This document shows, piece after piece, positions 1-64,000 of a DNA stretch of 64,000 bases (positions are counted from its first letter, which is position 1; each line of letters starts with the position of its first letter). Under the pieces are notes generated by a model, which had not been told where the DNA came from, searched no databases, and saw only the letters and a list, made by a program, of their open reading frames with translations. The translations under genes and the position numbers were made by a program. Source of the DNA: an uncultured delta proteobacterium (GTDB lineage Bacteria; Desulfobacterota; Syntrophia; Syntrophales; Smithellaceae). The stretch is taken from the NCBI GenBank assembly GCA_963753975.1, contig CAVWEH010000005.1:320001-384000 (forward strand), given 5' to 3'.

Positions 1-457
1 GTAACATGGAGCTGGCCTTCAACCAAACTTCCTGTTGAATACAATATGGCGACGGATATCTCAGCAGAAATAAGTGAAGCTCACTTCGTCAGGGACAGTT
101 CTTGCTAGTCGTGATATTGGCGCCTGGCTGCCACTCGTTGCACCCGACCTCAAACTAATTATGCCGGGGCACACCTACCCGGGAATGCTGAGAACTGTTC
201 TCCCCTCGTCCGAATTCGATAGCCGCAAGCGACTTTTTAACGCGATAAATGGGCAGGAAGTAGACCTCCTGAGTACGGTGGTACTGATGAAACAATATAA
301 AGTTGGTACGCTGGTAATACCGAATGGTTCAAACGCAGGAAAATTTATTGAATTTATTAACTCACGCGCAGATATTAAGATCAAGGAGATTCCCGCAGTC
401 GCTGGACACCGCATATTCTTTCTGACTTATGGCCAGGGCATTCTCAATGAACATTAA
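1..457 (+). CDS. 3' part of a hypothetical protein entering from the left edge, split by a +1 frameshift at ~72
   Basis: Frame 1 is open from base 1 (VTWSWPSTKLPVEYNMATDISAEI). Removing one A from 'ataagtg' (72-73) joins it to ORF 74-457 (VKLTSSGTVLASRDIGAWLP...). Confidence 0.55.
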
Positions 458-562
458 AAAATGATTTATCGGACGCCATGTGACATTGTTAGTGACCGTG
501 CTGCACTGTTTGCTGGAAATCGCCAGATTTTCTGATTCATATGCTTCGGCAAAGGATGGAAA

Positions 563-1537
563 ATGAAACTAATAATACAAATCCCCTGCTACAACGAAGC
601 TGAAACACTGACTATTACCCTTTCTGCGCTTCCGCGTGAAGTACCGGGTTTTGATAAAGTCGAATGGCTGATCATTGATGACGGCAGCACGGATAAAACG
701 ATAAAAGTTGCTCAGGAAAATGGCGCGGACTATATTGTGAAGCATACTCGAAATCAAGGCTTAGCGCGCGCGTTTATGACCGGTATCCGGGAAGCTGTTC
801 GTCTGGGTGCGGATGTGATTGTAAACACGGACGCTGATAATCAATATAACGCGAACGATATTCCAACTTTAACTCAGCCTATTATCGACGGGCAGGCGGA
901 TATTGTTGTCGGTGCCAGACCAATCAATAATATCAGTCACTTCTCTCCAATTAAAAAAATTCTCCAGAAAATCGGGAGCTGGGTTCTCCGGATGGCAAGC
1001 CAGACAGACATTCCTGATGTAACCAGCGGTTTTCGAGCAATGACCCACAATGCCGCCCAGCAACTGGTCGTATTTGATAACTACACCTATACACTGGAAA
1101 CCATCATTCAGGCCGGACAAAAAAATATGGCGATCACATCTGTCCCCGTGCGTGTTAACGCTGATTTACGTCCTTCGAAGCTGGTTAAAGGCATTCCATC
1201 GTACATCATGCATAGTATAGTTACTATTGTTCGAATCTTTATCATTTATCGGCCATTTCGTTTTTTTTGCGCGATTGGCATTATATTGTTTGGGTTCGGT
1301 ATTTTGGTTGGCATCCGTTTTATATGGTTTTATCTCAACGGCCATGGATCCGGACATGTGCAATCACTTATTCTGGCCAGTGTTCTAATTGGTATGGGTT
1401 TTCAGACGCTTCTTATTGCTGTCATCGCTGATTTACTCTCAGCAAACCGTAAATTGCTGGAGGATGTGCGCTACAACTTAAAAATCCTTTCGCACAATAA
1501 TGATGATATTGAACAAAAGCATAGAAATAATCGCTGA
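563..1537 (+). CDS. GT2 glycosyltransferase, DPM1/GtrB-like, with two C-terminal TM helices
   Basis: IQIPCYNE, IIDDGSTD, DADNQY and DVTSGFRA motifs; hydrophobic C-terminus. Confidence 0.9.
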   Translation: MKLIIQIPCYNEAETLTITLSALPREVPGFDKVEWLIIDDGSTDKTIKVAQENGADYIVKHTRNQGLARAFMTGIREAVRLGADVIVNTDADNQYNANDIPTLTQPIIDGQADIVVGARPINNISHFSPIKKILQKIGSWVLRMASQTDIPDVTSGFRAMTHNAAQQLVVFDNYTYTLETIIQAGQKNMAITSVPVRVNADLRPSKLVKGIPSYIMHSIVTIVRIFIIYRPFRFFCAIGIILFGFGILVGIRFIWFYLNGHGSGHVQSLILASVLIGMGFQTLLIAVIADLLSANRKLLEDVRYNLKILSHNNDDIEQKHRNNR

Positions 1538-1724
1538 AGATGGTACAGAAGGGCGAGGATAAAGAAGAGAAGGCTATTTCTGCAATCGGAACGACTAAGC
1601 GAGCGGTTATGTGCGCGACTCTCCGTCACGGATCGCCATCCACCTACGATCACTAGTACCTCATTTGAATGTTTTTGCTTCTGATGGTGGGATGTTACCC
1701 ATCGATTTTTTAGGATAGTAATTT

Positions 1725-2741
1725 ATGTCAAAGCAAATAAGACATAAAAAGATTAGACTCGAAGCTTCATCGGGATGTCAACTGCGGTGTCATTCTTGTC
1801 CAAATGCTAGTAAAGCGATCTTACCAACTGTAGGAAGAGGTTTTCTTCGGTTGAGCAATTTTCAAAAGCTTCTGGATGAAAATCCATGGATTGCAGAAAT
1901 CGAACTTTCTAACTATGGCGAGATATTTCTAAATCCTGATCTGTTGGAAATTATTGAGTATGCGTATGAGCGGAAAATTACTTTAACTGCTGATAATGGG
2001 GTAAACTTTAATAACGTCAGGATAGAAGTGCTGGAGGGCTTAGTTAAATACAAGTTTCGAAGGATAACTGTCAGTATAGATGGTGCGAGTAATAAAACTT
2101 ATAAACAGTATCGAATAGGCGGAAACTATGACGTAGTAATTGAAAATATAAAGAAGGTAAATCTCTTTAAACAGCAGTATCAGTCAAAATATCCTTTGTT
2201 GTCATGGCAGTTCGTAATCTTTGGTCACAACGAGCACGAATTACTAACGGCAAGAAAATTGGCTAACGAACTAAATATGTATTTCTACACAAAACTATCA
2301 TGGGATGCTAAATTTTCACCTGTGCAAAATCAAGAAGTTATCAGAAAAGAACTTGGTGCTGTTTCACGGGGCGAATACAAAGAAAAATATGGCGTGGACT
2401 ATGCACAGGGAATCTGCCGTCAGTTGTGGGAGCAACCACAAATAAACTGGGACGGCAAAGTGTTGGGGTGTTGTCGCAACTTTTGGGGAGATTTTGGTGG
2501 AAATGTATTTACCGATGGGCTTTTGGAGAGTCTCAATAATGAAAAGATTAATTACGCCAAGGATATGCTCATGGGTCGGCAAGGGGCGAGGGATGACATT
2601 CCTTGTGCCACTTGTGGGATTTATTTAGACATGAAAAGAGAAGGGCATTGGCTCAAGAGAAGCGTAAAAAGACGGTTAATTTCTTCAATTCCCCCTAAGC
2701 TTAAGCACATAATTGAGAGGTTATTATGTAAAAAAGGTTAG
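1725..2741 (+). CDS. Radical SAM protein with SPASM/Twitch-like C-terminal Cys motifs
   Basis: CQLRCHSC (CxxxCxxC), NYGEIFL, VSIDGA; C-terminal C...WDGKVLGCC...CATC. Confidence 0.85.
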   Translation: MSKQIRHKKIRLEASSGCQLRCHSCPNASKAILPTVGRGFLRLSNFQKLLDENPWIAEIELSNYGEIFLNPDLLEIIEYAYERKITLTADNGVNFNNVRIEVLEGLVKYKFRRITVSIDGASNKTYKQYRIGGNYDVVIENIKKVNLFKQQYQSKYPLLSWQFVIFGHNEHELLTARKLANELNMYFYTKLSWDAKFSPVQNQEVIRKELGAVSRGEYKEKYGVDYAQGICRQLWEQPQINWDGKVLGCCRNFWGDFGGNVFTDGLLESLNNEKINYAKDMLMGRQGARDDIPCATCGIYLDMKREGHWLKRSVKRRLISSIPPKLKHIIERLLCKKG

Positions 2742-2830
2742 CAGAAAGCCACACTTCAGTCAAGGTATATATTCAATAATATTAGTAAGTAATCTTTGAA
2801 TAACTACAACTTATTGCCGTAAATATGAGG

Positions 2831-2869
2831 ATAAAAAAGTTGAAGTTGATGGTTAGTTGTGCAAAGGTT
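2831..2869 (+). repeat. 39-bp dispersed repeat, copy 1 (copy 2 at 18156-18194); IS-end-like
   Basis: ataaaaaagttgaagttgatggttagttgtgcaaaggtt vs ataaagaagttgaatttgatggttagttgtgtaaaggtt, 3 mismatches. Confidence 0.75.
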
Positions 2870-2971
2870 TCTTACCGTTTAAAATATTTAAAAATATATT
2901 TTAAAAACTATTGACTAAAATCAACCAAGTCTCGGAACATAAAATAACTGTTAAATGAGAGACTGTTATTG

Positions 2972-4312
2972 ATGATCGATCTTGTCAAACGTAAAATCCA
3001 AAATCTGATTTTAGATAAGAAATTTTCTGAGATTTTGATCGGATCGTCTTGGGCTCTGTCCGCCAGTGTTATTGCCGCCGGCCTGGGACTGGTATCCAGT
3101 ATAATTATTGCCAGAGCCTATGGAGCGGAAATGCTGGGCATTGTGGCAGTGCTTAACTCCTTTTTTACTTTGGTCACTATTTTTACTGTCCTGGGCACTG
3201 GGACATCTATCCTGCGCCTTATCCCGGAGCATCTGGTTAAATATTCACCCACATCAGCTTTTAAAGTCTATCGCAAGACCCAGTACTTTGTGGTCGGAAT
3301 TTCCATTCTTACCGGTAGCCTGCTTTTTTTTGCCTCAGGATTTATTGCGGAAACCGTGTTTTCCAAACCACACCTTAGATTTTATTTTGCTTTGGCCGCA
3401 GTGCTTATCGTGTTCCCGTCGCTCATTCAATTCAACACCCAGGCTGTGCGCGGGTTACGCCTGATCCGGGGATTTGCCTTCATGCAGGTGCTGCCTTCAT
3501 TTACCAAACTGCTCATTTTGATCCCCATAACCATTTTCTTTTTTCACCAGGACAATCCCATCTATGCCATGTTCGCGTCCATGGCCGTCACCGCTCTGGC
3601 CGGGGTTTGGATCATGAACAGGGCATTTAAAGTCAAAACAGGGTCAAACGACATTATTCAGCCCATGCCGGTGAAAGATATCCTGGCCATTTCCCTGCCC
3701 ATGTTTTTGACTTCAACTATGACCTTTGTAATCGGCCAGACCGGTGTGATCATGCTGGGTATATTCCGGCCTGAGGCGGAAGTGGGGTATTACTCCGTCG
3801 CCGTCAGCATGGCATCCTTGACCAGTTTTGTCTTGTCAGCTATCAACTCCATGGCCGCGCCTAAATTTTCCGAACTATTTAACAGCGATAAAATTGCCGG
3901 ACTTTTTTATGTAGCCCAAAAATCGACCAAGCTCATTTTCTGGGCTACTATTCCCATACTTTTCTTCTTAGTTTTGCTGGGTAAACCAGCACTTTCTCTG
4001 TTGTTCGGCCGTGATTTTACGGTGGCGTACTGGGCAATGTTTTTCCTTGTTCTTGGTCAATTTGTAAACTCGATTTCCGGCTCAACTGGCATTTTCATGA
4101 ACATGACCGGCCATCAGATTGTGTTTCGTAATGTTATGTTTATGGCAGCGGTAATGAATGTGATTCTCAACCTGATACTTATTCCTAACCTTGGCATTTA
4201 CGGTGCAGCTTTGGCCGGGATGTCCAGTCTGATTTTTTGGAACGTATATTTATTGATTTATATCAAAATGAAATATGGTAGAATCATTGGGTATTTGCCT
4301 TTGGGACGCTGA
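2972..4312 (+). CDS. wzx: Wzx-type polysaccharide flippase (MATE-like)
   Basis: Many TM segments; 'AEVGYYSVA' and 'LNLILIPNLGIYGAALA' flippase signatures. Confidence 0.85.
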   Translation: MIDLVKRKIQNLILDKKFSEILIGSSWALSASVIAAGLGLVSSIIIARAYGAEMLGIVAVLNSFFTLVTIFTVLGTGTSILRLIPEHLVKYSPTSAFKVYRKTQYFVVGISILTGSLLFFASGFIAETVFSKPHLRFYFALAAVLIVFPSLIQFNTQAVRGLRLIRGFAFMQVLPSFTKLLILIPITIFFFHQDNPIYAMFASMAVTALAGVWIMNRAFKVKTGSNDIIQPMPVKDILAISLPMFLTSTMTFVIGQTGVIMLGIFRPEAEVGYYSVAVSMASLTSFVLSAINSMAAPKFSELFNSDKIAGLFYVAQKSTKLIFWATIPILFFLVLLGKPALSLLFGRDFTVAYWAMFFLVLGQFVNSISGSTGIFMNMTGHQIVFRNVMFMAAVMNVILNLILIPNLGIYGAALAGMSSLIFWNVYLLIYIKMKYGRIIGYLPLGR

Positions 4313-4368
4313 GGAGGATTCAATGCCATACCCAGTTGACCTGATATCTATTTTTGTTGGAGGCTTTT

Positions 4369-5280
4369 ATGAAATATGCTTTGCCTAATCTTTTTGTAAT
4401 TGGTGCACCCAAATCGGGCACCTCTGCTTTGGTGCACGCATTGGGCCAACATCCGGATATTTATGTACCTTTAAAAAAAGAGTTAAGATACTTTGATGCT
4501 CGTACATTTTATGATTATAAAGAAGACTATCCAATCAAATCTATTGATGATTATTTATCATTCTATAAATCGCCAGATGCCAAAGATGCATCGTATAGAG
4601 TAGATGGTAGTGTTTATAATATGTATAGTCCAGAATCTATCAAAAACATATTAGAGTTTTCCTCTAATGCTAAATTTATTATAATGCTTAGAGATCCTGT
4701 AATGGCATCTAAGTCAATGCATGCGCAAAGATTGAAATACGGCTCTGGCGGCATGCGGGAAATCTCCGACGATTTTTGCACGTGCTGGAAAAGTCTTGAA
4801 ATGAGAAAATTGGGGAAAATGTACCCTAAGCACTGCCGAAACAAATTTCTTTTTAGATATGATCTTTTATACTCATATGAATTATATGTTCCAAAAATTT
4901 TAAGCATGGTTTCACCAAAGAATATCTATATAGGTAGACATGAGCAGCTTAAAAGCAATCCTGTAACCGTATATAAAGATATTTTTTCATTTCTTAATGT
5001 CAAATTTGATTTTATACCCGAAACAAAAATAATAAATCCGTCTTATATTATTAAGTCAACATTATATAATAAAATAGCTCGTCATTTAGCTGGCAAAAGC
5101 TTAAGATTGAGAAAGTCAATGGGTTTATCTGGCAAAAGAGTTGACATGTTTGCGAAATTGATTTTTCAAAAAATCGAAACGACGCATTACGCTAATTCTT
5201 ATTGTGATAATGAGGTCCGTGCCTTTTTCCAAAGCACATACAAATTTCTGGATACTCTTCAAATCTTAAATAGAGGTTAA
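4369..5280 (+). CDS. Sulfotransferase
   Basis: PNLFVIGAPKSGTSAL (5'-PSB loop) and IIMLRDPV..S (3'-PB motif); GGAGG RBS before ATG 4369. Confidence 0.9.
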   Translation: MKYALPNLFVIGAPKSGTSALVHALGQHPDIYVPLKKELRYFDARTFYDYKEDYPIKSIDDYLSFYKSPDAKDASYRVDGSVYNMYSPESIKNILEFSSNAKFIIMLRDPVMASKSMHAQRLKYGSGGMREISDDFCTCWKSLEMRKLGKMYPKHCRNKFLFRYDLLYSYELYVPKILSMVSPKNIYIGRHEQLKSNPVTVYKDIFSFLNVKFDFIPETKIINPSYIIKSTLYNKIARHLAGKSLRLRKSMGLSGKRVDMFAKLIFQKIETTHYANSYCDNEVRAFFQSTYKFLDTLQILNRG

Positions 5281-5548
5281 AGCTAAAGTTTGGGAATTTT
5301 TCATAACTTGAAAACTGAATGATGATTTGGCAGTCCATCTTGGCGGTGACATTGAAACAGTAGTTATCGATGCGGAATTAAACCCGGATCATGCGGCCTC
5401 AGCAACAGACCTTCCCTGCGGTTAGAGGGAAAAATGATTTCATGCTTCTCAATTCACACTACATTAAATCAACAAGTATTTTTAATAGAGCGGATTATTT
5501 AAAATTTGAAAAAAGTAAGAAAGATTATACTTTACCGAGGAATATAAA

Positions 5549-6637
5549 ATGAAAATCCTTTATTGCATAAGTAAAGATCCTTATTTAGATGAGAAGCGTG
5601 GTGGACAATTATCTACTCTTGCTTTAAAAAAAGAATTCAATAAGTATTCATGTAAATCAGGATTGGTATCGAATTTTTCTGAAAAGCCAAATACTAAGGA
5701 AGATTATAAACTGGCATTACCCAAATCTAAAATAACTCGGAAGTTAATATTGGACTATTTTAATCCTAGAGTTGAAAAAGAAATGTGCAGTATATTAAAA
5801 GATTTTGAACCGGATTTAATTCATTTTAATAGTATTTGGGGATTCCCTTTAAATACATTAAATAAAATAGCAAAAATATATCCAGTAGTTATAACTATAA
5901 GGGACACTTGGATATTGGAATATTCCCCAAAATTACCCAAATTCATAAATAATATACATAAAAAAATAGCATTAAAAAAACTAAAAAATATACTTCTTAT
6001 CGCTCCAAGCAAATTTATTTATAAAAAATTAAAAAACACGGGTTATAAAAAAGTTAAATTAATATATAATTCTGTAGATATGTCTCCTAAAAGAACGTCG
6101 TATAAAAAAACGATAATGTATTCTGGAAGAATAAGTTCGGAAAAAGGATTACAAACAATTATAGGAATTTTAGACAAAATAAAGAATTATAGGATTCTTA
6201 TTTTAGGTGAAGGCCCAATGAAAAAAAAGCTTCAAGAATCTTATAAAAATATTGAATTTCTGGGATTTCAAAATCCTGAAAGATATTATCAGAAGAGTAG
6301 TATTCTTGTGATGCCGTCTATTTGGGAGGAAGCTTTTGGAAGATCTACGCTGGAAGCTATGTCTTATGGATTATGCGTTATAGGCTCTAACACGGGAGGT
6401 ACTCCGGAATTAATTGTTCCTTATAAAACTGGTTTATTATTTGAACCTGGAAATGCAGACGATTTTGAAAAAAAGATAAATTATCTGTTGGAAAATCCTG
6501 AAAAAATTAAATTAATGGGTAATAATGCAAGCAACTTTATTAAAAAGAAATATAATTATAAAGAGATGATACGAAATTATAAAGAAGCTTATCAAGAAAC
6601 CATAAATCTTTTTGAAATAAAAAAAGAAATAAATTAG
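5549..6637 (+). CDS. GT4 glycosyltransferase, very AT-rich gene
   Basis: SGRISSEKG and PSIWEEAFGRSTLEAMSYG (EX7E) motifs. Confidence 0.9.
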   Translation: MKILYCISKDPYLDEKRGGQLSTLALKKEFNKYSCKSGLVSNFSEKPNTKEDYKLALPKSKITRKLILDYFNPRVEKEMCSILKDFEPDLIHFNSIWGFPLNTLNKIAKIYPVVITIRDTWILEYSPKLPKFINNIHKKIALKKLKNILLIAPSKFIYKKLKNTGYKKVKLIYNSVDMSPKRTSYKKTIMYSGRISSEKGLQTIIGILDKIKNYRILILGEGPMKKKLQESYKNIEFLGFQNPERYYQKSSILVMPSIWEEAFGRSTLEAMSYGLCVIGSNTGGTPELIVPYKTGLLFEPGNADDFEKKINYLLENPEKIKLMGNNASNFIKKKYNYKEMIRNYKEAYQETINLFEIKKEIN

Positions 6638-6730
6638 ATTAAAAGAAATAGTTAATAAACAATTGAAACTTATAAAAAATTTAAACCCGCTGGCTAGTTA
6701 GATAAAAGACTCGAAAGGTTTTTAGAAAAT

Positions 6731-7684
6731 ATGATGTTCTTTTTACCTAAAAAAAACAAACCCATTTCCACCCTGCCTAATTTCCTAATCGTTGGAGCAC
6801 AAAGATGCGGCACGACCTCACTGTATTACTACCTACAGCAGCATCCTGATGTCTATATGAGTCCGATCAAGGAGCCTAAATTTCTAAGCAATCGCGCGGC
6901 CAACCAGGGTAGAGGTCCCGGTGACTATTTAATTACGCAAAGCAGTGTGAGCTCATTTGACAATTACCGCAAACTGTTTGAAAAAAGTGTTGGCAAGAAA
7001 GCGGTGGGTGAGGCCAGTGTGGATACCATGTTTTTTTATCAAGAGGCCATACCGGCCGTTAAACGTCATCTGGGCGATCCGCGGATTATCATTATTCTAA
7101 GAGATCCGGTGAAACGCGCCTATTCCGCTTATAATTTTCTGGTCCGTGATGGCTGGGAATATCTGCCCTTTGCGGACACCCTGAACCAGGAGGAGCGGCG
7201 CAAGCGCGACGGATATTGCTGGCATTGGCTTTATCGCGAAGTCGGCTTGTATGCCGGCCAGGTGCGCGCCTTTCAAGAAAACTTCAGCCGGGTGTCTGTC
7301 CTGTTCTATGATGATCTGAAAATCAATGCCGACGCACTGATGCGGTCTGTATTCACATTTCTTGACATAAACCCCGATTTCGTTTCGTACATCAGCCACA
7401 GACACAATATTTCCGGTATTCCTCGCTGGTCATTTCTGAATGCGCTTTTCGTCAAACCCAAGCGGCTGCACAAAGTAGCCCGCGCCGTCGGTGGAGCGAT
7501 ATTAGGTGCTGATCGATGGGTTCGCCTGCGCGAGCATCTTCGTTCCACTATTCTGCAAAAGCCCGAAGCTATCGATCCTGAAATAGAACAACAACTCAGG
7601 CTGTTCTATCGCGATGATATTCTTAAGCTGCAGGACTACATCGGTAGAGACTTGAGTTCGTGGCTCGAGAAAGAACATAGATGA
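6731..7684 (+). CDS. Sulfotransferase
   Basis: LPNFLIVGAQRCGTTSL, KEPKF and ILRDPVKRAYSAY motifs. Confidence 0.9.
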   Translation: MMFFLPKKNKPISTLPNFLIVGAQRCGTTSLYYYLQQHPDVYMSPIKEPKFLSNRAANQGRGPGDYLITQSSVSSFDNYRKLFEKSVGKKAVGEASVDTMFFYQEAIPAVKRHLGDPRIIIILRDPVKRAYSAYNFLVRDGWEYLPFADTLNQEERRKRDGYCWHWLYREVGLYAGQVRAFQENFSRVSVLFYDDLKINADALMRSVFTFLDINPDFVSYISHRHNISGIPRWSFLNALFVKPKRLHKVARAVGGAILGADRWVRLREHLRSTILQKPEAIDPEIEQQLRLFYRDDILKLQDYIGRDLSSWLEKEHR

Positions 7685-8733
7685 AAATATTTAATCCCGT
7701 TGACGTGCTGCCGCGAGATCAATCAGTAAGCATTATTATTCCGGTTTATAATGTAGAGCAGTACTTGGTCGAATGTTTGGATTCTGTTGTCAATCAGAGT
7801 TTCAGAGATATAGAGATCATTGTAATAAACGATGGTTCTACCGATAATAGCCTTAATATTATTAAGCAGTACATGGGAAAAGATGACAGGATTACATTGA
7901 TTGATAAGAAAAACGAGGGTACGGGACTTACGCGCAACGCTGGCATAAAAATGGCGAAGTCGAAATACTTTTTGCTGCTCGATTCCGACGATTGTCTTGC
8001 GCTCAATGCAATAGAGGTTTTGTATAATAAAATGCTTCAGGCTGATTTTGATATTTTGATTTTCAACGGTCTGTCTTTTGAAGATTATGGCGAAAACAGG
8101 TGTTGGAACAAAAATCCTTATTTTGAACTCGACCAAAAAGATGAGAATATTTTTGCAACAGGTTTGGAATGGATTGAACATACTGGCGGCGAAATCCAGC
8201 AACCGGGCATGAAAATGTATAATCGTAATTTTATCCTTGAAAATAATGTGAAGTTTTCCGACACATGTGCAGGAGAGGACAACTATTTCTTTTATTTGAG
8301 CATGATTCGGGCACAAAGAGTTGGTTACATTCATTATGTCGGGTACTTTAGGCGCTATAGGCCCGGCTCATGCATAACCGATAAATCCATAAAAAGCACA
8401 CAAGGGAGAATAAATTCATTTCGCTACATAGTATCAACACTGGATTTGGTCAGCAGTAAAAAATATAGGAGCCTCATAGGTAAACAGCACGCATACTACG
8501 CCAGCTTACTTTGGATTCTTTGCATGATCAGAGATAACGGGAATGATAGGAATGCGTTATTGAGCAACTATCAAAGGTGCAACCTTCAGGATTTTATCCG
8601 ACAAAACAGGAAAGATTGGAAACTATATATTTTGTACTTTTTTATATCACTACCGAAGGCGATGCGGTCTCTACAGATACTTTTTGCTCGTACGATTCAA
8701 TTTTTATATAAATCCAGGTCCAGGCTACTCTAA
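7681..8733 (+). CDS. GT2 glycosyltransferase
   Basis: SIIIPVYNVEQYL, INDGSTD, LDSDD; ATGA overlap with the upstream stop. Confidence 0.9.
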   Translation: MKIFNPVDVLPRDQSVSIIIPVYNVEQYLVECLDSVVNQSFRDIEIIVINDGSTDNSLNIIKQYMGKDDRITLIDKKNEGTGLTRNAGIKMAKSKYFLLLDSDDCLALNAIEVLYNKMLQADFDILIFNGLSFEDYGENRCWNKNPYFELDQKDENIFATGLEWIEHTGGEIQQPGMKMYNRNFILENNVKFSDTCAGEDNYFFYLSMIRAQRVGYIHYVGYFRRYRPGSCITDKSIKSTQGRINSFRYIVSTLDLVSSKKYRSLIGKQHAYYASLLWILCMIRDNGNDRNALLSNYQRCNLQDFIRQNRKDWKLYILYFFISLPKAMRSLQILFARTIQFLYKSRSRLL

Positions 8734-8737
8734 AAAG

Positions 8738-9653
8738 ATGCTAAAAGAACACAAAAAGACGAATTCGCCTCAAATCAGCTTGATTTTGCTGACCATGAAC
8801 CGGAAAGAAATGCTGGAGAACTGTCTGCGGTCAGTTCAAAAACAGAAGTTTCCGGATATGGAAATCATTGTTGTGGATAATGCGTCTTGTGACGGAACGG
8901 GGGATATGGTTCAAAGTCTGTTTCCAGGACGTGCGGTATTTTTACCTCAGCGCCAACATGGGAGCTCCGGGTGGAAGAAATTATGGAGTGCGGATGGCCG
9001 GCGGAGAGTTCTGTGTTTTTCTGGATGATGACGCGGTTTTCGCTGACGAAAACGCCCTTAGCCTCGTGGTTTCTTACTTTCGCTCCAATGGCGGCTTGGG
9101 CTGCATTGCCTTTCGGATTCTTCAGCCAAGCGACGGTTGCGAGGAATATAAGAGCATTCCCCGGGCGGATAAAAAAATCGTTCACGAGGACTACGAGTGC
9201 AGCTATTTCTGCGGCGCCGGTTTTGCTATCAGGCGTAACCTTTTTCTGGAGATCGGGATGTTCTGGGAGCCTCTGTTTTTTATCGCTGAAGAACTGGACT
9301 TCAGTTATCGACTGGTAAATCAAGGATATAAGATTTTGCGTTCCTCCGCCATATCCGTTATTCATTATGAAACGCCTCAGGCCAGAGTCAAGGGAAAGTG
9401 GATTTATTATGGCGTAAGAAATCGATGTTGGGTGGCGGCAAGACATTTACCCTGGTTCAATGTTTTTTCACATACGTTGTTGTGGTGGGGATATTATTTT
9501 ATAAAGGCTCTTCGCTATCGTCATCCGCTCTATTTTATGCAAGGCCTTAAAGATACTGTGATTGGCTTCCGGAAAGCGCTACGCAGCCGAGCTTGCATCA
9601 CCAAAGAAACCGTTGGCAAATTAAAAATATTATCCGGAAGAGTCTATTACTGA
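8738..9653 (+). CDS. GT2 glycosyltransferase, frameshifted (+1) at ~8926-8928
   Basis: N-half ...IIVVDNASCDGTGDMVQSLFP joins DVRYFYLSANMG..RNYG..FLDDDA if one base is removed from 'ttccaggacgtg'. Confidence 0.8.
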
Positions 9654-9692
9654 GCGGCGTCTAGGGCATTCAAGGGTCGGTTTAAAACAGAA

Positions 9693-10328
9693 ATGAATAT
9701 TAAGACAAAGGTCCTTTATGTTTGGTCGCATGGATTGATGGCTCTAACCCTTTTGCGCTGGTTATCCCGGTTAGGAATAAAAATTGTTCCCTATTATCTT
9801 TTTGAAGAGTCAAAAAATTTTCTGAGTACGGACATCAAGCCGCTGCTGGATGAACCTTTTGAAACGATTTTGCTGGGTCGAAGCGATGTCGAGCTGCTTA
9901 AAGGATTGGAGAATCTGTCTGAAACGCCGGCAGATTTTTCAAAACTGTGGAATGCCGGCTGCTCATGCATTGGTTTGAAAAGCGAGGGGGCGATTCTGGC
10001 TTATGGCTGGTTTGATCTATTAAGATGCAATTACAAGTATTTGTCATTTGCGCTTCAAGGCGATGAGGCTTACGCGTTCAATTTTCATACCGCCAGACAT
10101 ATGCGGGGGCGAAATATCGCCCCGTTTCTAAGAACAATTCTGTATGCTTATCTTGAAAGTATGGGGCGAAACAAAATTTACAGCATTTCGGAAAAATTTA
10201 ATACTTCGGCGATGAAATTTAAAGAAAAAATAAATGCAAAGCCCCTGTGTTATTATGTTTATGTGAATTTATTCAACATGGTCAGCAAAAATATTATGAT
10301 CAAAACATTGAAAGATCGTATGACATGA
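9693..10328 (+). CDS. GNAT-like acyltransferase-fold protein
   Basis: EAYAFNFHT..MRGRNIA resembles GNAT motif A; N..AMKFKEK at the C-terminus. Confidence 0.55.
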   Translation: MNIKTKVLYVWSHGLMALTLLRWLSRLGIKIVPYYLFEESKNFLSTDIKPLLDEPFETILLGRSDVELLKGLENLSETPADFSKLWNAGCSCIGLKSEGAILAYGWFDLLRCNYKYLSFALQGDEAYAFNFHTARHMRGRNIAPFLRTILYAYLESMGRNKIYSISEKFNTSAMKFKEKINAKPLCYYVYVNLFNMVSKNIMIKTLKDRMT

Positions 10329-11092
10329 CACAAAAAACAGGTTCCCGCAAAAGTGGTCTGCTCAACCGCGATGTCATCACGTCTTCTCTTTTAAAAGGTG
10401 CTTCATGGGCCGATTCGCACGGCGCCGATCCTAATGCCGGATTTTTAGGAGCGGGCCTGCTCTATTATACAATGGCCTATATGCTGCGCGCGAAATTGTG
10501 CGTTTGTATCGGTTCGGGCGGCGGTTTTGTGCCACGCCTGATGCGGCAAGCGCAGAGGGATTTGGGTCTGGTGAATGCCAGAACTGTTCTGATTGATGCC
10601 GATACGGAAGAATGGAGCCGTCCGGACTGGACCGATCAAGCGTCTTTCTTTCGAAGTCACTATAACGATATTGAAATTATCATCGACAGATCATCGAATG
10701 TTTTCAAGCGCAGCGCAACAAAAGCGTGGAAAATAGATTATCTGCATATCGACGGCGATCATTCTCATAGTGGCAGCCTGGAAGATCTTCAAAATTATAA
10801 GAGCTTGATGTCCCCGCGAGGCATTATCACTTTTCATGATACCAAACCCTATGAATACTATAATATCACATGCTGGAAGACCATCAGTGACGTGCGCAAC
10901 AATGGTCATCACGTGCTTGATTTCCCGTGGCTAGGAAGTGGTACCGCCATCATTCAACTGAATAACGGCGTTTATCGGTGTAGCGCTTTGAATATGTTCC
11001 ATAAGCAATACATCTTTAATTTTTTCTCGACGATCCAAAAACGCTTAATCGGAAAAATCCATTCATTATTTCAGAAAATATCATGCAAATGA
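10325..11092 (+). CDS. Class I SAM-dependent methyltransferase (Methyltransf_24-like)
   Basis: CVCIGSGGG, IDYLHIDGDHS and GIITFHD; ATGA coupling to the upstream gene. Confidence 0.75.
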   Translation: MTQKTGSRKSGLLNRDVITSSLLKGASWADSHGADPNAGFLGAGLLYYTMAYMLRAKLCVCIGSGGGFVPRLMRQAQRDLGLVNARTVLIDADTEEWSRPDWTDQASFFRSHYNDIEIIIDRSSNVFKRSATKAWKIDYLHIDGDHSHSGSLEDLQNYKSLMSPRGIITFHDTKPYEYYNITCWKTISDVRNNGHHVLDFPWLGSGTAIIQLNNGVYRCSALNMFHKQYIFNFFSTIQKRLIGKIHSLFQKISCK

Positions 11093-11416
11093 TCATGCCG
11101 AATGATTTCAGGAAATGAGGATATTGTTGATTGTCCAGGCTAACACCCGCTATTACTGGATAGAAATTTTTCAGATCTGCGCCGGATTTTCCTTCAGGGT
11201 CTTCCCCTGGGCACGGCCATGCTTTTGATGGCTTTGCCGTATCAGGGTCCTTTGATTATTAGCTCAGCCGGTTGTCATAGCTATAAACGGGTTAAGAAAT
11301 CCGAATATAAGTCATGATCTTTAAAAATATTTCAAAATCCTTCGGCTTGTAAAAAGAAGTAAAATAATGTTAGCTTTTAATATAATCAAACCAACAGGTA
11401 ATACAGAGGTGATTGA

Positions 11417-12254
11417 GTGCAGGTGAATCCTCATGCCGGGCAACCAACGTCGCCTATGTCCTTGTTGCGTAGTCTCTGGCGCAACCGCCAACTCATCGCG
11501 CAAATGACCAAGCGCGAAGTAGTCGGTCGTTACAAGGGCTCGGTCTTGGGTATCGCCTGGTCATTCTTCAATCCCTTGATCATGCTTACCATCTATACAT
11601 TTGTGTTCTCAGTTGTTTTCAAAGCCCGCTGGAATGTAAGTACTGATGAGACTAAAACGCAGTTTGCCATTGTGCTGTTTGTGGGCATGATCGTCCATGG
11701 CCTTTTTGCCGAGGTGATCAACCGCGCACCAACGCTGATTACCTCTAACGTAAATTTTGTTAAAAAAGTTGTATTCCCGTTGGATATTTTGCCATCAGTT
11801 GCTATAGGAGCAGCTCTTTTCCACAGCTTCGTCAGTCTTGGCGTACTCATGGTTGCCTTATGTATTATTTAACGGTTACCTGAATTGGACGATAATATTC
11901 ATCCCCTTAGTGTTGTTGCCGCTTACTATCCTTACTCTTGGTTTTGCCTGGATGCTGGCATCACTGGGTGTATTCCTTCGTGATTTAGGGCAAACCACCG
12001 GCATTATCACTATGATAATGATGTTTGCCTCCCCCATCTTTTATCCGGTGACGGCGTTGCCGGCAGCATTGCGCCCCTGGATTATGGCCAATCCGCTCAC
12101 CTTCATTATCGAGCAGGCTCGCGCAGTGCTGATCTGGGGACATTTGCCGAACTGGATAGGCTTGGGCATTTACACACTTACCGCCACTGTAGTCGCCTGG
12201 CTGGGCTATGTCTGGTTCCAGAAGACCAGAAAAGGATTTGCCGATGTCCTCTAA
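11417..12254 (+). CDS. wzm: O-antigen/polysaccharide ABC transporter permease, frameshifted (+1) at ~11858
   Basis: REVVGRYKGSVLGIAWSFFNPL, NFVKKVVFP, SPIFYP, NPLTFIIE, RKGFADVL. The halves join as LMVA-YVLFNG if one T is removed from 'gccttatg'. Confidence 0.85.
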
Positions 12255-13662
12255 TGATATTGCTATACGAGTCAGCAATCTGGGCAAATGTTACGAGATT
12301 TACAACAATCCGCGTGACCGGCTCAAACAATTTGTCATTCCTCGCCTACAGCGGCTTTTCGGACAGCCTCCCAGGCAATACTTCCGCGAGTTCTGGGCGT
12401 TGAAGGATGTCTCTTTTGAAGTAAAGAAAGGCGAAACTGTCGGCATCATCGGACGCAATGGCTCGGGTAAATCCACCCTGCTGCAACTTATTTGTGGAAC
12501 GCTGACACCTACTATTGGAACCGTCGAAACAAATGGCCGCATCGCAGCCTTACTTGAACTGGGTTCCGGATTTAACCCGGAATTTACCGGACGCGAAAAT
12601 GTTTTTATGAATGCCGCTGTGCTGGGTTTAAGTAACAAAGAAATCGACGCTCGCTATGATGACATCGTTGTCTTCGCCGACATCGGACAGTTCATTGAAC
12701 AGCCTGTCAAAACTTACTCTAGTGGTATGATTGTGCGGCTGGCGTTTGCAGTCGCCATCAGTGTTGACCCACAAATACTCATAGTGGATGAAGCGCTCTC
12801 GGTAGGCGACGAGATGTTTCAGCGCAAATGCTTCTCGCGTATTGAAGCCATTAAGAAAAATGGCGCTACTATCCTGTTTGTTTCACACTCAGGGAGTGTG
12901 ATAGTGGAACTTTGTGACCATGCTATGCTCCTGGAGTCAGGCGAAGAACTGGCAATGGGAGTTCCGAAAACTATCGTCGGAAAATACCAAAAACTGATTT
13001 ATGCTCCTCAGGATAAGCGTCATGCCATACTCGAAGAGATACGCGCATCCGGGGTCGGTGGCCGGGCTCGTTCGGCTTCTCAAACATTGCCGGCAACATC
13101 ATCTCCGTCACCCGGTGAAAAAAATGTCACTGACAATGATCTAGAAAATTTTTTCGATCCTAACCTCAAACCACAGAGCACCTTAGAATATGAATCACAC
13201 GGGGCTTACATCATGTCCCCAGAAATACTTACCGTGTCCGGCGAAAAAGTGAATTGCCTCAAACGCGGCAAGAGTTATCGTTATACGTACAAAGTTAGGT
13301 TCGATAAGGCTTCAACCAATGTCCGCTTCGGTATGATGATTAAAACTATCTCTGGTTTGGAGCTAGGTGGCGCAGCATCTGTTCCTCATACTGGTCAGGG
13401 CATTACTTATCTATCGCCGGGAACAATGGTCAGCGTTGAATTCCGATTTACCTGCAATTTAAACCCGGGTTCGTACTACCTCAATGCAGGCGTGATGGGA
13501 AGTAATCGTGAAGGAATGGAAACCTTTTTACATCGTGTACTGGACCTTTGTATGTTCAAGGTAATGCCTGTTTCCAAGAATACTACAACCGCAATAATAG
13601 ATTTCAACTGTGTAGCAGAAATTGAACTTATGAATAATCCCTTGCAGAAAGTTGTAACATAA
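12244..13662 (+). CDS. wzt: Polysaccharide ABC transporter ATPase with C-terminal carbohydrate-binding (Wzt_C-like) domain
   Basis: GRNGSGKST, YSSGM, IVDEALSVGD; long beta-rich C-terminal extension ending LNPGSYYLNAGV. Confidence 0.92.
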   Translation: MSSNDIAIRVSNLGKCYEIYNNPRDRLKQFVIPRLQRLFGQPPRQYFREFWALKDVSFEVKKGETVGIIGRNGSGKSTLLQLICGTLTPTIGTVETNGRIAALLELGSGFNPEFTGRENVFMNAAVLGLSNKEIDARYDDIVVFADIGQFIEQPVKTYSSGMIVRLAFAVAISVDPQILIVDEALSVGDEMFQRKCFSRIEAIKKNGATILFVSHSGSVIVELCDHAMLLESGEELAMGVPKTIVGKYQKLIYAPQDKRHAILEEIRASGVGGRARSASQTLPATSSPSPGEKNVTDNDLENFFDPNLKPQSTLEYESHGAYIMSPEILTVSGEKVNCLKRGKSYRYTYKVRFDKASTNVRFGMMIKTISGLELGGAASVPHTGQGITYLSPGTMVSVEFRFTCNLNPGSYYLNAGVMGSNREGMETFLHRVLDLCMFKVMPVSKNTTTAIIDFNCVAEIELMNNPLQKVVT

Positions 13663-14732
13663 TGAACCAAGAAAACAAGAAACGCGTTATCGTCGTTCTC
13701 GGTATGCATCGCAGCGGCACCAGTGCCGTTACGCGTGGGCTCAAAGTACTCGGAGTGGATTTAGGTAACAATCTTCTAGGCCCTCTTGTCAACGATAACG
13801 TGAAGGGGTTTTGGGAAGACTTTGATCTTATGACGCTGAATATCGAGATGTTAAGCGTTATAGGCAGTGATTGGCACTATCTTGCTCCTATTCAACCCAA
13901 CGATATCGAAGTTTTACGGAAAAAAGGTTACTTCCTTCGTGCGGTTGAATTGTTACGCCTGAAGATTGGTAATGTACCTATTTTTGGGTTCAAAGATCCG
14001 CGCGTAGCAAAGTTACTTCCATTTTGGAAAGAGGTATTTAGCCAATGTCAATTAGATGTGAGCTACGTGCTGACTATACGCCACCCCCTCAGCGTGGTCA
14101 AGTCTTTGGCCAAGCGAAATGGTTTTGATCCGGGAAAGAGCTATCTACTTTGGTTGGGACATGTGATCGCTAGTTTGTCAATGACCGTTAATGAAAAGTG
14201 CGTAATTATCGATTATGATCGTCTGATGCAATCACCGGATTACGAATTGAATCGTATTGCAAAAAATCTCAATTTGGCAATTGATCCGACCGAGCTGCAA
14301 AGCTACAAAAGCGAGTTTCTTGATCAAGTCCTGCGGCACACGGTTTACGATCCTAGTGATTTATCGTCGGATGAAGCAAGCCCTCCGCTTATCCGGGAAA
14401 TTTACTCCGAACTTTTGGAAGCAGCGTCGGATAAAAAAAAGGTTGATGATCTATCCCTACATAAGAAAATCAATATCTGGGTAAGTGAATTTGAACGCCT
14501 TAAAACACCTTTAACTCTACTTGATAAGCTTACAAAAACCATACTTGAACGGGATGGGCGGATCGCCACTCTCAATCAGGCATTGGTAGAGATTGCAAGT
14601 AGCAGGGCATGGAAATTAGTAACAGTATTGCGTAAGATAAGAACGTGCTTAACCCCGAAAGATAGCTATCGCGAACATCTTGCAAAAAAAGTATGGCGTG
14701 GAATCAAAAATGAAAAATCCCATAAAAATTAA
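13662..14732 (+). CDS. Sulfotransferase-family protein with short coiled coil and SRAWK membrane-association tail (candidate chain-capping enzyme)
   Basis: VLGMHRSGTS, DNVKGFWED, FKDPR, RHPLSVVKSL; C-terminal ERDGRIATLNQAL..SSRAWKLVTVLR. Confidence 0.75.
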   Translation: MNQENKKRVIVVLGMHRSGTSAVTRGLKVLGVDLGNNLLGPLVNDNVKGFWEDFDLMTLNIEMLSVIGSDWHYLAPIQPNDIEVLRKKGYFLRAVELLRLKIGNVPIFGFKDPRVAKLLPFWKEVFSQCQLDVSYVLTIRHPLSVVKSLAKRNGFDPGKSYLLWLGHVIASLSMTVNEKCVIIDYDRLMQSPDYELNRIAKNLNLAIDPTELQSYKSEFLDQVLRHTVYDPSDLSSDEASPPLIREIYSELLEAASDKKKVDDLSLHKKINIWVSEFERLKTPLTLLDKLTKTILERDGRIATLNQALVEIASSRAWKLVTVLRKIRTCLTPKDSYREHLAKKVWRGIKNEKSHKN

Positions 14733-15038
14733 AAGTGCAGTCTGTTATTCATTTGATTTGAATCATGAAGGCATATTAGCTTGTCTGCGGCTTATTGGAT
14801 CTCTCAGCACGATTAGGTATGAATATCGTTAGTGGGATTAAAAATAATAATCAAATTATCATAAACCGTGCTTCTGAACGATTAATGAAAACAAATTAGA
14901 ACAATTAAGGGCAGAGGTTAAAGCTCAGCAGGCGGAAGCTGTTCTGAATGCGGTTTATAGCAGCCACGCGTGGCCGTGGATCGCACCCCACAATGGATAA
15001 TGGGGGCTTTGAAGATTATACGGGGGAAGTTGAGATGA
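14710..15038 (+). pseudogene. Degenerate chimeric relic: glycosyltransferase-like N-terminal fragment joined to a coiled-coil/'SxxW' tail
   Basis: Fragments in shifting frames: MKNPIKIKSAVCYSFD..LACLRLIGSL / LGMNIVSGIKNNNQIIINRASE / EQLRAEVKAQQAEAVLNAVYSSHAWPWIAP / WIMGALKIIRGKLR*. The last two parallel the C-terminus of 25117-25965. Confidence 0.55.
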
Positions 15039-15332
15039 CGACGTTGAAGAATTCACTCAAGCAATTTGTTAAAACGGGGCTCCGGATGGGGCTGAATTTT
15101 GTGAAGGACCATCCGAAGCTTCGGTTTTACGCTACTGCAGTTGTTCGCAAACTTGGGTCGAACAGCTTTACACGTTTTGTTTATACACGTTTAACGATGG
15201 GGGCGTACAATCCGATAATTAATTTTAATTATTTCATTCCGAAGGATGTGAGTCATCTTTCCCCCCGTGCTCGTCAGATCTATTTAGATTTGAAGAAAGC
15301 AATTGAACACTCTTCAGCAGGAGAATCGTTGA
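15035..15332 (+). CDS. Small protein ending in the LSPRARQIYLDLKKAI motif, read in frame with the downstream GT but probably a separate gene
   Basis: ATG 15035 overlaps the relic stop. Removing one T at 15313-15314 gives ...HSQQENR* with TGA 15330-15332 overlapping ATG 15332; AGGAG RBS at 15319-15323. Confidence 0.5.
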
Positions 15333-17914
15333 TGCGCATTGTCATTGATATGCAGGGCGCGCAAACACCGTTTTCCCGACATCGGGGTGTTGGGCGTTAT
15401 ACGATGGGATTAGTGAAAGCTCTCTTGCGCGATCCGCGGGATCACGAAATTTACCTGGCACTAAACGGAGCGTTCCAGGATGCTATAGATGCCATTAGGG
15501 GAGAATTTGAAGGACTACTGCCACAGGAAAACATACGTGTATGGCAGCAATTTTACGATTGTTCGGCAATTAATCCTGACTTGGCACCAAGGAAATGGGC
15601 TGCTGAAGTATCGCGCGAGGTATTTTTGAACAATCTTAATCCTGATATTATCTTCTCGACAAATTTACAGGAAGGTTGGTATGACCCGGCTCCTACCAGT
15701 GCCAAAGCATTGCCTTCGCGCGCTCTTTTTTGCACAACGCTGCATGATGTGATTCCTTTGGTTTATCCGGAGCGTTACTTGGCCTCGCAGTCAATTCGCA
15801 CCTGGTATAATGAAAAAATTGAGGGGGTGCGAAAGTCAGACATAATTTTAACTGATTCGGAGCATTCCAAGAAGGAAATTGTAGATCTTGTCGGTGTGCC
15901 GTACGACCGAGTAACAGTAATCTGCGCTGCTGTCGATAGTCTGAAATTTAACCAACGGAACATTTCTTCAGACAAGCGTGATGCGCTCCTAACCGGTCTG
16001 GGGATTAGCAGCCCTTTCTTGCTCTATTCCGGCGGTGGTGACGCCCATAAAAATCTTTATCGTCTATACCAGGCATTCGCCAGACTCCCGTTGGAATTGA
16101 GAAAATCTCACCAACTTGTGATGGTGGGCAAGGAACTGCACCGTGAGCAGGACATTCATCGAAGAACACTTAAAAAACTTGGAATCAATGCCAGCGTGGT
16201 TTTTACGGGTTACGTGGATGACGACGATTTAATTTCGCTGTACAATTTATGCAAACTATTTGTGTTCCCGTCGATTCACGAAGGCTTTGGTCTGCCCCCA
16301 CTGGAAGCAATGGCCTGCGGTGCGCCTGTGATAGCATCGCGGGCTTCCAGCCTTCCCGAGGTTGTGGGATTGAATGAGGCGCTTTTTGATCCCTACGACG
16401 AAATCGATATTGCGCGAAAAATGGAGAGTGCTTTGAGTGATTTCAAATTTCGCGAACGGCTCAAATTAAATGGTATTGCCAGTGCCGCCTCTTTTTCCTG
16501 GGATAATAGCGCCGGTAAGCTTCTCGACCTATTCGATATGACGGGCGATAAACTAAAAAATAATAATGTATCAATTGGAAATGAGCGCCTTAATATTCCT
16601 TCTGCCGGAGATTTTTCTGAACCTGTGCAAGCCGTTATTGAAGGTATTATAACTAACCCCATCGCAGCTCAACTCAAGCCACAGGACATGATGGCAATAG
16701 CTATTTCCTTAGCAGAAACTTATTCGGCTGAAACAGGTCGATCGCGTAAGCTTTTTCTTGATGTTAGTGCTGTTATAAAAACAGGAGATTACACTGGTAT
16801 TCAGCGTGTAGTTCGCGCTATTTGCTACGAACTTGTACGTGAATGTAAAGAGATAGAGGTGGTGCCTGTTTACACTAATGTAGATGATCACGAGTTTTAT
16901 CGTGCTGGATTACTAATCGATAACATTCTCGGTAATTTGGCTGATACTACAGAGAATTCTCATATTGAATTTTGTTCGGGAGATATTTTGTTATATTTGG
17001 ATCATCACCCAGGTGTGGCAATATCTCAAATTGATAAAACCCGCTATTTGCGGAATAAAGGAGTTAGGGTTTACCACATAGTGCATGACCTGCTACCTGC
17101 TCAATACCCGCAATATTTCTGGCCTGGTCTGTGCGAAGAATTTGTTACGTGGTTAAAAGCAGTGTCGTATGCTGATGGCGCACTGTGTGTATCTCATAAA
17201 GTGGCACTTGAACTTCGTCAATGGCTGGATACGAACATGCCTGGGCGTAAAAGACCTTTTAAGATTGGCTGGTTCCACCATGGAGCCGATTTTGAGAACT
17301 CGATTCCTTCTCTTGGCATATCCTCTGCCGGATATGACATGATCGGAAAACTTGCCTCCGGCTCGAGTTTTCTTGTTGTAGGGACTATCGAGCCGCGTAA
17401 AGGGCAAGCGCAAATACTTGATGCTTTCGAACAGCTTTGGGCGGCTGGTGTGGATGTAAATCTTGTCCTTCTAGGCAAAAAAGGTTGGGGTATGAAAAAT
17501 TTTGTCGACAAACTATTATCTCACCCCCAACTGGGAAATCGTTTGCACTGGCTTGAGGGCATTAGCGACGAATATCTGGAAAAGGTCTACGATGCATCTA
17601 CTTGTCTGATTGCTGCCTCGGAAGACGAGGGCTTTGGTTTACCACTGATCGAAGCAGCTCAACATAAATTGCCGATTATCGCGCGTGATATTCCCGTATT
17701 TCGTGAGGTTGCCGGAGATCATGCGTTTTACTTTAACGGTCGTGAGCCGCAAGCGCTGGCAGAGGCTGTTCGGCAATGGCTTGAGCTAAGTTTGCAGGGT
17801 AGTGTTCCTAAATCCGGCAACATGCCGCGGCTAACATGGAAGCAAAGTGCCGGGCAATTGATCAAAGTCGTTTTGGGGTTGTCACAGAAAGATGGCCCTC
17901 AATTTTTAGACTAG
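15332..17914 (+). CDS. WbdA-like double-GT4 glycosyltransferase (mannan/rhamnan polymerase type)
   Basis: MRIVIDMQGAQT..RGVGRY start; two EX7E motifs (EGFGLPPLE, EGFGLPLIE); second domain begins LFLDVS...TGIQRVVR. Confidence 0.85.
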   Translation: MRIVIDMQGAQTPFSRHRGVGRYTMGLVKALLRDPRDHEIYLALNGAFQDAIDAIRGEFEGLLPQENIRVWQQFYDCSAINPDLAPRKWAAEVSREVFLNNLNPDIIFSTNLQEGWYDPAPTSAKALPSRALFCTTLHDVIPLVYPERYLASQSIRTWYNEKIEGVRKSDIILTDSEHSKKEIVDLVGVPYDRVTVICAAVDSLKFNQRNISSDKRDALLTGLGISSPFLLYSGGGDAHKNLYRLYQAFARLPLELRKSHQLVMVGKELHREQDIHRRTLKKLGINASVVFTGYVDDDDLISLYNLCKLFVFPSIHEGFGLPPLEAMACGAPVIASRASSLPEVVGLNEALFDPYDEIDIARKMESALSDFKFRERLKLNGIASAASFSWDNSAGKLLDLFDMTGDKLKNNNVSIGNERLNIPSAGDFSEPVQAVIEGIITNPIAAQLKPQDMMAIAISLAETYSAETGRSRKLFLDVSAVIKTGDYTGIQRVVRAICYELVRECKEIEVVPVYTNVDDHEFYRAGLLIDNILGNLADTTENSHIEFCSGDILLYLDHHPGVAISQIDKTRYLRNKGVRVYHIVHDLLPAQYPQYFWPGLCEEFVTWLKAVSYADGALCVSHKVALELRQWLDTNMPGRKRPFKIGWFHHGADFENSIPSLGISSAGYDMIGKLASGSSFLVVGTIEPRKGQAQILDAFEQLWAAGVDVNLVLLGKKGWGMKNFVDKLLSHPQLGNRLHWLEGISDEYLEKVYDASTCLIAASEDEGFGLPLIEAAQHKLPIIARDIPVFREVAGDHAFYFNGREPQALAEAVRQWLELSLQGSVPKSGNMPRLTWKQSAGQLIKVVLGLSQKDGPQFLD

Positions 17915-18083
17915 CGTATAAATTAAGTTTGGCTGATAGTTCCGACTCAGCAAAATTACGGAAACCGATGCAGAAAAACAGGTTGAATATGAAAAGAAGT
18001 ATTGCTGTAAGTATGAGGATCACGGATATGAACGCCAAAGCAAGATTTGGAAATAATTTCCGCAGCAAGCTGTGGTGTATTAT

Positions 18084-18160
18084 ACCCTCCGCTTTGCGGG
18101 ATTGTTCAACTTACCAATTCCGCTGCGCTGCTCTTTCGGAATTGGAGTTTCACCAATAAA
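18084..18160. repeat. Palindromic MITE/REP-like element, copy A
   Basis: accctccgc..gcgggattgttcaacttaccaattccg...cggaattggagtttcac.aata; near-identical flanks at 60074-60171. Confidence 0.8.
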
Positions 18161-18194
18161 GAAGTTGAATTTGATGGTTAGTTGTGTAAAGGTT
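18156..18194 (+). repeat. 39-bp dispersed repeat, copy 2
   Basis: Matches 2831-2869 with 3 mismatches. Confidence 0.75.
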
Positions 18195-18234
18195 CTCAAT
18201 CAAAAAGGCACTTCAAAAACAAGATAACTAATTC

Positions 18235-19941
18235 ATGATCTTCATTGTATACTCTGAAATCAGCGAGGAAAAACTCAGCGGCAGCTTAGGTATGCCGGAA
18301 TACAGTTATTACTTTGTCCTTCGGGGGTTTCTCCCCGTGTTGCGGGAATTAGGGCAGGTTGTTGTAGTGGAGAACCCTGAGCAGGAAGTGGATGACATTT
18401 ATGCTGATTGCCGAAAGCGGGGGGAAAACTGCGTCTTTATCACCTTTTCCCCTCCCAATAAATCGGCAATGGGATTGCGTTGTCCAACGGTTTGTGTGCT
18501 TGCCTGGGAGTTTGATCGTATTCCTGATGAAGTGTGGGATGACGACCCGAAAAACGATTGGCGGTATGTGCTTTCAAACCATGGCCGCACAATAACCCTT
18601 TCCCAATATGCAGCGGCCGCGGTGAAAAAAGCAATGGGTAATGATTATCCCGTTGTAGCAATTCCGGTCCCGGTATGGGATACCTTCGCAGCGTATAGAA
18701 ACCAAACTACTGGCAATTGTTCGGCTGAAAAAATGGATATTACTATCAGGGGTGACGTTATTGATAGCCGCAACTATCACATCAGATCTGATTCCTTTGA
18801 GTTGATAGAACCTTTTGAAAGTTTCCAATTTCAAAATTGGTCGGGTGAAACACTTCATTTGGGATTTTCCACGGCAGATGAATTCAGTGCATGTTTAGGC
18901 GGTTTCTACCCATCCGAAACATGGGGAACATGGTCGCGTATTGCCAAGCCCTGGGTTTTACTTCCCTATAAGCTTAGCGGCACGGTTAATTTGAAAATTA
19001 CCGCTCGCGGGCATGGTCATAATGCCAATAAAGAGATATTTGTTTCTATAGGCAATGAGAAAAAGAAGATACTTCTCCGTAATTTTTTTACCGAAATGGC
19101 TGTCAGCTTTCACCTGAGCAAGCCGGAAAATGTTCTTAATTTCTCCGGTTTGGATTTAACGCCATTCCCTGGCGCAAAAGATCAGCGGTTTTTGGGAATA
19201 GGGCTTCGTCATATTGAAATATCAGGCAATCCATCTGTGGAAACCAGAAAGAATACAATGCAAGAAAAAAAACCTAGTCACAGAATCACCTTTGAAGAGG
19301 TTGTCTACACTTCTGTGTTTAGTCCTACCGATGGCCGAAAAAATTGGAAGGACATAGTGACAGCGTTTTGCACGGCGTTTCAAGACGTGGAAGATGCGAC
19401 GTTGGTGCTTAAAATGGTACATCATTCTCTAGCATCTTTCCTGGTGCAATTAAATTCACTACTCGAGCAACTGTGGCCTTTTAAATGCAGGGTTGTGGCC
19501 TTGCATGGCTATATGGATTCAGTTGAATATGAAAAATTGATAACCGCCACCCATTTTTATATCAACGCCTCCAAAGCTGAGGGATTATGTTTGCCTCTCA
19601 TGGAATATATGGCTTGTTGCAAGCCCTCTATTGCGCCATGTCACACATCAATGGTTGATTATGTTGATTCTTCATCCACGCTAATTGTCGATTCCAGCCT
19701 TGAACCCTGCATGTGGCCGGCCGATCCTCGCAGTATATTTCGATCTATGTGGTATCGCATCGATTGGGAGTCTTTGGTGAATGCCTACCAGCAAAGCTAT
19801 GATATTGCTAAAAATAAACCCGCTGTATACAGGAAAATGGCTGAATCTGCATCGTCGCAAATGAATAAATTTTCGTCCAATATCGTTGTTAAAGAGAAAC
19901 TGCAAAAATTCTTTGCTCCAAGAACTGGGATGTCAATCTAA
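18235..19941 (+). CDS. GT4-like glycosyltransferase of the 'LGxPEYSYYFVL' family with an inserted beta-sandwich domain
   Basis: LGMPEYSYYFVL, AWEF..IP, DGRKNW, EGLCLPLME; paralog of 20022-21522. Confidence 0.8.
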   Translation: MIFIVYSEISEEKLSGSLGMPEYSYYFVLRGFLPVLRELGQVVVVENPEQEVDDIYADCRKRGENCVFITFSPPNKSAMGLRCPTVCVLAWEFDRIPDEVWDDDPKNDWRYVLSNHGRTITLSQYAAAAVKKAMGNDYPVVAIPVPVWDTFAAYRNQTTGNCSAEKMDITIRGDVIDSRNYHIRSDSFELIEPFESFQFQNWSGETLHLGFSTADEFSACLGGFYPSETWGTWSRIAKPWVLLPYKLSGTVNLKITARGHGHNANKEIFVSIGNEKKKILLRNFFTEMAVSFHLSKPENVLNFSGLDLTPFPGAKDQRFLGIGLRHIEISGNPSVETRKNTMQEKKPSHRITFEEVVYTSVFSPTDGRKNWKDIVTAFCTAFQDVEDATLVLKMVHHSLASFLVQLNSLLEQLWPFKCRVVALHGYMDSVEYEKLITATHFYINASKAEGLCLPLMEYMACCKPSIAPCHTSMVDYVDSSSTLIVDSSLEPCMWPADPRSIFRSMWYRIDWESLVNAYQQSYDIAKNKPAVYRKMAESASSQMNKFSSNIVVKEKLQKFFAPRTGMSI

Positions 19942-20021
19942 AAAATAATGGAGTGCATGGACAAGTGTACTGAATATTTGAAGCGCTCCTGTGAGCAGAT
20001 TAATAAGGCAAATTGGCAATT

Positions 20022-21522
20022 ATGGTAATTATTATATATTCGGCTGAAACGGGAAAAAGCATACTGGCTAATATGGGCCTCCCGGAATATAGTTATTTCT
20101 TTGTCTTAAAAAAATTCCGTGCTGTTCTATGTAAATTTGCCACTGTTGTCGAGATTAGAAATCCGGGAATAGAAGTTGATATTATTTACGAAGAGTGTCG
20201 GACGAGAGGAGTGCCGTGCTTGTTTTTTTCCTTTTCGCCTCCTCATAAGACGGTTACAGGGCTTAAGTGTCCCACGATATCTGTATTTGCCTGGGAGTTT
20301 ACGACGATACCTACAGATACGTGGGGGGGAGACCCTTGCAATGATTGGAGGAATGTATTCCATAAACATGGTTGCGCCATTACCCATTCCAGCTTTGCTG
20401 TCAGAGCCGTCCAAAAAGCGATGGGAAACGATTTTCCGGTATGGTCCATCCCTGCGCCCGTATGGGATAATTACACGAAACTTTATAGAAAAGAAGAGGC
20501 CTCTGCCCAATCAAAAGGATTCGATTTGACTTTTAAAGGAAGTTTTATCGACTTTAATGGATGCGACGCTCCATGGGTATCAGAAGAAAGCAGAAAGGAC
20601 TTCATTAAACAACGATCATCACCCAAAAAAGACAAAAATGTTAGCCTGCACTTGAAAGGAATCATTTACACAACGGTTCTTAATCCTAACGATGGCCGAA
20701 AGAATTGGATAGATCAGCTAAAAGGGTTTATCTGGGCATTCAGAAAATTGAAAGACGTAACATTAGTATTGAAAATAATTTTTCATGATTTCGAGAAAGT
20801 CCGCGGACCCTTAGCTGATGAAATATTTAAGCTTACGCCCTTCCAATGCCGGGTGGTCATTCTGCACGGCTATTTGAATGATGACGAATATGCCAAGCTT
20901 GTCCGGGGATCTACATACATTGTCAACGCTGCATACGGGGAAGGTCAATGTTTGCCGTTGATGGAATATATGTCCGCGGGCAAACCGGCTATTGCGCCTT
21001 CGCATACGGCCATGGAAGATTATATCAATGATGGTAATTCTTTTGTTGTTAAGTCGAGTTTGGAGAGGGGAATTTGGCCGGATGATCCCAGGGGTGCTTT
21101 GCGTACATTTCGTTACCGGATAAATTGGGAATCCTTGTATAATGCCTACCTGGAAAGTTATCAGGTTGCAAAAAATGATCCTGCTCGTTATGCGCGCATG
21201 TCGGATTGTGCGGTGGAAAGTCTGAGAAAAGTATTGTTCAAAAGCGGTTGTAGAAGAACGGTTAATAAATGTATTTCAGCAATGTGGAGTACCCCATGAA
21301 GTCGTACTAAATTCAACTCCCACAAAGGAGCACATGGCATTAAGGCGAATATTCTTATGGAAAATATGGCGCTTTCGTTTGTTTTCAAAAAAAAGCTCTT
21401 TTTTTAGAGGGCCCGTGAAAACCGGGTTGTTACGATTGCTTACTTTTTCAAGGAATTATTATGTTTGGTTTAAAAATAAATCTATTTGGAAAATGCGTCG
21501 TCTCATTGAAAAAATTTTGTAA
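20022..21522 (+). CDS. GT4-like glycosyltransferase of the 'PEYSY' family, frameshifted (+1) at 21227-21230
   Basis: GLPEYSYFFVL, DGRKNW, EGQCLPLME. Removing one A gives ESLRKYCSKAVVEERL, matching the paralog's NKFSSNIVVKEKL, and the frame stays open to 21522. Confidence 0.75.
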
Positions 21523-21688
21523 GGGAAAACATCGGCAGGAAAACGATCATACGGTTTCATCTAATCCGGAAACGCTTGCTGGAAACAAAAGACGGGCCAT
21601 GGGTGAAGAGCGCGTTGGATGATTTTATGCCTAAAAGCCAGGCGATTATAGCAAAAAAACCAAATCAATCATGTTAAGGTTCAGCTAA

Positions 21689-21982
21689 AATAAAAAAATT
21701 CCGCATATTAAAGCATTGAAAACATTGTTCCCCTGTAATACAGGAGTGTATGTTCGGTCCATACTACCTGCAAACGGGAAGGTTCTAAACAATGAAGATA
21801 TAAAGCGATTGAATGCAGAGATAAAAAGAATAACTACTCTAACTAAGAATACTTATATAGATATGTATGCAAAGTTTATTGGGGCAGATGGTAACATTAA
21901 ACCTGAGTATGTTACAGACGGCCTTCATTTAAATGAGGCTGGATATATTGCGTGGATAAGAGAATTCTCCATCTTTTTATAG
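21689..21982 (+). pseudogene. 5'-truncated SGNH/GDSL hydrolase fragment
   Basis: SILP...RLNAEI...DGLHLNEAGY (DxxH block) with no GDS motif; in-frame stop at 21686. Confidence 0.65.
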
Positions 21983-22073
21983 ATAAGACTATGTTTGAAG
22001 ATGAGGTTTGGCATTTAAGTTTGGATATCCGGCTGGTAAATGCTTACTTAATAATAGAAGGGGGGAAAGGATA

Positions 22074-23000
22074 ATGGGTTTTAAAAAGCTGCTCCGTATT
22101 ATCATCAATAAATTGCTGAATAGTTCTGTCATCAGCAGAAAATTAGATGCTTTGGCTTACGCTGTTGCAGATCGTGTATATGGCTATGTCGATAAAGGCA
22201 CTCAAATTCTTTTGGCTTTGAAATATCGTCAACTCTACGAACGAGGCAAAATGCTTCCTTTTGAAGAAGTAGAATTCAGAAATCATTCCCAATTTGGCGA
22301 AGATGGGATTTTGTGGTATATTTTTTCATTGGTAGGAACAACCAATAAAAAAGCGGTGGAAATTTGTGCGGGAAACGGCAAGGAGTGCAACACTGCAAAT
22401 CTTGTCGTAAACCACGGCTGGAACGCATTGATGGCTGAAGGGGACAAAGCGAAGGCTGATTTTGCAAAGGAATATTACGCTAAGCACCCTGATACGTTTC
22501 TCATTCCTCCTTCTGTCGCAAACGAATGGATCACGGCCGAAAACGTAAACGATATAATAAAACGGAATGGCTTTGAGGGTGAGATAGATTTTCTTGCGAT
22601 TGACGTTGACGGTATGGACTACTGGCTATGGAAAGCCATTAACGTGGCGGTGCCGAGGGTCGTTATGGTGGAAATACAGGTAGTATGGCGCTGTACAGCA
22701 TCAGTGACGGTGCCATATCGCCCTGATTTTAAATTCACGCTCTTGCAAGATATCAAAGATGGTTTGGTAAGCTATGGGGGAGCATCCTTGCCGGCTTTCG
22801 TTAAACTGGCCAAAGAGAAAGGATATCGACTCATTGGAGCCAATAGATTCGGACAAAATGTTGTTTTTATGCGCAACGATGTTGGTGTTGATGTATTTCC
22901 AGAGATAGACCCAGAAAGCGTTTTTTCAAATGCAACTTGCAATTTCGCTTATGATAGCGCCCGACCACTTTATGAAGGGCTGGAGTGGGAAGAGGTCTGA
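22074..23000 (+). CDS. FkbM-like methyltransferase-fold protein
   Basis: HSQFGEDGIL, VEICAGNG.ECNT, IDFLAIDVDGMDYWLW, GASL.AFVKLAKEKGYRL. Confidence 0.75.
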   Translation: MGFKKLLRIIINKLLNSSVISRKLDALAYAVADRVYGYVDKGTQILLALKYRQLYERGKMLPFEEVEFRNHSQFGEDGILWYIFSLVGTTNKKAVEICAGNGKECNTANLVVNHGWNALMAEGDKAKADFAKEYYAKHPDTFLIPPSVANEWITAENVNDIIKRNGFEGEIDFLAIDVDGMDYWLWKAINVAVPRVVMVEIQVVWRCTASVTVPYRPDFKFTLLQDIKDGLVSYGGASLPAFVKLAKEKGYRLIGANRFGQNVVFMRNDVGVDVFPEIDPESVFSNATCNFAYDSARPLYEGLEWEEV

Positions 23001-23080
23001 AATGGTTTTATCACCTACTTTGAATTGGAAAAACCGGAAACCCTGACAGCACTAGTCCGGCATTGTGAGAGAAGGTACTT

Positions 23081-23948
23081 ATGTCGAATTTATTTAAGGA
23101 TTGTATTAAAAAAGCATACAAAAAGATATACTTATTCATTTATGATAATAATATCTACCGTCCGACTTATAGATATAAGTATACAAAATATAACATACCA
23201 TCTAGGGATGACGTGCCGTATATTATAAATATTGTATATGAAGATATATTTGGGTATAAAACAAATGGAATTTTCGTAGAAATAGGAGCATTTGATGGAG
23301 AAATTTCTAGTTTTACATGTTTTTTGGCTGATATTGGATGGACTGGACATTATGTCGAGCCTATTAAAAGATATTTTATAAACTGCTTGAAACGTCATGA
23401 AAAAAATAAAGTTTCTTGTTACAATTTTTTTATTGGAGATTTTGCAGGAAAATCCACAATGTTCGATTATGGCCCATTTTCTAAAAAAACCGTTGTAAAT
23501 AATTTTAAGGCAATTTCTTCCTTATAATAAAGAAACCGGGGAATCTGTAAATATTAATTGCCTCTCTATGGATATGTTTTTAAAGAATCAAGAAATTCCT
23601 CATGAAATTGATCTCCTATTAATAGATGTAGAAGATGGTGAAATGAATGTTTTAAAATCATTTTCATTATTGGGAAAAGAATATAACCCAACTGCAATTA
23701 TTATAGAGACTACTCACGAAAAAGAGACTAAAGATATACTGACAAGTTCGGGGTATGTCCAATATTGTTCTTTGGATACCGATGATCCCTGGACCAAGAA
23801 TCTAATATTTGTCTCCCAAAAAAGAGCAAATGAACAGTTCCCTTTACTGAATAAAATGAAAAAAATGAAAAATATCTCTTTGCTGGATGAAGTGAAAGAA
23901 GTGAAAATTATCAATTTTTCAGACATAGATTCATTAAAACCAATTTAA
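23081..23948 (+). CDS. FkbM-family methyltransferase, AT-rich, frameshifted (+1) at ~23500-23525
   Basis: GIFVEIGAFDG..S...GWTGHYVEP in the N-half and IDLLLIDVEDGE in the C-half; joinable as NNFK-QFLPYNKE. Confidence 0.7.
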
Positions 23949-24134
23949 AATTTTGTTATTATTTTTTGTTTTCTGCAATATTTAGAAGGGCCTATCATTT
24001 TTCTGCTATACAAATATTTCATTTTGTGGCGATATCTAATATAGTAATTCTAATTCATTTTTATAAATCCAGCGCACGATTATGCGCAAAAAAACGTGGA
24101 ATTTGAATGTTTTCGAAAGGGAAAGGAGTTATTC

Positions 24135-25103
24135 ATGGGCGCAAAAAAAGCATTAATCATCGGTATCTCCGGTCAGGATGGAACTTATCTGGCCGATCTT
24201 CTGCTGAATAAGGGTTATACGGTCATTGGCACGTCCCGAGACGCCATGTTGTCGTCTTTTTCCAATCTGCAGAGGATGGGAATCCGCGACAAAATTACCG
24301 TCGAGTCCGTGTCGCTCAATGATTTTCGCAGCGTCCTGCAAGTCCTGAAAAAATACTGTCCTGATGAAATATACAATTTAGCCGGGCAAAGTTCCGTCGG
24401 ACTTTCTTTCGAACAGCCTGTGGAAACATTTGAAAGTGTTTGTGTGGCAACATTGAATTTACTGGAAGCCATGCGCTTCTTAGAAATACCCGCCCGGTTG
24501 TATAATGCCGCATCGAGCGAATGCTTCGGCAATACCAATGCAGAACCCGCCGGCGAAACGACGCCGTTTCATCCCCGAAGTCCATATGCCGTCGCCAAGT
24601 CAGCCGCTTTTTGGCAGGTTGCCAACTATCGGGAGGCCTATAACTTGTACGCCTGTTCGGGGATCTTGTTTAATCATGAATCGCCTCTGCGGCCCAGCCG
24701 TTTCGTGACCAGCAAAATTGTCCAGACAGCCTGCCGTATTGCTAAAGGAAGTAATGAAAAATTACATTTGGGAAATATTTCCATCAAAAGAGATTGGGGC
24801 TGGGCGCCGGAATTTGTGGATGCCATGTGGCGAATGCTGCAACAGGATGAACCCCGGGACTATGTTGTGGCAACAGGAAAGACATCTTCGCTGAAAGATT
24901 TTATCCAGGAAACATTTTCCCTGCTGAATTTGGACATGAATCAACATCTAAGGCATGTTTCGGATTTTGAAAGACCGACGGACATAAACGTATCCGTGGC
25001 CGATACAAAAAAAGCTGAAAAAGAACTTGGCTGGAAGACCAAATTTTTTATGAAAGATGTTGTCCGGATGATGGTCGAAGCTGAGTTAGCAAGGATAACA
25101 TAG
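24135..25103 (+). CDS. gmd: GDP-mannose 4,6-dehydratase
   Basis: GISGQDGTYLA, YNLAGQSSVGLSF, SPYAVAK, LFNHESPLR, RDWGWAPEFV. Confidence 0.88.
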   Translation: MGAKKALIIGISGQDGTYLADLLLNKGYTVIGTSRDAMLSSFSNLQRMGIRDKITVESVSLNDFRSVLQVLKKYCPDEIYNLAGQSSVGLSFEQPVETFESVCVATLNLLEAMRFLEIPARLYNAASSECFGNTNAEPAGETTPFHPRSPYAVAKSAAFWQVANYREAYNLYACSGILFNHESPLRPSRFVTSKIVQTACRIAKGSNEKLHLGNISIKRDWGWAPEFVDAMWRMLQQDEPRDYVVATGKTSSLKDFIQETFSLLNLDMNQHLRHVSDFERPTDINVSVADTKKAEKELGWKTKFFMKDVVRMMVEAELARIT

Positions 25104-25116
25104 GAATTTTAGAATA

Positions 25117-25965
25117 ATGAGTTTTATCTCTTACGCCCAAAATTTTGAAGATGTGATGCTTTGGCGGGCCCTCAAGCATGTCAAACGGGGTTTTTATGTT
25201 GATGTTGGAGCTGCCGGGCCTGATGAGAACTCTGTCACTATGGCCTTTTACAATCGCGGCTGGAAAGGTATCAATATTGAACCCGATCCGAAATTACATC
25301 GTCAATTACAGGAGAGCCGACCCCGCGACCAAAACCTGCGCTTGGCTGTTGGCGATAGTGAAGGGTATCTGGTTATGAACTTCCTGGAAGGTACCGGGCT
25401 ATCCACACTGGATGATGCCGTTGCTGACAAGCACCAGCATGCCAGGCGGAACCCGAATCGTCAAGAAATACAAGTAACAACACTGACCAACTTATGGCTT
25501 CAGTATATACCGGCCGGGCAAGATGTTCATTTTCTGAAAGTGGATGTCGAAGGTATGGAAGAAGCCGTTCTAAGGGGTAACGACTGGACAAAAAATCGTC
25601 CATGGATTGTGGTAGTGGAAGCAACGTCGCCACTATCTCGGATGGAATTACACGAAACATGGGAGCCCATACTTTTTTCCGCCAATTATCTCTTTGCTTA
25701 TGCGGACGGCCTTAACCGCTTCTATGTGGCGGTAGAACACCCTGAAATTCTATCAGCATTTCATTATCCACCAAATTTCTTTGATGAATTTGTTTTAACG
25801 ACGCAAGTGAAGGCAGAAGAAAAAGCTCGGCTGGCCGAAGAAAAAGCTCGGCTGGCGGAGATTGCTCTGAACGAGGTTTGTAATAGCCGCTCGTGGCGGT
25901 GGACTCGGTCGCTACGATGGATTGGAGAAAAATTGAGGATTGTTCTGGGAAAGAAGAAAAATTAG
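25117..25965 (+). CDS. FkbM-family methyltransferase with C-terminal coiled coil and SRSWRWT tail
   Basis: SYAQNFEDVMLWRAL, GWKGINIEP, FLKVDVEG, YADGLNRFYVA. Confidence 0.85.
   Translation: MSFISYAQNFEDVMLWRALKHVKRGFYVDVGAAGPDENSVTMAFYNRGWKGINIEPDPKLHRQLQESRPRDQNLRLAVGDSEGYLVMNFLEGTGLSTLDDAVADKHQHARRNPNRQEIQVTTLTNLWLQYIPAGQDVHFLKVDVEGMEEAVLRGNDWTKNRPWIVVVEATSPLSRMELHETWEPILFSANYLFAYADGLNRFYVAVEHPEILSAFHYPPNFFDEFVLTTQVKAEEKARLAEEKARLAEIALNEVCNSRSWRWTRSLRWIGEKLRIVLGKKKN
25816..25856 (+). repeat. 21-bp tandem repeat (EEKARLA x2) in the coiled coil
   Basis: gaagaaaaagctcggctggc(c) repeated twice. Confidence 0.9.
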
Positions 25966-26014
25966 GTATGACAAATTTTAATAGAAGGATGGGCAAAGCT
26001 CTCACGGTACCAAT

Positions 26015-26884
26015 ATGGCAGTAAAACGCAAACAGCAATCGCCGCGATCGCGTAAAGCATCAAAGCCAAAGAAAATTAATAGCACTAAGGCAGCTACGCA
26101 ACAAGATGTAGATCCTCGGATGTGTGGATTAATAGATGCGATGAAGCGAGGATGGTATCAGTCAAAAACCGGGGAACTATTTACTGGATTTAAAATCACA
26201 GCGGATGATATCGTTTTAGATGTAGGATGTGGTGATGGAGGCGCTACGCTGTTTTGTGCGAGGCAGGGCGCTCACGTAGTTTTTTCGGATGTCAATGCGA
26301 CTAAAATTAAGGCGCTTATAAAGAAAGCCAATAAAACTAAGGCCAGAAAAGTCGAAGGTTTCGTTAGTGATACAACGCCATTGCCACTACCGGATGAGTA
26401 TGCGACTAAAATCCTGTCGATGGAGATGTTGGAACACACTGCAAACCCTGAAAATATTTTAGCTGAGCTTGTCAGAGTGGGCAAGCCTGGCGCTCAGTAT
26501 TTAATCACAGTTCCTGATTCCCGATCAGAAATGGTGCAGAAGCCTTTTGCGAATTCTATCTACTTTTCGGAACCAAATCACATTCAGATCTTTAATAAAA
26601 AAAACTTTTTCCGGTTGGTGAAAAATTCAGGATTAAAAGTGGAAAGATATGATTCATATAGTTTCTACTGGACCGTTTTTATGTCACTATTCTGGATAGT
26701 TCAGCAGCAGGAATGTTTTAAGGACGCTGTCTTAGACCATATCAAGCCTCCTTATCATCCTGTCTTGCAGAGTTGGGCAAATACCTGGGCTCGATTGCTG
26801 GAATTGAATGGCTCTGAAAAACTGCTAGCGTCCTTTGATAAATATCTACCAAAGGCCCAAATAATCATTGCAAGAAAGCCTTAA
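26015..26884 (+). CDS. Class I SAM-dependent methyltransferase
   Basis: VLDVGCGDG, EMLEH, ELVRVGKPGAQYLITVP. Confidence 0.85.
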   Translation: MAVKRKQQSPRSRKASKPKKINSTKAATQQDVDPRMCGLIDAMKRGWYQSKTGELFTGFKITADDIVLDVGCGDGGATLFCARQGAHVVFSDVNATKIKALIKKANKTKARKVEGFVSDTTPLPLPDEYATKILSMEMLEHTANPENILAELVRVGKPGAQYLITVPDSRSEMVQKPFANSIYFSEPNHIQIFNKKNFFRLVKNSGLKVERYDSYSFYWTVFMSLFWIVQQQECFKDAVLDHIKPPYHPVLQSWANTWARLLELNGSEKLLASFDKYLPKAQIIIARKP

Positions 26885-26997
26885 TTCTATCGGCATTTAT
26901 GGCAGAAAGAGGTTTATGATTGTATCACAGAAATAGAGAGTAAAAAAATAATTCAGTTTAGTAATATCACCTACTGAAGTCTCAATAATAATATGTC

Positions 26998-27883
26998 TTA
27001 ATTATTATTTACAAAAAATTCGTCGATATTTTTTGTAAATGTTATTTCTTGAAAAAAATTATTTGTTGTTCCTCTATTTAGATAAAGAAAAAATGAACTA
27101 TTTCCGGTATATGATATCAAATATTTAGATTTTGAATGAATGCATAATGATGCCATATAATATTCAGCCCATTCTAATTTATTTTCAATTTTTTCTAAAA
27201 AAATAGGTTGTACCGATGTTTGTGGTGTTAAAGTTTCTTCGAAAAATGTTGCTCTTAATTTTTTTTGAAAAAACAATTTTAATCCAAGATTTTCTGTTTG
27301 AATAAGAATTTTATAATCGGGATTTTTGTCCATTATCTGGGTCACTAATCTAAAATACGGAGCAGGGCAAAGATAATCAAACCCCCCCAAATCAGTCCAT
27401 TTATCAGTATCTCGATAAATTATTGAAATTGAATTATTGGAGTTTACATCATATTTCCTTTTTCAAAAATTCGATTTTTTTTTGTATGTTTTCATTTAAA
27501 TTAAAATATCTATCGAAAAACGGTTTAAAATATTTAATATTTTTTTCGGCATAAATTGTATGATGCTCATTTGGAGTAGCGGGAACAGGCAATTCTTCGT
27601 CAAAATTTATTTCAATTTTTTTATTTATGTTAAAAAAATGGTGGTACATATCGGGTATATTGTGATTAGGGTTAAGATTACTCAAAATATTTTTCCCATC
27701 GATATCTACGGGTAAACGTTTAAATTTTTTATAAATCGTCATTATAGATGTTAACAATAAAGTAAATGGTGCAAAAAACCCGTACTCCGAAATATCTTTT
27801 CTCCCAATTAAAATATTTTTTTTATCGTCGTAATCATACCCAAACAAAATGAGTGAATGTATCATATTTAATTGTTTAACCAT
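26998..27883 (-). CDS. Putative NodZ/GT23-like fucosyltransferase-fold protein, very AT-rich, frameshifted (+1) at ~27457-27463
   Basis: Two ORFs join as ...IEFLKRKYDVNSNNSISIIYRDTDKWTDLGG; IYRDTDK resembles the GT23/NodZ (H/Y)xRxTDK motif. Confidence 0.5.
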
Positions 27884-28034
27884 TTTTCTAATCCTAATTG
27901 ATCATAAGGATTACATCTCTTCAGGCAGGCGAGATGCATTTCTAGTGTGCCTATAGGATTAATAGCCCTTTCTTCTTGCTTTATTCTGGTGGTGACACCA
28001 AATAATTTTGATAAAATATTATCTTTATGATTAA

Positions 28035-28063
28035 ACTATAAGAAACTCGGTTTTGTATGTCAA
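28035..28063 (-). promoter_or_regulatory. sigma70-type promoter for the minus-strand 27883 gene
   Basis: Minus strand TTGACA-N17-TATAGT. Confidence 0.6.
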
Positions 28064-28145
28064 GGAAATCTTGGCGACAGAATTGCATTGACATCTGATT
28101 GTAAAAGTATGACCAAGTAGTTAGTTAATCAAGGAGAGGTTAAAA

Positions 28146-29183
28146 ATGAAACACGCGGGAAAGGTTGTCTTTGCACTTATAAGTTGCTTAATTACCCTGT
28201 TATTTGTTGAATTGATTTATTCTACAATGCATAAGAACGTTTATCGTCAAGCAAGTTTACAGCTTCGAGCCTGGCCATGGATAATTTATGATCCATTGAT
28301 GGGATGGATGAACAAACCCTTGTATATTCAGCCCGGCCATTTCCGAATCGATAAAAATGGATTTCGGATAATTGAATCATCCCCTGCTTCTGACAAGAGA
28401 AAACGCCTCATAGTATGCATGGGCGACTCCGGTACGTTTGGGATATGGGCAGCACGAAAAGACCCTGTATTTGGTGGATTTGAATTTGATAGTTTTCCGT
28501 CGTATCTGCAAGATATCCTTTCCAGAAACAATGATATGGTCATAAATGCCGGAACAATTGGGTATACGTCTGCCAATTTACTCAGACAATACCTGTCTTC
28601 AATTCGCCGGTTGAAACCTCAAATCATTGTGATCAGGATCGGCCATAACGATCATCTGGAAACCTGCCAACTCGACATTCAACAGCCAAAAAATGTCGTT
28701 CTAAGATATCTCTACAAAACGTTCCCTTCGACTTTAACAGTACAAACCATTGCCCACTATAAATTTTTGTTAACACAAAAAAGCACGTCTGGACTTTGTA
28801 GCACCCCAGATGAATATGAATATAATTTAAGAACATTAATAAACATCGCGAATAATGATGGAATTAAAGTTTTTCTTGTAGACTACCCTTTGCGGTCTCC
28901 AAGCATCCCACCTGCCTCGGAAGCAGATTATCAAGAAAGTTTGAAAAGACTAAAATTAAAATCAGCTGCATCTTATATCGAACTTCATGAAAAATATATG
29001 CAAAGGATGGAAACTGTTGCAAAATCAACCGGCACCCAGATTATTAGAACGAGACACCGGCTGGAAGATCCGAAAGAAAACGCATTTTCCAGATGGGACC
29101 AGCAGCATCCCAATAAGCAAGGTATGCGCATCATTGCCGAGGAGATCGCCAAGGTCTTGAACAAAAATGCAGGGAGTCAATAA
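28146..29183 (+). CDS. SGNH/GDSL hydrolase-family protein with N-terminal TM anchor
   Basis: CMGDSGTFG, INAGTIGYTS, GHND, DQQHPNKQG; AGGAGAGG RBS. Confidence 0.85.
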   Translation: MKHAGKVVFALISCLITLLFVELIYSTMHKNVYRQASLQLRAWPWIIYDPLMGWMNKPLYIQPGHFRIDKNGFRIIESSPASDKRKRLIVCMGDSGTFGIWAARKDPVFGGFEFDSFPSYLQDILSRNNDMVINAGTIGYTSANLLRQYLSSIRRLKPQIIVIRIGHNDHLETCQLDIQQPKNVVLRYLYKTFPSTLTVQTIAHYKFLLTQKSTSGLCSTPDEYEYNLRTLINIANNDGIKVFLVDYPLRSPSIPPASEADYQESLKRLKLKSAASYIELHEKYMQRMETVAKSTGTQIIRTRHRLEDPKENAFSRWDQQHPNKQGMRIIAEEIAKVLNKNAGSQ

Positions 29184-29283
29184 CAGGGTATTAGGAATTT
29201 GAAAGTTATGATATAGAGAAAATGGTGGTTTCGAAGATATAACTCAGAACAATATGTAGCATGGATATGATAAAAAAGGGCAT

Positions 29284-29718
29284 ATGATGGACTCACGACA
29301 GCTGCATGAAGATTTATGCCGTCAGCCGGCCGAAGAAAAATCAAGCGCACGTGGACTGGGGATCACTTTTGCTGTCGTATTTTCTATTATAGGTTTTGCG
29401 CGGCTATATCAAGGCCATGATTGGTGGGCAGTATGTCTTTCCGTAGCTGCTGTATTTCTTTTTCTTGCCTATTTCTGGGTAGCTCCTTTGCGCCCGCTTA
29501 ACAATCTTTGGCATCGCTTTAGCTTGCTTTTATTTCATGTTGTAAATCCTGTCATTATGGGAATCATTTTCTTTTCGACTATTTTCCCGATCGGGGTATT
29601 GATGCGGATCTTCGGAAAAGACGAGCTTAAATTGAAATTTGATCGTGAAGCGCATACGTATTGGCAAAAGCGGACACCCTCCCAAAACCTGTCACAAAAT
29701 ATGAAAAATCAATTTTAA
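29284..29718 (+). CDS. SxtJ-family membrane protein
   Basis: SARGLGITFAVVF, LRPLNNLW, NPVIMGIIFF..PIG, TYWQKR, MKNQF C-terminus. Confidence 0.8.
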   Translation: MMDSRQLHEDLCRQPAEEKSSARGLGITFAVVFSIIGFARLYQGHDWWAVCLSVAAVFLFLAYFWVAPLRPLNNLWHRFSLLLFHVVNPVIMGIIFFSTIFPIGVLMRIFGKDELKLKFDREAHTYWQKRTPSQNLSQNMKNQF

Positions 29719-29731
29719 AGGGGAATCAATA

Positions 29732-29884
29732 ATGTTGAGCATTATACGAGAACTATGGGCTTTCCTGGTTGTACGAAAGAAGTATTGGCTTTTGCCTATC
29801 ATACTGATGCTGGCTTTGTTGGGCGGGCTTATTGTCTTGGGTAAGGGTTCCGCCATCGCGCCCTTTATCTACACCATATTCTGA
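29732..29884 (+). CDS. DUF5989/SxtK-like 50-aa membrane protein, not in the ORF track
   Basis: MLSIIRELWAFLVVRKKYWLLPIILMLALLGGLIVLGKGSAIAPFIYTIF* with the RKKYWLLP and APFIYTxF signatures. Confidence 0.85.
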   Translation: MLSIIRELWAFLVVRKKYWLLPIILMLALLGGLIVLGKGSAIAPFIYTIF

Positions 29885-29901
29885 AACACGAAAGAATATT
29901 C

Positions 29902-31735
29902 ATGCGCATCTTAGGAATCTCAGCGTATTATCACGATAGTGCCGCATGTCTGATTGAGGATGGCCGGATAATTGCCGCTGCCCAGGAAGAGCGTTTTACC
30001 CGCAAGAAGCATGATGCGAGTTTTCCACAAAACGCAATTCGGTATTGCTTGAATGCAGGGGCAATCAAACTTGATCAGATTGACCATGTTACATTTTACG
30101 AAAAGCCTTTCTTGAAATTCGAACGACTTCTGGAGACGTATGTTGCTTTTACGCCGCATGGCTTTCGCTCGTTTCTAATGGCGATGCCGCTCTGGCTGAA
30201 AGAAAAACTTTTTCAGAAAATATTGCTACGGGATGAACTGAAAAAGTTGGGCGCGGCTGAGCATATCGAAGGTCGTTTGCTATTCGCTGAACATCACCAA
30301 AGTCACGCTGCTTCCGCTTTTTTTGCTTCGCCATTCGAAGAGGCGGTTATACTGACAATGGATGGCGTCGGTGAATGGACAACTGCTTCAGCCGCGGTAG
30401 GACGTGGGAATTACCTGGAGATGACAAAAGAAATCCATTTCCCGCATTCAATAGGCCTCCTATACTCTGCATTTACCTACTATCTTGGTTTTAAAGTTAA
30501 TTCGGGCGAATACAAGGTGATGGGGTTGGCTCCGTATGGAGAAGCAAAATATACCGACATTATCCTGGACAACCTTATTGATTTAAAGGCTGACGGTACT
30601 TTCCGGCTTGATATGCAATATTTTGATTATTGCACCGGTCTTAAGATGATCAAATGAGAAGTTCAATGAGCTTTTTGGTAATCTACCACGGAAACCCGAG
30701 GAACCTCTGACGCAAAAACATATGGATCTCGCTGCCTCGATTCAATGGGTTACAGAAGAAATAGTGCTTCGGCTGACGCGCACGCTTTCCAGTGAAACCG
30801 GCAGTAAAAATCTTTGTCTTGCCGGAGGCGTCGCTCTTAATTGCGTGGCTAATGGGAAAATCTTGCGCGACGGCAAATTTGAGCAAATTTGGATTCAGCC
30901 TGCTGCGGGAGATGCCGGAGGTGCTGTTGGTGCAGCCTTGGTGACTTACTATACGCATTTTGGCAAGACACGCCGGGCTAATGGAAGAGATGCAATGTCT
31001 GGCAGTTACCTTGGGCCTAGTTACGAAAACAGTGAAATTGAGCAACAACTGTCCGTCGCCGGCGCACGTTTCGAAAAACTTAACGATTCCGATTTAATTG
31101 CGGCCACTGTAGAAGCATTGGTGGCAGGGAAAGCGGTAGGTTGGTTTCAGGGGCGTATGGAGTTTGGCCCGCGCGCTCTTGGAGCGCGCTCTATACTTGC
31201 AGATCCCCGCAGCGTGACAATGCAGCGGACTTTAAATCTGCGAGTCAAGTATCGCGAGAGCTTTCGTCCTTTTGCACCAGCAGTGTTACGAGAGGATGTG
31301 GCCGACTGGTTTGAACTTGATCGCGACAGCCCATATATGCTTTTCGTTGCAAATGTAGTGAAAAATAGGCAAAGGCAAATGACCGAAAAAGAGCAGGCAC
31401 TGTTTGGAATCGATAAACTTAGCGTGCCGCGTTCCGAAATACCTGCAGTGACCCATGTCGACTATTCCGCAAGGATACAAACTGTGGATCGTGAAACTAA
31501 TCCGAGATTTCACGAGCTCCTGTCCGTTTTCAAAGCTCGCACTGGCTGCCCTGTCCTCGTGAATACGAGCTTCAACATTCGCGGTGAGCCTATTGTTTGC
31601 AGCCCACAGGATGCCTTCCGCTGCTTCATGGGGACAGAGATCGAATTGCTGGTTATTGGTAACTTTATTCTTTACAAAGAAAAGCAGGACACTCGCCTGA
31701 AAATGAATTACAGTGCTATGTTCAATTTGGACTAG
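29902..31735 (+). CDS. O-carbamoyltransferase (NodU/CmcH/SxtI family), frameshifted (+1) at 30652-30654
   Basis: ISAYYHDSAA, EERFTRKKH, EHHQSHAASAF, GEYKVMGLAPYG, AGGVALNC, EFGPRALG, NTSFN. Removing one A joins KMI-NEKFNELFG. Confidence 0.9.
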
Positions 31736-31774
31736 AAAAGGAGAAATATCCCACGCAAGTTGGGAAATAACAAA

Positions 31775-32797
31775 ATGTTATTTGACGAAAACATTGTATG
31801 TCCAGTAACAGGCGAAGCACTGACTCTCCAGCAAGACAAATGGCTAGTGTCGCCTTCAGGCCGGAAGTATCGAATAATCGATGAAATCCCTTTGATGTTT
31901 GTCGAAGAGGTCGGCTCAATTCCTGCTGAAACGACTAAACTGCCAGACATGGCTGGGAAGGTGACTCATGCCGTACAGAATTTTTACGAAAAAGCGCCTT
32001 TCCCTAATTACAACAGCTTTGATAACATAGCTTCATTCGTGAAACGGGCAGACGCGGGCATTTTTGCGCGTTTACTAAGGCAACAAATTCCGATTAATTC
32101 CAACGTTCTTGAAATTGGGTGTGGTACTGCTCAATTAAGCAATTATCTAGCGGCAACTACGCCCACGCGTATTTACGCAACTGATATGACTTTGGCTTCT
32201 TTGCAATTGGGGCATGATTTCGCGAAATGTAATGGAATTGAAGGTGTTCGGTTTATACAAGCAAACTTGTTTTTGCCTCCGATCAAGCCAGAGTCCATGG
32301 ACATCTTGATAGCAAACGGTGTATTGCACCATACCTATGATACGAAAAAGGCCTTCATGAGCATAAGCCGTCTTGTTAAACCTGGCGGATACATTATCAT
32401 TGGCCTCTACAATCATATTGGCAGGTTGCGCACCGATATCCGCCGCGGTTTGGTAAAGATATTTGGCGAGCGTGTGTTATTTCTCGATCCTCACCTGCGT
32501 AATAATCTGTCTCCGGAAAAGCGCCGTGCCTGGATTAATGACCAATATTATCACCCACAGGAACGAAAGCATTCAATTTCAGAGCTCATGCGGTGGTTTG
32601 ATGAAGCAGGATTTTCTTTTGTATCCTCAATCCCAAAAATTATTGGTGACGTTAGTGATAACGAGCCGCTCTTTGAACCACAAAACCCTGGCACACCTTC
32701 CGATCGCGTTGCCGCTGAAATCGGCATGCTCTTTTCCAGTCTGGGAGGTGAAGGTGGTCTGTTTATTTGCATCGGGCGTCGAAAACCTGCATGCTAA
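31775..32797 (+). CDS. SAM-dependent methyltransferase with N-terminal Trm112-like domain
   Basis: IVCPVTGEAL...YRIIDEIP; FYEKAPFPNY; VLEIGCGTAQ; NGVLHHT. Confidence 0.8.
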   Translation: MLFDENIVCPVTGEALTLQQDKWLVSPSGRKYRIIDEIPLMFVEEVGSIPAETTKLPDMAGKVTHAVQNFYEKAPFPNYNSFDNIASFVKRADAGIFARLLRQQIPINSNVLEIGCGTAQLSNYLAATTPTRIYATDMTLASLQLGHDFAKCNGIEGVRFIQANLFLPPIKPESMDILIANGVLHHTYDTKKAFMSISRLVKPGGYIIIGLYNHIGRLRTDIRRGLVKIFGERVLFLDPHLRNNLSPEKRRAWINDQYYHPQERKHSISELMRWFDEAGFSFVSSIPKIIGDVSDNEPLFEPQNPGTPSDRVAAEIGMLFSSLGGEGGLFICIGRRKPAC

Positions 32798-32838
32798 ACC
32801 ATGGAAAAATATAATTTAGATTAAGAAATCGATTCCGT

Positions 32839-33957
32839 ATGAAAATAGGTATTGATGCCCGACAGCTTTCCCGTCAGTTAACAGGAATGGGACGTTATAC
32901 GCTGGAGACATGCCAAGCGTTATCGAAGATAAAAGGGGTTTCGCTTTATCTGTACAGTCCGGCTGCTCTCCGGTTTGATTTCCGAGGGTTGGAACAAGCA
33001 CATGTCCGGACGAAAAACTGGGATGCGGGAACATTGAGACAGTTTTGGACCGAAACTTTTTTACCTTTCTGGGCTGCCCGTGATGGTGTAGATGTTTTCT
33101 GGGGCCCTGCTCATCGAATACCTCGATTTCTTCCAGACAAAATGGCCAGAGTCGTAACCATCCATGATTTGGTTTGGAAATACGCAGGCAATACGATGCC
33201 CCTGTTGAGGAGGAAACTGGAACAGATTCAAATCCCTTCAGCCATTGCCCATGCGGACTGGATTGTTACAGATGCTTCGGCAACGGCTGATGCATTAAAA
33301 GATGAATATCCTGCAAGTGAAAATAAAATTTCTGTTATTCATCTGGGCGTGACTTATCAGGATTGTCCGATTTCAAAGGAGGTTTTGAAACCGTTGGGGA
33401 TTGATCAGAACTACTTCCTGTTTGTCGGTACGCTGGAGCCGCGAAAAAACCTGCTTCGTTTGCTGACAGCGTATTCGCAGCTTCCCGTATCTATTAAGAA
33501 TAAGGCGCTTCTTGTGATTGCCGGCGGGGAGGGTTGGGGTGGAGTTGATATTAAAAAAACAGTCCGTGAGTTGGATTTGGAAAGACATGTCCGGATAGTG
33601 GGCTATGTCGATGATGCGATGCTTGCTGCGCTTTATAAGAATGCACTTTTTTTGGCGATGCCTTCCCTTTATGAAGGATTCGGTCTGCCTCTTACAGAGG
33701 CGATGGCACATGGCACGCCCGTTTTGACATCGGATAATTCTTCCCTGCCGGAGGTTGCGGGAGAAGCCGGGTTGCTGGTTGATCCGCTGAGTGTGGACTC
33801 CATTCAAAAAGGATTAATGGAGCTGATTTCGAATGATGAGTTGAGAAGCAGACTGGCTTCCCGTGCAAAAGATTCGGCGAAGCGGTTTGATTGGAATGTC
33901 TCGGCGGCCAAACTGGTTGATGTGTTTAAAAAGGCAGTTGATGCCCGCAGAAAATAA
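32839..33957 (+). CDS. GT4 glycosyltransferase (WbdB/WbpY-like)
   Basis: MKIGIDAR...TGMGRY, VGTLEPRKN, PSLYEGFGLPLTEAM. Confidence 0.88.
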   Translation: MKIGIDARQLSRQLTGMGRYTLETCQALSKIKGVSLYLYSPAALRFDFRGLEQAHVRTKNWDAGTLRQFWTETFLPFWAARDGVDVFWGPAHRIPRFLPDKMARVVTIHDLVWKYAGNTMPLLRRKLEQIQIPSAIAHADWIVTDASATADALKDEYPASENKISVIHLGVTYQDCPISKEVLKPLGIDQNYFLFVGTLEPRKNLLRLLTAYSQLPVSIKNKALLVIAGGEGWGGVDIKKTVRELDLERHVRIVGYVDDAMLAALYKNALFLAMPSLYEGFGLPLTEAMAHGTPVLTSDNSSLPEVAGEAGLLVDPLSVDSIQKGLMELISNDELRSRLASRAKDSAKRFDWNVSAAKLVDVFKKAVDARRK

Positions 33958-33961
33958 TGAA

Positions 33962-34033
33962 AAAGGCTTTGGTACGCTACGGGCTGGTGAATCGAGACCT
34001 TTGCCAAGGTCTCGTGCAGCCACGGCGGGCCTT
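33962..34033. other. Long imperfect hairpin centred on cgagacctt-tgcc-aaggtctcg
   Basis: Perfect 9-bp inner stem 33993-34014 with outer ggctg/cagcc and aaaggc/gccttt arms, directly after the GT4 stop. Confidence 0.55.
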
Positions 34034-34136
34034 TGTCGTTCAACATTTCTATTAATAATCTTCCCTTGTTCCAACTATCCTCCGCCGTTTATTTTTAGCC
34101 ATCATTGATGTTATTCCTTTGATAATTATGATATGG

Positions 34137-34217
34137 ACGTCCTGTTCTGTGAGTGGCTGGAACCAACGAATACATAGTTGAAATATCGTGGCACCGCCGA
34201 GAAACCGGCTACTCAAC
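34137..34217 (+). mobile_element. Relic 3' end of a group II intron (partial domain V, domain VI)
   Basis: acgtcctgttctgtgagtggc resembles the domain V 3' half (ACGTCCGGTTCTGTGAGGGG); gagtggctgg pairs with ccggctactc; ends in ctactcaac. Confidence 0.6.
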
Positions 34218-34243
34218 TCAAAATCTGTGAGTGATTTTTAGAA

Positions 34244-35656
34244 ATGTTATTTGATTCGCCTTTGTTTCTGTTTATTTTTTTACCCGTATGTTTTTTGATT
34301 TATTTTTCGGCTGGCAAAAACTACAAGAATCTCGTTTTGCTGGTTATGAGCTTATTGTTTTATGCTTGGGGTGAACCCAGATTTGTTTTTGTCGCTATTG
34401 CATCTTCCCTGCTTGATTTGCTTTTAGGGAAAATGATTTATTTATCACAGAATGGTTTTAATAAACGGGTTGCGCTTACACTAGGACTTTTATCAAACAT
34501 TGGTGTTCTCGTATACTATAAGTATGTAAATTTTATTTTTAGCAACATCAATCATTTATTATCGTACTTGCATCTTAATCCCATTCTATTAACATCCATT
34601 GTATTACCGATTGGCGTATCTTTTATTGTTTTTGGAAAAATCACTTATCTTGTTGATATCTACCGTGGCGTGTGCTCTCCAGCTCAAAAAGTCACTTCGT
34701 ATTTTACATATGTATTTTTGTTTCCCAAGTTACTAGCGGGACCGATTGTAAAATACCATGAAATCGAAGGACAAATAAGCGAAAGAAAAAGCAGTCTCAA
34801 CGATATTTCACTCGGCGTATGTCGTTTCTCATGGGGATTGGCAAAAAAGGTATTTATTGCTGATACTCTGGGAGCTTTAGTGGATCTCATTTTCAAACTT
34901 CCCGCAAATGAGCTCGGTTTATTAAATTCCTGGTTAGGCGCGATCTGTTTTGCTGTACAAATCTACTTTGACTTTTCCGCCTATTCGGATATGGCAATCG
35001 GATTGGCAAGAATCATGGGATTCCGTATCTTAGAAAATTTTAATATGCCCTATATTTCTTCGAATTTTACGGAGTTTTGGAGAAGATGGCACATCTCCTT
35101 ATCCACGTGGATCAAGAACTATCTGTACATTCCTTTGGGCGGAAACCGTTGTTCCAAACCAAGGATGTATTTTAATTTATGGTTTTGTTTTCTTTTGTGT
35201 GGGTTATGGCATGGTGCGAGCTGGACTTTTGTACTTTGGGGAGTTTATCATGGTATTTTTCTTGTAACTGATAAAATGTTTGCTCTACGAATTCAGGAAA
35301 AGCTCCCCCGGATATTCAATGTTGCAGTAACCTTCATTCTTGTTACGATAGGTTGGGTAATCTTCCGTTCCGGCAGTTTTGAGCAAATGAGTTACTACCT
35401 TACTGCAATGTTCAATCCCGGCGTATTGCAGGGGAGATTTATATTTGTCGCCAATGATAGTAAATTCTTTTTGGCATTAGGATTATTTCTTATCTTCTTT
35501 CCGCTTACGAATACCTATTCGAAACTTAAAAGGTTTTATCTTAAGGTTACCGTTAGTCGAAAACTGGAAATTATTGTAGCTTCTGTTTTTTTATTTTTAT
35601 CGATATTGCGAATTTCGACGTCCACCTTTAACCCGTTTCTGTATTTCAGGTTCTAA
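34244..35656 (+). CDS. MBOAT O-acetyltransferase (AlgI/PatA-like)
   Basis: LLFYAWGEP, LPIGVSF, QIYFDFSAYSDMAIG, FWRRWHISLS, GLWHGA, FLYFRF. Confidence 0.92.
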   Translation: MLFDSPLFLFIFLPVCFLIYFSAGKNYKNLVLLVMSLLFYAWGEPRFVFVAIASSLLDLLLGKMIYLSQNGFNKRVALTLGLLSNIGVLVYYKYVNFIFSNINHLLSYLHLNPILLTSIVLPIGVSFIVFGKITYLVDIYRGVCSPAQKVTSYFTYVFLFPKLLAGPIVKYHEIEGQISERKSSLNDISLGVCRFSWGLAKKVFIADTLGALVDLIFKLPANELGLLNSWLGAICFAVQIYFDFSAYSDMAIGLARIMGFRILENFNMPYISSNFTEFWRRWHISLSTWIKNYLYIPLGGNRCSKPRMYFNLWFCFLLCGLWHGASWTFVLWGVYHGIFLVTDKMFALRIQEKLPRIFNVAVTFILVTIGWVIFRSGSFEQMSYYLTAMFNPGVLQGRFIFVANDSKFFLALGLFLIFFPLTNTYSKLKRFYLKVTVSRKLEIIVASVFLFLSILRISTSTFNPFLYFRF

Positions 35657-35667
35657 CGTTCCGCTGG

Positions 35668-36852
35668 ATGGTGTATTTAATGATTAACCGAATACAAAAA
35701 ATAATGATTAGTCTAATTGTCGTTTCAATGATTGCTCCTTGTTTTTTCAACTTCATTCATATGATAATACCCATCAAAAGATTCACTTATTCCAGTCTGG
35801 CAGGCATCACTTTATCGGAAAAGGAACCTCATTTTACTATCGATTCCTGGATTAGTGGAAAATATCAGGAACAATTCACCAACTGGTTTAATCAACGTTT
35901 TGGGCTGAGAGAGATTTTTATACGGTTAAATAATCAGATCTATTATATTTTATTTGATAAATCTTATATGTACAATCAAAGCATTATTATCGGAAAACAA
36001 AAGCAGCTTTATGAACGGGAATATATCGATGATTATACAAAGCACGTCGTTCCTATGACGCCTATTCAAATGAACAATTTGGTTGAGCAAATCGCCGATG
36101 TCCAAAATCTATTCAAAAAACACGGAGTCCCATTTCTAGTTTTAATTACTCCGAGCAAAGCATACACTTATCCCGAATATATTCCTGATTCTTTTTTCGA
36201 TAACCCGATTAGCCAACAAAGAAATTATGATCTCATTCTTCCGTTATTAGATCAGTATAGGGTCAATTATATCGACGGCCAGAAAATAACGCTAGAGGCA
36301 AAAAGGACTGTGACGTATCCTTTATTCTGTCAAGGCAGTACACATTGGAATTATTTAGGCGCCTATTACACTATAGTTCCTTTAATAACTAAAATCGAAG
36401 CCCTTGCTAAAAAGAGCGTTCCCCATATTCAATTAAGCAAAGTGCAGGTCGATACTAATCCTATAGGCTGGGATAAAGATCTAGCGTCATTACTTAATTT
36501 AGTGATTATTCCCTCTCACTATATCACGCCGCATCCGGTTTTCAAAACCACCGCGAGCAAGGGGAGTTATGAAAATAATGTCGTTTTTGTCGGCGGCAGT
36601 TTTACACAGACTATTATTGACATTTTATGGGAGAATAAAATATTCAATCAAATTGACTACTATTATTATTACAAAATAAATCGTTCTGTTTATCCTAAAA
36701 ACAAAGAAAAAAGCATTCATAATGTGAACAACATCAACTGGAATAATGACTTTCTAAAAAAAGATGCCATCGTTTTGGAAATAAATGAAGCAAGCTTTTA
36801 TGGAAATCATATCACGGAATTTGTTAAAGACGCATTAAACCGCTTACGATAA
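35668..36852 (+). CDS. AlgJ/AlgX-like SGNH O-acetyltransferase partner
   Basis: N-terminal TM, FNQRFGLRE, LITPSKAYTYPEY, STHWNYLGA; directly downstream of the MBOAT gene. Confidence 0.7.
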   Translation: MVYLMINRIQKIMISLIVVSMIAPCFFNFIHMIIPIKRFTYSSLAGITLSEKEPHFTIDSWISGKYQEQFTNWFNQRFGLREIFIRLNNQIYYILFDKSYMYNQSIIIGKQKQLYEREYIDDYTKHVVPMTPIQMNNLVEQIADVQNLFKKHGVPFLVLITPSKAYTYPEYIPDSFFDNPISQQRNYDLILPLLDQYRVNYIDGQKITLEAKRTVTYPLFCQGSTHWNYLGAYYTIVPLITKIEALAKKSVPHIQLSKVQVDTNPIGWDKDLASLLNLVIIPSHYITPHPVFKTTASKGSYENNVVFVGGSFTQTIIDILWENKIFNQIDYYYYYKINRSVYPKNKEKSIHNVNNINWNNDFLKKDAIVLEINEASFYGNHITEFVKDALNRLR

Positions 36853-36904
36853 CTATTCTCATAGCTGATAGTTCATAAAAGATAACTACAAGCTATGAGT
36901 TTTC

Positions 36905-38326
36905 TTATCGCGCTCCCTCTTTTTTTAACACCACATATATGGTTTTTATAAGGATTACGATATCGAGCCACAAATTCCAGTTTCTTACATACCATGAATC
37001 GAGGGCTAGGCGTCGTTCATGTGAGGAATCGCTCCTTCCACTCACCTGCCATAACCCCGTTATTCCCGGCTGCACGCAATTGATGGTTTCGCTATACTCT
37101 TTTAGCCAACTCCATTCACGCGGGATGTATGGCCGGGGACCGACAAAACTCATATCGCCTTTCAGAACATTTATTATCTGCGGCATTTCATCCAAAGAAG
37201 TCTCTCGTAAAAACATTCCAAACGCGGTAACCCGCGGATCATTTTTCAGTTTCCAGTAAGTCTCCCATTCCTTTTTTGCTTCAGGATTATTAGCCAGGAT
37301 TATCTTTAGCCGTTCATCAGCATCATAATACATAGTTCTAAATTTGTAACAAATGAACAGCCTGTGGTTTTTTCCGATGCGCTCCTGTTTGAGAATAGCG
37401 GGGCCTCTGGTGGTGAATCTGATTAGAAGAGAAATAATCCCGATGGGGATGATGAGCAGAATAAAAAAGAAAATGCCGAATAAATAATCGAAGAATCGTT
37501 TGGTATAATAATTGAGCGGCTGTGCCAAATTATTCTTGATTTCGAGAGCAAAAGCCTGATCCTGAAAGAAGTGACGAAGTTCGGTTCCCATAACCACTAT
37601 CCCGGAAAAATCGGGAAAGTAGAGAATGCTCGCCGCCTTATGTTGCAGACGGTTAACTAAATGAGCGAGCTGCTCTTTATCGAATTCAGGTAGCGCGATC
37701 ACTACATCCTGGACATCGCAGTTTTTCAGATAGCGTTCCATGCACTCCATGTGGCCATGTACTTTAATCCCTTCAAAGTATCGTTTTTTTATCTTCGCCA
37801 GATCATCGACAAAGCCGATAACCCGGTAGCCGAGGTTTTTCTCTTTGAGCAGGGCGTTGAGGGCAAGACGTCCCGTATCGTTTGCGCCAAGAATAAGTAC
37901 CTTATTCGTCGTGACGCCTAATTTGACGAGCCCTCGTTTAACCGCTGTTCTCAATAAGGGAAATATAATCAGGGACAACAAGCCGACGATGATTACGATG
38001 GTTCTCGATACGATATTGCCCATTTTGCCAAGAAAAAAAACAGCAAGAATAGCGAGCGTTGAAAAGAGAGTAACCTTCCAGAGCATCCTAACTTCATCCC
38101 AGAAAGAAAACTTCCTGGTATATGCTCCTTCGTATGTCAAAATCGATATCCATATCGGAAAAAACCACCAGCTGTAATTGATTTTTATCGACAAAGCGGG
38201 AAATCCGGAGATGATGGAGGGAAGAAAAGTACGAATAAAAACGGCCAGAACGACAATAAAAAAAAGAATAACAAGATCCGATAAGAATAAGATAATTATA
38301 CCCAATCTTCGCCTGTATGAACGCAT
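36905..38326 (-). CDS. wbaP: Undecaprenyl-phosphate hexose-1-phosphate transferase (WbaP family)
   Basis: Four N-terminal TMs; [40 protein letters not shown]. Confidence 0.85.
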
Positions 38327-38568
38327 CAAGAATTCCTTCCAAATAGCTTGATCATTAGCGATTTTGCATAGTAACAGATTGCACGATCACATATCACAGG
38401 CCGGCCGGAAAGACAAGGCATGTGACGTCCTCACAGATGCCAGTTGATTATTTTATTGACAATATGGAGTTATTTGACAGTTTATTTTTTGAGGGAGGAC
38501 ATGTCTTAAAAAAGGCGCTATGCAGCTGTTTTAGTTCTGTAAGATCGAGCAATTTCCAGCTGCACTAT

Positions 38569-38745
38569 TTACTTCTCTCGTAATTTTTTTGCCTCTTCCA
38601 CAAGCATGATGGGAATATCATTTTTGACTTCATACAGCAATTTGCACTGATTACAAATTATACCGCCGAGTTTTTCATCCCACTTCACAGTGCCGTGGCA
38701 TTGCGGACACGCCAGAATCTCCAAAAGCTTCTTGTTTAAAGCCAT
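38569..38745 (-). CDS. Trm112-family (YcaR/UPF0434) 58-aa protein, not in the ORF track
   Basis: MALNKKLLEILACPQCHG...CNQCKLLYEVKNDIPIMLVEEAKKLREK*. Confidence 0.88.
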   Translation of the reverse strand: MALNKKLLEILACPQCHGTVKWDEKLGGIICNQCKLLYEVKNDIPIMLVEEAKKLREK

Positions 38746-38748
38746 TTC

Positions 38749-39777
38749 TCACTCCTTCCTTAATTTTTTCTCAATAGCAGCAAAGACTTGCTCAGGTAAA
38801 ATATCCTTCATACATTTTCTTGTCGAACATTTTTTTAAAAAGCAGGGACTGCAAGGTAGCCCCGCCGTTATAATTATATGCTCTTTACCATACGGTCCGG
38901 TTCGTGCCGGATCCGTAGGCCCGAAAAGAGCAATGACCGGTGTTCCCACTGCAGCGGCCAGATGCATCGGCCCGGAATCGGTTGTTATCACCATTTGCGC
39001 TTTTTTATAAAGATAGGCGAGATCAAGAAGTGAAGTTTCTCCGCCTAAATTAATTCCTTCCGTAGTCATTCTTGAAGTTATTCCTTCGATGGACGCCTTT
39101 TCGCTTCCCGTAAAAACAACTTTTAGATTCAGCTTCTCTTTAATCAGATCAGCCAAGCCAGCAAATTTTTCATTATCCCAGAGTTTTGTTTTCCAATAAG
39201 CAATAGGATTAATCACAATAAATTTTTTATCATCCAACTTGTATTTACTCATTAAGAGATTAATTTTTACTTCGGCATCGTTGTTTTGAGGTAGAATAAA
39301 TTCAACATTATCTGTCTTCGCGCCCAGATAGCGTGGAAAATCCAGGTAGCGATCAACCGCATGTTTATTCATATCTTCGGGGATTTTTTCATTAAGAAAT
39401 AAGCCGCTTAATTCCTGCAATGAATCATACCCCAGTTTTCGTTTCCCTCGACTAAAAAAAACAATAACGGAACTTTTAAAAAGGCCGTGGAAATCAATCA
39501 CCAGATCGTAGCGCCGCCGTTGCAGTTCTTTTATCAATGAGTTTATGTCGAACAAGGGCTTAAAAATTTTACCCTTTTGAATATCTTTGGACCAGCTTTT
39601 ACGCCGGGAAATTAAAACCGCATCCAGATAAGGGTGGTTCTGGACTAAATCCGCCGCCGCTTCTTCGACAATCCAGGTTATATGGGCGTCGGGATAGAGA
39701 CGGCGCAATGCGGCAAGCGATGGCAGAGTGTGAATGACATCACCGATGGCGCTTAATTTGACGATTAATATATTCAA
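38749..39777 (-). CDS. waaC: LPS heptosyltransferase (GT9, WaaC-like)
   Basis: ILIVKLSAIGDVIHTLP, DSGPMHLAAA, LFGPTDP. Confidence 0.75.
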   Translation of the reverse strand: MNILIVKLSAIGDVIHTLPSLAALRRLYPDAHITWIVEEAAADLVQNHPYLDAVLISRRKSWSKDIQKGKIFKPLFDINSLIKELQRRRYDLVIDFHGLFKSSVIVFFSRGKRKLGYDSLQELSGLFLNEKIPEDMNKHAVDRYLDFPRYLGAKTDNVEFILPQNNDAEVKINLLMSKYKLDDKKFIVINPIAYWKTKLWDNEKFAGLADLIKEKLNLKVVFTGSEKASIEGITSRMTTEGINLGGETSLLDLAYLYKKAQMVITTDSGPMHLAAAVGTPVIALFGPTDPARTGPYGKEHIIITAGLPCSPCFLKKCSTRKCMKDILPEQVFAAIEKKLRKE

Positions 39778-39793
39778 CCTTATACCTCTTAAT

Positions 39794-39895
39794 AGCTGAA
39801 AAATGGCTCAGGCGGAGAGTTTCAGCTTTTGCAGCGAAACAAAAATGCATGGTCGAAAAAGGATTCTGGGCGCGAATGAGCCCATTTTTAAAGCT
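39794..39895. mobile_element. ~100-bp MITE-like element with imperfect terminal inverted repeats
   Basis: agctgaaaaatggctca ... tgagcccatttttaaagct fills the gmhB-waaC gap of an otherwise tightly packed operon. Confidence 0.5.
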
Positions 39896-39896
39896 C

Positions 39897-40484
39897 TCAC
39901 CCTCTATCCTTTAATATCCACTGCACTGCTTCCAATATGTCTTCCGCAATAAATTCCGGTTTCCCCTCCGGCGTTGCCTCATCCGGACCATCATCCTGCA
40001 ATAAACCTCGACCGAATCCCGTTTTTACTAAAATCCCCCTGACTCCCACCTTTTTGCCCGCTTCCATATCGCGGAACCTGTCACCTATCAAGTAAGACTG
40101 CGTCAAATCAATATTTAATTCCCGGGCCGCAGTTAACAACATGCCCGGCGCCGGCTTGCGGCAGCTGCACACCTGCCGGTAAATTCCTATTCCTTCAGTA
40201 GGATGATGCGGGCAATAATAAAATTTATCTATGCTTGCACCCATCCGATGCAGATTGGCTTGCAGACGCTCATTAATTAAATTTACAAACTCTTCCGTGA
40301 AAAATCCCTTAGCCACACCGGCTTGGTTAGTAATCACCACTACTTTCATTTCATTCAAATTAATCAATCTGATTGCTTCATAGGCGCTGGGAATTACTTT
40401 TAGTTTATCCAGGCTATCCAGATATCCAACTTCTTCATTGATCGTTCCGTCCCTGTCGAGAAATACAGCAATGTTCTTTTTCAT
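39897..40484 (-). CDS. gmhB: D-glycero-D-manno-heptose 1,7-bisphosphate phosphatase
   Basis: FLDRDGTIN, TNQAG, YCPHHP, CRKPAPGM, IGDR. Confidence 0.92.
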   Translation of the reverse strand: MKKNIAVFLDRDGTINEEVGYLDSLDKLKVIPSAYEAIRLINLNEMKVVVITNQAGVAKGFFTEEFVNLINERLQANLHRMGASIDKFYYCPHHPTEGIGIYRQVCSCRKPAPGMLLTAARELNIDLTQSYLIGDRFRDMEAGKKVGVRGILVKTGFGRGLLQDDGPDEATPEGKPEFIAEDILEAVQWILKDRG

Positions 40485-41548
40485 TAAATTAAATTCCTGT
40501 TATTATTTAACAGATTTTGCGCGGCCGCAAAAACATTTTCTACGGAAATCAGTTTCATACAGCGGAAATCATCCGGGCATGTTTCTTTCAGGCAGGGACT
40601 ACACGATACATCCTTACGGACGATGGTGAAACTATTCCCCGCAGGTGACGTAGTTATATGGTTGGTTGAGCCAAAAATGGCAACGGTCGGAATACTCAGC
40701 GCGCCGGCTATATGCATTAGCCCGGAATCATTACTGATGAAAAGACGGCATTGGGAAATTAAATAAATGGCTTCCCGCAGAGTAGTTTTGCCGGCAAGGT
40801 TAATCAAATCTGTGTGCGCCAGCCTTTGGACTTCTTGCGCTGTTTGCTCATCAGTTTTGCCACCCAGCAGGATTATCTGCAAAGAGTGATTTTCATTGAG
40901 CTTGTCCGCCACAGAGGCAAATCTATCGGGAAACCATCTTTTAGCCGGTCCATAAGTAGCACCCGGGGCAATGCCGATTATTACCTTATCTTTTCCAGGT
41001 ATAAATTTGCGGCAAATGCTTTGCGCATTAAAACGATTAATCTTCGTTTCCAGATGCAATTCCCGGCCGGCAGAAACACACCCTAAAGCCTTGACCATTT
41101 CCAGGTAATAATCAATTTGGTGAACTTTTTTTATCCTTTTGGTGCGCTTCACGCCATGGGTTAAAAGAAGGCCGCGGCCATCCGAACTGTAGCCGGCGCG
41201 AAGCGGTATTCCGGCGGCGAAGGAAATTATCGCCGCTTCGATGGCGTTTTGTAAAAGTATCGCCGCATCGAATTTCTTTTTTCTAAGCCTGTGTGCGAGC
41301 TTAAATACCCCGATGGGATTATCTAATTTGCTTTCATAAATTATCACTTCATCCACAGCGGAAAAAAGGTCATAAATATCCGCCACCCATGGTTTTACAA
41401 GTACGGCAATGTGAGCGCAAGGATAATTGACGCGAATGGCGGCAACTGCCGGCAATGTTAAAACGGCATCGCCAATCCAGTTGGTTCCACGAATCAAAAT
41501 TCTATTTATACCTTGTTTCGGCAATTTCTTTGTTTTTTTTGACTTCAA
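40484..41548 (-). CDS. waaF: LPS heptosyltransferase II
   Basis: NWIGDAVL, APGATYGPAKRW, NDSGLMHIA, IFGST. Confidence 0.88.
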   Translation of the reverse strand: MKSKKTKKLPKQGINRILIRGTNWIGDAVLTLPAVAAIRVNYPCAHIAVLVKPWVADIYDLFSAVDEVIIYESKLDNPIGVFKLAHRLRKKKFDAAILLQNAIEAAIISFAAGIPLRAGYSSDGRGLLLTHGVKRTKRIKKVHQIDYYLEMVKALGCVSAGRELHLETKINRFNAQSICRKFIPGKDKVIIGIAPGATYGPAKRWFPDRFASVADKLNENHSLQIILLGGKTDEQTAQEVQRLAHTDLINLAGKTTLREAIYLISQCRLFISNDSGLMHIAGALSIPTVAIFGSTNHITTSPAGNSFTIVRKDVSCSPCLKETCPDDFRCMKLISVENVFAAAQNLLNNNRNLI

Positions 41549-41563
41549 TGACTTATCCTTTTT

Positions 41564-42430
41564 TTACTTTACCTGGCAGAGCTTTGTCTTCCAGCGCTGA
41601 TGCAGCCAAAGCCATTGTTCCGGATATTTACGAACATGATCTTCAATAATTTTGGTATAGTTTTGCGTATTCACCAATACGTCTCTATCACGATTGCCGG
41701 TATTTACTGTCTCTACTCTGGGACCAATCTGTGTTAAATATTTGCCGTTTGGCATTCGTGTTGTAAATATCGGCAAAACCGGCGCTGCGGTGTGCAGGGC
41801 CATAAGTGCTAATCCGAAGGTTGTACAGGCTGGGCGTCCAAAAAAATTAACAAAAATTCCTTCATAAACGGAGACGTTCTGATCAATCAGCAATTTAACA
41901 GCTTCTCTTTTTTTCAACAGGCGGAGCATTGGCCGCATGGCATTTTCCTTGTGTATGTTGCCAATACCCAAAGAGGCGCGCGCATAGGTGCTGCCTTCCT
42001 CCAGAAAAGCGCTGTCCAGAATGCGAGTCATAAATACCGGAGGTTTGGACAATATCGCCAATGCGGCATTGCCAATCTCCCAGTTGCCGAAATGAGCGCT
42101 GAAAAGCAAAACGCCCTTGCCTTCGCGGCAGGCTTCTTCATAATGATCCAGTCCTTTGACGGAAACCCATCGATGCAGATTATCCTTATTCAGATAAAGA
42201 ATATCGGAAAACTCCACCAGCGTTACGGCAAAGTTCGCATAGGAAGCTTTGGCGATTCTCAAAATTTTGTTCAAAGATTTTCCGGGAAATGATCGCGTTA
42301 GATTATGAATGGCGATCAGTTTGTGCTTAAGGGATAGATAATAAAGTAACCTAGACAACCCAATGGCAGTCGTTCGTCTGACAGATAGCGGTATGATACG
42401 AAATATGACTTTTGCAATTTTTATCTTCAT
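41564..42430 (-). CDS. lpxL: Lipid A late acyltransferase (LpxL/HtrB family)
   Basis: AHFGNWE, LIDQN, PEQWLWLHQRWK. Confidence 0.85.
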   Translation of the reverse strand: MKIKIAKVIFRIIPLSVRRTTAIGLSRLLYYLSLKHKLIAIHNLTRSFPGKSLNKILRIAKASYANFAVTLVEFSDILYLNKDNLHRWVSVKGLDHYEEACREGKGVLLFSAHFGNWEIGNAALAILSKPPVFMTRILDSAFLEEGSTYARASLGIGNIHKENAMRPMLRLLKKREAVKLLIDQNVSVYEGIFVNFFGRPACTTFGLALMALHTAAPVLPIFTTRMPNGKYLTQIGPRVETVNTGNRDRDVLVNTQNYTKIIEDHVRKYPEQWLWLHQRWKTKLCQVK

Positions 42431-42458
42431 ACGATTTTACGATTCACTTTATTTTCAT

Positions 42459-43571
42459 CTATCTACATCGGGCGGCTGCCATCAGCCGCTGTACAATGAA
42501 ATTTTCGAAAGACTCTCGCAAAGGTATTATCTCCATTTCCATGTACAAGACGCAAATCATTTTTAAAAATTCCGGATAATGCTGGAGGCGCATCGCGTCC
42601 TTCTCTGTGGTTACCAAATAATCGGCGCGCAGGCTGATGTATCTGTTTTTTAAATCTTCGAGATCGTAATGGCTGTAAGAATAATGATCTGGAAACGTAT
42701 TAAAAGACAGGATGTCCGCCCGCGTTGTAAGCAGCATTTTTTTAAAGGAATCCGGCTTGGCGATACCGCAGAAAGCGCAAACTTTCTTGCCTTGAAGTTC
42801 GCCGAGTGGTCGGTGGAAACTCTCATTTTGTTTGATCATTTCTTTGAACTGATGAACGGCACGGAAAATGGGTATGTTTGATGTGCGTGCGATCTCGGCG
42901 ATGTCATGATTTAAAAAGTGTTTCTCATCTGCGCGGGTCAGAATAAAACAACTGGCGCGGTAAAGGCCGTCCGCCGATTCGCGCAGTTCACCTCGCGGAA
43001 GAAGATGCCCGTTGCCCAGAGGTTTTTCGCCGTCCAGCAAAACAATATCTACATCGCGAAAGATTTGTCGGTGTTGGAACGCGTCGTCGCAGATCAGCAC
43101 ATTGACACCGAATTGGTCAATGGCGGTTCTTCCTGTTTGAATTCTCCGTGCGCCCGTAATGACGGGGATGTCCTGCAGCGACCGGGCAATGAGGAGTGGC
43201 TCGTCACCGACAGCGTCGGCATTCAATAAGATAGTTTTGCCGTCGGAAACAATATTAACGGACTTTGAGCTTTTGCCTCCATAGCCGCGGCTTAGAACTG
43301 CCGGCTGAAAACCGTTTTTTTGCAGCATTCTAGCCAGCATAATTACACAGGGAGTTTTACCTGTCCCGCCGACCGTGATATTCCCGACGCTAATCACCGG
43401 ACAGGGAAGTTTTACTGCCGGCAGTATTTTTTGATCGTAAAGCCAATTACGAAAATTAATAATCAGGCAATAAGGCAATGAAAGGACAGATGCAATCGTC
43501 CTGGCTGGTCGGTAACGGCTGCTGGCTTCGTCATCATCCCAAATCCTTTGCCAATTGATCATTTGCCACAT
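42459..43571 (-). CDS. lpxK: Tetraacyldisaccharide 4'-kinase
   Basis: SVGNITVGGTGKTP, LSRGYG, GDEP, DDAFQH, TTEKDA; start placed at ATG 43571. Confidence 0.93.
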   Translation of the reverse strand: MWQMINWQRIWDDDEASSRYRPARTIASVLSLPYCLIINFRNWLYDQKILPAVKLPCPVISVGNITVGGTGKTPCVIMLARMLQKNGFQPAVLSRGYGGKSSKSVNIVSDGKTILLNADAVGDEPLLIARSLQDIPVITGARRIQTGRTAIDQFGVNVLICDDAFQHRQIFRDVDIVLLDGEKPLGNGHLLPRGELRESADGLYRASCFILTRADEKHFLNHDIAEIARTSNIPIFRAVHQFKEMIKQNESFHRPLGELQGKKVCAFCGIAKPDSFKKMLLTTRADILSFNTFPDHYSYSHYDLEDLKNRYISLRADYLVTTEKDAMRLQHYPEFLKMICVLYMEMEIIPLRESFENFIVQRLMAAARCR

Positions 43572-45297
43572 TATTCCCTTCATCTTTGAATTGCAAATTG
43601 TACAGTCGGAAATATTCGCCCTTTTTCGTAAGCAGCGTTTCGTGATTGCCTTCTTCAACGATTTCTCCATTGACCAAAACTATTATCCTGTCGGCAGTGC
43701 GGATTGTAGAAAGCCTGTGCGCTATAACCAATGTCGTTCTGCCTTTCATGAGATTATCCAAAGCTTCCTGCACCTCGATTTCTGCTTCCGAGTCCAGAGA
43801 TGATGTTGCTTCATCGAGGATTAAAATAGGAGCGTTCTTGAGCAGTGCCCGGGCGATAGAAATTCTTTGTTTTTCTCCGCCGGAGAGCTTGGTGCCTAAT
43901 TCGCCGATGTTGCTATCATATCCTTGGGGCAGTTTTATGATAAAGTCGTGGGCATTAGCCGCTTTCGCGGCGTTGATTATGTCTCCCTCGGTCCGGTCGA
44001 TATCTCCGTAAGCAATATTGTTTTTCACGGTATCGTTAAAGAGAATTGTCTGTTGCGTGACAATAGCTATCTGACCGCGTAGAGACTGTATGGTCACGTC
44101 TCTAATATCGTGTCCGTCAATAAGGATGCGACCTTCAGTAACATCATAAAATCGGGGAATTAAATTTACCAGCGACGTTTTACCGCCGCCGCTCATACCC
44201 ACAAAAGCGACAACTTCTCCTGCTTTTATGGAAAGATTAATATTTTTTAACACCGGTGTCTGTTCATAACAGAACGTGACGTTTTCAATATCAATACTAT
44301 GTCTGACCGGTGGAAGATCGGTGGCACCTGCTTTATCTTGAATATCAGGAACCAGATCAATAATGCTAAAAACACGCTCGGCGCCGGCAATACCCTGCTG
44401 GATAGTGTTATTGACATTAGTCAGCCTTTTGACAGGCTCATAGAGCAGCAGCAAGGCAGCAAGAAAGGTGAAGAAGGAACCGGGAGTTTGATTGCCTTTA
44501 ACAACTTCACTGCCCGCGTAATATATTATGACGGCAATAACGATTGAACCCAAAAATTCCATAAAAGGACTGGAGATGGCATTAATGGAAACCGTCTTTA
44601 TACTTAATTTAAGCAGACGTTCATTCTCGGCATTGAATCTATTACTTTCATACTTTTCCATACAGAAAGCTTTGACAATGCGGGTTCCGGAAATTGTTTC
44701 CTGTAAAAGAGAGGTGAGTGTTCCCATCGTTATTTGTGTGGAGGTGCTCACTTTTCTCATTTTTTTGCCAAATTTAGAAATAGGGTAAATGGTGGCGGGA
44801 AAAACAATCATCCCAATTAAGGCTAATTTCCAATTAGTATAAAAAATCAAAGCAGTCAGGAAAATAACAGAGAAAGTGTCTTTAATTATGCTGGTAACAG
44901 CTTCCGAAGCAGCGGATTGAATGGCCATAACGTCATTCGTGATCCGTGACATGAGCACTCCGGTCGGATGCCGTGTAAAAAAAGCAAGGGATTGTTTCTG
45001 TATTTGTTCGTAGAGCTTATTGCGCAGATCAGCAACAATTCTCAGTCCAATCTGACTCATCAAAATAATCTGACAGTAGTTAGAAATTCCCTTTAGCCCA
45101 AAAATTCCAATGACGGCAAGGGGAATCCACATTAAGGCAAATGTGTTCTTATTCAGAAAAATATCATCCAGGGCCGGCTTAACTATATAAGCCTGTCCTG
45201 ATGTTAGCGCCCCTACTGCTGTCATGCAAATCAAAGCAATAGCTAATCGGAATTTAAAAGGTTTGGCCAATTTCAAAAGACGTTTAAATACTTCCAT
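43534..45297 (-). CDS. msbA: Lipid A export ABC transporter
   Basis: TMD plus NBD (GMSGGGKT, LSGGEKQR, LDEATS); located between lpxB and lpxK. Confidence 0.93.
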   Translation of the reverse strand: MEVFKRLLKLAKPFKFRLAIALICMTAVGALTSGQAYIVKPALDDIFLNKNTFALMWIPLAVIGIFGLKGISNYCQIILMSQIGLRIVADLRNKLYEQIQKQSLAFFTRHPTGVLMSRITNDVMAIQSAASEAVTSIIKDTFSVIFLTALIFYTNWKLALIGMIVFPATIYPISKFGKKMRKVSTSTQITMGTLTSLLQETISGTRIVKAFCMEKYESNRFNAENERLLKLSIKTVSINAISSPFMEFLGSIVIAVIIYYAGSEVVKGNQTPGSFFTFLAALLLLYEPVKRLTNVNNTIQQGIAGAERVFSIIDLVPDIQDKAGATDLPPVRHSIDIENVTFCYEQTPVLKNINLSIKAGEVVAFVGMSGGGKTSLVNLIPRFYDVTEGRILIDGHDIRDVTIQSLRGQIAIVTQQTILFNDTVKNNIAYGDIDRTEGDIINAAKAANAHDFIIKLPQGYDSNIGELGTKLSGGEKQRISIARALLKNAPILILDEATSSLDSEAEIEVQEALDNLMKGRTTLVIAHRLSTIRTADRIIVLVNGEIVEEGNHETLLTKKGEYFRLYNLQFKDEGNNVANDQLAKDLG

Positions 45298-45306
45298 ACT
45301 CTCCTT

Positions 45307-46491
45307 TTATAGCATATCTAGAGCGAGTTGGGCAGCCCTTATCGCCGCGCCCGGTTTGCCCAGCTTGGCACGAATTTCCGCCAGTTCATTTATCATTTCT
45401 TTCTTTCTTTCTACGCTTGTTAAAATACCGACGGCCTCGGAAGCAATGTTTTGCGCATTTGCCTTCTTCTGAATCAGTTCCGGGACCACAGTTTTACCGG
45501 CAATAATATTGGCAAGACCGATGTTTTTGACATTTACGATCGATTTGCCGATAAAATAAGACAGTGGAGAAATCTTATAGATAATGATCATTGGTACGCC
45601 AAGCAAAGCTGTTTCCAGAGTTGCCGTTCCTGAGGCAACAATGGCCAGATCGCAGCAGGATACGGCATCATAAGTCTGGCCGGAAATCACTTTAACTTTG
45701 ATGGGAAATCCGGAAACTATATCGCCAATTATTTTCTCTTCCAGAGTATCGGCCAATGGTAATATAAATTGTAAGTTTTGCATTTTTTGCGACAGAATTT
45801 CCGCTGCACGCAACATCTCCGGCAATAACTTGGTTACTTCGGAGAGCCTGCTTCCCGGCAAAAGCCCAATTGTTGTTTTGCTCTCATCGAGATTAAATAT
45901 TTTTTTCGATTCTTGTTTGGAATAGTCCGGTTTCACTAAATCCAGCAAGGGGTGGCCAACATAATCGACTTCAAACCCTTTTGTTGCGTATGTATCAACT
46001 TCAAAAGGAAGAATGACAGCCATTTTATCTACTAGTCTCTTAATTCTATTAATTCGGCTTTTGCGCCATGCCCAGACTTGCGGACTGATATAATAAAATA
46101 TTTTAATATTCCTTTTTTTTGCTGCCGGTGCAATAATATACAAATTAAAATCAGGATAGTCGATTAAAATGACAAGTTGGGGCCTCATTTCGTCCAGAGA
46201 TTTTCTTACCTGCCTGATAATCCTGCAAAAAGTACCAATTTTTGATATAACCTCGGTCAAACCGACAACTGCTGTTTCAGCCGCATTAACGAGAAGCTGG
46301 ACTCCTGCATCCTGCATTCTGTTGCCGCCAATACCATAAAAATTAAGTGTCGGATCAATTTTTAACATTTCCCGAACAAGACTGGCGCCGTGCATATCGC
46401 CCGATGCCTCGCCGGCAATAATCATTATTATTTTGTTTTTTCCGACCGCAGAAACTTCTTTCGGAACGGAATTTATTTTTTTACTGGGCAT
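45307..46491 (-). CDS. lpxB: Lipid-A-disaccharide synthase
   Basis: AGEASGD, IDYPDFN, YISPQVWAWR, LLPGSR, SGTATLE. Confidence 0.95.
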   Translation of the reverse strand: MPSKKINSVPKEVSAVGKNKIIMIIAGEASGDMHGASLVREMLKIDPTLNFYGIGGNRMQDAGVQLLVNAAETAVVGLTEVISKIGTFCRIIRQVRKSLDEMRPQLVILIDYPDFNLYIIAPAAKKRNIKIFYYISPQVWAWRKSRINRIKRLVDKMAVILPFEVDTYATKGFEVDYVGHPLLDLVKPDYSKQESKKIFNLDESKTTIGLLPGSRLSEVTKLLPEMLRAAEILSQKMQNLQFILPLADTLEEKIIGDIVSGFPIKVKVISGQTYDAVSCCDLAIVASGTATLETALLGVPMIIIYKISPLSYFIGKSIVNVKNIGLANIIAGKTVVPELIQKKANAQNIASEAVGILTSVERKKEMINELAEIRAKLGKPGAAIRAAQLALDML

Positions 46492-47575
46492 TATTAATCA
46501 CATCGGCAATAAGACTTATTTCTTCTTGACTCAATTCCGGAAACATCGGCAACGAAAGAACTTCATTCGCGCAAACCTCGCTCTGCGGCAGTTTTACCGA
46601 CAAATCATACAAATTTAGAAAAACTTCCTGCTGATGCAGCGGCACCGGATAGTAAACGGCCGAGGCAATGTCCTTCTCTCTAAGAGCAGTTGCCAGAGTA
46701 TCGCGATTCTTTGAGCGAATAGTGAATTGGTGATACACATGATCGCAACCCGAAGCGGCAGAAGGCAAAATTATATCTTTTCGATTGATGGCCGCGCAAT
46801 AAGCGGCGGCATTTTGGCGGCGAGCTTCGTTAAACCGACTAATTCTTTTGAGTTTGACGCGAATGACAGCGGCCTGAATTTCATCAAGACGGCTGTTGTG
46901 ACCTACTACTTGATGATGGTAGCGTACAGAGCTTCCATGATTGCGCAACATTTTTAATTGTTTAGCGATTTCTTCGTTTTTGGTGATAACCATTCCGCCA
47001 TCGCCGTATCCGGCCAAATTTTTACTGGGAAAAAAACTAAAACAGCCGGCATCACCTATGGTGCCTACCTTTTGAGAATGGTATTTAGCGCCGAAGGCTT
47101 GTGCGCAATCTTCAATTACTTTGAGTTTGTGTTTTCGCGCTATTTCCATAAGGGGCGCCATATCGGCAGGATGACCGAATAAATGGACCGGAATAATAGC
47201 TTTAGTTTTACGAGTTATTTTGTCGGTAATTTGGGCGCAATCGAGGTTAAAAGTATCGGGACAAATGTCCACAAAAACCGGGGTCGCATTTAAAAGGGCA
47301 ATTACTTCCGCTGTGGCTATAAAGGTAAACGGGGTCGTTATTACCTCGTCACCAGCCTTAATGCCGCAAGCACGCAGGGCAAGCAGCAAAGCGTCCGTAC
47401 CGTTGGCTACCCCGACAGCATATGGCAACTCGTGATAGGCAGCAATCTCTTCTTCCAGTTTTTCTACGTTCGGACCGAGAATAAACTGCGTTTGTTCCAA
47501 GACATCGCTGATAGCGGAGTCGATTTCACTTTTCAAAGCGCGGTATTGCCTTTTCAAATCCACCATCGGAATCAT
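46481..47575 (-). CDS. gnnB: DegT/DnrJ PLP aminotransferase, GnnB-like
   Basis: EDCAQAFG, SFFPSKNL, NSRLDEIQAA; located between the Gfo/Idh/MocA gene and lpxB. Confidence 0.75.
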   Translation of the reverse strand: MIPMVDLKRQYRALKSEIDSAISDVLEQTQFILGPNVEKLEEEIAAYHELPYAVGVANGTDALLLALRACGIKAGDEVITTPFTFIATAEVIALLNATPVFVDICPDTFNLDCAQITDKITRKTKAIIPVHLFGHPADMAPLMEIARKHKLKVIEDCAQAFGAKYHSQKVGTIGDAGCFSFFPSKNLAGYGDGGMVITKNEEIAKQLKMLRNHGSSVRYHHQVVGHNSRLDEIQAAVIRVKLKRISRFNEARRQNAAAYCAAINRKDIILPSAASGCDHVYHQFTIRSKNRDTLATALREKDIASAVYYPVPLHQQEVFLNLYDLSVKLPQSEVCANEVLSLPMFPELSQEEISLIADVINNAQ

Positions 47576-47576
47576 A

Positions 47577-48533
47577 TTACAGCAACGCCTCCGCGGTCTT
47601 CATCTTTTTTATTATGTCGCAGGCGAGTTCCAGCGACTTTCGGGCGTCATCACCGGAAACAGTGGGCTTAGAGCGACTGGCCACGGCATGAACGAAAGAG
47701 CGGATTTCTTCTTCCAGCGGGTCGTGACTGCCTACTTCGACATTGTTTTGAATTATTTCTAACTGCCCAGATCCGTTGATCCTTTTGCCCAGAGACACTA
47801 TTTCGCGTTTTTGATAATCGACGGAATGATAGCCTTCAATGCCGAAAAAACGGATCTTTTGCATCGTCTTGGAGCTAATACGACTGGCGGTAACATTGGC
47901 TATGCAGCCGGAAGCGAAAGAAAGCCGCGCGTTGGAAATATCAACTTTATCGGAAAGAACAGAAACGCCAACAGCCTCGACGGAGGCCAGCGGAGAATTT
48001 ACAAATTTCAATATAATATCGAGATCGTGAATCATCAAATCTAAGATCACATCTACGTCAGTGCCGCGCTCAAAAAACGGATGCAGCCTGTGCGACTCTA
48101 TAAAGACCGGCTTCTTGATGACTTTTTCCAGAGCCATTATTGCCGGATTAAATCTTTCCACAAAGCCGACCTGTAAAATAAGTTTGTTCTTTCGCGCGAG
48201 ATCAATCAACTCGTCAGCCTGTTCAATTTCCGAGCAGATGGGCTTTTCCACCAATACGTCGATTCCTGCTCCAAGAAAATCTTTCGCGACTTTGTAGTGC
48301 TCTCCTGTCGGAACAGCAATGCTTACGGCATCAACCTCGCCGAGCATTGCATGGTAGTCGGAAACGGCCGAACAATTGAAAATTGCCGCCGCTTTGGAAG
48401 CGCGATCTTTCACAGCATCGGCCACGCAGAAGATCTCGCAGTTTTCCAGTTTGCTGTACTTCTGCAGGTGATAATTACCCAAGTGTCCTGTCCCGACGAC
48501 ACCAATTTTGATTCTTTTTCTTTTCCCGACCAT
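47577..48533 (-). CDS. gnnA: Gfo/Idh/MocA oxidoreductase, GnnA-like
   Basis: GVVGTGHLG, VEKP, GFVERFNPA, DLMIHDLD; follows lpxA. Confidence 0.75.
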   Translation of the reverse strand: MVGKRKRIKIGVVGTGHLGNYHLQKYSKLENCEIFCVADAVKDRASKAAAIFNCSAVSDYHAMLGEVDAVSIAVPTGEHYKVAKDFLGAGIDVLVEKPICSEIEQADELIDLARKNKLILQVGFVERFNPAIMALEKVIKKPVFIESHRLHPFFERGTDVDVILDLMIHDLDIILKFVNSPLASVEAVGVSVLSDKVDISNARLSFASGCIANVTASRISSKTMQKIRFFGIEGYHSVDYQKREIVSLGKRINGSGQLEIIQNNVEVGSHDPLEEEIRSFVHAVASRSKPTVSGDDARKSLELACDIIKKMKTAEALL

Positions 48534-48537
48534 ATTC

Positions 48538-49311
48538 CTAGCGACAGGTGCCCCTTTTCGATTCTTGGATAAATTTTATGAAATGTCTTACTTCCGGAAT
48601 GTCCTCTACTTCTTCTTGAGCTTTCTTCAATGCGGTTTCCAAAAGTAGATTGGAGCGAAAAATAATGCGATAGGCATCCTTGAGAGCTTTAATTGTAGCT
48701 TCTGAAAAATTGCGCCTCTGGAGCCCGACCAGATTCAGACCGAAGAGTTTGGCATGATTGCCGTTGGCCAGCGTATAAGGAGGCACGTCTTTGGCCACTC
48801 CTGATGCGCCTCCGATAAACGAATGAGCTCCTATTGTGGAAAACTGATGCACGGCGGAAAGCCCGCTGATGATGGCATAGTCTTCCAGGTGAACGTGTCC
48901 GGCCAGAGTAGCCACATTCGACATAATGATGTTATTGCCCAGTCTACAATTATGAGCTACATGCGTGTACGCCATAAGCAGGTTATGATCGCCGATAACG
49001 GTCAGGCCGATATCCGCGCTGGTTGCTCTATGGATCGTGGCAAATTCCCGGATGGTATTGAAGTTGCCGATGACCACACGCGTCTTTTCGCCGCCGAATT
49101 TTAAATCCTGAGGCGGCGCTCCGATGGAACAAAACTGGAAAATTCGGCAATCTTCACCGATTTGAGTATAATCATCAATAACGGTATGCGGTCCGATGAC
49201 CGTGTTTTTACCGATCTTAACATCGGTGCCGATGATGCTGTAAGGACCGATCTCTACGCCTTCGTCCAGTTGAGCATCCGATGCAACTATTGCCGTAGGA
49301 TGAATCTTCAT
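48538..49311 (-). CDS. lpxA: Acyl-ACP:UDP-GlcNAc(3N) acyltransferase
   Basis: IHPTA, hexapeptide repeats, PQDLKF, HVAHNC, LAGHV, VHQF. Confidence 0.95.
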
Positions 49312-49334
49312 CTATTCAACCTTCTCCTGAATAT

Positions 49335-50360
49335 TTATTTTTTTAATTGGAGCTCTTCCACCTTTTTGACCAAATCTTCCAGCGTTGCTCGCATTGCGGG
49401 AAGTCTTACCTGACAAGCCTCGATTTTCAACCATTCCTTATAAGGCATAAACGGCGTTCCGCCGCCAACCTGTCCGGACGGAATGTTCTTATGAATGCCT
49501 GAAGCGGCTCCGATCATGACGTTATCGCCAATAGAAATATGACCAACAATGCCGGTTTGCCCGGCAACAATGACACTTTTCCCAAGTTTGGCGGAACCGG
49601 AAATTCCGACCTGGGCAGCAATGACTGAATTTTCTCCAATAACAACATTATGCGCAACTTGCACGAGGTTATCGATTTTCACGTTACGTTGAATCCAGGT
49701 TTTACCCAATGTGGCACGGTCAACTGTAGTATTAGCGCCTATTTCCACATCATCATCTATTTGCACAAATCCCACCTGCGGGATTTTACTGTTGTCCCTA
49801 CCGGGATTGGCAAAGCCGAATCCATCGGCGCCAACAACAACCCCGGAGTGTAAAACTACTCGTTTGCCGATGATACAGGAATGATATACGGTAACGTTGG
49901 CGTATATTACAGAGTTTTCGCCGATTGAGGCGTTGCGTCCAATGTAAACTCCCGGGTAGATAACAGCTCCCTTATCGATTTTTGCCCCGTGGCTAATAAA
50001 TACCCGGGGGAATATGTGTGCTTCCGGAGAGACAACTGCGCCCTCCTCAATATAAGCATCTTTACTGATACCTTTAAAACCATGTTCCCAGGGGTAAAAA
50101 ACAGTTAATAATTTCCCCAGGGAGGCATAGGGATCGGCTACGATAATTAGATTCTTCCCTTCTGCTACAGTTTGAGGTGAAGCAAGAATAGCCGACGCTC
50201 GAGTCAGCTTCATTTTTTTCAGATACTTTTTGTTGGCGATGAATGTAAGATCGCCTTCATTCGCTTCCTCGATAGACGTTATATTGTTAATGATTACATC
50301 ATCCCGGCCAATAACGGTACCATCAAGAATCCGGGCTATTTCCTTAAGCGTCATTCCCAT
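49335..50360 (-). CDS. lpxD: UDP-3-acyl-glucosamine N-acyltransferase
   Basis: [32 protein letters not shown]. Confidence 0.95.
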
Positions 50361-50378
50361 TGCAAAAGAGTTTACCTG

Positions 50379-50894
50379 TTATTTTTTATTATACTCTTCG
50401 ATAACCTTCTTGCTAAAATCATTTTCTTTAGCATAATAAGGTACCGGCGTGCTGGCTATGTCTATAACCAAAGTATATTTCTCTTTTTCCGCGATAGCGC
50501 GTACGATTTTCACTATTTCCGGAAACAGCTTCTGAGAAAGTTCGGCATCGCGCCTTTTGAGTTCTTCATTGGCGTCATTAACCAGCAATTGATAGTCGCG
50601 CAACTTCTTCTGGTAAGCGGCTTCTTTATCTCGGCGCGCGTCGGCCGTTAGAATGGAGCCTCGTTTATCCAATTCATCCTTCATTTTCTTAAGTTCTTTT
50701 TCCGCCGAAGAAATTGACGCTTGCTTCTTTTCCGCCACTTTTTTTAAATCCTCTCCCGCCTTTTTGCCGGCGGTGGAATGTTGCATTATTTCTCTCATGT
50801 TGATAAAACCGATTTTGTCCGCAGCCCAGGAATTAGTGCTCCAGACAAAAAGCAGCAAGATAATTCCTCCCAGCAGGCAAATATTCCTTTTCAT
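50379..50894 (-). CDS. skp: Periplasmic chaperone Skp/OmpH
   Basis: Signal peptide, KIGFINM, coiled-coil body; located between bamA and lpxD. Confidence 0.9.
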   Translation of the reverse strand: MKRNICLLGGIILLLFVWSTNSWAADKIGFINMREIMQHSTAGKKAGEDLKKVAEKKQASISSAEKELKKMKDELDKRGSILTADARRDKEAAYQKKLRDYQLLVNDANEELKRRDAELSQKLFPEIVKIVRAIAEKEKYTLVIDIASTPVPYYAKENDFSKKVIEEYNKK

Positions 50895-50952
50895 ATAAAC
50901 TCTCCTCTCTATTTATTTGCAGATAAAATACATTCTTTATCTGCTTTTTGGG

Positions 50953-53631
50953 TTACATGAACATGCCGATAGTGAATTCCCAGCGGCCGATAGCATCATC
51001 ATTCACACCCTTGCGGTTAATCACGTAGCCGTATTCAAGCCTTAAAGGGCCGATCGGCGAATACCAGCGAATACCGCCTCCCACGGACTGTCGCAAATCA
51101 TCAATATAATATCCGTAGTCCCAAGTGTTACCGGCATCGTAAAAAAGAACGCCTTTCATGCCGGCCTCTTTAATAAGGGGAAAGACGAGTTCAAAATTAA
51201 AGACTAACATGGTTGTCCCGCCAATAACATCAGCCGTCCCCGGATTAGTCGGGCCGACATAACGAAATCCGCGCAGATCATTAATACCGCCTAAAACATA
51301 CCTTTCGAATATGGGTATTCTTGAAGAGTCATCATCAGTGTTTTGGATATATCCAATTCGTCCCTTTGTTACAAAGACCATGTCCCAAAACAGCGGATAA
51401 TAAGCATTTACGCCCGCTGAATATTTAACTAATTTTACATCCCCTCCTATGGGAGGACCTGCATATTGAACAGAAAAGGTTGTTCTAGTTCCCTTGGTGG
51501 GAAACATAATATCGTCAGTTGTATCGCGCACCAAAGATAATGTTGCGGCGCTTTTAATTCTTTGGCCTTCCGAATCTATAATAATCTGCGACGCCGTCGC
51601 CTGATTAACATCTTGAATATTATTAAGGGTAAGATTATAGCTGATATAGCTGCTGATTTTTTCCCAAAGCGGATAGCCCAAAGTAAGCCCTGCACCACGT
51701 GTATCCACAGTGTAGGAGTCATATATATTTTGATATTTCCAAATGTCCGTTTTAGCCCAAAGGGGCATGTCAAAAAGCCATGGCTCGGTAAAAGATAAGT
51801 CAACCATGTTGGTGCTGGAACCTAAAGACGCTTTCAGACTTAAAATTTGACCATAACCCAAGAAATTTTGTTCTGATATCTGCCCCATGATCATAGCTTG
51901 ATCGGCTGCGCTGTAACCGGCGCCAACCATGAACATGCCGGTATTTTTTTCTTTGACGCGAATATTCACATTCGTTTGATTTTTGTCGGGGCTTTTTTCC
52001 GTCTGGAAATCCACTTCTTCAAAATACCTGAGGCGATTCAAATTAGCATAACTACTCTTTAATTTAGAGCTGGAATACAAGTCCCCTTCAACTATATCCA
52101 ACTGGCGCCGGATAACCTTGTCGCGGGTATTGGTATTGCCGGTAATACTAATACGGCTAATATAAACCAGTCCGCCTTTATTTATTTGAAAATCAATATC
52201 GACTAATTGTTCTTTTTCCCTGGTATCAATTCTCGGATTAATATCTGCATATGCGTAGCCTTCATCATTACAGGCTTGAGTTAAGAAATCTATGTCCTTC
52301 ATCATCGCTTCCCGGTCATAATTTTTGCCTGGTTTTACAGTTAATGATTCCAGCAGTTCGGCTCTGGACTTTTTTAGCAAATCGCCGGAAATTTCCACTT
52401 TACCGACTTTAAATCTTTTCCCTTCTTTAATTTGAATTTTTATGTAAATTCCTTTTTTATCGAATGTTATTTCCGGTTCGGCGATTTGAGCGTTAATAAA
52501 ACCGTTATTGAAATAAAAAGCGGTCAATTTATTAATGTCTTGCTTGAGCTGGTCGCGCTTCAACAGGCCGGAATCTGTAAAAATGTTTAAAATATTGTAT
52601 TCTGAAGTGCTCATCATGTTTCTGAGCTCTTTGGAAGAGTAGGCTTCATTTCCTTCGAAGGTAATCGTTCGGACATAGACCCGGTCATTTTCTTTGATGT
52701 CCAGAATTACGTGGAAATCTTTTTCTCCATCTTTTTCTACTGAGTCGGTTATCTCGGCATTATAATAAGCTTTGCCGTCATAAAGTGTTTTAATTTTTTC
52801 TATATCTGCTTTGATTTTTTCCTGATTTAAGGTCTGTCCGGTCTTGATTGTCATAACCTCTTGGATATCATCCTTGCTTAAGGCTTTATTGCCTTTGATC
52901 TGAATATCCGTAATCAGTCCTTTTTCCAAAACAGTAAATGTGACAATTTTCCCCTGTGGCGTTGAGGTCGCCCCCGCGCTTACGTCCAGGAAAAAGCCCA
53001 TTTTGAAAATTGTCTTAATATCGGCTGTAATATCTTCTTCCAGATAAGGATTGCCCACTTTGCTTTTAAGCTGCTGAATAATAGCGGAGGATTCGATCTT
53101 TCGATTACCCTTAATTTCAATTTTGGCGATCTTTTCAATCAGACCCGTCCGAATAAGGATTTCGGTTTTTAATTGACTGGCTATGGCTCCCAGACTGGCC
53201 AGACCTTTACCGGAAACGGAAACCGGAGATAAAACACTTCCTGTACCGATATTAATTATTTTAGCGTCAACGCTTAACGTTTCACCTAATTGGGTCAAAC
53301 TGCCCATAACAACAAAATCGGCACGCAAAGATTTCCCCGCACTGATCGCCCGGCGTTCATCTATTTTCGTTTTATCTTTAAGAAACGAATCCGCGGGAAC
53401 AAATTGAATAAGTTTTCCTTTTTTTAATTCTTCGGACAATTTTCTGTACAGGGATTCCTTGATGGCAGCACTATCTTCCTTACTGTAAACTTCAAAAGGC
53501 AGTATGCTGATTTTTTTTAATTTCTGAGCATGCGCTGGGACAAGGGGAAAAAGCGACAAAAGCAAAAAAGTCCAACATATATGACGAGCTATTTTATTAA
53601 TGGTAATATTAATAATCATAAATTCTCCCAT
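50953..53631 (-). CDS. bamA: Outer membrane assembly factor BamA with an extra N-terminal alpha/beta domain
   Basis: POTRA repeats, GNTNTRDKVIRR, LRGF, SPIGPLRLEYG. Confidence 0.95.
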   Translation of the reverse strand: MGEFMIINITINKIARHICWTFLLLSLFPLVPAHAQKLKKISILPFEVYSKEDSAAIKESLYRKLSEELKKGKLIQFVPADSFLKDKTKIDERRAISAGKSLRADFVVMGSLTQLGETLSVDAKIINIGTGSVLSPVSVSGKGLASLGAIASQLKTEILIRTGLIEKIAKIEIKGNRKIESSAIIQQLKSKVGNPYLEEDITADIKTIFKMGFFLDVSAGATSTPQGKIVTFTVLEKGLITDIQIKGNKALSKDDIQEVMTIKTGQTLNQEKIKADIEKIKTLYDGKAYYNAEITDSVEKDGEKDFHVILDIKENDRVYVRTITFEGNEAYSSKELRNMMSTSEYNILNIFTDSGLLKRDQLKQDINKLTAFYFNNGFINAQIAEPEITFDKKGIYIKIQIKEGKRFKVGKVEISGDLLKKSRAELLESLTVKPGKNYDREAMMKDIDFLTQACNDEGYAYADINPRIDTREKEQLVDIDFQINKGGLVYISRISITGNTNTRDKVIRRQLDIVEGDLYSSSKLKSSYANLNRLRYFEEVDFQTEKSPDKNQTNVNIRVKEKNTGMFMVGAGYSAADQAMIMGQISEQNFLGYGQILSLKASLGSSTNMVDLSFTEPWLFDMPLWAKTDIWKYQNIYDSYTVDTRGAGLTLGYPLWEKISSYISYNLTLNNIQDVNQATASQIIIDSEGQRIKSAATLSLVRDTTDDIMFPTKGTRTTFSVQYAGPPIGGDVKLVKYSAGVNAYYPLFWDMVFVTKGRIGYIQNTDDDSSRIPIFERYVLGGINDLRGFRYVGPTNPGTADVIGGTTMLVFNFELVFPLIKEAGMKGVLFYDAGNTWDYGYYIDDLRQSVGGGIRWYSPIGPLRLEYGYVINRKGVNDDAIGRWEFTIGMFM

Positions 53632-54277
53632 CGCGCAGTCCGATCCTGCGGGACATCCTTTCGGCCAATAATTTATTATGAGTTACGATAACAAGCGTGA
53701 TCTTTCTTGTTGCATTTAAATTAACCAGAATGTCTTCTATCTTTTTTCCTGTCTCCGTGTCAAGGTTTCCCGTAGGTTCGTCGGCAAGCAATATTCCCGG
53801 CTCCATTATCAAGGCCCGGGCAATAGCAACACGCTGTTGCTCTCCGCCGGAAAGTTCTCCCGGTTTGTGCTTTAATCGATGTTCTAATCCGACTTCTGCA
53901 AGCACTTCATAAGCTTTTTCAGCGACTTGCTTCCTCGGCATGCCACCGATTAAAGCCGGCATCATGGTGTTTTCCAGGGCGTCGAATTCGGGAAGTAAAT
54001 TATTAAATTGAAAAATGAAACCGATCATTGAATTGCGGAATCGAGCCATCTTTTTTTCTTCCCAATCAAAAATATTTAGTCCATTTATATAAAGATGGCC
54101 ATCTGTCGGGTGATCCAATGTACCCAAAATATGAATAAGGGTACTTTTGCCGGCGCCGGAAACACCAAGAACTGCCAATGATTCTCCCTGGGCAATTTCC
54201 ATATTCAGGCCGCGTAGTACTTCAATTTTATTGCCGTCTTTAAAAAAAGTTTTGGATAAATTTTTCAGTAAGATCAT
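53609..54277 (-). CDS. lolD: Lipoprotein-releasing ABC ATPase
   Basis: [32 protein letters not shown]. Confidence 0.92.
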
Positions 54278-54298
54278 CTTTTACCTTCATAAAATTAA

Positions 54299-55573
54299 TC
54301 ATTCGTACCTTAAGGATTCTGCCGGATCCAGCCGCGATGCTCTCAGAGAAGGATAAATCGTGGATAAGAAGCAAACGATCAATGTGCCGGCAATAATGAC
54401 AATTATATCGCCATAATTAACCTGCGAGGGAAGCTCGCTCAAGTAGTAAACATCACCGGGCAAAATCTTAAAGTGGAAAATTTTCTCCACAAAAAGCGAT
54501 ACTTTCTGCAAGTTCAGGGCAACGGAAAGACCCGCAATACAGCCTAAGAATGTCCCGATTACGCCTACAATCAGTCCTTGATATATGAATATTTTCATTA
54601 TGCCGCGGGAAGTTGCTCCCATTGATTTCAGAATAGCGATATCCTTGCTTTTTTCCATAACAATCATTATTAAAGCACTGATTATATTAAAAGCAGCAAC
54701 AAGGACAATTAAACTCAAAATAATAAACATGACGCGTTTTTCCAGCTTTAAAGCGGCGAAAAGATTTTTATTCATTTGCATCCAGTTATTCGCCCAAAAG
54801 GGAAATCCCAGTTTACTTTGAATTCTGCGGGCAATAATATCCGCTTTATAGATATCATCGACTTTAATATCGATTCCGGTAACGCTATCACCCATTTGTA
54901 AAAAATCCTGACAATTGCGTAAAGACAAATAAGCAAGCGTCGAATCGTACTCGTAAAATCCGGATTCGAAAATACCTACAACCGCAAACTTCTTCATCCG
55001 CGGCATCATACCCATCGGCGTAGAGATACCCGTAGGCGAAATAATGGTGATTGTATCGTAGAGGAAAATCCCTAAATTCCGGGCCATTTCCTTACCGATG
55101 ACGATTCCGCCTATCTGTTCACCATATTTACGGGAGAGTTCCGGAGGAATCTTGTTGAGGTATTCAATACTGCCCTCTCTGATTTTGCCTAAATTGATAA
55201 CCTTGAAAGCGCTTTGAGTATCCAAACCGCGAATGACTACCCCGCTGACACCGTTACCGCTGCGAATCATCGCCTGAGTGTAAATGAAAGGAGTAGAAGC
55301 AACGACCCCTTCCGTTCCGGCAATCAATTCCTGAACCTTTTGATAGTTTTTCATGGAACCGCCTATATCGGTAGTCAATTCGATATGGGATTTAATCCCC
55401 AGGATTTTTGTGCGTAAGTCCGTTTCAAATCCATTCATAACGGCAAGAACAATAATCAAGGCCGCTACACCTAAAAAAATACCAAAGATCGAGATAAAAG
55501 TGATAATCGAAACAAAAACCTGCTTGCGTTTTGCTCTTAAATAACGTCTGCTTATAAAAAATTCGTAAGGCAT
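54299..55573 (-). CDS. lolE: Lipoprotein-releasing ABC permease (LolC/E)
   Basis: LAVMNGF, VAAFNII, DIAILKSMGA, PAESLRYE. Confidence 0.9.
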   Translation of the reverse strand: MPYEFFISRRYLRAKRKQVFVSIITFISIFGIFLGVAALIIVLAVMNGFETDLRTKILGIKSHIELTTDIGGSMKNYQKVQELIAGTEGVVASTPFIYTQAMIRSGNGVSGVVIRGLDTQSAFKVINLGKIREGSIEYLNKIPPELSRKYGEQIGGIVIGKEMARNLGIFLYDTITIISPTGISTPMGMMPRMKKFAVVGIFESGFYEYDSTLAYLSLRNCQDFLQMGDSVTGIDIKVDDIYKADIIARRIQSKLGFPFWANNWMQMNKNLFAALKLEKRVMFIILSLIVLVAAFNIISALIMIVMEKSKDIAILKSMGATSRGIMKIFIYQGLIVGVIGTFLGCIAGLSVALNLQKVSLFVEKIFHFKILPGDVYYLSELPSQVNYGDIIVIIAGTLIVCFLSTIYPSLRASRLDPAESLRYE

Positions 55574-55636
55574 TAAAAAATATCCTGCATAAGGGGTTAC
55601 TTAATTTCCGGGAAGAAATTATTGATTATCGCCGCT

Positions 55637-57118
55637 TTATTCCTGTCTTGTCCTTAACAGAGGAAATAAAATGACGTCTCTGATGGAAGCTGAATCGGTA
55701 AAAAGCATTGCCAGGCGATCGATCCCGATACCTTCACCGGCTGTGGGCGGCATAGCGTATTCCAATGTTCGAATGTAATCTTCATCCATTTCATGAGCTT
55801 CGTCATCACCGGCATCTCTTTCCTGCAACTGCTGTAGAAATCTTTCCCTTTGATCACTGGGATCATTTAATTCCGAAAAGGCATTGGCAATTTCTTTACC
55901 ATAAATATATAATTCAAAGCGGTCAGTTAAATTAATATCAGTAGCCGACCGGCGCGAAAGGGGGGATACGGCCACCGGATAATGAGTGACAAATGTTGGT
56001 TGAATGAGCTTTTTTTCGACAAGCTCATCGAAAATGGCCATTAAGATTTTCCCTAAAGAATCGGCGTCTTTCACTTCACAACCGGCCCTCCGGGCAAAAG
56101 CCAAAGCCTGGGCTTGATTTTCCAGCGCAGCCGAGGGCATTCCTGCCATTTCTACGAGAGCTTGCTTTACTGATATGCGCCGCCAGGGCGGGGTCAAGTC
56201 GATTTCCGTATCCTGATATTTGAATTTCAGCCCGCCAAATATATTTGTAGCAATAAAGGTAAATAAATTTTCGGTAAAAGACATCAAATCTTCATAAGTA
56301 GTATAGGCCCAATAGAATTCCAGCATGGTAAATTCCGGGTTATGAAAAGTCGAAATGCCTTCGTTACGGAAGTTACGGTTAATTTCATAGACTCTTTCCA
56401 GCCCACCGGTAACAAGCCTTTTTAGATAAAGCTCGGGGGCAATCCGTAAGTAAAAATCCATATCCAGTGCGTTATGATGGGTTTTAAAGGGGCGAGCCAT
56501 TGCTCCACCGGCACGCGGTTGCATCATCGGCGTTTCCACTTCCAAAAAGTCATGCTCGTCCATAAATTTCCGAATAAGTTGAATAATACGGCTGCGTTTG
56601 TAAAAAATTTCCTTAACCTTGGGACTGCTAATCAAATCAAGATGTCTCTGACGATATCTGGTTTCAATATCGATGAGACCGTGCCATTTTTCCGGCAGAG
56701 GCCTTATTGCTTTGGAAAGCAGGCGTAATTCCTCTGCTTCTATGGTTAATTCGTTGGTCTTGGTACGAAAGAGTTTGCCGGAAATATAAATAATATCGCC
56801 AATATCGAGTTTTTTAAAAACGAAGTAAGCGGCATCACTTAGGATGTCTTTGGCTATGTAGCTTTGAATCTGGCCTTTACGGTCTTGAATCTTGATAAAT
56901 GCCGCTTTGCCAAAATTGCGCATAGCCATTAAACGCCCCGCTATGGAAAATTTTTGATTTAGCTTAGAAAGCTCATCTTTATTAGAATTTCCAAATTGAG
57001 CGATAATCTCTGCCGTAGTATTTTGGGGTTTTATATCATTAGGATACAGCTCGACCCCCGCTGTTCTTAGGGCAGCCATTTTCTCCAGACGGACATGTAA
57101 AAGTTCATTATCTTCCAT
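55637..57118 (-). CDS. lysS: Lysine--tRNA ligase (class II)
   Basis: YLRIAPELYLKRL, FRNEGIS..HNPEFT, GIGIDRL; start placed at ATG 57118. Confidence 0.97.
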   Translation of the reverse strand: MEDNELLHVRLEKMAALRTAGVELYPNDIKPQNTTAEIIAQFGNSNKDELSKLNQKFSIAGRLMAMRNFGKAAFIKIQDRKGQIQSYIAKDILSDAAYFVFKKLDIGDIIYISGKLFRTKTNELTIEAEELRLLSKAIRPLPEKWHGLIDIETRYRQRHLDLISSPKVKEIFYKRSRIIQLIRKFMDEHDFLEVETPMMQPRAGGAMARPFKTHHNALDMDFYLRIAPELYLKRLVTGGLERVYEINRNFRNEGISTFHNPEFTMLEFYWAYTTYEDLMSFTENLFTFIATNIFGGLKFKYQDTEIDLTPPWRRISVKQALVEMAGMPSAALENQAQALAFARRAGCEVKDADSLGKILMAIFDELVEKKLIQPTFVTHYPVAVSPLSRRSATDINLTDRFELYIYGKEIANAFSELNDPSDQRERFLQQLQERDAGDDEAHEMDEDYIRTLEYAMPPTAGEGIGIDRLAMLFTDSASIRDVILFPLLRTRQE

Positions 57119-57240
57119 AATTTCGCCGTGTTTTACAAAGTTTGTATGATTATATTTATTTCGCCAAATAGTCAAGCAGGATTGTATAATAGCTGTATGT
57201 TAAAGATAATTTTAAAACGAATGGGCAACACAAAATTAGT

Positions 57241-57269
57241 TTGCTACAAGCGGCAATGTTATGTATTAT
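57241..57269 (+). promoter_or_regulatory. sigma70-type promoter for ssb
   Basis: TTGCTA-N17-TATTAT, about 30 nt upstream of the GGGAGG-led ATG. Confidence 0.5.
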
Positions 57270-57298
57270 AAATGAGACTTAACAATAGGGAGGTAAAA

Positions 57299-57712
57299 AT
57301 GGTAAACAAGGCAATATTAATCGGCAGACTGGGTAAAGATCCGGAAGTCCGTTATACACCGGACGGCACAATGGTCACTAATTTCAATTTAGCCACCGAC
57401 GAACAATGGAAAGATAAGGGCGGAGAAAAAGTTCAGAAAACGGAGTGGCATAGAATAGTTACTTTTGGAAAATTAGCTGAAATTTGCGGTAATTATCTGG
57501 TTAAAGGAAAATTGATATTTGTGGAAGGGCGAATTCAAACGCGCTCCTGGGAAGATAAGGATGGTGTTAAACGCTTTACAACGGAAATTATAGCTTCCAA
57601 TATGCAGATGCTTGATTCCAAAGCTCCGAGCAAAGCTGATGGCTCATCTTCTGAGGCTTCATCTGCAAGTTCTAATAATGCTGGAACTCCGACAGACGAT
57701 GTTCCCTTTTGA
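57299..57712 (+). CDS. ssb: Single-stranded DNA-binding protein
   Basis: [24 protein letters not shown]-terminal DDVPF. Confidence 0.97.
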
Positions 57713-57885
57713 AGGGCAGAGTACATTGCCGGTTTTTTAATATTTGACTAAAAGATTAATAAAAATTACCTCTTGAAAATGATGTTTTATCAAAAGAATC
57801 GCCACCTTAAAGCATAAATAGAAGGAGTGCGGCCTACTTTAATAAGCGACAATAATTGATACTCTGACGTCTTTCCCTTTAGATC

Positions 57886-58071
57886 TTATTTTTTTTCTTC
57901 TTTCTTTTTTATTTCTTTATCAGCTATTTCGTTATTTTCGTTTACTGACTTCTTGAAGTTTCTAATCCCTTTGCCTAACGCTGAACCGATTTCCGGCAGT
58001 TTTCCGACACCGAAAATAATCAAGATAATTACCAATATTATCAGTAATTCCGGCATTCCTATTCCAAACAT
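57886..58071 (-). CDS. tatA: Twin-arginine translocase TatA/E
   Basis: [37 protein letters not shown]. Confidence 0.93.
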
Positions 58072-58103
58072 AATTTTACCTCATCTTTTTTATTTTTTCA
58101 AAA

Positions 58104-58964
58104 TTACGGCAACCGCAAGCGGATTACCTGTCCTGATTCCCCCAGGTTTTCTATTTCCTTTCCCCTAAATTTTATTTTGACTCCGCCGGCATTGCCAATA
58201 TCAATATCAAAACGTGCCGCTTTGTATTCGATTTTTTCTCCGGGCTTTAAGAAAACCTGGGATACAAGATTTTGATCGGCTTTAACCCTTATCCACGTTT
58301 CTTCAGTTGCTTTAATAATCAAACGGCTCACTTCTTCATTAGTTGCCGCCGGCTCATCTTCCACCGAAGGTTTGGCAGTAATATTGTCACCGGGGGATAC
58401 AATTTGCGCTTGTTGATCAGGATCCTTTACGGCAGGATTTAAGTTGGCTGTCGTTTGCTCGTTTATGGAAGCTGACGTGTTAACTGGTGTGTTTAGTACT
58501 TGTTCCTTATTTTCGACAGAAGTGGAAATTTTTTCAGCTGAGCCATTCATAATATCCGTTACAGGCCGATATTGCATTGAAATCAACCACATTACAGAAG
58601 CAATAACTATTAAAATTGATACAATTCCCCAAAAAGGACCCCAGTGAGCAATTCTTGCCAAGAAAGAAACTTTGTCCCGAACATCTTCAGGCGGCAGATT
58701 TTCCAGAATATTTAGAGAATTGAGATAATCTTCGTAGCTGGCAAGAATTAGTTTGCCGTCAATATCCAAAACACGGGTGTAACTTTTGATAAAATTCTTT
58801 GTGTAGATGGATTCCGGCAGCAGATGAAAATTGCCATTTTCAATAGCCTCTAAATAGGCAACGTTTACGCGCGTGCGCCTGAATACATCTTTAAGAGAAA
58901 GACCCAGAGCTTCTCTTTTAGCTTTTAAGCCTTGAAAATTGTTCTTGGAGTCTTCTGTAGCCAT
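58104..58964 (-). CDS. RodZ-like protein (HTH, TM, DUF4115)
   Basis: LKAKREALGLSL..YLEAIENG; TM; C-terminal IGNAGGV..LGESGQV. Confidence 0.85.
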   Translation of the reverse strand: MATEDSKNNFQGLKAKREALGLSLKDVFRRTRVNVAYLEAIENGNFHLLPESIYTKNFIKSYTRVLDIDGKLILASYEDYLNSLNILENLPPEDVRDKVSFLARIAHWGPFWGIVSILIVIASVMWLISMQYRPVTDIMNGSAEKISTSVENKEQVLNTPVNTSASINEQTTANLNPAVKDPDQQAQIVSPGDNITAKPSVEDEPAATNEEVSRLIIKATEETWIRVKADQNLVSQVFLKPGEKIEYKAARFDIDIGNAGGVKIKFRGKEIENLGESGQVIRLRLP

Positions 58965-59120
58965 AGAAATCACAAATAAGTATGTTTATGCATTAACTAT
59001 CATTAATTTTACTACAGTGCAATCTTTTAAAAGGATAAACAGTTTGTATATTATTACTTTATTTTTTTTGTAAATTTTACTACGAATATCTTGCGTTAAA
59101 TACAGGAGGGCTTTAATACT

Positions 59121-59903
59121 ATGCGGCAATGGAAGAATTTTGCTGAAGAGATTGCGCGAAGGGCTGGGGCACTCCTAAAAGAAAAGTTCAGCCAAAAACA
59201 TGAAATTCATTACAAAGGTGAGATTAATCTGGTTACTGAAGCAGATAAATTTTCTGAAGATTTAATCATTACCGCGATTAATCGTAACTTCCCCGACCAT
59301 GGAATTTTAGCGGAAGAATCGCCGGCTGTCATCGGCGCCGGAAAAATGCGCTGGATAATCGATCCCTTGGACGGAACAACAAATTATGCTCATGGGTATC
59401 CTGTTTTTTGTGTTTCTATTGCTCTGGAAAAAGATGGGATTATTATTCTGGGAGTAATTTATGATCCGATGAGGGAGGAAATGTTTATCGCTGTTCGAGA
59501 TGAGGGTGCTGATTTAAATGGCAAAAAACTGTCCGTATCACCGACACGCGATATTTCGCGAAGTCTTTTGGCTACCGGCTTTCCCTATGATATCCGCAAC
59601 AGCAAGGAAAACAATCTCAACTATTTTAACTCGATGGCTAAAGAGGCGCAAGCGATACGGCGGGCCGGAGCCGCCGCCCTGGATATCGCTTATGTTGCGG
59701 CGGGACGTTTTGATGGCTTTTGGGAGTTAAAGCTCATGCCCTGGGATATGGCTGCGGGCTTGCTCTTGGTGGAAGAAGCAGGCGGTGTAGTCTCAGAGCT
59801 TTGGGGAGGCAACTGGGATATATCATCGCCGAATATTCTTGTCTCCAACGGCTTGATCCATGAACAAATGATAAAAATATTTAAAAATGCGGTTAAAAAG
59901 TGA
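59121..59903 (+). CDS. suhB: Inositol monophosphatase
   Basis: WIIDPLDGTTNYAHG, WDMAAG. Confidence 0.92.
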   Translation: MRQWKNFAEEIARRAGALLKEKFSQKHEIHYKGEINLVTEADKFSEDLIITAINRNFPDHGILAEESPAVIGAGKMRWIIDPLDGTTNYAHGYPVFCVSIALEKDGIIILGVIYDPMREEMFIAVRDEGADLNGKKLSVSPTRDISRSLLATGFPYDIRNSKENNLNYFNSMAKEAQAIRRAGAAALDIAYVAAGRFDGFWELKLMPWDMAAGLLLVEEAGGVVSELWGGNWDISSPNILVSNGLIHEQMIKIFKNAVKK

Positions 59904-59940
59904 AACGGTAATCGCGGGTACGACCAACAAAGCAAGTTTT

Positions 59941-60171
59941 GAGAACCCTCTTCGAAAGCTCACTCCGGGGTACTTATACAGAACCAATTCCACTAACAGA
60001 TATTACTACCCTGTGCTTGTAATATCTGAGTTTCATTAGAATTGGAGTTTCACGAATCACGGGTATTAATGAAACCCTCCGCTTACGGCGGGATTGTTCA
60101 ACTTACCAATTCCGATACGCCTCACCCAGCATCCGTCGGGTTTCGCTTTCGGAATTGGAGTTTCACGAATA
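59941..60171. repeat. Two tandem copies (B 59941-60057, C 60064-60171) of the palindromic MITE/REP-like element
   Basis: Both have ccaattc...gaattggagtttcacgaat with different inner hairpins; copy C has tattaatgaaac/gtttcacgaata ends. Confidence 0.75.
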
Positions 60172-60195
60172 AAATTTTCTACTCAAGTGAATAAT

Positions 60196-60594
60196 CTAAT
60201 CACTGGAAATAATCGAGAGAAAGATTTTTCTTGATCGGGGGCCGTCAAATTCGCAAAAAAATATTGCTTGCCAGGTTCCTAAAATAACCCGTCCGTCTTC
60301 AATCAAGACTAATTCTGAAGCGCCGACCAGTGACGATTTGGCATGCGCCGGTGAATTTCCCTCAGCATGCCGGTAATCGGCAGTTTGAGGGAAAGCCCTT
60401 TCTAAAGCAGAGATTATATCGATGGGCACATCAGGGTCGGCATTTTCATTAATGGTGACTGCAGCTGTAGTGTGCGGCGTAAAAACAATGCAAAATCCGT
60501 TGGAGATTTTTTCCTTATCAATTACAGCTTGGACTGAAGCTGTAATATCTATCATCTCTATTCGTGAATTTGTTTGAAGATGGATTTCCTGCAT
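60196..60594 (-). CDS. yjbQ: YjbQ/UPF0047 family protein
   Basis: PHTTAAVTINENADPDV, EGNSPAHAKS, LGTWQAIFFCEFDGPR. Confidence 0.93.
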   Translation of the reverse strand: MQEIHLQTNSRIEMIDITASVQAVIDKEKISNGFCIVFTPHTTAAVTINENADPDVPIDIISALERAFPQTADYRHAEGNSPAHAKSSLVGASELVLIEDGRVILGTWQAIFFCEFDGPRSRKIFLSIISSD

Positions 60595-60633
60595 ATATTT
60601 ATTGTCAAAAAACTTACTTTCGCCAGCGCGGTA

Positions 60634-61422
60634 TTATGCCTTGTTCGATGGAGTGTTTTGTCCACTTTTTATTTTTCTACGCTTAGCCATGTCTTCTTTT
60701 GCACGCTGTGTCACTTCGGGAATCACAAACAGGTCAGTTACGAGGTCAAGGAATATTGTATTCAAATCTTTTGCATCATCCTCAGTGAAGAGAAGCAGAT
60801 CTGGATCTTCGTCAGGATGTGCTGCTTGATTTGCTGCCTCTTTGATGATGTAGGCATTATCATGAAAGTCTTTAGAGAGAGTCACGTTGAGTTTGTTAGG
60901 GTTACCTCGGAGCCACTTCAGTTCTGCCCCCAGATTTCCTCGTGGTGCACCAAGAATATCGCGTGTTATGACTTGTAAAGCGCGACGAATCATTGCTGCT
61001 GCTGCCATCGGACAATTAGCATCTAAGGCACGCATAGCTTCGCTGTATGCTTTCCGGAGATCAGGTGGTTCTTTTGGAAGTTCATCAATTTCAGCACCAG
61101 AGTCACCTGGGATAGACATTATGCGATATGTCCGAAGATTAAATTGATACAAGAACCATCGTCGTTCGGCTCGGCAATCTGGGCAGAAGAAGACACAAAT
61201 GTAGGGATAATCACTGTCGGGAATTTTTTCTGCCTTGGCATTAAATGCACTTGATCGTTGATAAAAGTAATAAATATATTCACGGCGTATCACATTCAAT
61301 CCCATTCTAGCCTTGCAATATGGGCAGTGTTCAATTATACGCTCATCTGATATTAAACTGTCAGTTACGTCAGGATATGTCTCTGAAACATACTTATTAA
61401 AATCATCTTGTGAAAAAATCAT
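60634..61422 (-). CDS. DUF4145 (HEPN-like) protein with N-terminal Zn ribbon
   Basis: CPYC...CPDC; AYSEA..AAAAMIRRALQ...NQAAH. Confidence 0.75.
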   Translation of the reverse strand: MIFSQDDFNKYVSETYPDVTDSLISDERIIEHCPYCKARMGLNVIRREYIYYFYQRSSAFNAKAEKIPDSDYPYICVFFCPDCRAERRWFLYQFNLRTYRIMSIPGDSGAEIDELPKEPPDLRKAYSEAMRALDANCPMAAAAMIRRALQVITRDILGAPRGNLGAELKWLRGNPNKLNVTLSKDFHDNAYIIKEAANQAAHPDEDPDLLLFTEDDAKDLNTIFLDLVTDLFVIPEVTQRAKEDMAKRRKIKSGQNTPSNKA

Positions 61423-61638
61423 AGTCTACTCCTAAGAGCTAACAATGTTTAACTAAACCATAAGGCCATCAGGTTTGTATGTCAATTAAGTAGTTATTGG
61501 CTGCCAGCACGGCTGGCGGCATTATTGATTTACTCTGATAAAGCATTTCGGATTTGCCTTTCTATAAACACATTCTGGCTTGGCCTTCCATAAAGGGTTT
61601 TTTAATTCTTTTATAAAGATTGTTTTTAAGTAGGCAGG

Positions 61639-61670
61639 GCGGAGACTTTTTGCGAAGCAAAAATTTCCGC
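61639..61670. terminator. Hairpin downstream of the REC-Cys gene
   Basis: gcgga..tttttgc-gaa-gcaaaaa..tccgc. Confidence 0.4.
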
Positions 61671-61855
61671 AGTTATTATTTTTAGAAAATATAAAAGAAG
61701 CATGCTGTATAAAATTATAGAGAGGTTTTTACTAATTAACGCCATATGTTCCAGCTTTATCCGGGGTTAATAGCGGCAGGGGTACGACCCTTAAGGAAGG
61801 GGGTACCTCTTTACCTGCAGAGGCGAACTGACCTGAGTGACGTCTTAACGACCGC

Positions 61856-63319
61856 CTACTTCACAGTACCGGTACTCTTGGTGCACTGCCCGAGTTTCAG
61901 AGTGTAGCCCGCGGCGCAATAAGGCGTAGCGGATTCCTCGCAAACTGCTTTACCAGCGTCGTAGTTTGATCCGGGTGGGCAGCTAGGAGTGGCCATTTTG
62001 ACGGTCACGCAATATTTGTTTGGGGTGTTCCAGTGAAATCCCGAAGGGCAATTCGGAGTCTGCAGTTGTCGGCATTTCACGGCGTCTGCGTAGTACGTGT
62101 AATCGCTGGGACAGCTAATTGGTGGTTCGGTTAAAGACACGCACTTTTTGGTGGCTGCGTTATACGTGTAACCGATGGGACAGCTAACGGTTAGTTCGGC
62201 TAAAGACACGCACTTTCCCAGCATGGCATCGTAGCTCATGCCTAGCGGGCAACTCGCCGGATACTTCTCCATCGCCCGCACGCAGTTTTTGTTTAGGGCG
62301 TTCCAGTGGAATCCCGAAGGGCAATTCGGAGTCTGCAATTGTCGGCATTTCGCGGCGTCTGCGTAGTACGCGTAACCGCTGGGACAGCTAATTGGCGGTT
62401 CGGCTAAAGACACACACTGTAATCTCACACTTTTGGGGACTCTGTTATACGTGTAACCGCTGGGACAGCTAATGATTGGTTCGCTATAACGCACGCACTT
62501 TGTCTGTCCCATGACGGCAGAGGAGGTCGTGCCCGCCGGACAATTAAGCGGTGCCGTCTCCGTCGCTTGGCACGCCCCGGAGGCCAAGGTATATCTGCTC
62601 GGGCAGTCGGGGGTCAAATTCTTAACGCACTTGGTTCCATCAACCTCCAGTTTGTAGCCGCTTGGGCAGTACGGCATGGCGGCCGAAAGCTTTTCAGGCA
62701 TAGAAATGGTGACCTTTTCGTTAGAAGTGACATCAGCAGGATGTTGGGAAAATTTGGGATATAATTGCCAGACACCACTTGCTAAGGCAATAAGAACTAT
62801 AATGATTTTAACGGGAGGATTGACTCGATCCCAATAATTTTGCCCAATCCTTTTCCACCTGCTTACCAATGATACAGCCTGCCCCTTCGGCAAAACTTGG
62901 TCTACCCGTACGGGTTCAGCAATGTTTCTTACAGTCTGTTTGCCCAAGATTTTAAGGATGGTCTCTATCAGTTTTTTTGTGCGTACTGGCTTTGGCAGGA
63001 TATAGTTATTCCCGATTTTATTCTCTTTCCCGTCAACAACATCATCACTTGTGGCGAGCGCAGTGATAAATAGAATTGGGATGTTTGCTGTAGAGGAATT
63101 ATCTTTTAAAACAGCCGCGACATCCTCACCAGGCATATCTGGCATGAGCAGATCAAGCAGGATTATATCCGGCGGTTCACTTTCGGCCAGTTCTATGCCA
63201 TCTTTGCCGTTTGTCGCGATAGTCACATCAAAAAGTCCGTCATGCATGAGATTGTTTTTGACGAAATAACAAAAATCAATTTCATCATCAATGACCAGCA
63301 CTTTTATTTTTTTTGTCAT
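61856..63319 (-). CDS. Receiver domain - TM - cysteine-rich repeat chimeric protein
   Basis: REC domain with D11/D12, D56, T86, K110; TM at ~aa172-187; 12 C(P)xG-type Cys-pair units; GAGGTG RBS. Confidence 0.85.
   Translation of the reverse strand: MTKKIKVLVIDDEIDFCYFVKNNLMHDGLFDVTIATNGKDGIELAESEPPDIILLDLLMPDMPGEDVAAVLKDNSSTANIPILFITALATSDDVVDGKENKIGNNYILPKPVRTKKLIETILKILGKQTVRNIAEPVRVDQVLPKGQAVSLVSRWKRIGQNYWDRVNPPVKIIIVLIALASGVWQLYPKFSQHPADVTSNEKVTISMPEKLSAAMPYCPSGYKLEVDGTKCVKNLTPDCPSRYTLASGACQATETAPLNCPAGTTSSAVMGQTKCVRYSEPIISCPSGYTYNRVPKSVRLQCVSLAEPPISCPSGYAYYADAAKCRQLQTPNCPSGFHWNALNKNCVRAMEKYPASCPLGMSYDAMLGKCVSLAELTVSCPIGYTYNAATKKCVSLTEPPISCPSDYTYYADAVKCRQLQTPNCPSGFHWNTPNKYCVTVKMATPSCPPGSNYDAGKAVCEESATPYCAAGYTLKLGQCTKSTGTVK
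62027..62418. repeat. 119-bp internal duplication (62027-62145 / 62300-62418) plus a ~50-bp subunit present 4 times
   Basis: 273-nt period, 8 mismatches, all transitions; the subunit also occurs at ~62163-62214 and ~62447-62499. Confidence 0.9.
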
Positions 63320-63907
63320 ATTACACCTCTTATGCCGACTGTCTTAAAAATGATAAAACGTTTTTAATTATATAACAATTACTATTTGTAATGTAGCATA
63401 TATTTAAAATTTTGAAAAACGAGGCTTATAGGAAGAAGCACTTGCTGACTACATCTACAAATGTTCAGTCTAAGCCAATTAAATACTTAATTGTTTTGCT
63501 GATATTATCATTTGAAAATTTATTCGCTGACTATAATTGAGATTAAAGCAATGTAATGAAGTCTAATTTCTTTGAAAAGGTATAATCAGGGGTAAATAAA
63601 TAAATTACATTTATATTATTATTGCTCGGCCGCTCTGTTCTTTTTCGTTTCATCATCTTTGTTCCATTGACGCATGTTTCTAGGTTCATTTTTACGACGT
63701 TCATAACCAATAACCGTCGAAACCCTACTCATTTATAGTTAACAATTTCCTCCACGCCTCCCACTGACTTTATTGAAAAATACTTTACTCCTTGAAGCCT
63801 TATTAATAGAAAAAGCCTCACGAGATGGCTTTATTTGCCATCTTCTTGTGAGACTTTTTTTGTGCTGTGTCTATTGGCGGCGATCTCGCCTTTAAGCTTG
63901 AAGGGTA

Positions 63908-64000
63908 TTACATTTGATGAAACTGAATGTGCATTGTCAAAACGACACAAATGCCGCTTTTGACTTTTCTCTCTTCGACTGCCGCTCGGACTAAAGAAGT
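63908..64000 (-). pseudogene. Truncated yjbQ-like fragment at the right edge
   Basis: TSLVRAAVEERKVKSGICVVLTMHI aligns with TASVQAVIDKEKISNGFCIVFTPHT of 60196-60594, then stops. Confidence 0.5.

Follow-up and report, generated by a model that had tools for sequence, protein, structure and literature searches.

The window analysed here is a stretch of 64,000 nucleotides from the genome of an uncultured member of the Smithellaceae (G000). Near its right end lies an open reading frame for a protein of 487 aa (P0001), in which a receiver domain is joined through a membrane segment to a Cys-rich domain. The locus sits in an insert of about 3.4 kb bracketed by a truncated piece of yjbQ (63928-64000) and an intact copy of this gene (60196-60594). 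The following features were assigned, with the basis in brackets:

63928..64000, (-) strand: truncated 5′ piece of a yjbQ/UPF0047 gene (70% DNA identity over 125 nt; translation; Pfam UPF0047)
63372..63468, (-) strand: copy of a dispersed intergenic repeat of ~95 nt, core TTCTTCCTG (41 copies in the genome)
63320..63373, (-) strand: 5′ leader, a scar of the parent-kinase gene that includes the ribosome-binding site and the stop (nucleotide alignment)
61856..63319, (-) strand: fusion ORF, 487 aa, P0001 (ORF call)
62945..63319, (-) strand: receiver domain, aa 1-125, a copy of a stand-alone regulator (Pfam, identity, tree)
62888..62944, (-) strand: spacer, aa 126-144, derived from the final strands of a class III cyclase domain (alignment; pLDDT <50)
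62825..62887, (-) strand: basic helix from the cyclase parent, aa 145-165, probably membrane-hugging (low-confidence model helix; alignment)
62759..62818, (-) strand: single predicted transmembrane helix, aa 168-187, N-in/C-out by the positive-inside rule (hydropathy)
62684..62758, (-) strand: outer linker, aa 188-212, ending where the TolB-like domain of the parent starts (alignment)
61859..62683, (-) strand: ectodomain, aa 213-487, with 12 Cys pairs, matching over its full length the mature part of small secreted Cys-rich proteins of one family (P0104 and kin)
62006..62418, (-) strand: internal duplication, two 140-nt copies at 62006-62145 and 62279-62418 (91% identical)
61703..61855, (-) strand: 3′ tail travelling with the gene; homology to other carriers stops at 61703
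60634..61422, (-) strand: DUF4145 gene in a variable downstream slot, outside the cassette (Pfam)

The earlier note had described a complete receiver, one hydrophobic segment and a 24-Cys ectodomain, and all three parts were confirmed by Pfam, hydropathy and Cys counts. Pfam Response_reg covers aa 7-121 (E 6.8e-18, 65.3 bits, cut-off 30.2). The acidic pocket (D11, D12), the phospho-accepting D56, T86 and K110 are in place, and the receiver also contains C17. In the structural model, built on a 9-row alignment, the receiver is folded except for helix 4. The protein has one hydrophobic segment only (aa 165-191), which is moderate in strength (best 19-residue Kyte-Doolittle mean 1.75) and is flanked by five K/R before and two after. 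The GC content at third codon positions is 0.42 in the receiver, 0.40 in the connector and 0.62 in the ectodomain, which already points to different donors.

A protein search gave 100 matches from 7,005 candidates, two of which covered the whole query: P0001 itself and a form 89% identical to it. Two fusion clusters held 11 sequences in total, namely ten full-length fusions (483-509 aa) and one 76-aa piece of a stand-alone regulator. We gathered 270 proteins; a receiver was present in 69 of them, and the repeats occurred together with it only in the ten fusions. The earlier note did not recognise the architecture, and no Pfam or NCBIfam family covers the layout of receiver, transmembrane helix and Cys repeats. 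An atlas search with the whole protein returned stand-alone receivers only, and no description of such a protein was found in the open-access literature.

The origin of the receiver can be followed in some detail. Stand-alone regulators of 128-134 aa from five relatives are 83-86% identical to the fused receiver, and in the Smithellaceae each of the five is directly preceded by a gene for a 567-aa kinase with TM, PAS, HisKA and HATPase parts. In a midpoint-rooted receiver tree of 15 rows, the three fusion receivers available as DNA form one clade with 100/100 support, which branches from within the stand-alone genes of the closest genera. Since the fusion receivers are monophyletic, the fusion gene has a single origin. 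Of five more copies of the parent regulator, three are complete and stand-alone, and the other two are truncated by the end of a contig; the fusion is present in none.

A kinase gene was reported to be missing from the window, and a tblastn search with the catalytic region of the parent kinase gave no match inside it. The leader of the fusion gene carries a remnant of one. In this 54-nt scar, the final part of the DHp region contributes 42 nt (kinase nt 1118-1159), and these are joined to the last ~14 nt of the kinase gene (nt 1691-1704). The 42-nt part is 79-83% identical to the kinase genes of all five relatives (pairwise E 3e-7 to 4e-9), which indicates that the fusion descends from an operon copy that lost its kinase. 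The parent kinase occurs in 26 of the 116 genomes of the family, including both fusion carriers, where it is encoded elsewhere in the genome. Within the genus it is found in 5 of the 15 genomes, which makes the co-occurrence of fusion and kinase (2/2) a weak argument. In G000, the kinase-regulator pair on contig C4 shows seven frame-breaking insertions relative to three relatives. We take these as assembly errors because there are no deletions, the genes contain no in-frame stops, and their dN/dS (0.26-0.42) is as in the relatives.

For the choice of kinase, we take receiver residues 15, 16 and 22 to be the specificity positions. In helix 1, the fusions differ from the parent only by V14I, plus K22N in seven of the ten, and the beta5-alpha5 loop is identical. 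Kinase specificity rests on these two elements, and single changes are usually tolerated, as stated in one study (PMC2991266). Given that helix 1 and the beta5-alpha5 loop are nearly unchanged, we infer that the receiver still meets the parent kinase.

The middle part was previously suggested, from two motifs, to combine the last strands of a cyclase domain with the lead-in to a TolB-like domain. The alignment bears this out: aa ~126-212 match cyclase-TM-TolB-TPR proteins with 54-61% identity. Of 13 matches to this segment, 11 were such proteins or their fragments and two were the fusion. The linker DNA is 83% identical over 188 nt to the cyclase gene of G186. Among 250 further genomes of the order, five have genes of this type, and these belong to a single other family; no other copy was found in G000. 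At junction 1 the two partners meet in frame at a Lys-Gln codon pair common to both, where 8 nt are identical to the end of the G011 regulator gene, as expected of microhomology-mediated joining. The fusion gave no PF00211 match; in P0005 this domain covers residues 11-162, and the fusion begins at about residue 155 of that protein. At the other end, similarity stops at the Ser before the TolB-like strand, and Pfam found no TPR in the fusion.

The connector varies in length among the fusions. On the cytoplasmic side it accommodates an in-frame insertion of 22 residues, and the 483-aa form has a 4-residue deletion on the outer side. In P0247, an 11-residue piece of the spacer (aa 126-144 region) is present in three in-frame copies. 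Across the ten fusions the helix has a hydropathy of 1.75-2.13, as in the cyclase parents, with four or five K/R before it and two after; the changes within it keep or raise hydrophobicity. Residues 129-163 are of low confidence in the model.

The ectodomain contains 24 Cys within aa 218-479, arranged as 12 consecutive pairs, nine of which begin with CPxG and the others with CPSR, CPSD and CAAG. It is 47% identical to residues 30-250 of P0104 (277 columns, E 7e-87). A search of 1.84 billion representatives gave 470 matches; 17 of the 150 listed were examined, and ten short ones of high identity were aligned. These are proteins of 163-251 aa with a hydrophobic N-terminal leader ending in Trp-Ala, followed by the same repeats. 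By eye, the leader reads as a putative signal peptide. Junction 2 lies at the Trp-Ala/Ala-Thr-Pro boundary of the donors, that is, at the mature N-terminus, which looks like a signal-peptidase cleavage site, and the fusion ends with the C-terminal motif of the family. The signal peptide of the donor is replaced in the fusion by aa 1-212. One locus of the family was found in an Omnitrophota genome (GC3 0.60). In 14 of the 339 genomes of the host order the Cys-repeat profile was matched, twice by the fusion, once by a 304-aa frame that has a leader and otherwise by long frames of 586-1,930 aa. The secreted family is without a described function or a solved fold.

Within the ectodomain, the two 140-nt copies are 273 nt (91 codons) apart, with a dN/dS of 0.43 between them. 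The ectodomain model is all-beta and locally confident (pLDDT 84, pTM 0.46). In structural alignments, residues of this domain near 45 and 209 are paired, as are those near 74 and 187, which suggests an out-and-back rod. Foldseek of the model against the PDB gave no matches at E<=0.001, VIA-align reached a best Z of only 2.7 among 48,161 chains, and a viral structure library gave nine matches at E<=0.001, all with TM-scores <=0.17. A profile search of PDB sequences also returned no matches. An absent or weak structural match is not evidence of a new fold. The CBM14/peritrophin-A model (53 positions, six Cys) gave a summed score of 27.9 against a cut-off of 22.1, but no single stretch reaches the cut-off, the best one covering model positions 29-48. 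The best atlas match of the ectodomain was a cluster of oocyst wall proteins, a lead only, with a feature score of 0.87 (176/256 shared; mark 0.9). In addition, hhalign aligned the donor family with the repeat region of a protein carrying a TraN domain (probability 99.3). Common descent with TraN or oocyst wall proteins is not proven, because Cys-rich repeats inflate such scores.

The above results show that the fusion consists of in-frame joins of three whole modules: a kinase-less operon copy, the membrane segment of a cyclase and a secreted Cys-rich protein in its mature form. This agrees with the proposal of the earlier note that both ends of a cyclase-TM-TolB-TPR protein had been swapped, since the donors of both new ends and both junctions have now been located. 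The same note had raised the possibility of a chimeric assembly. Indel-type errors do occur elsewhere in the genome assembly, but the same junctions are present in G010, L035 and L036, and in three of four sequencing runs a single contig bridges both. The best-matching of these runs may be the source sample; run X3 gave short pieces only, with the junctions unbridged. As independent assemblies share the junctions, an artefact is refuted, and we regard it as practically out of the question.

The fusion is rare and mobile. Besides G000, it is carried by a second species of the same genus (G010), and the whole cassette was found in 2 of the 339 genomes of the class. It occupies three chromosomal sites. 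The first is the yjbQ locus in G000, L035 and run X2; the second, in G010, lies between a gene for a NADH dehydrogenase-like protein and tRNA-Arg; the third, in L036, is another island beside a DNA methylase-like gene (both gene labels by inspection), where the identity to G000 is 98.6%. The shared cassette comprises the gene together with roughly 125 nt on its upstream and 150 nt on its downstream side. The DUF4145 slot is occupied by other DNA in run X2 and L035. Twenty sequencing runs from 17 studies of sediment, peat, wetland and freshwater contain the stretch wholly or partly, 13 of them with at least half of its words; much of the partial matching may come from the parent regulator. There was no RNA run among the runs listed with the stretch.

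The 5′ border of the cassette, defined by the start of homology in G010 and L036, falls inside the ~95-nt repeat. In G000 this repeat has 41 copies, compared with none in a reversed-genome control, and 32 of the 41 face an ORF on the same strand. It is probably a promoter. A sigma-70 scan was at chance level (7 vs 4.7+-1.9), and Rfam gave no match in 61400-64000. Integron attC sites were considered by eye and found unsupported. The same repeat precedes three of the six cyclase-parent loci examined as well as the Cys-rich secreted gene of G098, and for this reason the donors may belong to a common pool of cassettes led by this repeat. No two parent genes stand side by side in 21 loci, and an origin by a tandem array followed by deletion is unproven.

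Between G000 and G010, the fusion has a dS of 0.14, compared with 0.22-0.72 in four other genes and 0.19 in the parent kinase. In view of the last value, the low dS of the fusion was dropped as proof of interspecies transfer. Transfer of the fusion between the species is suggested.

Selection was assessed on the one deep pair, G000 and G010. dN/dS was 0.365 for the whole gene (Fisher p 2e-6), 0.25 for the receiver, 0.31 for the ectodomain and 1.13 for the connector; none of the 25 Cys has been lost, and the sole indel is in frame. As 79 of the 98 changes are transitions, neutral evolution was simulated with the observed transition bias (kappa 8). The resulting p values were 0.001 for the whole gene, 0.001 for the ectodomain, a marginal 0.035 for the receiver and 0.80 for the connector, and about 0.02 for the retention of all Cys. 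The connector has four synonymous and 15 non-synonymous changes (Fisher p 0.02 vs the rest of the gene). Among the ten fusions, 12 of 125 receiver positions, 21 of 88 connector positions and 35 of 274 ectodomain positions vary, and none of these is a Cys (p 0.03). Thus, the receiver and the ectodomain are under purifying selection, and the connector is not. The fused receiver is constrained about as strongly as the stand-alone regulators, since its value falls within their range (0.11-0.34 in 10 pairs). Selection for folding alone could give the same receiver signal.

These data bear on whether the gene has a function at all. A recombination by-product in accessory islands, hitch-hiking as a nearly neutral passenger with no function yet, would be rare (2/339 genomes), confined to variable islands and young (dS 0.14), as the fusion is. 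It would also evolve faster than core genes, and four of these have a dN/dS of 0.06-0.17, well below that of the fusion, which is 0.43 between near-identical alleles. Against this stand ten full-length proteins with all 24 Cys and in-frame indels only, a count biased by the fact that protein collections hide broken alleles. Furthermore, DNA-level searches gave no indel inside the ORF, and the deficit of amino-acid changes is significant after correction for transition bias (p 0.001). We therefore consider a functionless gene very improbable.

A second question is whether the receiver matters. The product could be a membrane-anchored version of the secreted Cys-rich protein, to which the receiver supplied a promoter, a ribosome-binding site and a folded N-terminal cap, conserved for folding or insertion. 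The leader and start derive from the kinase-regulator operon, selection shows most strongly in the ectodomain (p 0.001, no Cys lost), and the kinase of G000 is broken in the assembly. Moreover, conservation of the active site is not significant among so few alleles, as with only 12 of 125 receiver positions varying, unchanged active-site residues are expected by chance. However, the receiver is the least variable part of the ten proteins, its dN/dS lies within the range of working stand-alone regulators, and no allele lacking it occurred among the 13 matches of the connector search or the 24 of another search. In our opinion, a role for the ectodomain alone deserves attention but is rather unlikely.

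The third question concerns the coupling of the two ends. The earlier note regarded the receiver as wired through the membrane to the ectodomain. Such a relay would use the membrane and juxtamembrane helices of the cyclase receptor as a dimerising device. Inside-out, receiver phosphorylation would alter the state of the ectodomain; outside-in, oxidation of the 24 Cys or a ligand would alter receiver phosphorylation. Class III cyclases act as dimers. The connector was inherited intact from a receptor-like cyclase, the helix changes preserve hydrophobicity, and both end domains are under selection; with neither DsbB nor VKOR found, external oxidants in sediment or peat could determine the redox state of the Cys. 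Nevertheless, the connector alone evolves neutrally, has gained 22 and lost 4 residues in different forms, and is poorly ordered in the model between aa 129 and 163, all of which makes a rigid transmembrane relay less likely. The wiring claim does not fare well on this evidence, and we judge a true relay to be improbable.

Instead, we tentatively propose, at close to even chances, a kinase-competent receiver tethered at the membrane, with a Cys-rich rod in the periplasm; towards the parent kinase this receiver would act as a sink or competitor. The fusion would insert into the inner membrane N-in/C-out, the anchor taking over the role of the donor's signal peptide, so that the receiver would lie inside and the all-beta rod in the periplasm. 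The most likely docking partner of the receiver would be the parent membrane kinase, whose gene lies elsewhere in the genome; being locally concentrated at the membrane, the receiver would drain the phosphoryl groups of this kinase or compete for them. The rod would most likely bind or pack against an envelope partner or polymer, setting the position or clustering of the receiver. The two ends would then be coupled because they are tethered and clustered, and the helix would transmit no conformational push. Single-domain response regulators can inhibit or drain their kinase, examples given in a review being Osp/CckA and FixT (PMC12471899), and a membrane-held receiver copy would accordingly be a sink or competitor. 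The moderate hydrophobicity of the helix counts against this proposal, as do helix 4 of the receiver, which is not formed in the model, the insertions in the kinase-regulator pair of G000 and the doubtful oxidation of the 24 Cys. The adhesin role put forward in the earlier note is doubtful, because a Gram-negative inner-membrane anchor would place the ectodomain in the periplasm, not at the cell surface.

The oxidation state of the ectodomain is a separate matter. No DsbB or VKOR was found in G000, whose genome is 95% complete. An exported DsbC-like protein and CcdA are present, and a DSBA-family match has no signal peptide in the frame read and looks cytoplasmic. Among the Cys-bearing members of 233 heuristically exported proteins, 61 have an even and 92 an odd number of Cys, lipoprotein Cys included, which gives no clear sign of disulfides. 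Since DsbB and VKOR were not found, oxidation of the 24 Cys is not assured, and this leaves room for a redox-dependent switch or a poorly folded product. It is conceivable, with a small chance, that the protein is a newly arisen type of two-component accessory protein, a kinase-less receptor: in an anaerobe that has neither DsbB nor VKOR, the 24-Cys rod would fold or cross-link only on meeting an oxidant or ligand, and clustering would release or present a kinase-draining receiver. If this were true, an envelope or redox input would have been added to an existing kinase pathway without a new kinase, and seen soon after birth. The three modules of that accessory protein would, moreover, move in the same repeat-flanked cassette pool.

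In its parts, the fusion resembles several known systems. Like the single-domain (CheY-like) regulators, one of which is its direct parent, it has one receiver and no DNA-binding or enzymatic output, and its output would be protein-protein contact. Unlike them, it continues in frame, in all ten sequences, into a membrane helix and an extracytoplasmic domain of 275 residues, and it is separated from its kinase, with only the upstream scar left. With the class III cyclase-TM-TolB-like-TPR proteins of the Syntrophales (P0004, P0005, P0014; PF00211 + TPR), the fusion shares the 87-residue membrane segment. However, it has neither the catalytic domain nor the TolB-like/TPR sensor and cannot make cyclic nucleotides. 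The secreted Cys-rich proteins (P0104, P0113, P0119, P0122 and others) have the same N- and C-terminal motifs and the Cys-pair repeat over the mature chain, whereas the fusion has a membrane anchor in place of the signal peptide and is longer through its internal duplication.

More distant likenesses concern extracytoplasmic Cys-rich rods, as which TraN mating-pair stabilisation proteins (PF06986) are described in one source (PMC9246713) and Cryptosporidium oocyst wall proteins in a preprint (bioRxiv 10.64898/2026.05.05.722909). The ectodomain may be compared with both as an extracytoplasmic chain with a Cys every 10-12 residues and elongated, beta-rich models. The idea that the rod binds something in the envelope draws on these proteins by analogy only. 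In contrast to them, the fusion has a predicted inner-membrane anchor and a cytoplasmic receiver and does not have the TraN C-terminal domain. Pfam found no PF06986 match on it, and inspection of window positions 52-64 kb and 12 kb beyond revealed no transfer genes. The fusion would work much as a single-domain regulator does, yet it does not belong to that group, nor is it a cyclase or a TraN protein.

The locus provides an unusually complete record of the birth of a bacterial gene by domain shuffling, with three parents, both coding junctions, a kinase scar and a selection pattern. Its reach is limited by its rarity (two species) and by the uncultured hosts. It nevertheless offers a small testable system in which one can ask whether a membrane-tethered receiver can regulate its kinase, and also whether single-pass modules gain transmembrane coupling or start as mere tethers. 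Furthermore, the analysis exposes an unnamed family of secreted Cys-rich proteins and a dispersed repeat that precedes accessory genes across the Syntrophales.

The insert carrying the fusion gene is bracketed by two copies of yjbQ/UPF0047, and a copy of a dispersed intergenic repeat lies within this interval:

window 60196-60594, intact yjbQ/UPF0047 gene, on one side of the insert
window 63372-63468 (-), copy of the repeat (~95 nt, core TTCTTCCTG)
window 63928-64000, truncated 5' copy of yjbQ/UPF0047, on the other side

Judged by sequence, such an arrangement of an intact and a truncated copy is the pattern of insertion into a gene start. The slot occupied by DUF4145 differs from strain to strain. 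Besides the core, the repeat contains two short palindromes and an extended -10-like box; it was found in 40 other places in the host genome and likewise at loci L018, L023, L036, L067-L072 and L093. Across Syntrophales, it lies upstream of many accessory and exported-protein genes, and cassette borders coincide with its copies. An Rfam search of window 61400-64000, including the repeat, gave no match. The repeat may be a promoter, an operator or a recombination site. In G010, the second species carrying the fusion, four genes are led by four tandem copies.

The parent kinase-regulator pair of the fusion receiver was located in the host genome as follows:

contig C4 374,700-376,900 (L002 8734-10843), TM-PAS kinase and stand-alone regulator

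In the regulator, the region of helix 4 is unusual, and the protein is not known to have an output. The pair is patchy (26 of the 116 family genomes), its neighbourhoods differ among loci L019-L023 and L074-L076, and its dS is similar, 0.17-0.24, even between genera; thus, the pair itself may be mobile. The host copy bears seven small insertions within 2.1 kb, representing either an assembly error or very recent breakage, unlike the gene at the very end of C4, which is intact. Separately, two adjacent genes 10-12 kb past the window end (L001 18192-19999), one of them for a branched-chain-type binding protein, both appear frameshifted.

Small secreted proteins consisting solely of Cys-pair repeats form one family without a name or a solved fold, for which family models gave nothing above weak cEGF/CBM14 scores. 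Its members are:

P0104, P0113, P0119, P0122, P0127, P0129, P0135, P0140, P0146, P0183, P0255 and P0256, proteins
L063 8004-8579, DNA locus

DsbB and VKOR were sought in the host genome and not found. Two Dsb-like sequences in it are:

C4 ~318,200-318,900 (L079 1183-1881), exported protein of the thioredoxin fold, DsbC-like and carrying the motif CHYC
C5 677,441-678,010 (L064), DSBA-family match

The latter contains one in-frame TGA, possibly a selenocysteine codon.
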